Notes under the pieces: generated by a model
What the model was told of the DNA's origin: nothing
The model's database searches: none
The model's input: only the letters and a program-made list of their open reading frames with translations
Assembly (NCBI GenBank): GCA_027004315.1
Contig: JALTHV010000134.1
Coordinates: 1-30,044 of the forward strand
DNA: 30,044 nucleotides
Source of the DNA: Deltaproteobacteria bacterium
Lineage (GTDB): Bacteria; Desulfobacterota; Dissulfuribacteria; Dissulfuribacterales; UBA3076
Direction of reading: 5' to 3'
Translations under genes and position numbers: made by a program
In this document: one piece after another, positions 1 to 30,044 of the stretch
Layout of the letters: the number at the start of each line of letters is the position of its first letter
How positions within the stretch are numbered: the first letter of the stretch is position 1

Positions 1-18
1 AGAACTAGAGGACAAAAA

Positions 19-1683
19 ATGCGTATCAGAGTACAGAGGGCCATAGAGGAGGCCTTTAGAGAGGCCGTTGCTGATGGGGTATTCCCTGACATACCTATAC
101 CGGCATCACATCAAGTTGTATTCCCAAAGCAGGAGGCCTTTGGCGATTTCGCCAGCAATCTAGGCCTGGTACTTGCTTCCAGGGCCAGGAGATCTCCCAG
201 AGACCTGGCGAATTATCTGGCTCAAAGGTTAGGGGCCAATCCATTATTCGATAAAGTTGAGGTGGCAGGACCTGGATTCCTCAATCTATCTATAGCCTCT
301 ATCTGGTGGCAGAAAAATTTGTACACCATGTGGGAAGCAGGAGATTCCTATGGCAACTCCGATGTAGGCAGTGGCCGTCGGGTACAGGTAGAATTTGTGA
401 GCGCCAATCCGACAGGGCCCTTACATGTAGGCCATGGTAGAGGTGCAGCCGTGGGAGATTCCCTTGCAAGGGTATTAAAGGCCGCGGGTTTTGATATTGA
501 AAAGGAGTACTATATTAATGATGTAGGGAATCAGATGAAGACCCTTGGTTCATCTGTCTATCTACGTTATCTGGAGCATTTTGGCCGTGAAGTCGCATTT
601 CCAGAGAACTATTATCAGGGAGACTATATCCGGGACATCGCCTTGGATATTGCCTCAAAGGAGGGGGATAGATACCTGGATGTCCCTCTGGAGTCCTGCC
701 TGAATTTTTTTATTGATACGGCTGTCAAGTCTATATCTTATGGTATCCATAAAGATCTTCGGGAATTCGGGGTCCATTTTGATAACTGGTTCAGCGAAAA
801 GATCCTCCATGAGAGTGGGTTGTTAGACAGGACTATATCGGAGCTGCAGGATAAAGGATATATATATGAAGAAAACGGGGCATTGTGGTTCAGGACCAGC
901 GACCTAGGAGATGAAAAAGACAGGGTAGTCAGACGTTCAAACGGAATTTTCACTTACTTTGCCTCAGATATAGCCTATCACAGGCACAAGCTGGAGAGGG
1001 GATATGACCTCCTGGTAGACATCTGGGGTGCTGATCACCACGGATATGTGCCGAGGGTAAAGGCTGCAATCAAGGCCCAGGGCTATCCGGAAGATAGACT
1101 TCGGGTCCTCCTTGTGCAGTTGGTCAACCTTATGGAAGGCGGGAGGCCTGCGGCTATGTCAACCAGGGCAGGAGAGTTTGTGACCCTGCGCGAGGTATTA
1201 GATGATGTAGGCAGGGATGCCGCCAGGTTTATGTTCCTGACCCGAAGGTGCGACAGTCATCTGGACTTTGACCTGGAGCTGGCCAAGAGCCAGAGTCAGG
1301 AGAATCCTGTCTACTATGTACAGTATGCCCATGCCAGGATTTCAAGTGTCTTCAGAAAGGCAAAAGATGAGGGTATCTCCCCCGCAGAGCCCAGCCATAT
1401 AGATGTCTCGCTCCTCAGCACCCCGGAGGAGATCAATCTCTTGAAACAGTTGGATCTATTTCCCCGTCTGGTGGCTGACAGTGCCCTTGCCCTTGAGCCG
1501 TACCGTATCAGCTATTATCTCACTGAATTGGCAGGTCAGTTGCATGCCTATTATAATCGGCATCGCTTCGTCAGTAGCGATCCGGACTTGACCCAGGCCC
1601 GGCTCCTCTTGGCAGAGGTGACAAGGAGGGTACTTCGCAAAGGCCTGGGGTTGTTGGGAGTATCTGCCCCTGAAAGGTTGTAA
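19..1683 (+). CDS. argS: Arginine--tRNA ligase
   Basis: 554 aa; class I HIGH-like motif ANPTGPLHVGHGRGA, WGADHHGY, MSTRAGEFVTL, NPVYYVQYAHARI anticodon-binding domain. Confidence 0.97.
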   Translation: MRIRVQRAIEEAFREAVADGVFPDIPIPASHQVVFPKQEAFGDFASNLGLVLASRARRSPRDLANYLAQRLGANPLFDKVEVAGPGFLNLSIASIWWQKNLYTMWEAGDSYGNSDVGSGRRVQVEFVSANPTGPLHVGHGRGAAVGDSLARVLKAAGFDIEKEYYINDVGNQMKTLGSSVYLRYLEHFGREVAFPENYYQGDYIRDIALDIASKEGDRYLDVPLESCLNFFIDTAVKSISYGIHKDLREFGVHFDNWFSEKILHESGLLDRTISELQDKGYIYEENGALWFRTSDLGDEKDRVVRRSNGIFTYFASDIAYHRHKLERGYDLLVDIWGADHHGYVPRVKAAIKAQGYPEDRLRVLLVQLVNLMEGGRPAAMSTRAGEFVTLREVLDDVGRDAARFMFLTRRCDSHLDFDLELAKSQSQENPVYYVQYAHARISSVFRKAKDEGISPAEPSHIDVSLLSTPEEINLLKQLDLFPRLVADSALALEPYRISYYLTELAGQLHAYYNRHRFVSSDPDLTQARLLLAEVTRRVLRKGLGLLGVSAPERL

Positions 1684-1719
1684 TTTTTTATTTAGATCGC
1701 ATATTCTGAAAATGGTCAA

Positions 1720-1923
1720 GTAACTTCTCAATAAGTTCTGGCGTAACCGTTCGCGTCTCCGGCCAGCGGTAGCTTTTTTCAGGGTTTCAGTGCGGATTAA
1801 TGGGCAGAGTGCCTTGATCTTGTGCATCAAGCGATGCTCCTGAAACCCTGAAAAAAGCTACCGCTGGCCGGGGGGAATATGATCGGTTACCAAAAATAAT
1901 GCCCCAACTTATTGAGAAGTTAC
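1720..1923. mobile_element. Composite MITE-like element: family C shell carrying an A/B-type passenger (1743-1890)
   Basis: Perfect 18-bp TIR GTAACTTCTCAATAAGTT (1720-1737 / 1906-1923); perfect 8-bp flanking duplication ATGGTCAA (1712-1719 / 1924-1931); inner ends GTAACCGTTC (1743) and GATCGGTTAC (1881-1890); perfect 32-bp internal inverted repeat (1759-1790 / 1840-1871) around a 49-bp core. Confidence 0.9.
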
Positions 1924-1945
1924 ATGGTCAATATAGGAGTTAGAG

Positions 1946-2602
1946 ATGAGCCGAACCAGCGGAAAAAACCAAAAGATACAGTTCCAGATGGGGTGGGGTG
2001 GACTTGCTGGCCTGGCCTTTGCCAGTATCTGTGTCCTTTTGTGGGTATTTGTCTTGGGATTTTGGGTTGGTCAGAAACTAGTTGGGCGTGATCAGCATGA
2101 GCTGCATCAAATTCCACCTATTACAGATGCGGTCCCCAAGTCTGGGGACCTAACCCCTTCCCCTGCGGGGAATATGGAGGTACCAAAGATATCTGAGCCC
2201 TCCACCAAGAATATCAAGGAGGAGAGACTTACACCATCCACTTCCCCTGGGTCTGGGGAAGGCGTGCAGATGGGATCAAGAGACAAGGCGGTCACAGAAA
2301 AAGACCATGCTGCAGACAATAAGGGACCTAATCAGGAGGGCAAGGCGCAGAAAAAGGGCAGATATTTTGTACTACAAATAGCCTCCTACAGGGGAAGAGA
2401 GCGGGCAGATAGAGAATACAGGAGATGGAGAGATAAGGGCTATCGTATGGAGATAAGGAAGGTCGATTTGGGACCCAATAAGGGGATCTGGTACCGGGTC
2501 TATCTTGGGCGGTTCCATTCCCTTCAGCAGGCCATCACCTCTTCAAAAAAAATGGCCAAAAAAAATGGCCTGATGTCTTATGTGGTACCATTAGATGAGT
2601 AA
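1946..2602 (+). CDS. SPOR-domain cell division protein (FtsN/DedD-like)
   Basis: N-terminal TM helix, low-complexity linker, C-terminal YFVLQIASY...WYRVYLGRF SPOR-like domain; usual position after argS. Confidence 0.85.
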   Translation: MSRTSGKNQKIQFQMGWGGLAGLAFASICVLLWVFVLGFWVGQKLVGRDQHELHQIPPITDAVPKSGDLTPSPAGNMEVPKISEPSTKNIKEERLTPSTSPGSGEGVQMGSRDKAVTEKDHAADNKGPNQEGKAQKKGRYFVLQIASYRGRERADREYRRWRDKGYRMEIRKVDLGPNKGIWYRVYLGRFHSLQQAITSSKKMAKKNGLMSYVVPLDE

Positions 2603-3062
2603 AATATCAATGATGCGCAAGGCCAATATATCGGATGTAAAGTCCATCCATGCCCTACTGATGCATTTTGCAGATAAGGGTCTACTGTTGCCACGTTCTC
2701 TCAGTGAGATATATGACCATCTGCGGGACTATACGCTGTTTGAGGACACTGATGGAGATATAGTGGCTACCGTGGCCCTAAGTATATGTTGGGAAGACCT
2801 GGCTGAGGTAAGGTCTCTGGCAGTACAGGAATACCATCAGATGCATGGCATAGGGAGGCAACTGGTAGAGCACTGCCTTTCAGAGGCCCGTAGCCTTGGT
2901 GTCCATCGGGTCTTTACCCTCACGTATCAGCCGGATTTTTTTGAAAAATTAGGATTCAGACTCGTGGATAAGGCAATTCTTCCACAGAAAGTCTGGGCAG
3001 ATTGTATAAAGTGTCCAAAGTTTCCAGATTGTGATGAAATAGCACTGCTTATGGAGCTCTAA
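2595..3062 (+). CDS. argA: Short GNAT amino-acid N-acetyltransferase (ArgA-like N-acetylglutamate synthase)
   Basis: 155 aa GNAT; [40 protein letters not shown]; clustered with argS and argJ. Confidence 0.8.
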
Positions 3063-3066
3063 TTAT

Positions 3067-5613
3067 ATGATTGGTAGTTTAGTTTCAAAGGTATTTGGTA
3101 CCAAGCATGAGAGGGAAGTCAAAAAACTGAGGCCTATTGTAGAGCGCATAAACTCCCTTGAGCCAGGAATAAAGGCCCTGTCTGACGCAGAGCTCAAGGC
3201 AAAGACCCCTGAATTCAGAGAACGGTTTGAAAGGGGAGAGTCCCTGGACAAATTACTTCCAGAGACCTTCGCAGTGACAAGAGAGGCAGCCCGGAGGGTG
3301 TTGGGACTCAGGCCCTATGATGTCCAGCTTGTAGGTGGAATCGTACTCCACCAGGGCAAGATTGCCGAGATGAAGACCGGCGAAGGAAAGACCCTGGTGG
3401 CCACGATGCCTGTTTACCTGAATGCCCTTACTGGGCGCGGGGTCCATGTAGTCACTGTCAACGACTATCTGGCTACCCGTGACTCAGAGTGGATGGGGCA
3501 GATATACCGCTTTCTTGGTCTGGATGTAGGGCTGATAGTCCATGGGCTTGAGGATGCAGAGCGCAAGGCAGCATATGGGGCCGATGTGACCTATGGCACC
3601 AACAATGAGTTTGGATTTGACTACCTCAGAGACAACATGAAATACTCGCTGGAGGACATGGTCCAGCGGGAATTTTACTATGTCATAGTAGACGAAGTAG
3701 ACAGCATCCTTATTGATGAGGCCCGGACCCCCCTGATCATTTCCGGCCCGTCTGAAGAGTCTACAGGCCTCTACTACAGGGTCAATCGAATCGCTCCACA
3801 CCTGAAGAGAGACGTCCATTATACAGTAGACGAAAAGGCCAGGACTGCCAGCCTGACTGAAGAGGGCGTGACAGAGTGTGAGAAGCTCTTAAAAGTGAAA
3901 AACCTCTATGACCCTATTCAGGCTGAACTCCTTCATTATGTGCAACAGGCCCTCAAGGCCCATGCCCTGTTTAAGAAGGATGTGGACTATATAGTCAAAG
4001 ACGGTCAGGTAGTTATAGTTGACGAATTCACGGGCCGCCTTATGCCTGGGAGACGTTACAGTGACGGGCTGCACCAGGCACTTGAGGCCAAGGAAGGGGT
4101 AAAGATAGAGAGTGAGAACCAGACACTGGCCTCCATAACCTTTCAGAACTTTTTCCGTATGTATGAGAAGCTCTCTGGCATGACTGGCACCGCCGATACA
4201 GAGGCAGGGGAATTCTACGAGATCTATAAACTGCAAGTAGTGGTGATCCCCACTCATGAGCCCATGATCCGCAAGGACTATCCTGATGTAGTCTTTAGGA
4301 CAGAGGCTGAAAAATTCGAGGCCGTGGTCAGAGAGATAAAATCTCTTCATGACCAGGGCCGTCCTGTCCTGGTAGGCACCTCCAGTGTGGATAATTCCGA
4401 ACGGCTTTCAAAGATGTTGAAGCCTATAGGGATCAAACATGAGGTCCTGAATGCAAAGCATCATGAAAAAGAGGCAGAAATCATAGCCCATGCAGGAGAG
4501 AGGGGCCGGGTTACCATTGCCACCAATATGGCCGGGCGAGGCACAGATATAGTCCTGGGCGAGGGGGTAGCCGAATTAGGCGGGTTACACATCCTTGGTA
4601 CGGAACGCCACGATTCAAGGCGGGTAGATAACCAGCTAAGAGGACGAGCCGGCCGCCAGGGTGACCTCGGTTCTTCCAGGTTTTATCTGTCATTGGAAGA
4701 TGACCTCCTACGTATCTTTGGATCAGATCGTATCTCCGGTATCATGAATAAACTTGGGATGAAAAAAGGAGAGCCTATAGAGCACTCTATGCTGTCCAAG
4801 GCCATTGAGAACGCCCAACGAAAGGTTGAGGGCCAGAATTTCGAGATCAGGAAGCACCTCCTCGATTATGACGACGTCATGAACAAGCAGAGGGAAGTGA
4901 TCTACAGGCAGAGGAAACAGATATTGGCCGGTGAGAGCCTGAGGGAGGATCTCCAGGACTTTATTGACGATATAGCGGCAAACCTGGTGGAGATCTACAC
5001 GGACAAAAAGAAGTCCCCGGAAGAGTGGGACTGGAAATCCCTGGAAGAACGTATCCTTGGAGAGTTCGGTATTCGACTGGATATCTCTCAGGAGGAGAGG
5101 CAAGAGCTTGATCCAGAGACCCTGGAGGAGATAATAGCCAAATCTGCGAAACAGGCCTATGAGACGCAGATGACCCGATTTGGGAAGGAAGATATGGCCA
5201 ATGTAGAGAGGTTGATAATCCTCCAGACCCTGGATGACCTCTGGAAGGATCATCTCCTCAATATGGATCATTTAAGAGAAGGCATAGGGCTGAGGGGCTA
5301 TGGACAGAAGGATCCCCTCCAGGAGTACAGGCGCGAGGGCTATGACATGTTTATGGCCATGATCCAGCGCTTTCGAGAAAAGACTATAAGCCTTCTGCTC
5401 CGGGTAAGGCCTATCCAGGAGAGCGAGGCCGAAGACCTGGAAGCCCGCCGCAAGCAACAGCAAAGGAAGATAAATTACAGCCGTGGTGAATCTGACGGTG
5501 AGGGTGATAACAAGCCAAAGACCGTAAGGCGTAAGGGGAAGAAGATAGGTCGTAACGATCCGTGTCCCTGTGGCAGTGGAAAGAAGTATAAAAAATGTTG
5601 CGGAAGGAAATGA
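3067..5613 (+). CDS. secA: Preprotein translocase ATPase SecA
   Basis: 848 aa; [38 protein letters not shown]-terminal [18 protein letters not shown] zinc motif. Confidence 0.99.
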
Positions 5614-6812
5614 CTTTTTTGGTCCCTGGTTTTGAGGGATCGGCCGTTGAGTCCGGCATCAGATATCGAGGACGCCTTGACCTGGGTCTCATTGCCTCTG
5701 CCGTCCCTGCCGCCCTGGCAGGGGTCTTTACCAGAAATGAAGTAAAGGCTGCCCCGGTCCTCGTTGGGATCGAGCGTCTCCATAAGGGCAGGCCCTATGC
5801 CAGGGCCATTGTGGTAAATAGCGGCAATGCAAATGCCTGTACAGGGCCTGAGGGGATAGCCCATGTCCATGAAATCCATGGCCTTGCGGCCAAGGAAATG
5901 GGCATAAATCCTGAGGAGATAATGTCCTCTTCGACTGGGGTAATTGGTGAGCCCCTCCCCATGGATCGGATAAGAAGGGCCATGCCGGCACTTGTAGCCG
6001 GCCTTTCTGATAATGCCCTGGACTGTGTGGCAGATGCCATCCTTACAACGGACACGGTCCGGAAGACCGCTATAAGACACCTTGACATATGTGGTATAGA
6101 TATAACCATAGCCGGCATGGCAAAGGGCGCCGGCATGATAGGACCCAATATGGGACTACCCAGGGCCACCATGCTCTCCTTCATCCTGTCGGATGCAGTC
6201 GTAGATCCAGCCTGGTGGCAGGTCATAGTTGAAGAGGCCGTATCAGACTCCTTTAACCAGATCATAATAGATGGGGACACCAGCACCAATGATACACTTT
6301 TGGCCCTGGCGAATGGCCTTGCCGGAAATCCCATAATTAATGGAAATAGGCATGGTCAGCTATTCAAGGCGGTACTGGAGGACCTGTTCCAGGACCTTGC
6401 CCATCAGCTTGTAAGGGGCGGTGAAGGTGTCACCAAATGTGTAACTATTCGGGTAGAAGGGGCAAGGAACAGAGATGAGGCAGACAAGATAGCTCGAACT
6501 GTGGCCAAATCACCACTTGTGAAGACTGCCTTTTTCGGCGAAGATCCCAACTGGGGTAGGATACTTGCGGCAGCAGGCCGGGCAGGTTTCCCTATGGACC
6601 AGAGATTGATTGAGTTGGCCTTTAATGACGTCACGATCGTAAAAGGGGGCATAGGTGTAGGTAAAGAGGCCGAGGAACAGGCCAAAGAGGCCATGGCCGC
6701 TGAAGAATTCTCTGTCACTCTGGACCTGGGGCTGGGAAAAGCCAGGGCCCAGGTCCTGGCCAGCGACCTTTCAGGTGATTACGTACGTATCAATGCAGAT
6801 TATCGCAGTTAA
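5610..6812 (+). CDS. argJ: Glutamate N-acetyltransferase / ornithine acetyltransferase
   Basis: [32 protein letters not shown] motifs. Start moved from 5595 to ATG 5610 (ATGA overlap with the secA stop, GGAAGG upstream). Confidence 0.95.
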
Positions 6813-6827
6813 TTTCAAAAGAAAAAT

Positions 6828-7862
6828 ATGATATCCTTGTTTGAGAAGAGTCTTCTTCATGCCCTGATGATTACCGGCTTCGTCTTCATGATGATGCTGG
6901 TGATTGAGTATGTAAACGTCCTTACCAGGGGGCTGTGGCAGCGAGAGCTGCATGCCAGTCGTATAAAGCAGTATCTGCTGGCCAGTTTTTTGGGGGCAAC
7001 TCCTGGCTGCCTTGGGGCCTTTGCGGCAGTGGCCCTCTATTCCCACAGGGTATTTACTATGGGGGCCTTGGTGGCTGCCATGATCTCCACCAGTGGCGAT
7101 GAATCCTTTGTCATGCTGTCCATGTTTCCCCAAAAGGCCCTGCTACTCTTCTTTATCCTCTTTGTTATAGGTATAATAGCAGGTTTTCTGACAGATCTAT
7201 TGCTTGGGGGAAAAGCGATCAACCAATCCGGATGCCGACAAAAATTTGAATTCCATGAAGAAGAGGCATGCCACTGCCTCCTCAGTTGGGAATCCATCAA
7301 GAGGCAATGGGAGCATTGCTCTATGGCCCGAGGGGTACTGACCGTTACACTGGCACTGTTTATTTTCGGGATACTTAGCGGCAACCTGGGACCGCCAGTA
7401 TGGAACTGGATCAGGGGTACTCTCCTCCTGGTCTCATTGATAGCACTCTTTATTGTGGCTACAGTACCAGAGCACTTTCTGGAAGAGCACCTATGGGAAC
7501 ATATAGCAAAGGTCCATGTCCCGCGGGTATTTTTATGGACCTTAGGGGCATTATTCCTAATGCACATTCTGGTGGATCAGCTCCATCTTAAAGCCTGGAT
7601 GCAGGCTAACCAGTTGATCCTTATGGTATCTGCCTGCCTGATAGGGATTATACCGGAGTCCGGTCCACATTTGATATTTACTACCCTGTTTGCCGAACAT
7701 GCCATACCTTTCAGTATCCTATTGGCAAGCTCTGTGGTGCAGGACGGTCATGGCATGCTACCTCTGCTTGCAGAGTCTCGCCTGGACTTTATCAAGATCA
7801 AGGGGATCAATTTTTTTGTAGGACTCTTTGTAGGGCTGGTAGGTTATTGGGGAGGCTGGTAG
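6828..7862 (+). CDS. Putative multi-TM heavy-metal/manganese transporter (ArsP_2-like family)
   Basis: 344 aa, about 9-10 hydrophobic segments; GATPGCLGAF, TSGDESF, PESGPH, QDGHG motifs; His/Cys loop FHEEEACHC. Confidence 0.7.
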   Translation: MISLFEKSLLHALMITGFVFMMMLVIEYVNVLTRGLWQRELHASRIKQYLLASFLGATPGCLGAFAAVALYSHRVFTMGALVAAMISTSGDESFVMLSMFPQKALLLFFILFVIGIIAGFLTDLLLGGKAINQSGCRQKFEFHEEEACHCLLSWESIKRQWEHCSMARGVLTVTLALFIFGILSGNLGPPVWNWIRGTLLLVSLIALFIVATVPEHFLEEHLWEHIAKVHVPRVFLWTLGALFLMHILVDQLHLKAWMQANQLILMVSACLIGIIPESGPHLIFTTLFAEHAIPFSILLASSVVQDGHGMLPLLAESRLDFIKIKGINFFVGLFVGLVGYWGGW

Positions 7863-7889
7863 GGTCTTCGTTCAGACACTAATTAGAGT

Positions 7890-8061
7890 GTAACCGTTCA
7901 CATTCCCCCCGGCCAGCAGCAGCCTTTTGAAGGATTTCAGGAGCATCGCCTGATGCACAATATCAGGGCACTCTGCCGATTAATCCGCACTGAAACCCTT
8001 CAAAATGCTACCGCTGGCCGGGGACATGGACGGTTCAACAGGAGGGGGTGTGAGCGGTTAC
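7890..8061. mobile_element. Family A MITE-like element, full length (172 bp)
   Basis: TIRs GTAACCGTTCAC / GTGAGCGGTTAC (11/12); perfect 8-bp duplication ATTAGAGT (7882-7889 / 8062-8069); internal IR 7909-7940 / 7990-8021 (28/32) around the 49-bp core; near reverse complement of 26082-26254. Confidence 0.92.
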
Positions 8062-8068
8062 ATTAGAG

Positions 8069-8095
8069 TAATCCGTGTAATCTGCATAATCTGTG
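8069..8095. repeat. Three imperfect 9-bp tandem repeats
   Basis: TAATCCGTG TAATCTGCA TAATCTGTG. Confidence 0.75.
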
Positions 8096-8125
8096 GATCA
8101 AAAAATATAAGTAGGGATAATAATT

Positions 8126-9574
8126 ATGGATGATACAGGAATTCTCCAGACACAGGAGACTGCCCAGGTTCAACCAATTATACTGGCAGGTGGATTCGGG
8201 TCCCGGCTCTGGCCTCTGTCACGTGAGCTCTATCCAAAACAACTCTTCAAATTGACTGGTGGCAAGACTTTACTGCAGGAGACCTGTTGCAGGATAAAAG
8301 ATGTGTCAGGTGATTGCGGGCCTATAATTATGGTGGGGAAAGAACACCGTTTTATGGTAATGGAGCAGTTAGCTGACCTCGGGCTGGACACTACAGCCAG
8401 GCTTATCGTTGAACCGGTAAGGCGGAATACTGCCCCTGCCTGTCTGGTAGCTGCCCTTGAGGCCTCATCTGGAAAAGCCGATCCCTTCCTCCTGATTACG
8501 CCTGCAGATCACCTGGTTCAAAAGGCCGATGAGTTTGTACAGGCTACCAGTCAGGGCCTGTTGCTTGCGGCACAGGGGGCCTTAGTGACCTTTGGCATCC
8601 GCCCGGACCGGGCAGAGACGGCCTATGGATATATTGAGGCCGGAGATGGGAGCACAGTAAGACAATTTGTAGAAAAACCGGACCGGGTCACTGCGGAAGA
8701 ATATATAGCCAAGGGAAACTTTTATTGGAACAGCGGCATCTTTCTCTTTAAGGCCAGCAGGCTGCTGGAAGAGGCAGAGCACCTTGTCCCTGCGACGCTC
8801 AGTGCCTGTAAAAAGGCACTGGAGAAGGCCCATCGGGAAAAAAATGGTCTGGTCTATCTGGATGAAGAGAGCTTCAGCGAATGCCCATCAGACTCCATAG
8901 ATTATGCCATATTGGAGCATGTAAAAGGGCTTTCCATGGTCCCTGTAGATATGGGCTGGAGTGATGTGGGGTCGTGGCAGGCCCTGCACGAAATCCTGCC
9001 CAAAGATGAATCAGATAACATGACTCAGGGCGATGTTATAGCGATAGATACATCAGGCAGTCTGGTATGGGCCGAAGACCGTCTTGTGGCGACCCTGGGG
9101 GCAAAAGATATGCTGGTCGTTGAGACGGCGGATGCCGTACTCGTGGTGCCCCTGAAACGCAGCCAGGAGATACGCCGGATCGTCAAACGCCTGAAGTCTG
9201 CAAAGCGGGAAGAATATCTGGTACACAAGACGGCCTACCGTCCCTGGGGTAGCTATACGGTGCTTGAAGAGGCACCTCGTTTTAAGATCAAGCGTATCAG
9301 TGTAAAGCCAGGGGCAAAGCTCTCCCTGCAGATGCATTACCATCGTTCAGAACACTGGGTAGTAGTCAAGGGAACGGCCCGTGTAACCAGGGACGACGAT
9401 GTATTTCTCTTGAGGGAAAGCGAATCTACATTTATATCACCCGGGCAGAGGCATCGGCTTGAGAACCCCGGCCGAATACCCCTGGAGATAATTGAGATAC
9501 AGAATGGAAGTTATCTGGGAGAAGATGACATAGTCCGTTTTGAGGACCAATATGGGAGAAATCAGGGGCAGTAA
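8126..9574 (+). CDS. manC: Mannose-1-phosphate guanylyltransferase / mannose-6-phosphate isomerase
   Basis: ILAGGFGSRLWPLSRELYPKQ, RNTAPA, FVEKP, WNSGIF, WSDVGSW, and C-terminal cupin RPWGSY...HYHRSEHWVVV. Confidence 0.96.
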   Translation: MDDTGILQTQETAQVQPIILAGGFGSRLWPLSRELYPKQLFKLTGGKTLLQETCCRIKDVSGDCGPIIMVGKEHRFMVMEQLADLGLDTTARLIVEPVRRNTAPACLVAALEASSGKADPFLLITPADHLVQKADEFVQATSQGLLLAAQGALVTFGIRPDRAETAYGYIEAGDGSTVRQFVEKPDRVTAEEYIAKGNFYWNSGIFLFKASRLLEEAEHLVPATLSACKKALEKAHREKNGLVYLDEESFSECPSDSIDYAILEHVKGLSMVPVDMGWSDVGSWQALHEILPKDESDNMTQGDVIAIDTSGSLVWAEDRLVATLGAKDMLVVETADAVLVVPLKRSQEIRRIVKRLKSAKREEYLVHKTAYRPWGSYTVLEEAPRFKIKRISVKPGAKLSLQMHYHRSEHWVVVKGTARVTRDDDVFLLRESESTFISPGQRHRLENPGRIPLEIIEIQNGSYLGEDDIVRFEDQYGRNQGQ

Positions 9575-9576
9575 AC

Positions 9577-9592
9577 CAGATCTTCCGATCTG
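9577..9592. terminator. Small hairpin between convergent manC and antiporter genes; weak terminator candidate
   Basis: CAGATC-TTCC-GATCTG; no U-tract on either side. Confidence 0.2.
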
Positions 9593-9606
9593 TAACCGCT
9601 TCTGTA

Positions 9607-10773
9607 TCAGTCCCGACGAGGCATGGCACTCCCTGAGATCGGGGTCGGGTAGCGTAGGACGACCCAGTAAGTCGAGACGATAAACGTCACCATCGTGGTG
9701 ATCTGAATCACCATGGCTCCTTCGGCTGACAGGAGGCCAACTGACAGGGCCGCGAACACTACCAAGAGAGAAAACTCGCTAGACTGTGCCAAGCGCACCG
9801 CCAGCTCTCGGGACAGCTCTGATGATTCTCCGCTCTTCCGGAATGCAAAACGAAATACATAGGCCTTCAAGGGTACAAGAAGCGCACCGAAGATGACTGC
9901 CGAGAGAAGGAGTCGTAGATCGAGTCGTAGGTCCAGTTTCGCCCCTACAGCAAAGAAGAAGAGAATAAGGAAAAACTCGCGCAGTGGTTTCAGATGTTCG
10001 GCAATGGCGACTGCAACCCGGCAGGATGCGATCGAGAGTCCGGCAATGAATGCTCCCATCTCGTAAGAAAGACCAAGAATGTGAGCGACTTCGGCCCACA
10101 ATAGGCACCATCCCAATGTTGCAACGAAACTATACTCCTGAACCATATCAAACTTCCTAAGGAGTGGCATCACTGTGTAGCGCACGCCCACGAAAGATAG
10201 CAGGCAGACGAGCACGAATTTCCCTGCGAGCATCGCGAAGGTCACCAGCACGTGATTGCTTTTTTCTACGGTGATGAAAAGGATGACAAGAATGGCCAAT
10301 ACGTCCTGAAGAAGAAGGACACTGGTCATTATCTCACCCGTCCGTTTATGGTGGAGTGTGGTGGTAGAGATCAGCTTCAGGCCGACCACTGTGCTTGAGA
10401 ACATCATGGCCGCACCGAAAAGGACGGAGCTGTGTATGTCAAAGCCGAGCAGTAAGGCAAAGAGAAGAGACACACACCCGAATAGCATTGATGTAGTAAA
10501 TGTGAGAAGTGAGGTCTTGCGAAAGAGCTTGGCCAGTTTTGCTGGTTGTAAGTTAAGACCAACGAGAAAAAGCAGAAGTATGACACCGAGGTGGGATATC
10601 TGCTCAATGTGGTAGGTCCTGCGAAGCAGGGCAAACCCATTTGGCCCAATGGCAAAGCCTATTGCGATATAGGCGATGATGATCGGCTGCCTGGCATAGA
10701 GAAACAGCGTTCCCAGCACGGCCGCGCCGACAATGATCACACTCAACTCAAATACAATGCCATCAAGAGTCAT
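9607..10773 (-). CDS. Cation:proton antiporter (CPA2 / KefB-like membrane domain only)
   Basis: 388 aa, highly hydrophobic; LLFLVGLNL, FSSTVVGLKL, LLLQD, MGAFIAG, LAQSSEFS motifs; no KTN/TrkA-N domain; visibly richer in CG dinucleotides than its neighbours. Confidence 0.88.
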   Translation of the reverse strand: MTLDGIVFELSVIIVGAAVLGTLFLYARQPIIIAYIAIGFAIGPNGFALLRRTYHIEQISHLGVILLLFLVGLNLQPAKLAKLFRKTSLLTFTTSMLFGCVSLLFALLLGFDIHSSVLFGAAMMFSSTVVGLKLISTTTLHHKRTGEIMTSVLLLQDVLAILVILFITVEKSNHVLVTFAMLAGKFVLVCLLSFVGVRYTVMPLLRKFDMVQEYSFVATLGWCLLWAEVAHILGLSYEMGAFIAGLSIASCRVAVAIAEHLKPLREFFLILFFFAVGAKLDLRLDLRLLLSAVIFGALLVPLKAYVFRFAFRKSGESSELSRELAVRLAQSSEFSLLVVFAALSVGLLSAEGAMVIQITTMVTFIVSTYWVVLRYPTPISGSAMPRRD

Positions 10774-10805
10774 GTGTCTTGGTTACATATTGTTCCATGT
10801 CTGAG

Positions 10806-10857
10806 AGCCAACACCGAGCTCACCACGCGTTTTTACGCCGGCTGCATTTTGCCTTGT
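10806..10857 (-). other. Degenerate attC-like integron recombination site, cut at its R'' end by an intron
   Basis: Minus strand ACAAGGCAAAATGCAGCCGGCGT-AAAA-ACGCGTGGTGAGCTCGGTGTTGGCT resembles the AACAAGGC..TGCAGCCG / TGAGCTCGG(C/T)GTT attC halves; core GTT lies about 37 bp before the antiporter ATG; arm pairing is imperfect. Confidence 0.5.
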
Positions 10858-11265
10858 GTATGCCCTATATGGGCATAGACTTATGAGGTTAAAGTCCTCT
10901 ATACGTAAACCGTCTACGTCCCCGGCTAGTGGTGGCATTTCCCAGGGTTTCAGGAGCATCGCTTGATGCACAAAATCGAGACGCTTCAAAAAGCTACCGC
11001 TGGCCAGGGAAGGAATGTGAATAGTTACAATTTCACTGCCTGATTCCGATGATAGCGAAAATATTAGCCGAAGGCAAGGGCATTGCCGCTAGGTGAGGTC
11101 TGGATGAAGTCGGATTGCAAAGCTGTGAGCCGGCGAATAGAAATGGCATATAAGGCCAAGTCCCTGGATAAGGCAGCACAAGATGAGCGAAGTCCTGAAT
11201 CTAGAAGATATGGTAAGGTAAATGCCGCGGCAGATTATCCAGTGAGATTACCGGCAGGGGTTTGC
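10858..11265 (+). ncRNA. Truncated group IIC (attC-type) intron, domain I only, interrupted by a MITE at 10905-11028
   Basis: 5' end GTATGCCC-TATAT-GGGCATAG...GAGG-TTAAAGT-CCTC, then after the MITE the ordered motifs TTAGCCGAAGGCAAGGG (11064), TCTGGATGAAGTCGGATTGCAAA (11099), CATATAAGGC (11147), GC-ACAA (11176-11181), AAGTCCT (11190), GTAAATG (11218), TTACCGGCAGGGGTTTG (11248). These are colinear with the O. iheyensis IIC intron as I recall it; no D5/D6 or RT ORF. Confidence 0.75.
10905..11028. mobile_element. Family A MITE-like element, internally deleted, core inverted
   Basis: AACCGTCTACGTCCCCGG arm as at 26110, core GAGCATCGCTTGATGCACAAAATC, right arm and end GTGAATAGTTAC (11017-11028); no target duplication found. 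Confidence 0.85.
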
Positions 11266-13299
<2,034 letters not shown>

Positions 13300-13309
13300 C
13301 TACTGGTTA

Positions 13310-13343
13310 GTAACCGTTCACGAGAGGGAATGTTAACGGTTAC
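13310..13343. mobile_element. Minimal 34-bp family A element (two ends only)
   Basis: GTAACCGTTCAC-GAGAGGGAAT-GTTAACGGTTAC; flanks ACTGGTTA (13302-13309) / ACTGGTTC (13344-13351), 7/8 duplication. Confidence 0.85.
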
Positions 13344-15504
13344 ACTGGTTCAGTATTACTTCAAAATTTATATGCCTCCGGGCGATGTCTACTGCCTTGA
13401 CCTTGACCCTCACCAACTGTCCCAACTGAAAGACCTTGTGGGTCCTCTGGCCGATAAGGCGCTGCCTGGCCTGCTCCAATACATAATAGTCATCTGCCAT
13501 ATCTACCAGGCGGACGACACCAGATATAAATATGTCCCTTAATTCTACAAAAAAGCCAAAGGATGTCACCCCGGATATTATGCCATCATATTCCTCTCCG
13601 ATCTTGTCTGCCATGAAACGGACCTTGAGCCTGTCAAACATCTCTCTTTCTGCCTCCATGCCCACCCTCTCCCGGGCAGAGCAGTCCTGCCCCATGGCCT
13701 CAAGTTGCCCATCTGAATAGATTGGGCGTTTTCTTACTCGCTTCATGTTGGCCTTCAGGATCCTGTGGACGATCAGGTCAGGGTAGCGGCGGATCGGCGA
13801 GGTGAAATGCAGGTAGCTAGGAGATGCCAGGCCGAAGTGTCCAATGTTTCTGGACGAGTAGACGGCCAGCTTCATGGTCCGCAGCAAGACCATGTTCACT
13901 ACGTATTCATGGGGATTGCCTGATGCCTTTTTGAGGACTGTCTGACACCACTTTGGGCTTACCTGCTCTGGGGTCTGGATGTCTATTCCCAGATCCTGGA
14001 CAAATTTTACAAACTCTGCCAACTTGTCTGGGTCAGGTGCTTCATGTATGCGGTATATCCCTGGTATCTCTTTTTTGGTCAAAAAGGAGGCAACGGCCTC
14101 GTTTGCTGTAATCATGAACTCTTCGATGATGCGGTGGGCGATGTTTCTCTCTCTCCGGACGATTTCTTCCAGGTTTCCTGTAAGCCCCAGGATTACTTCG
14201 GGCTCCGGGAGGTCAAAGTCTATACTCCCCCTCTGGCGGCGTTTCTCAGAGAGGGCCTCTGCCAGTTCCACCATGACATTTAGATCTTTAATAAATTGTC
14301 TATTTTTTGCTATTAAATCCTTATCTCTATCTACCAGGATCTTTCTGACCTCTTTATAGGTGAACCTGCAATGGCTCCTGATAATGGCCTTGGAGAAGCT
14401 GGTACGTCTGACATTTGCCTCCCTGTCAAAAGAGATATTGGCTGCTATTGCCAGACGGTCTTCATTGGGAAGTAGGCTGCATAGGTGATTAGACAGGGTC
14501 TCAGGGAGCATGGGGACTACGGCAGAGGGGAAATATACACTGGTGCCGCGATTCCTGGCCTCCAGATCGATAGGACTGTCTTCTGGCACATAGTGGCTTA
14601 CGTCGGCAATGGCTACGGTGAGGACAAAACCCGTGCGGGTCTTCTTGACGAATACGGCATCATCAAAGTCCCTTGCATTCTCACCATCTATTGTCACAAG
14701 GGGCAGGTCACGGAGGTCCTTACGGCCCTGGCTTTCTTCAGGGAGCAGGGCCTGTGGCAGGGCCTCAGCCTGGGCCAGGGCCTCATGCAAAAAGACGTGC
14801 GGGAGCTCGTGTTTGTATATAACTATCCTGGTCTGTACCTTCATATCATCGGGGTCCCCAATGACCTCTAGTACTCGCCCTTCAGGGTTTTTTCCCTTGG
14901 ATGGGAAACTGTCTATCTCTGTCAGCACTACCTGGCCGTCCTTGGCTCTAGCCCTGTGTCTGTTGGAGATCAGTATCTCAAAGAGCAGCCGGTCATCTTC
15001 AGGGATCACCGTAGATACGCTTTTGCCCTGGTGAAATGTGCCTACTACACGCCTTATTCCCCTTTCAAGCACACGGAGTATGGAACCTTCGGGTCTCCCC
15101 CTTCGGGTTTTTTCTACTCTCACTACCACCCGGTCTCCATGTACAGCACCTTTTAGGGCCCGTGCAGGGATGAATATGTCAGGTCCCTCTCCGCTCTCTG
15201 GCTGCACAAAGCCAAAGCCATCGTGGTGTGCAATGAGTCTTCCCCTTATCAGCTTCATCAGGTCAGAAACACCATACCTGTTGCCCTTGAGCAGAAACAA
15301 CTTGCCCTTACTGACCAGATCAGCTACTACGGTCCTTGCCTCTCTCTTTTCACCAGGTCTGAGGTGAGAGAGGTGCATTATCTCCCGGAGATAGAGAGGG
15401 TGACCCGCATGGTGCATTGTAGCCAGAATACGCTCTGGCAGAGGGATTTCTCGATTTTGTGAAGGGGCCTTCTGCTGGATTTTGTTTCTTTGTTTCCGAG
15501 GCAT
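13333..15504 (-). CDS. rnr: Ribonuclease R
   Basis: 723 aa; N-terminal HTH and cold-shock domains, IDGENARDFDDA, HFTSPIRRYPDL, C-terminal S1 domain. Confidence 0.98.
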   Translation of the reverse strand: MPRKQRNKIQQKAPSQNREIPLPERILATMHHAGHPLYLREIMHLSHLRPGEKREARTVVADLVSKGKLFLLKGNRYGVSDLMKLIRGRLIAHHDGFGFVQPESGEGPDIFIPARALKGAVHGDRVVVRVEKTRRGRPEGSILRVLERGIRRVVGTFHQGKSVSTVIPEDDRLLFEILISNRHRARAKDGQVVLTEIDSFPSKGKNPEGRVLEVIGDPDDMKVQTRIVIYKHELPHVFLHEALAQAEALPQALLPEESQGRKDLRDLPLVTIDGENARDFDDAVFVKKTRTGFVLTVAIADVSHYVPEDSPIDLEARNRGTSVYFPSAVVPMLPETLSNHLCSLLPNEDRLAIAANISFDREANVRRTSFSKAIIRSHCRFTYKEVRKILVDRDKDLIAKNRQFIKDLNVMVELAEALSEKRRQRGSIDFDLPEPEVILGLTGNLEEIVRRERNIAHRIIEEFMITANEAVASFLTKKEIPGIYRIHEAPDPDKLAEFVKFVQDLGIDIQTPEQVSPKWCQTVLKKASGNPHEYVVNMVLLRTMKLAVYSSRNIGHFGLASPSYLHFTSPIRRYPDLIVHRILKANMKRVRKRPIYSDGQLEAMGQDCSARERVGMEAEREMFDRLKVRFMADKIGEEYDGIISGVTSFGFFVELRDIFISGVVRLVDMADDYYVLEQARQRLIGQRTHKVFQLGQLVRVKVKAVDIARRHINFEVILNQCNR

Positions 15505-15584
15505 AAGGGACTATACGTAGGAGACTGAAAGAGGTCAAGGCCAGAGTCGCTTCTCCAGGACAAATTTGAGTAAAAATACTATTA

Positions 15585-15733
15585 CCTCCCCGTTCTCCTC
15601 GGCTACGCTCCGGAGCCGGGGTCTCCCATGCTGCAAAAACCAAGAAAACTACAGGGCTAACGCAAATCGTTTCCAAAAGAAGCACCCTGTGATCGGTTAC
15701 CAAAAATGATGCCCCAACTCATTGAGAAGTTGC
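15585..15733. repeat. Partial composite MITE-like element: one family B end inside one family C end, plus internal modules X and Y
   Basis: GAAGCACCCTGTGATCGGTTAC (ending 15700) then CAAAAATGATGCCCCAACTCATTGAGAAGTTGC, matching 1881-1923; modules at 15585-15609 and 15624-15649 match 26293-26317 and 26265-26291. Confidence 0.85.
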
Positions 15734-15793
15734 CAGTATTTTTTGTTCAGACTTTTTATCTGGCAGTCTACGGCCTATTCTCCCACAGTAAAG

Positions 15794-15954
15794 TTACTGA
15801 AATTCATTTCCGGAATAATTTATATCTCATGGCCAAAAATCTCTTGACTTGGCCTCTATTTTTGGTATAGTCTTAAATCATGCTTTTATAGCAAAATTTA
15901 CTGAAATTCATTCTCAAGATAATTTATATCTCATGGCCAAAAATCTCTTGACTT
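15794..15954 (+). repeat. 57-bp direct repeat, two copies (15794-15850 and 15898-15954), period 104 bp
   Basis: 15 identical bases + 6 variable + 36 identical (ATAATTTATATCTCATGGCCAAAAATCTCTTGACTT). Confidence 0.95.
15844..15871 (+). promoter_or_regulatory. Candidate sigma70 promoter P1 for the hdrA-flx operon
   Basis: TTGACT (15844-15849), 16-bp spacer, TG at 15863-15864, TATAGT (15866-15871). Confidence 0.55.
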
Positions 15955-15976
15955 AAACCTAATATAAGGGTAGCGT
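15948..15976 (+). promoter_or_regulatory. Candidate sigma70 promoter P2 for the hdrA-flx operon
   Basis: TTGACT (15948-15953), 17-bp spacer, TAGCGT (15971-15976; weaker -10). Confidence 0.35.
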
Positions 15977-16008
15977 TAATATACACTATATAGGATGTAG
16001 TCTATTCC

Positions 16009-16026
16009 AATTTATTGAGAAGTTAT
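16009..16026. repeat. Solo family C terminal repeat
   Basis: AATTTATTGAGAAGTTAT, 16/18 to AACTTATTGAGAAGTTAC. Confidence 0.7.
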
Positions 16027-16083
16027 GTATAAGGTCTTTGTCAAAAATTAAGGATAAAAAATTGAGAGGTAAGGTAGAAAACC

Positions 16084-19000
16084 ATGAGTAGCATACCTAA
16101 TCGTCCAATCTCTCAATCACCCGATTCCTCGAATCCAGAAGGATCTGTGCTGGTGGTTGGAGGCGGGATTGCCGGGGTTCAGGCGGCCCTTGATCTCGCT
16201 AACAGTGGTTTTTTTGTGTATCTGGTTGAGCGGACCTCGGCTATTGGTGGTTCTATGTCGCAGTTGGACAAGACCTATCCCACCAATGACTGCTCGGCCT
16301 GTATCCTCTCTCCCAAACTGGTAGAGTGTGGAAGACACCTCAATATAAAGATTCTTACTCTATCAGAGCTTCTGTCCCTGGAGGGTGAACCAGGGGCCTT
16401 TCGTGCATTGGTTCGGCAGAATCCCAGATATGTAGATCCGAATAAGTGTATTGCCTGTGGTCAATGTGCAGGAAAGTGCCCTAAAAAAGTACCGAATGAG
16501 TTTGACCTTGGTCTGAGTAAGAGAAAGGCGATCTATCTAAAATTTCCTCAGGCAGTTCCCCTTAAATATGCCATTGACCCCAGATACTGTATCAGGCTAA
16601 ACAAGCCTGGACGCTGTGGTCTTTGTGAAAAGATTTGTCCTGCCGGTGCGATTAATTTTAAAGATGTTGCCAAGGAAGAGGTACTCAACGTAGGGTCTGT
16701 AGTTCTGGCCCCTGGTTTTTCTCCTTTCGATCCATCAGACCTTGATTTTACTGGTTATGGTCGTTTGCCAAATGTAGTCACTTCCATGGAGTTTGAGAGG
16801 CTGCTCAGTCCTTCAGGCCCATGCCAGGGGCACTTGAAACGGCCCTCTGATCAAAAGGTACCAAAGAGGATTGCCTGGTTACAGTGCGTGGGTTCGCGGG
16901 ATATAAACCGTTCAGGCCATGCCTATTGTTCCTCAGTATGCTGTATGTATGCCATAAAAGAGGCAGTTATAGCAAAGGAAGATGCCCACGGTGATCTGTC
17001 TGCCAGTATCTTCTTCATAGATATGCGGACACCTGGGAAGGAATTTGAGGCCTATTACAACAGGGCCATAGAAAAGGGAATTTCATTCCATCGGGCAAGA
17101 GTACATACCGTTTTACCTTCTCAGGAAGACAATAATGTCCTGATAAGATATGCGGATGAACATGGGGTCATGAGGGAAGAGGAATTTGATTTGATGGTCC
17201 TGTCTGTTGGTCTTGAGTTGAGCAAAGAGGCGATAGAACTGGCAGATAGGCTAGGGGTCAAATTAGATCCTTATAAATTTATTGATACAGATGTCTTTAG
17301 GCCGGTAGTTACTAATAGACCAGGGGTCTATGTCTGTGGAGCGGCCTCAGGGCCCAAAGATATACCCCGGTCTGTCACAGATGCGAGTGCAGCGGCCCTT
17401 GAGGCGGAACGCATACTCAGTCCTTCTCGTTGGACCAAGACCAAAAAGAAGGTCTTTCCTCCTGAGAGGGATGTCCATGCAGAGTCCCCCAGGGTCGGGG
17501 TATTTGTCTGCCACTGTGGGACTAATATAGCCAGTGTGGTAGATGTGGAGGCAGTGAGGGATTACGCGCGTGGCCTGCCAGGAGTAGCGCTTTCCCAGGA
17601 CAATCTCTTTACCTGTTCCCAGGATACCATTAATCATATGGCCGAGACGATCCGTAAGGAGCATCTGAATAGGGTAGTAGTGGCCTCTTGCACCCCGCGT
17701 ACCCATGAGCCTCTCTTTCAGGAGACCTTGAGAGATGCAGGGATAAACAAATTCCTCTTTGAGATGGCCAATATCCGTGACCAGGATTCATGGGTTCACC
17801 AAAACGAGCCGGAGGCAGCTACTGAAAAGGCCAAAGACCTGATCCGGATGGCAGTAGCCAAGGTCAAACTACATGAACCTCTGCCCTATAATTCAGTCCC
17901 TGTGACCAAATCTGCCCTTGTAGTAGGAGGTGGTGTTGCGGGTATGAACGCGGCCCTCTCGCTGGCAGATCAAGGTTTTCCAGTTACTTTAGTAGAGAAG
18001 AAATCGATACTGGGTGGCCATGCCAGGAAGTTTTACCGTACATGGCAGGGTAGTATTGTTCAGCCCTATTTAAAAAAGATCATCGATCAGGTAGAATCGC
18101 ATCCAAAGATAGATCTCCGTCTGGAGACAACGGTCAGCAGTGTGGAGGGTTCAGTCGGACAGTTTCGTACCGGGCTCTCTGATGGGAGCACGGTCGAACA
18201 CGGAGTTGCTATCTTGACCGTAGGCGCTGAGTCCTACAAACCGATGGGGAAATGGCTATATGGAGAGAATCCGAATGTGCACATTCTCCTTGAGCTGGAT
18301 CAGATCTTTATAAAGGATCCAGAGAGCCTTAAGGGACTTTCTCAGGCGGTGTTTATCCACTGTGCAGGCTCCCGTGTACCTGAGAGACCTTTCTGCAGTG
18401 GGATATGTTGTACTCATGCCATAACCCAGGCCCTTGAACTCAAGAAACTCAACCCTGATATGGATATCTTCATGCTCTATAGAGACATTAGGACATATGG
18501 ACAACGTGAGAGGCTATATCAGGAGGCCAGGTCTAAGGGGATCATATTTATCAGGTATGATCTCGATCACCTCCCTGACGTGAGGCAAGAGGGCAAGGAT
18601 ATAGTAGTGGAGGCTGAAGACCTGATTCTAGAGAGAAAGTTGATATTACATCCCGGGCTTTTGGTATTGGCTACGGGTGTCAGGCCCAGGGACGATATGG
18701 GCGAATTGTCGAAGCTCTTCAAGTGCTCAGTAAGCTCTGACGGATTTTTCCTTGAGGCCCATATGAAGCTGCGTCCTGTTGATTTTGCGACAGATGGGGT
18801 CTATCTGGCTGGTCTGTGTCACTATCCAAAGTCCATGGATGAGTCTATTGCTCAGGCACAGGCAGCAGCAGCCAGGGCAGCTATTGTCCTCTCTCAGGAT
18901 GCCGTCCCGGCAGAGAGCATCACTGCTATTGTAGACCAAAGAAAGTGTACTGGATGTGGTGTATGTACACATGTCTGTGCCTATCATGCTATCAGTATCG

Positions 19001-19158
19001 ATCCTGCTGTGGGGAAGGCATCAGTAAATACAGGACTCTGCAAGGGTTGCGGTGCCTGTGTGGCTGGATGCCGTTCGGATGCCGTTACTCTCAAGAATAT
19101 TGGTAACAGACAGATTTTGGCAGCAGTAGAAGCCGCTATGGATACCATGGATATTTAG
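16084..19158 (+). CDS. hdrA: Large HdrA-family FAD/4Fe-4S protein with two tandem HdrA-like modules
   Basis: 1024 aa; two GGGxAG FAD motifs, LDKTYPTNDCSAC, QCVGSRD..YCSSVCCM and HCAGSR..FCSGICC, internal VFVCHCG..CTP domain, inserted and C-terminal 2x[4Fe-4S] ferredoxin motifs. Confidence 0.92.
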   Translation: MSSIPNRPISQSPDSSNPEGSVLVVGGGIAGVQAALDLANSGFFVYLVERTSAIGGSMSQLDKTYPTNDCSACILSPKLVECGRHLNIKILTLSELLSLEGEPGAFRALVRQNPRYVDPNKCIACGQCAGKCPKKVPNEFDLGLSKRKAIYLKFPQAVPLKYAIDPRYCIRLNKPGRCGLCEKICPAGAINFKDVAKEEVLNVGSVVLAPGFSPFDPSDLDFTGYGRLPNVVTSMEFERLLSPSGPCQGHLKRPSDQKVPKRIAWLQCVGSRDINRSGHAYCSSVCCMYAIKEAVIAKEDAHGDLSASIFFIDMRTPGKEFEAYYNRAIEKGISFHRARVHTVLPSQEDNNVLIRYADEHGVMREEEFDLMVLSVGLELSKEAIELADRLGVKLDPYKFIDTDVFRPVVTNRPGVYVCGAASGPKDIPRSVTDASAAALEAERILSPSRWTKTKKKVFPPERDVHAESPRVGVFVCHCGTNIASVVDVEAVRDYARGLPGVALSQDNLFTCSQDTINHMAETIRKEHLNRVVVASCTPRTHEPLFQETLRDAGINKFLFEMANIRDQDSWVHQNEPEAATEKAKDLIRMAVAKVKLHEPLPYNSVPVTKSALVVGGGVAGMNAALSLADQGFPVTLVEKKSILGGHARKFYRTWQGSIVQPYLKKIIDQVESHPKIDLRLETTVSSVEGSVGQFRTGLSDGSTVEHGVAILTVGAESYKPMGKWLYGENPNVHILLELDQIFIKDPESLKGLSQAVFIHCAGSRVPERPFCSGICCTHAITQALELKKLNPDMDIFMLYRDIRTYGQRERLYQEARSKGIIFIRYDLDHLPDVRQEGKDIVVEAEDLILERKLILHPGLLVLATGVRPRDDMGELSKLFKCSVSSDGFFLEAHMKLRPVDFATDGVYLAGLCHYPKSMDESIAQAQAAAARAAIVLSQDAVPAESITAIVDQRKCTGCGVCTHVCAYHAISIDPAVGKASVNTGLCKGCGACVAGCRSDAVTLKNIGNRQILAAVEAAMDTMDI

Positions 19159-19175
19159 TTAGGGATTGATATATT

Positions 19176-19616
19176 ATGGATAAGACCTCTGTCCAAAAGA
19201 AAGAGTGGGAGCCAAAGATCATAGCCTTTTTGTGTAACTGGTGTAGCTATGCAGGGGCGGATCTGGCAGGTGTGAGTCGTTTTCAGTATCCTCCAAATAT
19301 AAGGGTCGTCAGGGTACCCTGTTCAGGCAGGATGAGTCCCAACATACTTCTTGACGCCTTAAAGGCCGGTGCAGATGGGGTACTTGTATCTGGTTGTCAT
19401 CCAGGAGATTGCCATTACATCAGTGGGAATCTCTTTGCCAGGAGACGTTTTGCAATATTTAAGAGCCTCATCGAATTTTTGGGAATAGAGCCAGGGAGGC
19501 TGAATTTTTCTTGGATCTCCGCTGCTGAGGGTGAGCAGTTTGCAAAGGTGGTAAAGGAGGTAACAGAGCGTGTGAGGGCCCTGGGGCCGGCAAGGCGCCT
19601 AGTCAAGGAGATATAG
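19176..19616 (+). CDS. mvhD: MvhD/FlxD-like [2Fe-2S] subunit
   Basis: FLCNWCSYAGAD, RVPCSGR, GCHPGDCHY, WISAAEG motifs. Confidence 0.93.
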   Translation: MDKTSVQKKEWEPKIIAFLCNWCSYAGADLAGVSRFQYPPNIRVVRVPCSGRMSPNILLDALKAGADGVLVSGCHPGDCHYISGNLFARRRFAIFKSLIEFLGIEPGRLNFSWISAAEGEQFAKVVKEVTERVRALGPARRLVKEI

Positions 19617-19725
19617 ACCTTGTTGGTTACAGACCTATTATAGATAATATAACTAGAGTTTTGTGCATGGGCATGAGTTTTTTGTCATGAATGCTGACAC
19701 AATTATGAGAAGGTCTATTTGAGCT

Positions 19726-20790
19726 ATGTCGACCACAAATAGTACAATTACAGAAGATATAAGGGCAAAGGCTAAGCAACTCCTTTCTTCAGGGGAGGTG
19801 GCGGCCTTTTTGGGCTTTACTACTGGTACCTTGCCCATGACCATGAGGCCATTTGTGGCAAGAAGGCCAGAGGATGCAGAGAGGCTGGTATGGAATAGCT
19901 TTTGTGTGATGAATCTGGCCAACTATCTGCCAGATCTACTCAAGAGCGTTGAGCCTCCGAGGGGTCCTAAGGATCCGCCTCCCGAAGGTCCCTTGCCCAA
20001 AGTCGGTGTGCTGGCAACCGGATGCTGGTCCCGAAATATAGTGGTCCAGATCCAGGAGAATCAGGTACAGAGAGATCGCTTGGTTATCCTTGGGATCGGG
20101 AGCCGGGGCATGGTGGATAGAAAAAAGGTCCTGGCCCAGGTGGATGGCAGAGAGGTCTGGACATCAGAAGAAGGTGAGCACTCTCTTGTAATAGAAGGCC
20201 CTGGTTTTAAAAAAGAGATACAGCGCTGGGATGTGGTCAGAGATAACTGTCAGACATGTATTCATCCCAATCCGGTAATTTATGACTATCAGGTAGGGCA
20301 GCCAGTTTCACCTAGGGAAGTTAAGGATCGCTTCAGGCAGGTTAATGAGATAGAGGCCATGTCCTCAGAGGAACGTTGGTCATGGTTCCAGGAAGAGATC
20401 TCTAGTTGTATCAGGTGCTATGCCTGTAGAAATGCCTGTCCTCTGTGCTATTGTCCTACCTGTTTTGTAGATGATTCAAGACCTCAATGGGTTGGCAAGA
20501 GTATAGATCTGGCAGACACATCTATCTTTCATATCCTGAGGGCCTACCACTGTGCTGGTCGTTGTACTGATTGTGGGGCCTGTGAGAGTGCCTGTCCTAT
20601 GGGTATCCATATGCGTCTCTTTACCAAAAAGTTGGAAAAAGATGTCCTTGAGCTTTATGGGACCGAGGCCGGAATGGATCCTGATGTACCATTGCCTCTA
20701 ACTACCTATAAAGAGGATGACCCGCAGAATTTTTTGATTACAGAGGCTGTGGGGCAGACTAGTGAGGCAGGGGAGGGAGTGAAGCCGTGA
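19726..20790 (+). CDS. flxC: 4Fe-4S dicluster protein (FlxC-like)
   Basis: CIRCYACRNACPLCYCPTC, FHILRAYHCAGRCTDCGACESACP; name assigned from position in the flxDCBA order. Confidence 0.75.
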   Translation: MSTTNSTITEDIRAKAKQLLSSGEVAAFLGFTTGTLPMTMRPFVARRPEDAERLVWNSFCVMNLANYLPDLLKSVEPPRGPKDPPPEGPLPKVGVLATGCWSRNIVVQIQENQVQRDRLVILGIGSRGMVDRKKVLAQVDGREVWTSEEGEHSLVIEGPGFKKEIQRWDVVRDNCQTCIHPNPVIYDYQVGQPVSPREVKDRFRQVNEIEAMSSEERWSWFQEEISSCIRCYACRNACPLCYCPTCFVDDSRPQWVGKSIDLADTSIFHILRAYHCAGRCTDCGACESACPMGIHMRLFTKKLEKDVLELYGTEAGMDPDVPLPLTTYKEDDPQNFLITEAVGQTSEAGEGVKP

Positions 20791-21860
20791 AAGTACTCAG
20801 ACTCGACAAGGCAGATCTGGAGAGGTGGTTTGTCAATTGGGCAAAGACCAGAGAGGTCTATGGTCCTTTGAGGCAGTCGTCCAGTGACTCCAAATCTATA
20901 TCTGTCAACAAATCTTATACTGATTGGGCTATCTTGAAAGATGGCAAGTTTCCTGAGTTGGGTACAGGGCTCCCTAAGAGTCCTATAAAAAAATTCTTTT
21001 TCCCCCAACCTGAGACGCTGTTTACGTGTTCTAAAAGAAAAGGTGATCCAGATGCCTTTGTGTTTAAAGAGCCTGAAAATAGAGATAATGCCAGGAAGGT
21101 CCTGGTAGGAGTCAGGCCCTGTGATGCGAGGAGTGTAGAACTTAATAACCTCCCATTTGAAAAGGATCCCTATTTTCAGGCCAATCGGGCAAAGACTGCC
21201 ATAGTAGGTTTTACATGTAGAGATAGATGTCAGACCTGTTTCTGTAAAGAGGTTGGAGGTTCGCCCGTTGGTACAGAGGGCATGGATATTGCTGTTACCC
21301 AACTGGATGATTTTTATATGGCAGAGGTCATTACCGAGAAGGGTGAAGAACTGGTACAAGAGGGAGGGGGTGCATCCGAGGCCTCTGGAGAAGAAATTTC
21401 TAGGCTCAAGGAGTCCAAGGCGCAGGTGGAATCTTTATTTTCCTCGATGTCTGATCCTGCCCAGGCCTTAGAGGCCATGAAGGCCAAGGATCTCTTTGCC
21501 TTATATAATGCACCGTTCTGGTCCCAGTTGGCCGATTCCTGTATCAACTGTGGTATCTGTACCTTTTTGTGTCCTACCTGTTACTGTTTTGATATTCAGG
21601 ACGAGGTGGTAAAAGGTACTATTCGCAGGATAAGGTACTATGATTCCTGTATGTTTCCTCTGTTTACTCTCCAGGCCTCAGGGCACAATCCCAGGGGGCA
21701 AAAGGTTCAAAGGGTGAGAAATCGTTTTATGCATAAATTTAAGTATTTTCCCGACCGTTTCGGGCCATTTTCCTGTGTTGGCTGTGGAAGATGTATCCGT
21801 GAGTGTCCTGTAAATATTGACATTCGGGAGGTACTCAAAGACCTTCTGGCTGTGGAGTGA
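20787..21860 (+). CDS. flxB: 4Fe-4S dicluster protein (FlxB / AsrA-like)
   Basis: GTG start overlapping the previous stop; GVRPCD, CINCGICTFLCPTCYCF, RNRFMHKF, CVGCGRCIRECP. Confidence 0.78.
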   Translation: MKVLRLDKADLERWFVNWAKTREVYGPLRQSSSDSKSISVNKSYTDWAILKDGKFPELGTGLPKSPIKKFFFPQPETLFTCSKRKGDPDAFVFKEPENRDNARKVLVGVRPCDARSVELNNLPFEKDPYFQANRAKTAIVGFTCRDRCQTCFCKEVGGSPVGTEGMDIAVTQLDDFYMAEVITEKGEELVQEGGGASEASGEEISRLKESKAQVESLFSSMSDPAQALEAMKAKDLFALYNAPFWSQLADSCINCGICTFLCPTCYCFDIQDEVVKGTIRRIRYYDSCMFPLFTLQASGHNPRGQKVQRVRNRFMHKFKYFPDRFGPFSCVGCGRCIRECPVNIDIREVLKDLLAVE

Positions 21861-21864
21861 AGTC

Positions 21865-22713
21865 ATGACTACTTTATTACCTAATCCATATATTCCTTAT
21901 CCAGCCCGTATTGACGATATCGTAGTCGAGACAGAGGACGGGAATCTCAAGACCTTTCGTCTGGTCCTGGAGGACGAAGGAGACAGGGCCCGTTGGAGCC
22001 ATGTCCCCGGTCAGTTTGCAATGTTATCTCTTGCAGGTGTAGGTGAGATCCCTATAGGCATAGCTTCATCCCCTACAGAAGAGGGTTTCCTGTTATTCAC
22101 TGTCTTTAGGGCTGGCGTTGTCACAACTGCCCTCCACCAGATGGATATAGGTGAAAGGGTAGGTGTGCGTGGTCCACTAGGGAATGGTTTTCCTGTTGAT
22201 AACGATCTTAAGGGAAAGAACATAGTCATAATAGCAGGGGGATTTGCCTTTACTACCCTCAGGGCTACGCTCCTATATATGTTGGCCAACCGTGGTGATT
22301 ATGGCAAGATTACCGTGATCTACGGGGCCAGGACGCCAGGGCTGCTACTCTATAGAGATGAGCTGAAGGCCTGGGCAGAGCGTGATGACCTTGATACCTA
22401 TATTACAATAGACCGTGAGGCCCCTGGCTGGGACGGGCTTGTAGGCTTTGTCCCTACTGTGGCAGGACAGGTAGCACCTTCTCCAGAGAATGCGGCAGCC
22501 CTTATCTGTGGACCTCCCATTATGATAAAGTTCACTATGCCTCCTCTTGAGAAGATAGGCTGGACTGACGATCAGGTATATTTATCCCTGGAGAACCGTA
22601 TGAAGTGTGGTCAGGGTGTCTGTGGGCATTGTAACGTTGGGCCTGTCTATGTCTGTAAGGATGGGCCTGTCTTTACCAGAGCACAGTTACAGGGCCTGCC
22701 AACAGAGTTCTAG
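21865..22713 (+). CDS. flxA: FAD/NAD-binding oxidoreductase subunit (FlxA / AsrB / hydrogenase-gamma-like)
   Basis: PGQFAML, GEIPI, RGPLGNGF, IAGG, CGPPIM, ENRMKCGQGVCGHC, CKDGPVF. Start moved to ATG 21865 (GGAG upstream). Confidence 0.82.
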   Translation: MTTLLPNPYIPYPARIDDIVVETEDGNLKTFRLVLEDEGDRARWSHVPGQFAMLSLAGVGEIPIGIASSPTEEGFLLFTVFRAGVVTTALHQMDIGERVGVRGPLGNGFPVDNDLKGKNIVIIAGGFAFTTLRATLLYMLANRGDYGKITVIYGARTPGLLLYRDELKAWAERDDLDTYITIDREAPGWDGLVGFVPTVAGQVAPSPENAAALICGPPIMIKFTMPPLEKIGWTDDQVYLSLENRMKCGQGVCGHCNVGPVYVCKDGPVFTRAQLQGLPTEF

Positions 22714-22787
22714 TGTCCCGTCAAGCCTGAACTTGCTGCATCTTGCTTGCCCTTTTGCCTGTTTTCTGTGTTGCGGCAGGCCTTACA

Positions 22788-22861
22788 GTAACCGTTCACA
22801 TTCCCTCGGCCAGAGGTGGCCTTTTTCAAGGTTGTCTCTGGCCGGAGACATGAATAGTTGT
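22788..22861. mobile_element. Short (74 bp) family A element
   Basis: GTAACCGTTCAC start, eroded end ATGAATAGTTGT; flanks GCCTTACA (22780-22787) / GCCTTAAA (22862-22869), 7/8; internal IR CGGCCAGAG / CTCTGGCCG. Confidence 0.82.
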
Positions 22862-22961
22862 GCCTTAAATAGCCCGTTATGCGTAGCTTAACGCGCCTTG
22901 AAACCAAACAAAATTACTGTGCAAAAGGATAGATTGAAGGCTGTATCTTTTGGAAGTATCT

Positions 22962-23477
22962 TTAGTTTTTTACTTCGTCTGGCGGGTCCTCAGTATTGGC
23001 ATTGAACATAGATTCGATTCCTGCAGCAATTTCTTCTTCTTTTTTGCCTTTGGCTATGGAGAGTTCTTTTACCAGGAGGGTCTTGGCGGTATCCAACATC
23101 TTTCTCTCTCCGAAGGAAAGGGGTTTGTCCATCTGTAGGATATAGAGATCTCTCAAGACTGCTGCCAAGTCAAAGATGGAACCTGTCTTAATCTTATCCA
23201 TATATTCCCGATAACGACGATTCCAGGTCTGAGGGGTAAATTCCACGTCCTTTTCTTCTAGGATAGCATAGACCTCTTCAATATCATTTCCTGAGATGAC
23301 ATCCCTGAGCCCGACTTGCTTGGCATTTTCTTTAGGGATCATGATCTTCATATCGTTATCGAGTATACGCATCACATAGAAAGTATGTTCTGTCCCTAAT
23401 ATTGATTTTTGCTCTATAGCCTCGATCAATCCCACCCCATGCGCAGGGTATACTGCCAAATCTCCAACATTAAACAT
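22962..23477 (-). CDS. carD: CarD/CdnL-family RNA polymerase-binding regulator
   Basis: FNVGDLAVYPAHGVG, WNRRYR, LSFGERKML. Confidence 0.93.
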   Translation of the reverse strand: MFNVGDLAVYPAHGVGLIEAIEQKSILGTEHTFYVMRILDNDMKIMIPKENAKQVGLRDVISGNDIEEVYAILEEKDVEFTPQTWNRRYREYMDKIKTGSIFDLAAVLRDLYILQMDKPLSFGERKMLDTAKTLLVKELSIAKGKKEEEIAAGIESMFNANTEDPPDEVKN

Positions 23478-23559
23478 ACTGATTTACCTCTAGTATAGTC
23501 AAAAACAACCTCCCAAGACTTAAGGATATAATCTACGAGACCTAATATAACATATTCCC

Positions 23560-24333
23560 CTATTTTTTGGAATATGTTTTGCTTGTAATTGTATCTACGA
23601 CTTTATAGGAGGCGGGTACCCGCTGCAGGTAATGGCAGTGAAGGTCATGGATAAAAGACCAGGCCTCTTCGAATGCAGCGTCTGTTATTGAGAGTCTATG
23701 GAGGTTATTAAATTTTCTATTTTGTATGTATTTTAATGACTTGAGTGCCCCCAAGGTTATTCTGTGGGCATCTTCCCCTTTTTTTTGGCATTTTTTACAG
23801 ATAAATCCCCCTGCATGGATTTTAAAGGCCACATGGTCATCCTTTGGAGGCCTTTTGCAGCGGAGGCACGAATCCAGATTCGGGGCATAGCCTACCAGAG
23901 AGAGAAGCAGAGTCTCGAAAAAGAGCGTGGCCTTTCTGGCCGGGAGGCCTTCCTTAAGGGACCTGAAGTAGGATCGCAGCAGCTCAAAGAGGTCTCTTTG
24001 GGGATCGCCTTCCCTTGTCCAGAGATCTACCAGTTCGCAGCACAGGCTGGCCATGATATAGTAATCGATCTTGCCCCTTAGAGAAGAAAAACTGTCCAGT
24101 GTCTCAGCAGAATCGATTCTACTGAGACCCGTGGTGCGAGGTAAGGCCAGAGACAGATTGAGTAATGTAAAGGGCTCCAGTGCATTTACAAAGCGGTGTT
24201 TGCTCTTTTTTGCCCCCTTGGCAATACCCCGGGTTTTCCCTCTATCCATTGTATAGAACGTGATGAGCCTGTCGGATTCTCCCAGGTCACGGCCTGCAAT
24301 TACAAACGCGGGGCTTTTGAAGATTTCAGGCAT
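23560..24333 (-). CDS. recO: DNA repair protein RecO
   Basis: GESDRLITFYT..GK..GIAKGAKKS, LEPF, zinc finger CxxC..CxxC. Confidence 0.93.
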   Translation of the reverse strand: MPEIFKSPAFVIAGRDLGESDRLITFYTMDRGKTRGIAKGAKKSKHRFVNALEPFTLLNLSLALPRTTGLSRIDSAETLDSFSSLRGKIDYYIMASLCCELVDLWTREGDPQRDLFELLRSYFRSLKEGLPARKATLFFETLLLSLVGYAPNLDSCLRCKRPPKDDHVAFKIHAGGFICKKCQKKGEDAHRITLGALKSLKYIQNRKFNNLHRLSITDAAFEEAWSFIHDLHCHYLQRVPASYKVVDTITSKTYSKK

Positions 24334-24370
24334 GATGGTGCTGCAACTATGGTATTTCTTTAATTATTTC

Positions 24371-24880
24371 CTATTCTGAGGAAACGTATCCCTGACCTCC
24401 TGGAACGTAATTCCCCCGTGAACAGTTACCCTGGGACAGTGAAGAGTTATTGCCGATTGATGGGGATATAGGACTTGTTACAGGCCCTGTTTTATCCGAA
24501 TGCCAGAAAAACCAAAATCCCCATCCTACAAGCAAGATGAATATTGCTATTATGAAACCGATGATAAATCGGTTAAATAGAGGGGCTTTTTTTGCATAAC
24601 GACCAGTCACAGACTCAATGGGCTCTCCAACCCCTAGATCTCCATCCTGCTCTTCCTGATAACGGAGGATGACGTCTTCGGGAACCAACCCTATGAATTC
24701 AGCATAGCTTTTTGTAAAGCCCTTCCTAAAGACCTTACCAGGCAATTCTTCCCACCGATCTGCCTCCATGGCCTTTAGGACATGAATTCCGATCTTAGTC
24801 CCTTCTGCTAACTCTTCCAGGGAAATATGACGCAGTTCCCGTTCTCGTTTGAGATATTCACCTAAAGTTTCTTTAGACAT
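24371..24880 (-). CDS. RodZ-like HTH membrane protein (short form)
   Basis: LGEYLKRERE..SLEEL..TKI..L.AME...LPG..F.KGF..SYA HTH domain plus one TM helix; no large C-terminal domain. Confidence 0.8.
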   Translation of the reverse strand: MSKETLGEYLKRERELRHISLEELAEGTKIGIHVLKAMEADRWEELPGKVFRKGFTKSYAEFIGLVPEDVILRYQEEQDGDLGVGEPIESVTGRYAKKAPLFNRFIIGFIIAIFILLVGWGFWFFWHSDKTGPVTSPISPSIGNNSSLSQGNCSRGNYVPGGQGYVSSE

Positions 24881-24896
24881 TTATTGTTCCAAATTT

Positions 24897-25958
24897 TTAA
24901 AGGAGTATCCGGATCGTAGACCTTGATCTAAGTCTCTTGAGCCAATCTTCAAACCGGGCATTTATCTCCCTGCGGTAGAGCTTTTGCCGGATTTTCCCTA
25001 TATAAGCCCGTTCGTTTTTGTCCTCTCCAGCCCGTGTTATCTTCTTTAGTCTGAAAATCTGCCAGCCCATTGGAGTATCAACCACTTTGCTAAAATCGCC
25101 GGGTTTTAGCCCGGCTACTGCCTGTTTGACAAAGGGTGCCATCTCTTTCAGGGTAAAACTGCCCAGATATCCTCCATCTTCTTTATCTGAAGAGAGGTCA
25201 GAATAGCGTTTTACTATCGCCTTAAAACTCTTACCATTTTTTAGTGCCTTATAGGCCTCCTCGGCTCGTATTTTGGCCTCTTCCTTTAATTTGGGGTCAT
25301 TAGGATTTTTCGGGCTTATACATATGTGTTGCAGAATATAGAGCTGGCCACTATAATCATTTCTAAGATGTTGTTTTTTTATATATTTTTTGATCTCTTC
25401 ATCGGTTATTACTACCTTTGAACTTACCTGTCTATTTATAAGTCTTGCCCTCTCAATCTGTTTTTTTATTTCTTTTTTATATTCTTTTAGAGTTTTACCT
25501 TCAGAGTTAAGCTGAGCTACAAGCTCATCTATCGTCATGTAGTTCTGTTTACATATCCTGTCTAAGGCCTCTTGGATCTCTTGTTTATTTACGCTTATAT
25601 CGAGCCTCTTGATTTCTTCCTCTACAAGGTGCTCATCTATTAACTGCGGCAAGATATGATGCAGGATTTCCTGCTTTTTGGCCTCTATTTCTTCCTTAGT
25701 CATCCCTTTATTAATATATTTTTGAAATATAGGCCTTGCCGTATTTTCTAGTTCGGAAAGGGTAATTACATCTCCGTTTACTACAGCAACTATTCTATCG
25801 AAGATGACTCCATAGGCTGGGGGGCACTTGAATACGTTGAATATTAGGAGACCCGATATGCAGATAACTGCAAAGTAAAAAGAAGATGCCCGAATTGCGT
25901 ATCTAGTCTCTCTCCGGGGGAAAAACGGGGCTTCATTGACAAGGGGCTTCATATCCAT
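24897..25958 (-). CDS. surA: SurA-family chaperone / parvulin peptidylprolyl isomerase
   Basis: DRIVAVVNGDVIT, SurA N-terminal domain, GGYLG..EM..F...V..LKPG.FS.VV.T.MGWQI parvulin domain. Confidence 0.85.
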   Translation of the reverse strand: MDMKPLVNEAPFFPRRETRYAIRASSFYFAVICISGLLIFNVFKCPPAYGVIFDRIVAVVNGDVITLSELENTARPIFQKYINKGMTKEEIEAKKQEILHHILPQLIDEHLVEEEIKRLDISVNKQEIQEALDRICKQNYMTIDELVAQLNSEGKTLKEYKKEIKKQIERARLINRQVSSKVVITDEEIKKYIKKQHLRNDYSGQLYILQHICISPKNPNDPKLKEEAKIRAEEAYKALKNGKSFKAIVKRYSDLSSDKEDGGYLGSFTLKEMAPFVKQAVAGLKPGDFSKVVDTPMGWQIFRLKKITRAGEDKNERAYIGKIRQKLYRREINARFEDWLKRLRSRSTIRILL

Positions 25959-26004
25959 AGCACTCCATTTTTACAGTGAAAATAAGATGCTCTCCTGTTG
26001 TAAC

Positions 26005-26317
26005 GTAACTTCTCAATAAGTCCTGGCAACTTCGATGTAACCGATCACAGGGTGCTTCTTTTTCCAACATGCTCTCGCCCCGTAACCGTTCACACCCCCC
26101 TCCTGTTGCAACCGTCTACGTCCCCGGCCAGCAGTAGCATTTTGAAGGGTTTCAGTGCGGATTAATAGGCAGAGTGCCCTGATTTTGTGCATCAAGCGAT
26201 GCTCCTGAAACCCTTCAAAAGGCTACTGCTGGCCGGGGGGATGTGAACAGTTACCTCGCCCCTTGTTTTCTAAGGTTTTTGCAGCATGGGACCCTCCCTG
26301 TTCTCCTCCGCTGCGCT
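26005..26317. mobile_element. Nested MITE-like stack: family C end (26005), family B end (26037), with family A inserted inside B
   Basis: GTAACTTCTCAATAAGTCCTGGC, then GTAACCGATCACAGGGTGCTTC, then the A copy, then modules Y and X up to the mfd stop. Confidence 0.85.
26082..26254. mobile_element. Family A MITE-like element, full length (173 bp)
   Basis: TIRs GTAACCGTTCAC / GTGAACAGTTAC (11/12); perfect 8-bp duplication CTCGCCCC (26074-26081 / 26255-26262); internal IR 26124-26155 / 26205-26236 (31/32). Confidence 0.93.
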
Positions 26318-29300
26318 AAGGAATGCACCCATTCTTTGTAGCCATTTTTAGTATTACTTGCAAGGTCTGCCTTACACTTTCAAGACCATTCCCATCCTTT
26401 CTATCTGATTTAATAAGCGGGACTATCAGCCTGCCATCCGGCAACAGACGCCACCGCCGGTCTTTTTGTACCGCCTCTATGATCCTGTCTGGATGAGATG
26501 GACCCTCAGGCCCAAAATTCAGGACGATATACCCTTTTTTATCAGAAGAGGTCCTGTCAAGGCGTATCACGTTAAGCGATCTCAGGCTGCGTTTTATTCC
26601 AATTACTCCAAGGAGAGAGGAGATCTCTTTTGGGACCGGGCCGAAGCGGTCTTTGAGTTCCAGCAAGAAATCTGTATCTTCCTGTCCGTCTTTTAGGCGG
26701 GCCATTCTTCGGTAGAGGAGCAGGCGCTGTTCTACATCCGGGACATACTCTTCCGGGATGAATACAGGTATGCCCAGGTTTACTTCCGGATCTATCTCTT
26801 CCTTTTTAGGGAGTCCCTTGAACTCGTCTATAGCCCTCTGTAAGAGATCCAGGTAGAGTTCATATCCTACCTCTGCAATACTCCCTGACTGGGATACCCC
26901 CAAGATGTTCCCGGCCCCTCGGATCTGCAGGTCTTTCATTGCAAGGCGGAATCCGCCTCCGGATACAGAGAGTTCCATGATGGCCTTGAGCCTCTTTATA
27001 GGCCCTTTACCTAGATCGGACATACGGGGGGCAAGGAGATAGGCATAGGCCTGTTCATTGGCCCTTCCTATCCTTCCTCTCAACTGGTACAGATCTGCAA
27101 GACCCAGCCTGTCGGCCCGATTGATGATCATGGTATTTGCCGACGGTATGTCCAGGCCAGATTCTATTATAGTGGTACATACCAGGCAGTCGACCTCTCC
27201 CCTTACAAACCGGATCATGACCTCCTCAAGCTCATCAGGCCCCATCTGACCATGGATGACTTCTATTCTGGCCTTGGGGACCACTCGCTGGATGTACTCT
27301 GCCAGCCTGTATATGCCCTTTATCCTATTGTGTACAAAAAAGACCTGACCACCTCGGTTGATCTCCTGTTCTATGGCCTCTTTTATCAAGGAGTCATCGA
27401 ATTCGGCCATGAATGTCTTTATGGGCATACGGTCCCTTGGAGGGGTATTGATTACCGAGAGGTCCCGGATCCCCAGGAGGGAGAGTTGAAGGGTCCTGGG
27501 GATTGGAGTAGCGGTGAGCGTCAGGCAGTCAACTGATTGCTTAAGCCTCTTTAGTCTCTCTTTGTGCCTTACACCAAAACGGTGTTCCTCATCTACAATG
27601 AGTAGCCCCAGGTCCTTGAATTTCACGTCTGGCTGTAGCAACCGGTGTGTGCCAATGAGGATGTCAACCTGGCCCTGGCTGACCTTGGCAAGGACCTCTT
27701 TCTGCTTCTGCCTGGGTTTGAGCCTGCTTATGGCCTCTACAGTGACAGGGAATTGCTGGAATCTTTGCCTGAATGTCCGCTCGTGTTGTTCTGCCAGCAG
27801 GGTAGTGGGTACCAATATGGCAACCTGCTTTCCATCTTCAACTGCCTTAAATGAGGCCCTCATTGCGACCTCTGTCTTGCCGTAGCCCACATCTCCGCAC
27901 AACAGGCGATCCATGGGCTTGGGCTCCTGCATATCAGAGAGGATTTCCTCTATAGAGGTGGCCTGGTCCCGGGTCTCTTCATACGGAAATGCCGCTTCAA
28001 ACTGTCGGAACAGGGTATCAGGAGGCGAAAAGGCAAGGCCTTTGCTGACCTTTCTTGAGGCATAGAGTTCAACCAGTTCGTGGGCGATTTTATAGATACT
28101 CTTCTTGACCTTTTGTTTCGTAAGCTGCCAGCTTGAACTCCCAAGCCTGTCAATTCGAGGTGCACGACCTTCTATCCCTACATATTTCTGGATCAGGCCC
28201 AAGCGGTCCACTGGTAGATAGAGCCTGTCCCTGTCACGGTATTCGAGAAGCAGGAACTCCCCTGGAATTCCTGCGGCCTCTATACGCACAAGGCCCTGGT
28301 AGAGTCCCACACCATGGTCTCTGTGTACTACTGGTTGGCCGGGTTTGAGGTCTTCGAAGGTCAGACTCTCTACGGCGGTCCTCCTTCTCTTATGGGCCTT
28401 GGTCCGTCTGGCCTGTGTGCCCATGAGCTCTTCTTCTGTAAGGACTATGAGGGCCTCTCCTGGGAGGAGGAATCCCATAGATATCTGACCTGTACAGATC
28501 ATGAGGCCTGTTGCCACAGGGTCATTGGTCAAGGGGGCTGAGGATATGGGGACCTCTGCCTCAATAATCTCGTGATAGCTCAGGAGTTCAATTATCCTCT
28601 GGCCCTGACGTCTGCCAGGTACTACCAAGACAACCCTGTCTCCCGCCTCAATCCAGCCCTTGACCCGGTCAAGCGTCGGCCCGATGAGATCTCTTCCCCT
28701 CCGGACACCTCCAGGCACTAATGGCGATTCTGGCGTGCCCGTCTTGATCTCCAGCTCTTGAGTCTCCGGAACGGGGAAGTCGAAGGGAGATCCTTTGGAG
28801 ACCCGCTTGGTAAGTGGTTTGACATCTCGGAAGAGCCAGCAGGTATGGCCGCATATCTGCCCTGAGACCTCTTCAGGGTCAGAGAGATACGATCCCAGGG
28901 GGGCCAAGACCCTGTGTTCCTCAAGGGCCGATTTGTAGGTCTGCCTGGCCTCCTTCCAGTAGTTGCTCAAGGCCGCCTCGATCTCTTCGGGTCTTTCAAG
29001 GAGCAGGGGGGCCTGTTGAGGTATATAGTCCAGGAGAGAGGCAGGCCTGGGATAAAAGATGGGCAGTAAGGCCTCTTGTCCCTCTACCAGCCTCTTATCT
29101 TCCAGTTGTTGGAGGATTTCATGGATCCTCCGGGCAGACAAATCGTATTTTTCGGCCTCTCTGATCAGTCTCTCTTGAGCCGCTTCAATTAGGGGCTGGG
29201 AGAGGATGAATTCATGGGCCGGGAGTACAACTAATTCATTCAGATCCTCAGTCGAGCGCTGAGTAAGAGGATCAAAGAGACGCATCTCTTCCACAAAGTC

Positions 29301-29873
29301 GCCGAAAAAGTCTATCCGTACCGGGAGAGAAGTCATCGGCGGGAAGATGTCAAGCAGACTGCCCCTTACACAGAATTCTCCCCTGGACTGGACTACACTG
29401 GAGTGCTCATAGCCGGATTCAATAAGCCACTTGAGCAGTCCCTCGCGATCTACTTCCTCTCCCACCTGGAGATACTCTACATGGCCCAGGAGCGTCTTGG
29501 GCGGGAGCGTGAGCTCGGTAAGGGCCTGGACCGGGGCTACTGCCACGGCAGGTCCTCCTTCAGTGGCAAGACGGTAGAGGACCGATACCTTCTGACATGT
29601 TGTCTCACTTGAAGGAAGTAGGGGCACAAAGGGAAGCGAGTCACGACATGGATATAGCAAGACAGGCAGATCTGAGAAGAATGAAAGGTCTGTTATTACC
29701 CTCTCTGCATCCTTTTGCTGGGGCGTTATCCAGAGTATAGGCCGGTCAATAGACCTGAGGAGTCTCGAAATCATCCAGGCCGATGAAGTGCCTAAGAGAC
29801 CGTTTATGGCCAGGATACCCCCTGGACCTGCGAGAGACTCTTTGAGTTTTAAAAGTACCTGTTCAGTATTCAT
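26316..29873 (-). CDS. mfd: Transcription-repair coupling factor
   Basis: 1185 aa; UvrB-like N terminus, CarD/TRCF RID (VVHRDHGVG), CGDVGYGKTEVA, DEEHRFGV, QLRGRIGR, C-terminal TRCF domain. Confidence 0.99.
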   Translation of the reverse strand: MNTEQVLLKLKESLAGPGGILAINGLLGTSSAWMISRLLRSIDRPILWITPQQKDAERVITDLSFFSDLPVLLYPCRDSLPFVPLLPSSETTCQKVSVLYRLATEGGPAVAVAPVQALTELTLPPKTLLGHVEYLQVGEEVDREGLLKWLIESGYEHSSVVQSRGEFCVRGSLLDIFPPMTSLPVRIDFFGDFVEEMRLFDPLTQRSTEDLNELVVLPAHEFILSQPLIEAAQERLIREAEKYDLSARRIHEILQQLEDKRLVEGQEALLPIFYPRPASLLDYIPQQAPLLLERPEEIEAALSNYWKEARQTYKSALEEHRVLAPLGSYLSDPEEVSGQICGHTCWLFRDVKPLTKRVSKGSPFDFPVPETQELEIKTGTPESPLVPGGVRRGRDLIGPTLDRVKGWIEAGDRVVLVVPGRRQGQRIIELLSYHEIIEAEVPISSAPLTNDPVATGLMICTGQISMGFLLPGEALIVLTEEELMGTQARRTKAHKRRRTAVESLTFEDLKPGQPVVHRDHGVGLYQGLVRIEAAGIPGEFLLLEYRDRDRLYLPVDRLGLIQKYVGIEGRAPRIDRLGSSSWQLTKQKVKKSIYKIAHELVELYASRKVSKGLAFSPPDTLFRQFEAAFPYEETRDQATSIEEILSDMQEPKPMDRLLCGDVGYGKTEVAMRASFKAVEDGKQVAILVPTTLLAEQHERTFRQRFQQFPVTVEAISRLKPRQKQKEVLAKVSQGQVDILIGTHRLLQPDVKFKDLGLLIVDEEHRFGVRHKERLKRLKQSVDCLTLTATPIPRTLQLSLLGIRDLSVINTPPRDRMPIKTFMAEFDDSLIKEAIEQEINRGGQVFFVHNRIKGIYRLAEYIQRVVPKARIEVIHGQMGPDELEEVMIRFVRGEVDCLVCTTIIESGLDIPSANTMIINRADRLGLADLYQLRGRIGRANEQAYAYLLAPRMSDLGKGPIKRLKAIMELSVSGGGFRLAMKDLQIRGAGNILGVSQSGSIAEVGYELYLDLLQRAIDEFKGLPKKEEIDPEVNLGIPVFIPEEYVPDVEQRLLLYRRMARLKDGQEDTDFLLELKDRFGPVPKEISSLLGVIGIKRSLRSLNVIRLDRTSSDKKGYIVLNFGPEGPSHPDRIIEAVQKDRRWRLLPDGRLIVPLIKSDRKDGNGLESVRQTLQVILKMATKNGCIP

Positions 29874-29946
29874 TTAAATTTTCAATAATTATAAACAATA
29901 AGATCGGTATTATCTATTTGACAACTGGAGGAAAAACATAAATGAT

Positions 29947-30035
29947 GTAATCGGTCAAGGGTGCTTCGTTCTCGCCTCCTGTCTTCTGAGGCCAAGACAA
30001 ATCGTTTTCAGGTGAAGCACCCTGTAATCGGATAC
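29947..30035. mobile_element. Eroded family B element with both ends (89 bp)
   Basis: AGGGTGCTTC (29958-29967) / GAAGCACCCT (30014-30023) perfect IR inside degenerate GTAA..GATAC ends; flanks TAAATGAT / TAAATGTA (6/8); internal CTCGCCTCCTGTCTTCTGAGG matches the A-insertion site at 26074. Confidence 0.72.
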
Positions 30036-30044
30036 TAAATGTAA

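Follow-up and report, generated by a model that had tools for sequence, protein, structure and literature searches.

A probable fossil of the IIC-attC group II intron lineage, split by a MITE, between a Na+/H+ exchanger gene and ligA in an uncultured Desulfobacterota bacterium

The interval 10774-11265 of the window (the whole 30,044-nucleotide stretch of DNA analysed here) lies between two minus-strand genes, for a Na+/H+ exchanger and for LigA, and raises the question of what element left its remains there and whether it still sits at an integron attC site, as a first-pass annotation had proposed. The host genome is a MAG (89% complete, 410 contigs, 2.0 Mb) of an uncultured member of the Desulfobacterota, the LigA of which is 77% identical to the LigA of a MAG labelled SeepSRB2. 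An RNase R gene is found behind ligA, and the gap between the exchanger gene and the convergent manC is 32 nt. The locus comprises the following features:

9607-10773, minus strand: Na+/H+ exchanger gene (Pfam PF00999), divergent to the intron stub, the 5' end of which is 84 nt away
10806-10857, plus strand: 5' exon, or former target, with IBS1 TTGT (10854-57) and GCCAAC (10808-13), a motif like an RYYYAAC core
10858-10904, plus strand: intron nt 1-47 (GUAUG..., first domain I hairpin), placed by alignment to relatives
10905-11028 (124 nt), no strand assigned: copy of an IS66-type MITE with an internal deletion of ~27 nt and GTAAC/GTTAC ends, from a family with 297 matches
11029-11268, plus strand: intron nt ~51 to ~300, the rest of domain I (Rfam D1D4-3 match 11082-11255; EBS1 loop 11176-11183)
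11266-13287, minus strand: ligA, NAD-dependent DNA ligase (Pfam), with a stop codon that abuts or overlaps the last intron-like bases

The intron stub is oriented antisense to both neighbours. A search of 10600-11500 against Rfam at E ≤ 10 matched RF02001 (group-II-D1D4-3) at 11082-11255 on the plus strand, over the full model (1-170) and with 83.3 bits, where the gathering score is 32, providing the group II match that the first-pass annotation had expected; further group II models and attC-like families had no match in this region. As no Rfam model covers intron nt 1-100, alignment of the MITE-excised window sequence to relatives was used in place of Infernal on the joined sequence. From nt 1 onward the excised sequence can be aligned with eight introns, intact or ORF-less, at 74-82% identity (227-305 nt aligned), and it is 74-77% identical over 238-269 nt to the introns of E. 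coli and Aeromonas integrons. Position 10858 onward (GTATGCCC...) corresponds to nt 1 of intact introns, and within 10858-10904 the window is identical to the relative L026 at 43 of 47 nt and to the E. coli and Aeromonas introns (L081 and L082) at 37 of 47. The IIC-like 5' end that had been suggested directly after TTGT (10857) is in this way an exact 5' junction, and the suggested resumption of domain I beyond the MITE agrees with intron homology from 11029. The A at the third position had been called non-consensus, a view that does not hold: the first bases are GUACG in every relative and in the classical integron introns, so GUA is the norm of the lineage. The C-to-U change at intron position 4 is private to the window copy.

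Matches to the intron family were present in 21 of the 41 related genomes searched, several of these loci having matches to D1, D1D4-1 and D5/D6 and containing copies that are complete or ORF-less. The IIC-attC lineage is formally defined by an IEP that falls in the monophyletic IIC-attC clade (PMC3001079), and membership of the window element would follow from its RNA sequence and target. A full-length IEP of the exact intron family was sought in 40 relatives, where only broken or contig-cut copies were found; the best matches of the broken IEP in L080, a related copy, are ltrA genes carried by integrons (~50% identity). The RNA comparison supports the window element as a fossil of the IIC-attC intron lineage, one that reveals no new mechanism.

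The guide pairing points the same way. In the Rfam alignment, ACAA (11178-81) is part of the 8 nt (GCACAAGA, 11176-83) that form the terminal loop of a hairpin. The same EBS1 hairpin is independently predicted by RNAalifold from ten copies, with compensatory changes in its stem and, over the whole consensus, at 18 of 43 pairs. ACAA is complementary to the exon end TTGT (10854-57). The match between EBS1 and IBS1 is intact, as had been claimed, and ACAA does fall in a domain I loop, at the tip of a hairpin with covariation support. Class C introns pair EBS1 with IBS1 over a short 3-4 bp and present EBS1 in a domain I terminal loop, traits that the stub displays, and for IIC-attC introns the IBS1/IBS3 consensus is TTGT/T, with a pairing of only 3-4 bp (PMC7923331). 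Six copies combine a loop ACAA with an exon end TTGT, while loop and exon end co-vary in three others, as CACA/TGTG (L032), CACAA/TTGTG (L027) and CAA/TTG (L038), and mismatch in two decayed copies. L032 (G017:C130; junctions 747/748 and 1469/1470) is an ORF-less intron inserted one base into the 5' end of an older copy, such that the exon end is TTGT plus G, the 3' 'exon' begins TACGCCCGGCATTGGC and EBS1 is changed to CACA, matching TGTG; here an intron has homed into a site that already carried one, and its guide has co-varied.

Taken together, these data make it very probable that a group II intron of the IIC-attC lineage retrohomed at this site and is now a truncated, MITE-split stub. A class C, attC-targeting intron would have entered the plus strand directly after TTGT, with this IBS1 paired to the intron EBS1 ACAA. 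Intron nt 1 to ~300, most of ribozyme domain I, is what is left of it. An IS66-type MITE of ~124 nt has inserted between intron nt 47 and 51, and D2-D6 with any RT/maturase ORF have been lost, through a putative deletion or rearrangement with its far end at the ligA stop codon. The upstream DNA hairpin that such introns need would have decayed to the point of no longer being foldable.

The MITE interrupts domain I at 10905-11028, between intron nt 47 and 51, where the first-pass annotation had placed it; intact intron copies read ...CTCTATAC-GTG-AATCCCGC... at this point. The family's 297 matches are spread over 188 of the 410 contigs; its consensus measures ~150 nt and has GTAACCGTTCAC-type inverted ends, and perfect 8-bp target duplications are seen at other copies. 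Inverted ends, ~300 copies and the 8-bp duplications at other copies are the traits of an IS66-type MITE. The same ends, non-coding nature and high repetition are known from IS66-family-derived MITEs (GTAA... ends, 8-bp duplication), from which the window copy differs in its internal deletion and in the absence of a target duplication. Since the window copy has no recognisable target duplication and its right junction lacks 3 intron nt (GTG), the insertion was presumably not clean, or a small deletion may have occurred afterwards. Across the genome, MITE copies are often nested next to each other's ends, and the ~300 copies probably explain the fragmentation of the assembly.

At the opposite end, homology to intact introns is solid to ~11251 and plausible to ~11270, fading between the two; the end stretch reads TGCTCAAC in the window and TGCTTAAC in the E. 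coli intron. The ligA stop codon (11266-68) lies within the stretch that still aligns, to intron nt ~295-302. RF00029 (D5/D6) had no match in the window and TIGR04416 (group II RT) none in the assembled genome. With no RF00029 match and homology ending at ~11268, the window element is a fragment rather than an intron, and with no D5/D6 in the window and no RT gene in the assembly, the copy is dead. The account of an RNA that ends at the ligA stop codon, lacks D5/D6 and an RT ORF and is dead therefore agrees with these searches, homology being lost at ~11270. The fragment can no longer splice or move. The window LigA ends ~9 residues before its same-genus ortholog, and the truncating event may on this account have clipped or replaced the ligA tail, although the C-terminal end of LigA is variable among relatives.

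The full-length copy with an RT/maturase that had been thought worth seeking in the genome was not found: the assembly holds no RT and, besides the stub, only two remnants of the intron family. An intact master copy with RT could be unassembled, as the MAG is 89% complete and in 410 contigs. The two remnants are:

C151:7477-7615 (region 7298-7615; L005:1322-1639): sister intron fragment, nt ~48-190, 84-91% identical to window positions 11036-11174
C144:3142-3211, minus strand: D5/D6 remnant of the same intron family, 42.8 bits

In C151, too, a MITE abuts the fragment: intron sequence begins where the right end of the MITE stops, at the intron position also interrupted in the window and likewise without target duplication, and the fragment ends near the stop of a convergent gene. 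Its MITE is a different right-end variant and much more decayed than that of the window. The shared insertion point could reflect either a single insertion that was later duplicated or a target preference for the intron's TIR-like ACGTGAA. The left part of the C151 region was considered as a decayed intron 5' end and rejected, a decayed MITE being the better fit. The second remnant lies in C144:3142-3415 (L003:1501-1774, minus strand), where a complete attC (E=1e-6, ~135-nt family) is followed after ~70 nt by the IEP end; the element is 5'-truncated and consists of the last ~45 nt of the IEP ORF and D5/D6.

That this D5/D6 remnant belongs to the same family as the stub is what would allow the stub to be one half of a split, trans-acting ribozyme, with the C144 D5-D6 as the other half. 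We give this reading almost no chance: D2 and D3 are present in neither piece, domain I is broken by the MITE, the genome is without a maturase and there would be nothing to splice, as the exons are non-coding intergenic DNA.

Whether the 5' exon is an attC was investigated by comparison with the integron components of the host genome, which contains two integron integrase genes above the curated cut-off (TIGR02249, 441 and 432 bits) and, on the search for other attC sites that had been suggested, at least 12 of these, belonging to a ~135-nt family:

C276:1286-2233 and C378:206-1147: integron integrases (TIGR02249)
Contigs C363, C27, C221, C243, C194, C329, C189, C282 and C353: attC sites

The integrase genes and attC sites are all on short contigs and therefore represent one or more chromosomal integrons fragmented in assembly. 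Related intron copies occupy attC hairpins that belong to the host attC family, at GT/T in the R'' end. Comparison of the L031 site with the uninterrupted attC of C144 places the insertion exactly at GT/T, and fold z-scores are -2.3 to -3.7 at the sites of L026b, L033, L038 and L027.

Of the properties of the host attC sites (a hairpin with R''/R' cores, bulges and family similarity), the 5' exon retains only the core-like motif GCCAAC. Positions 10806-10857 fold no better than shuffled sequences (z = -0.35, -0.08 and -0.75). An HMM of the genome's own attC sites gave no nhmmer match to the 5' exon at E ≤ 1000 with filters off and none anywhere on the window contig (C134), and Smith-Waterman similarity to the same sites is at shuffle level, with 315 of 500 shuffles reaching the score. 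The attC-like hairpin that had been described at 10806-10857 thus lacks a significant fold, and the claim that the intron is still at an attC is supported neither by the HMM nor by the similarity to host attC sites, which equals chance.

The 5' exon is nevertheless significantly similar to the 5' exons of L032 and L026a (0 of 1000 shuffles reach the score). Its right arm matches the L032 site, where the hairpin has 17 bp, two T bulging from its 3' arm, a fold z of -6.5 and an architecture like that of the aadA1 attC; the left arm of the exon, including GCCAAC, matches L026a, which stands in a cassette-array-like context. A regular expression for the right-arm motif matched only the window and two true attC sites and was discounted as evidence, since it had been designed from the window and shuffles gave 0-2 matches. 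The window IBS1 is TTGT, as in the IIC-attC target, and IBS3 and the rest of R'' are gone with the 3' exon. Hairpins other than attC are also used by IIC-attC introns (PMC7923331). At best, the 5' exon would be a decayed short attC-like or hairpin target and not a cassette boundary.

These similarities bear on the alternative that 10806-10857 is a genuine attC bottom strand and the exchanger gene a (stranded) gene cassette. GCCAAC at 10808-13, which is GTTGGC on the cassette strand, is 50 nt from the TTGT junction and would fit an attC of ~55-60 nt; the two arms resemble the L026a and L032 sites, and the genome is equipped with integrases and attC sites. The exchanger gene itself was found in 2 of the 21 genomes searched, both of the host genus, and its neighbours are wholly different in the other of these (G001), where the protein is 94% identical. 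The exchanger gene looks like an accessory, recently relocated gene because its neighbours differ in that genome. Against a cassette stand the fold, HMM and shuffle results above and the absence of an attC behind the exchanger gene, in the 32 nt to manC, or elsewhere on the contig; no cassette features were seen at the gene, and the 3' exon, which would have supplied the rest of the R box and with it the key pairing, has been lost. We therefore regard a genuine attC with a cassette-borne exchanger as unlikely, and retain the decayed target as the preferred reading. Of the four-layer history that had been read from the locus, intron, MITE and truncation stand and the cassette is unsupported, and the order of MITE and truncation is not readable from the sequence.

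The G001 genome was also searched for an empty orthologous site, and there was none to compare, since both the exchanger gene and ligA (89% amino acid identity to that of the window) stand in different neighbourhoods there. The adjacency of ligA and the exchanger gene is absent from this same-genus genome, and a rearrangement was therefore involved in joining them.

The stub could also owe its survival to a function in this new arrangement. A scan for sigma-70-like sites gave one candidate:

11049-11077, minus strand: promoter-like site TTGCCT-17-TATCAT, intron nt 68-96

It is the sole match in 10600-11450 (chance expectation 0.9 +/- 0.9) and faces the exchanger gene, with the position and -35 of P1out, a promoter at positions 66-109 in domain I of IIC-attC introns that is experimentally active (PMC3001079, Table 3). 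The stub might then have been kept because the predicted P1out equivalent drives the exchanger gene, ~275 nt downstream. Consistent with such exaptation, the site is the single promoter-like match within 680 nt upstream of the exchanger gene, its position and -35 are shared with active P1out promoters, and both fragments in the genome have TATCAT where intact relatives have TATCCT, TACCAT or TAACCT. However, one match equals the chance expectation, the -35 belongs to a part of the ribozyme that is conserved in structure and would be there anyway, and the shared TATCAT is equally explained by the two fragments being sister copies. Moreover, in the C151 fragment the promoter faces a convergent gene, and in the window no terminator was predicted, making read-through from ligA possible, which could serve the exchanger gene. 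Retention through promoter activity consequently appears improbable. Equally doubtful or slightly more so is the fuller version, in which the P1out equivalent, conserved and here sharpened to TATCAT, was co-opted to transcribe the exchanger gene, seemingly a recent acquisition, through the MITE and intron bases supply the ligA stop codon; if true, a dead retroelement would shape the expression of both neighbours, the exchanger gene and ligA. The stub is, in our assessment, a well-preserved but ordinary genomic fossil.

The closest known systems are the IIC-attC introns of integrons (S.ma.I2, E.c.I7 and Kl.pn.I1 type), with which the stub shares the 5' sequence GUAYGCCC...GGGCAU...AUGAGGU.AAAGUCCUCU, the EBS1 loop GCACAAGA, insertion after TTGT, an antisense orientation to the neighbouring gene and a P1out-like site. 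In class 1 integrons, the ltrA introns of E. coli p4M9F and Aeromonas pASP-135 are flanked by aadA and qac/cmlA cassettes, to which they are antisense. These classical introns begin ...AATTGT/GTACGCCCAGCATGGGCAT and have a loop GCACAAGA identical to that of the window; the RNA starts ...GAATTGT/GTACGCCCAGCATGGGCATGAAC... directly after the aadA attC. Unlike them, the window element keeps ~300 nt of domain I, split by a MITE, with no D2-D6 and no IEP, and has a target with no demonstrable attC, outside a cassette array and in a Seep-SRB2-like host. Truncated IIC-attC fragments in arrays and CALINs (UHB.F1, Tanatar-5 soda lake; PMC7923331) are of the same lineage and likewise dead and antisense. 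UHB.F1 is 5'-truncated with IEP remnants and lies in an array, whereas the window copy is 3'-truncated, disrupted by a MITE and located between housekeeping-type genes. Class C introns that insert after intrinsic terminators (Robart et al. 2007, as cited in PMC4424553) likewise have an EBS1-IBS1 pairing of 3-4 bp and need an upstream stem-loop; in contrast to these, the RNA sequence of the window is closer to the attC sub-lineage, and no terminator-like stem with a T-run is present at the target on either strand.

Attachment-site-type class C introns of this kind, many of them ORF-less or truncated, populate integron-bearing, Seep-SRB2-like sulfate reducers and are missed by ORF-based annotation. 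With its exact 5' junction, intact guide pairing and nested MITE all readable, the locus is a clean teaching example. Its practical use lies in the annotation of intergenic debris and in marking the rearrangement by which ligA came to adjoin an accessory antiporter gene.

ORF-less bacterial group II introns are described as rare in reviews (PMC4424553), whereas ORF-less derivatives are frequent in this clade. Locus L026 (G029:C1:12864-16008) contains two such derivatives, at 204-839 (636 nt) and 1444-2241 (798 nt), which retain IEP remnants and are 1.24 kb apart, each located in an attC-like site and antisense to the small ORF between them.

Follow-up and report, generated by a model that had tools for sequence, protein, structure and literature searches.

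Nested insertions of plant MITEs were reportedly used by Jiang and Wessler in 2001 to infer insertion preference, and the nesting in rice and maize is said to have reflected the sequence preference of the families involved. REP-targeting insertion sequences, such as IS1397 and ISKpn1, are also known. The ends of IS66 insertion sequences reportedly start with GTAA in ISfinder and are accompanied by 8-bp repeats. ISDge4, a published member of the ISBst12 group, carries the ends GTAACTGCTCAGCA together with a direct repeat of 8 bp (PMC12898284), and a passage of another paper cites IS1111 inserted in QMITE2 of Coxiella as a repeat-targeting insertion sequence (PMC10969869). Our literature search found no paper on the elements described below or on IS66-derived MITEs in Seep-SRB2-like bacteria.

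The locus analyzed here holds sequences of three element families (A, B and C) in a 357-bp spacer separating a surA-like gene from mfd. Very probably, this spacer records two successive insertions of non-autonomous IS66-type DDE transposons together with a deletion, with the nesting a by-product of how densely elements fill the non-coding DNA, not of targeting. The window (30,044 nucleotides) is the whole of contig C134 of a metagenome-assembled genome (2.02 Mb in 410 contigs, 89% complete, 48% GC), a contig on which the short-read assembly ran through repeats. Some contigs of this MAG are ~80% identical at the nucleotide level to those of "Deltaproteobacteria bacterium E20SeepSRB2" and to Thermodesulfobacteriota MAGs, so the source organism is probably related to the Seep-SRB2 sulfate reducers. 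The unique flanks of the locus matched nothing in metagenome scans, which therefore provide neither an independent assembly nor an alternative allele. The features of the locus, by position in the window, are as follows:

24897-25958, minus strand: gene for a SurA-like peptidyl-prolyl isomerase (Pfam SurA_N and Rotamase), downstream of mfd on the same strand
25997-26004, no strand: presumed left copy of the composite's target duplication, GTTGTAAC, 8 bases, assigned by position
26005-26021, plus strand: left end of the C shell, a 17-nt terminal repeat, GTAACTTCTCAATAAGT, from sequence
26022-26036, plus strand: 15-nt arm of the C shell, CCTGGCAACTTCGAT, from sequence
26037-26081, plus strand: positions 1-45 of the B core, with its 22-nt terminal repeat GTAACCGATCACAGGGTGCTTC; 98-99% identity to many 191-bp cores
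26074-26081, no strand: left copy of A's 8-bp target duplication, CTCGCCCC (B sequence), from sequence
26082-26254, plus strand: complete A element, a 173-bp MITE with ends GTAACCGTTCACA and GTAACTGTTCACA, from sequence
26255-26262, no strand: right copy of A's duplication, CTCGCCCC, from sequence
26263-26317, plus strand: B core positions 46-100 ("module X"); 99% over 100 nt to more than 10 copies
26316-26318, minus strand: mfd stop codon TAG (CTA on the plus strand), of which T is native, A is B position 100 and G is B position 99
26316-29873, minus strand: mfd, transcription-repair coupling factor, 1185 aa, every domain present (Pfam)
29947-30035, plus strand: short, diverged B-type mini-element of 89 bp, with flanks TAAATGAT and TAAATGTA matching at 6 of 8 positions

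No ORF of at least 80 aa lies within 25959-26315, and an Rfam scan of 25900-26400 returned no family above threshold, only sub-threshold miRNA-like noise from the hairpin. A scan of the mfd-surA spacer for promoters and terminators found no promoter-like or terminator-like site, leaving no case for the hairpins as a classical mfd/surA terminator.

The sequence-only reading of this DNA described an A element inserted in B with a perfect duplication, and both the description and its coordinates hold: the terminal repeats, the paired CTCGCCCC and dozens of empty-site paralogues all agree with it. When the flanks are rejoined without A, they match many copies in the genome over 100 nt, at 98-99% identity. 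Excising A along with one duplication copy yields the 30-mer CAACATGCTCTCGCCCCTTGTTTTCTAAGG, which is found uninterrupted elsewhere in the genome (23 exact matches, 44 with at most one mismatch and 59 with at most two); among the B copies of the assembly, only the window copy carries an A element at this site. Removal of A thus restores a colinear host of which uninterrupted copies exist, the mark of a nested insertion. The same reading had pointed to an uninterrupted B at 29971 as its control. A copy is indeed there, but as a diverged 89-bp mini-element it serves as a control far less well than do the B copies of 191 bp, which are 98-99% identical.

The relationship between B and C is of a different kind. 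Full B cores are 191 bp long, with perfect terminal repeats of 22-26 nt and a central hairpin, and they almost always sit between two 32-nt C ends with constant junctions, forming a 255-bp unit (CB255) present in 27 full copies. C termini consisting of terminal repeat and 15-nt arm number 330 across the genome. Units with C ends are flanked by a perfect 8-bp duplication in 66 of 113 cases and by one with a single mismatch in 20 more (shifted-flank control: 1/113), while none of 39 B cores inside C is flanked by a duplication. Because the junctions are constant and duplications around B are lacking, CB255 is a fixed composite that moves on its C ends, and the presence of B in C, previously counted as a nesting level in its own right, is not a separate event at this locus. 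A second composite, CA204 (43 units), has an A-type core in a C shell, with fixed junctions of 6 and 16 nt and no duplication. CB255 copies are 98-99% alike, so the family is young. Dating of the host by a CB255 consensus was discarded, as the palindromic, two-orientation structure muddled the consensus.

Related genomes bear on the origin of the composite. Stand-alone B elements of 191-193 bp occur in G006 and G010, both from sister genus g3, and 6 of 9 have duplications with no more than one mismatch, indicating that B was historically a free element. In G001, from the same genus as our MAG, the C terminal repeat lies 14-15 nt from the B terminal repeat as judged by coordinates, a spacing that suggests that B was captured in the C shell before the insertion at this locus.

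Several further observations concern the architecture of these units. The two C arms can be told apart, and with respect to them the B core has one orientation in 35 copies and the other in 31, with identical junctions (compare C344:9411-9665 and C292:8656-8910), which suggests either frequent flipping between the 26-bp inverted ends or capture both ways. A C-shell variant of ~157 bp (for example on contigs C23, C184, C187 and C380) joins B positions 1-45, ending CTCTCGCCCC, without a gap to another hairpin module, CTCACCCTGCCCTCTCCCC...GGGTGAGGGG. Its breakpoint is the same CTCGCCCC that holds the A insertion in the window copy, and this octamer may be a recurrent recombination point. In G006, three stand-alone B copies (L139, L140 and L141) share near-identical flanks (…ggcaacttcaaagcaCAATGGAC before B and CAGTGGACcacgggt… after it); there, B sits within another repeated unit.

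At our locus, the distal B and C ends are missing, as had been noted: B positions 101-191 (the right 91 nt) are absent, as are the C end on that side and the right-hand copy of the duplication around the composite, the last presumably lost together with the deleted half. B homology halts at 26317, within the loop of the B central hairpin, and the CB255 alignment ends at position 132. The composite is thereby cut at B position 100, where no other CB255 copy ends within a contig. Module X had been described as abutting the mfd stop codon; it does reach the stop, but it is B interior, starting at B position 46 or 59 and ending at 100, and B overlaps two bases of the codon itself. The Mfd C-terminus reads ...ATKNGCIP* here, ...ATKG* in genus g3 and ...AT* in G001. 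The orthologous mfd-surA spacers contain no A, B or C in genus g3 and only a 42-nt A fragment in G001, and the insertions at this locus are lineage-specific. In a by-eye comparison, the 16-nt stretch 26318-26333 is similar to the region of the stop codon in the relatives, a likeness that would place the deletion end-point ~13 nt past the ancestral mfd stop.

The locus is therefore a record of two insertions, first of CB255 and then of A, and of a deletion, not of three nested insertions. A literal three-step history, in which B entered C and A then entered B, has in its favor the order in which the structure reads (C end, B end, A), the status of B as an independent MITE in sister genera and the existence of a coreless 68-bp C at C196:415-482. 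We nevertheless consider it extremely improbable: the C/B junctions at the locus are identical to those in other CB255 copies, the left side of B lacks a duplication here (the right is deleted) just as every B core inside C does, and the spacing of the terminal repeats in G001 suggests an older composite. Composites such as CB255 and CA204 do move as units, and A could accordingly have been inside CB elsewhere, with the nested unit then transposing whole on its C ends; yet no other CB in the assembly has A at CTCGCCCC, and with all 59 similar sites uninterrupted this course of events is very unlikely. Assembly error must also be weighed in a MAG this fragmented, since 88 of its 820 contig ends fall in these repeats and contig C358 ends exactly at CB position 132. 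Joining repeat copies of different loci, however, would not recreate an exact 8-bp duplication with colinear B on both sides of A. The junction of B with mfd, where a chimeric truncation might be suspected, is one of repeat to unique DNA and not a product of repeat collapse, and the end of C358 is as expected from a graph branch at a real junction. An artifact is thus scarcely credible.

The earlier suggestion was that each element offers the others a safe haven or a preferred target, with A transposition directed into B/C sequence or structure. In its favor, repeats are abundant: those with at least five copies account for 5.3% of the genome and occupy 27-30% of its non-coding DNA, several nestings exist, and two elements (A at C271 and CA204 at C284) struck the same 8 bp, TAAGTGGA, in a C end. 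The frequencies argue against targeting. We considered 103 A insertions that had a duplication (0-1 mismatch) and enough flank, 92 of them non-coding by a crude method of gene calling that takes every ORF of 100 aa or more as a gene and leaves 16.6% of the genome non-coding. Only 4 of the 92 lay in CB255-matching DNA, which constitutes 6.9% of the available space, versus 6.4 expected (P(X>=4) = 0.89). Under a uniform criterion for nesting in any repeat, applied to real and random sites alike, 3 of 100 A insertions were nested (18.9 expected), 13 were adjacent to a repeat (17.8 expected) and 84 were alone (63.3 expected). Part of this deficit may reflect the loss of nested repeats in short-read assembly; nesting either equals or falls short of what chance would give in non-coding DNA, and there is no excess. 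Nor does a target consensus drawn from all duplications, as had been proposed, reveal a strong preference: A's logo is a weak palindrome, Y-N-[V-N-T-N-N-A-N-B]-N-R, with ~0.3 bit at six positions, CTCGCCCC fits it poorly, and the four A-in-CB sites all differ from each other. C prefers AT-rich sites with TTA...TAA flanks. Within the bounds of crude gene calls and under-sampled nested repeats, A insertions show neither the excess over the repeats' share of DNA nor the site reuse of a repeat-targeting element. Because nesting does not rise above random, the outcome fixed beforehand as counting against targeting, that proposal falls while the nesting itself stands, and we regard directed insertion as very unlikely.

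Relative age, too, is a local matter. A arrived at this locus after the B-containing element, as the sequence-only reading had concluded, but "A younger than B" does not extend to the families in general, since the reverse nesting also occurs: an A element hosts CB255 at C218:217-471, contigs C284 and C377 have CA204 within CB255, and at C295 an A core is interrupted by a C-type element of 138 bp.

In the A element at the locus, the outermost 25 nt coincide with the end of an IS66-family insertion sequence, and an internal hairpin with 34-bp arms (26122-26155 and 26205-26238) encloses a 49-nt core; the element's single-strand fold has an energy of -53 kcal/mol (z = -9.6). The window copy is 96.6% identical to the A173 consensus of 98 copies, the seventh closest. 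Among 213 A-type pairs, the 8-nt flanks match perfectly in 68 and with one mismatch in 36, whereas shifted-flank controls with fewer than two mismatches number 0 of 213. Two pairs of near-identical contigs differ in the presence of A and offer clean empty sites: C387:1382-1553 versus C404:1431-1558 (98% identical contigs, with the duplication CTTGGGAC in C387) and C379:376-527 versus C168 (~96% identical contigs). Each pair reflects either an insertion polymorphism in the binned population or a difference between recent duplicates, and A has thus moved recently in the sampled population. The window also holds A/B/C family copies at 1720-1923, 7890-8061, 10905-11028, 13310-13343, 15655-15733 and 22788-22864. 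The copy at 1720-1923 is a CA204 composite, and one of the others, at the stop codon of RNase R, is a 34-bp element with nothing but ends.

Several features combine to place A, B and C among MITEs of IS66/ISBst12 type. The ends of all three start with GTAAC and all three have 8-bp duplications, a pairing that is the hallmark of this group, and partner elements with transposase genes exist for A and C. The elements themselves (A 173 bp, B 191 bp, CB 255 bp) lack transposase coding capacity. Repeats of the REP/BIME or attC type were also considered and dropped in view of the terminal repeats, the regular 8-bp duplications and the match to elements with DDE transposases. The only trace of an A-type autonomous partner in the MAG, in a tblastn search with the A-type transposase, is at C404:1-140, where the last 33 codons of an IS66-family transposase are followed by ...CAGGAGGGGGTGTGAACGGTTAC, the outer 23-25 nt of A173. 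A full A-type element of 1.65 kb is found in genome G009 (L013:111-1758), with ends GTAACCGTTCACTCCCCCCT... and a single 516-aa ORF that scores 217 bits with NF033517, above the 180-bit cut-off of this NCBIfam IS66 model, and 1e-31 with PF03050 (DDE_Tnp_IS66). G009 likewise has a complete 3.0-kb element with perfect C-type ends (L015:1781-4792, contig C70). Its 537-aa IS66-like transposase matches PF03050 at 1e-18 and reaches 129 bits with the NCBIfam model, below the cut-off, and beside it lies an ORF with a DruA/DUF4338 domain (PF14236, 3e-49). The L015 insertion sequence is positioned directly upstream of the likely start codon of a neighboring gene. A related C-type copy in G006 (L010) is cut by the contig start, and 30 of the 31 positions of its right end agree with the C arm. 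The L013-type and L015-type transposases are ~22% identical to each other, and neither full element in G009 has clear duplications.

Within our own genome, a PF03050 search gave no significant hit, neither the C-type transposase nor the DruA-like ORF had a match by tblastn, and a search for GTAAC...GTTAC pairs spaced by 0.6-5 kb and flanked by a perfect duplication came up empty. No transposase-bearing element with B-type ends was found either. Since no complete transposase gene of A or C type is assembled in this 89%-complete, 410-contig MAG, the case for current mobility in the strain is built on the C404 fragment and the insertion polymorphisms. Beyond this genome and its relatives, the exact C-type end GTAACTTCTCAATAAGTNNNGGC is present in >100 contigs from many phyla (L026-L105), often as pairs 110-240 bp apart. 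Its hosts include Seep-SRB2, UBA3076, Thiotrichaceae, Magnetococcales, Chlamydiae, Planctomycetes and Chlorobi, as well as the archaea Altiarchaeales and ANME-1, a distribution that points to a very widely spread insertion-sequence/MITE lineage with an unusually conserved end.

The sequence of events that we favor, two insertions and a deletion, would have run as follows. CB255 would have inserted into the mfd-surA spacer as a ready-made composite. Its C shell would consist of the two ~32-nt ends of a 3-kb IS66-like insertion sequence, and its core would be the 191-bp B MITE with its own GTAACCGATCACA... ends, captured within the shell in an ancestor; since that capture, C and B would have moved as one unit on the C ends. 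The 173-bp A MITE would then have inserted into the B core, putatively mobilized in trans by an ISBst12-like transposase of the IS66 family, the product of a single-gene element that shares the 23-25-nt end, with staggered cuts 8 bp apart at CTCGCCCC and subsequent repair producing the duplication. Before or after the arrival of A, a deletion would have taken out the right part of B (positions 101-191) along with the C end beyond it and some neighboring spacer, reaching ~13 nt past the ancestral mfd stop and leaving a junction that supplies the AG of the new TAG. The anatomy, A's duplication, the empty sites, the 8-bp duplications across the families, the matching elements with transposases and the polymorphism of A copies are all observed. 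The trans-mobilization of A by IS66-family transposases, the order of the deletion relative to A and the route of B into C are reconstructions, and for trans-mobilization the evidence is indirect, coming from the A copies present in one and absent from the other of two near-identical contigs.

A more speculative extension, which we put forward as possible though doubtful, is that C shells act as carriers: a captured B or A MITE would become a dual-ended composite that out-amplifies its parts, and nested insertions would be the raw material for new composite families. The 98-99% likeness of CB255 copies, compared with a median identity to consensus of 93% for A, is in keeping with such amplification. 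In that case, either of two distantly related IS66-type transposases could move a composite, and MITE "species" would be modular and recombining, with nested insertions not dead ends.

The value of the locus lies chiefly in annotation and assembly. GTAAC-ended families and their relatives are the chief part of the repeats with at least five copies, and such repeat density plausibly helps explain why MAGs of this sort come out as hundreds of contigs. The locus is also a clean, internally controlled example of IS66-type transposition chemistry, as reflected in the 8-bp duplication, and one in which a MITE remnant supplies part of the stop codon of an essential-type gene, mfd. The negative result on targeting shows that nesting in a MITE-dense bacterial genome requires no special mechanism.

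Compared with known systems, the locus represents ordinary selfish-DNA biology in an element-rich genome, made mildly unusual by composites of a modular shell and a captured MITE and by the very wide phyletic spread of the C-type end. The elements resemble the ISBst12/IS66 group in their GTAAC starts (ISDge4 GTAACTGCTCAGCA versus C GTAACTTCTCAATA and A GTAACCGTTCACA), in their 8-bp target duplications and in having partners that encode DDE_Tnp_IS66 transposases, one with a single ORF. They differ in being non-coding and only 148-255 bp long and in their modular construction, with stacked sets of ends and hairpin cores in both orientations; moreover, the C-type partner carries a DruA/DUF4338 ORF, and its transposase falls short of the model cut-off. 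As in the nested MITEs of plants, one MITE lies within another with its own duplication, the host serves as empty-site control and the local relative age can be read, but nesting here is not above the expectation from non-coding space. A mobile element inside a short intergenic repeat also recalls the repeat-targeting insertion sequences, although those are site-specific, whereas here sites vary and the frequency fits chance. Finally, like mobile insertion cassettes and composite MITEs, C comprises two ends that bracket and move non-transposase DNA, in this case B or A; the cargo, however, is not a gene but a MITE of a related transposase family with functional-looking ends of its own.
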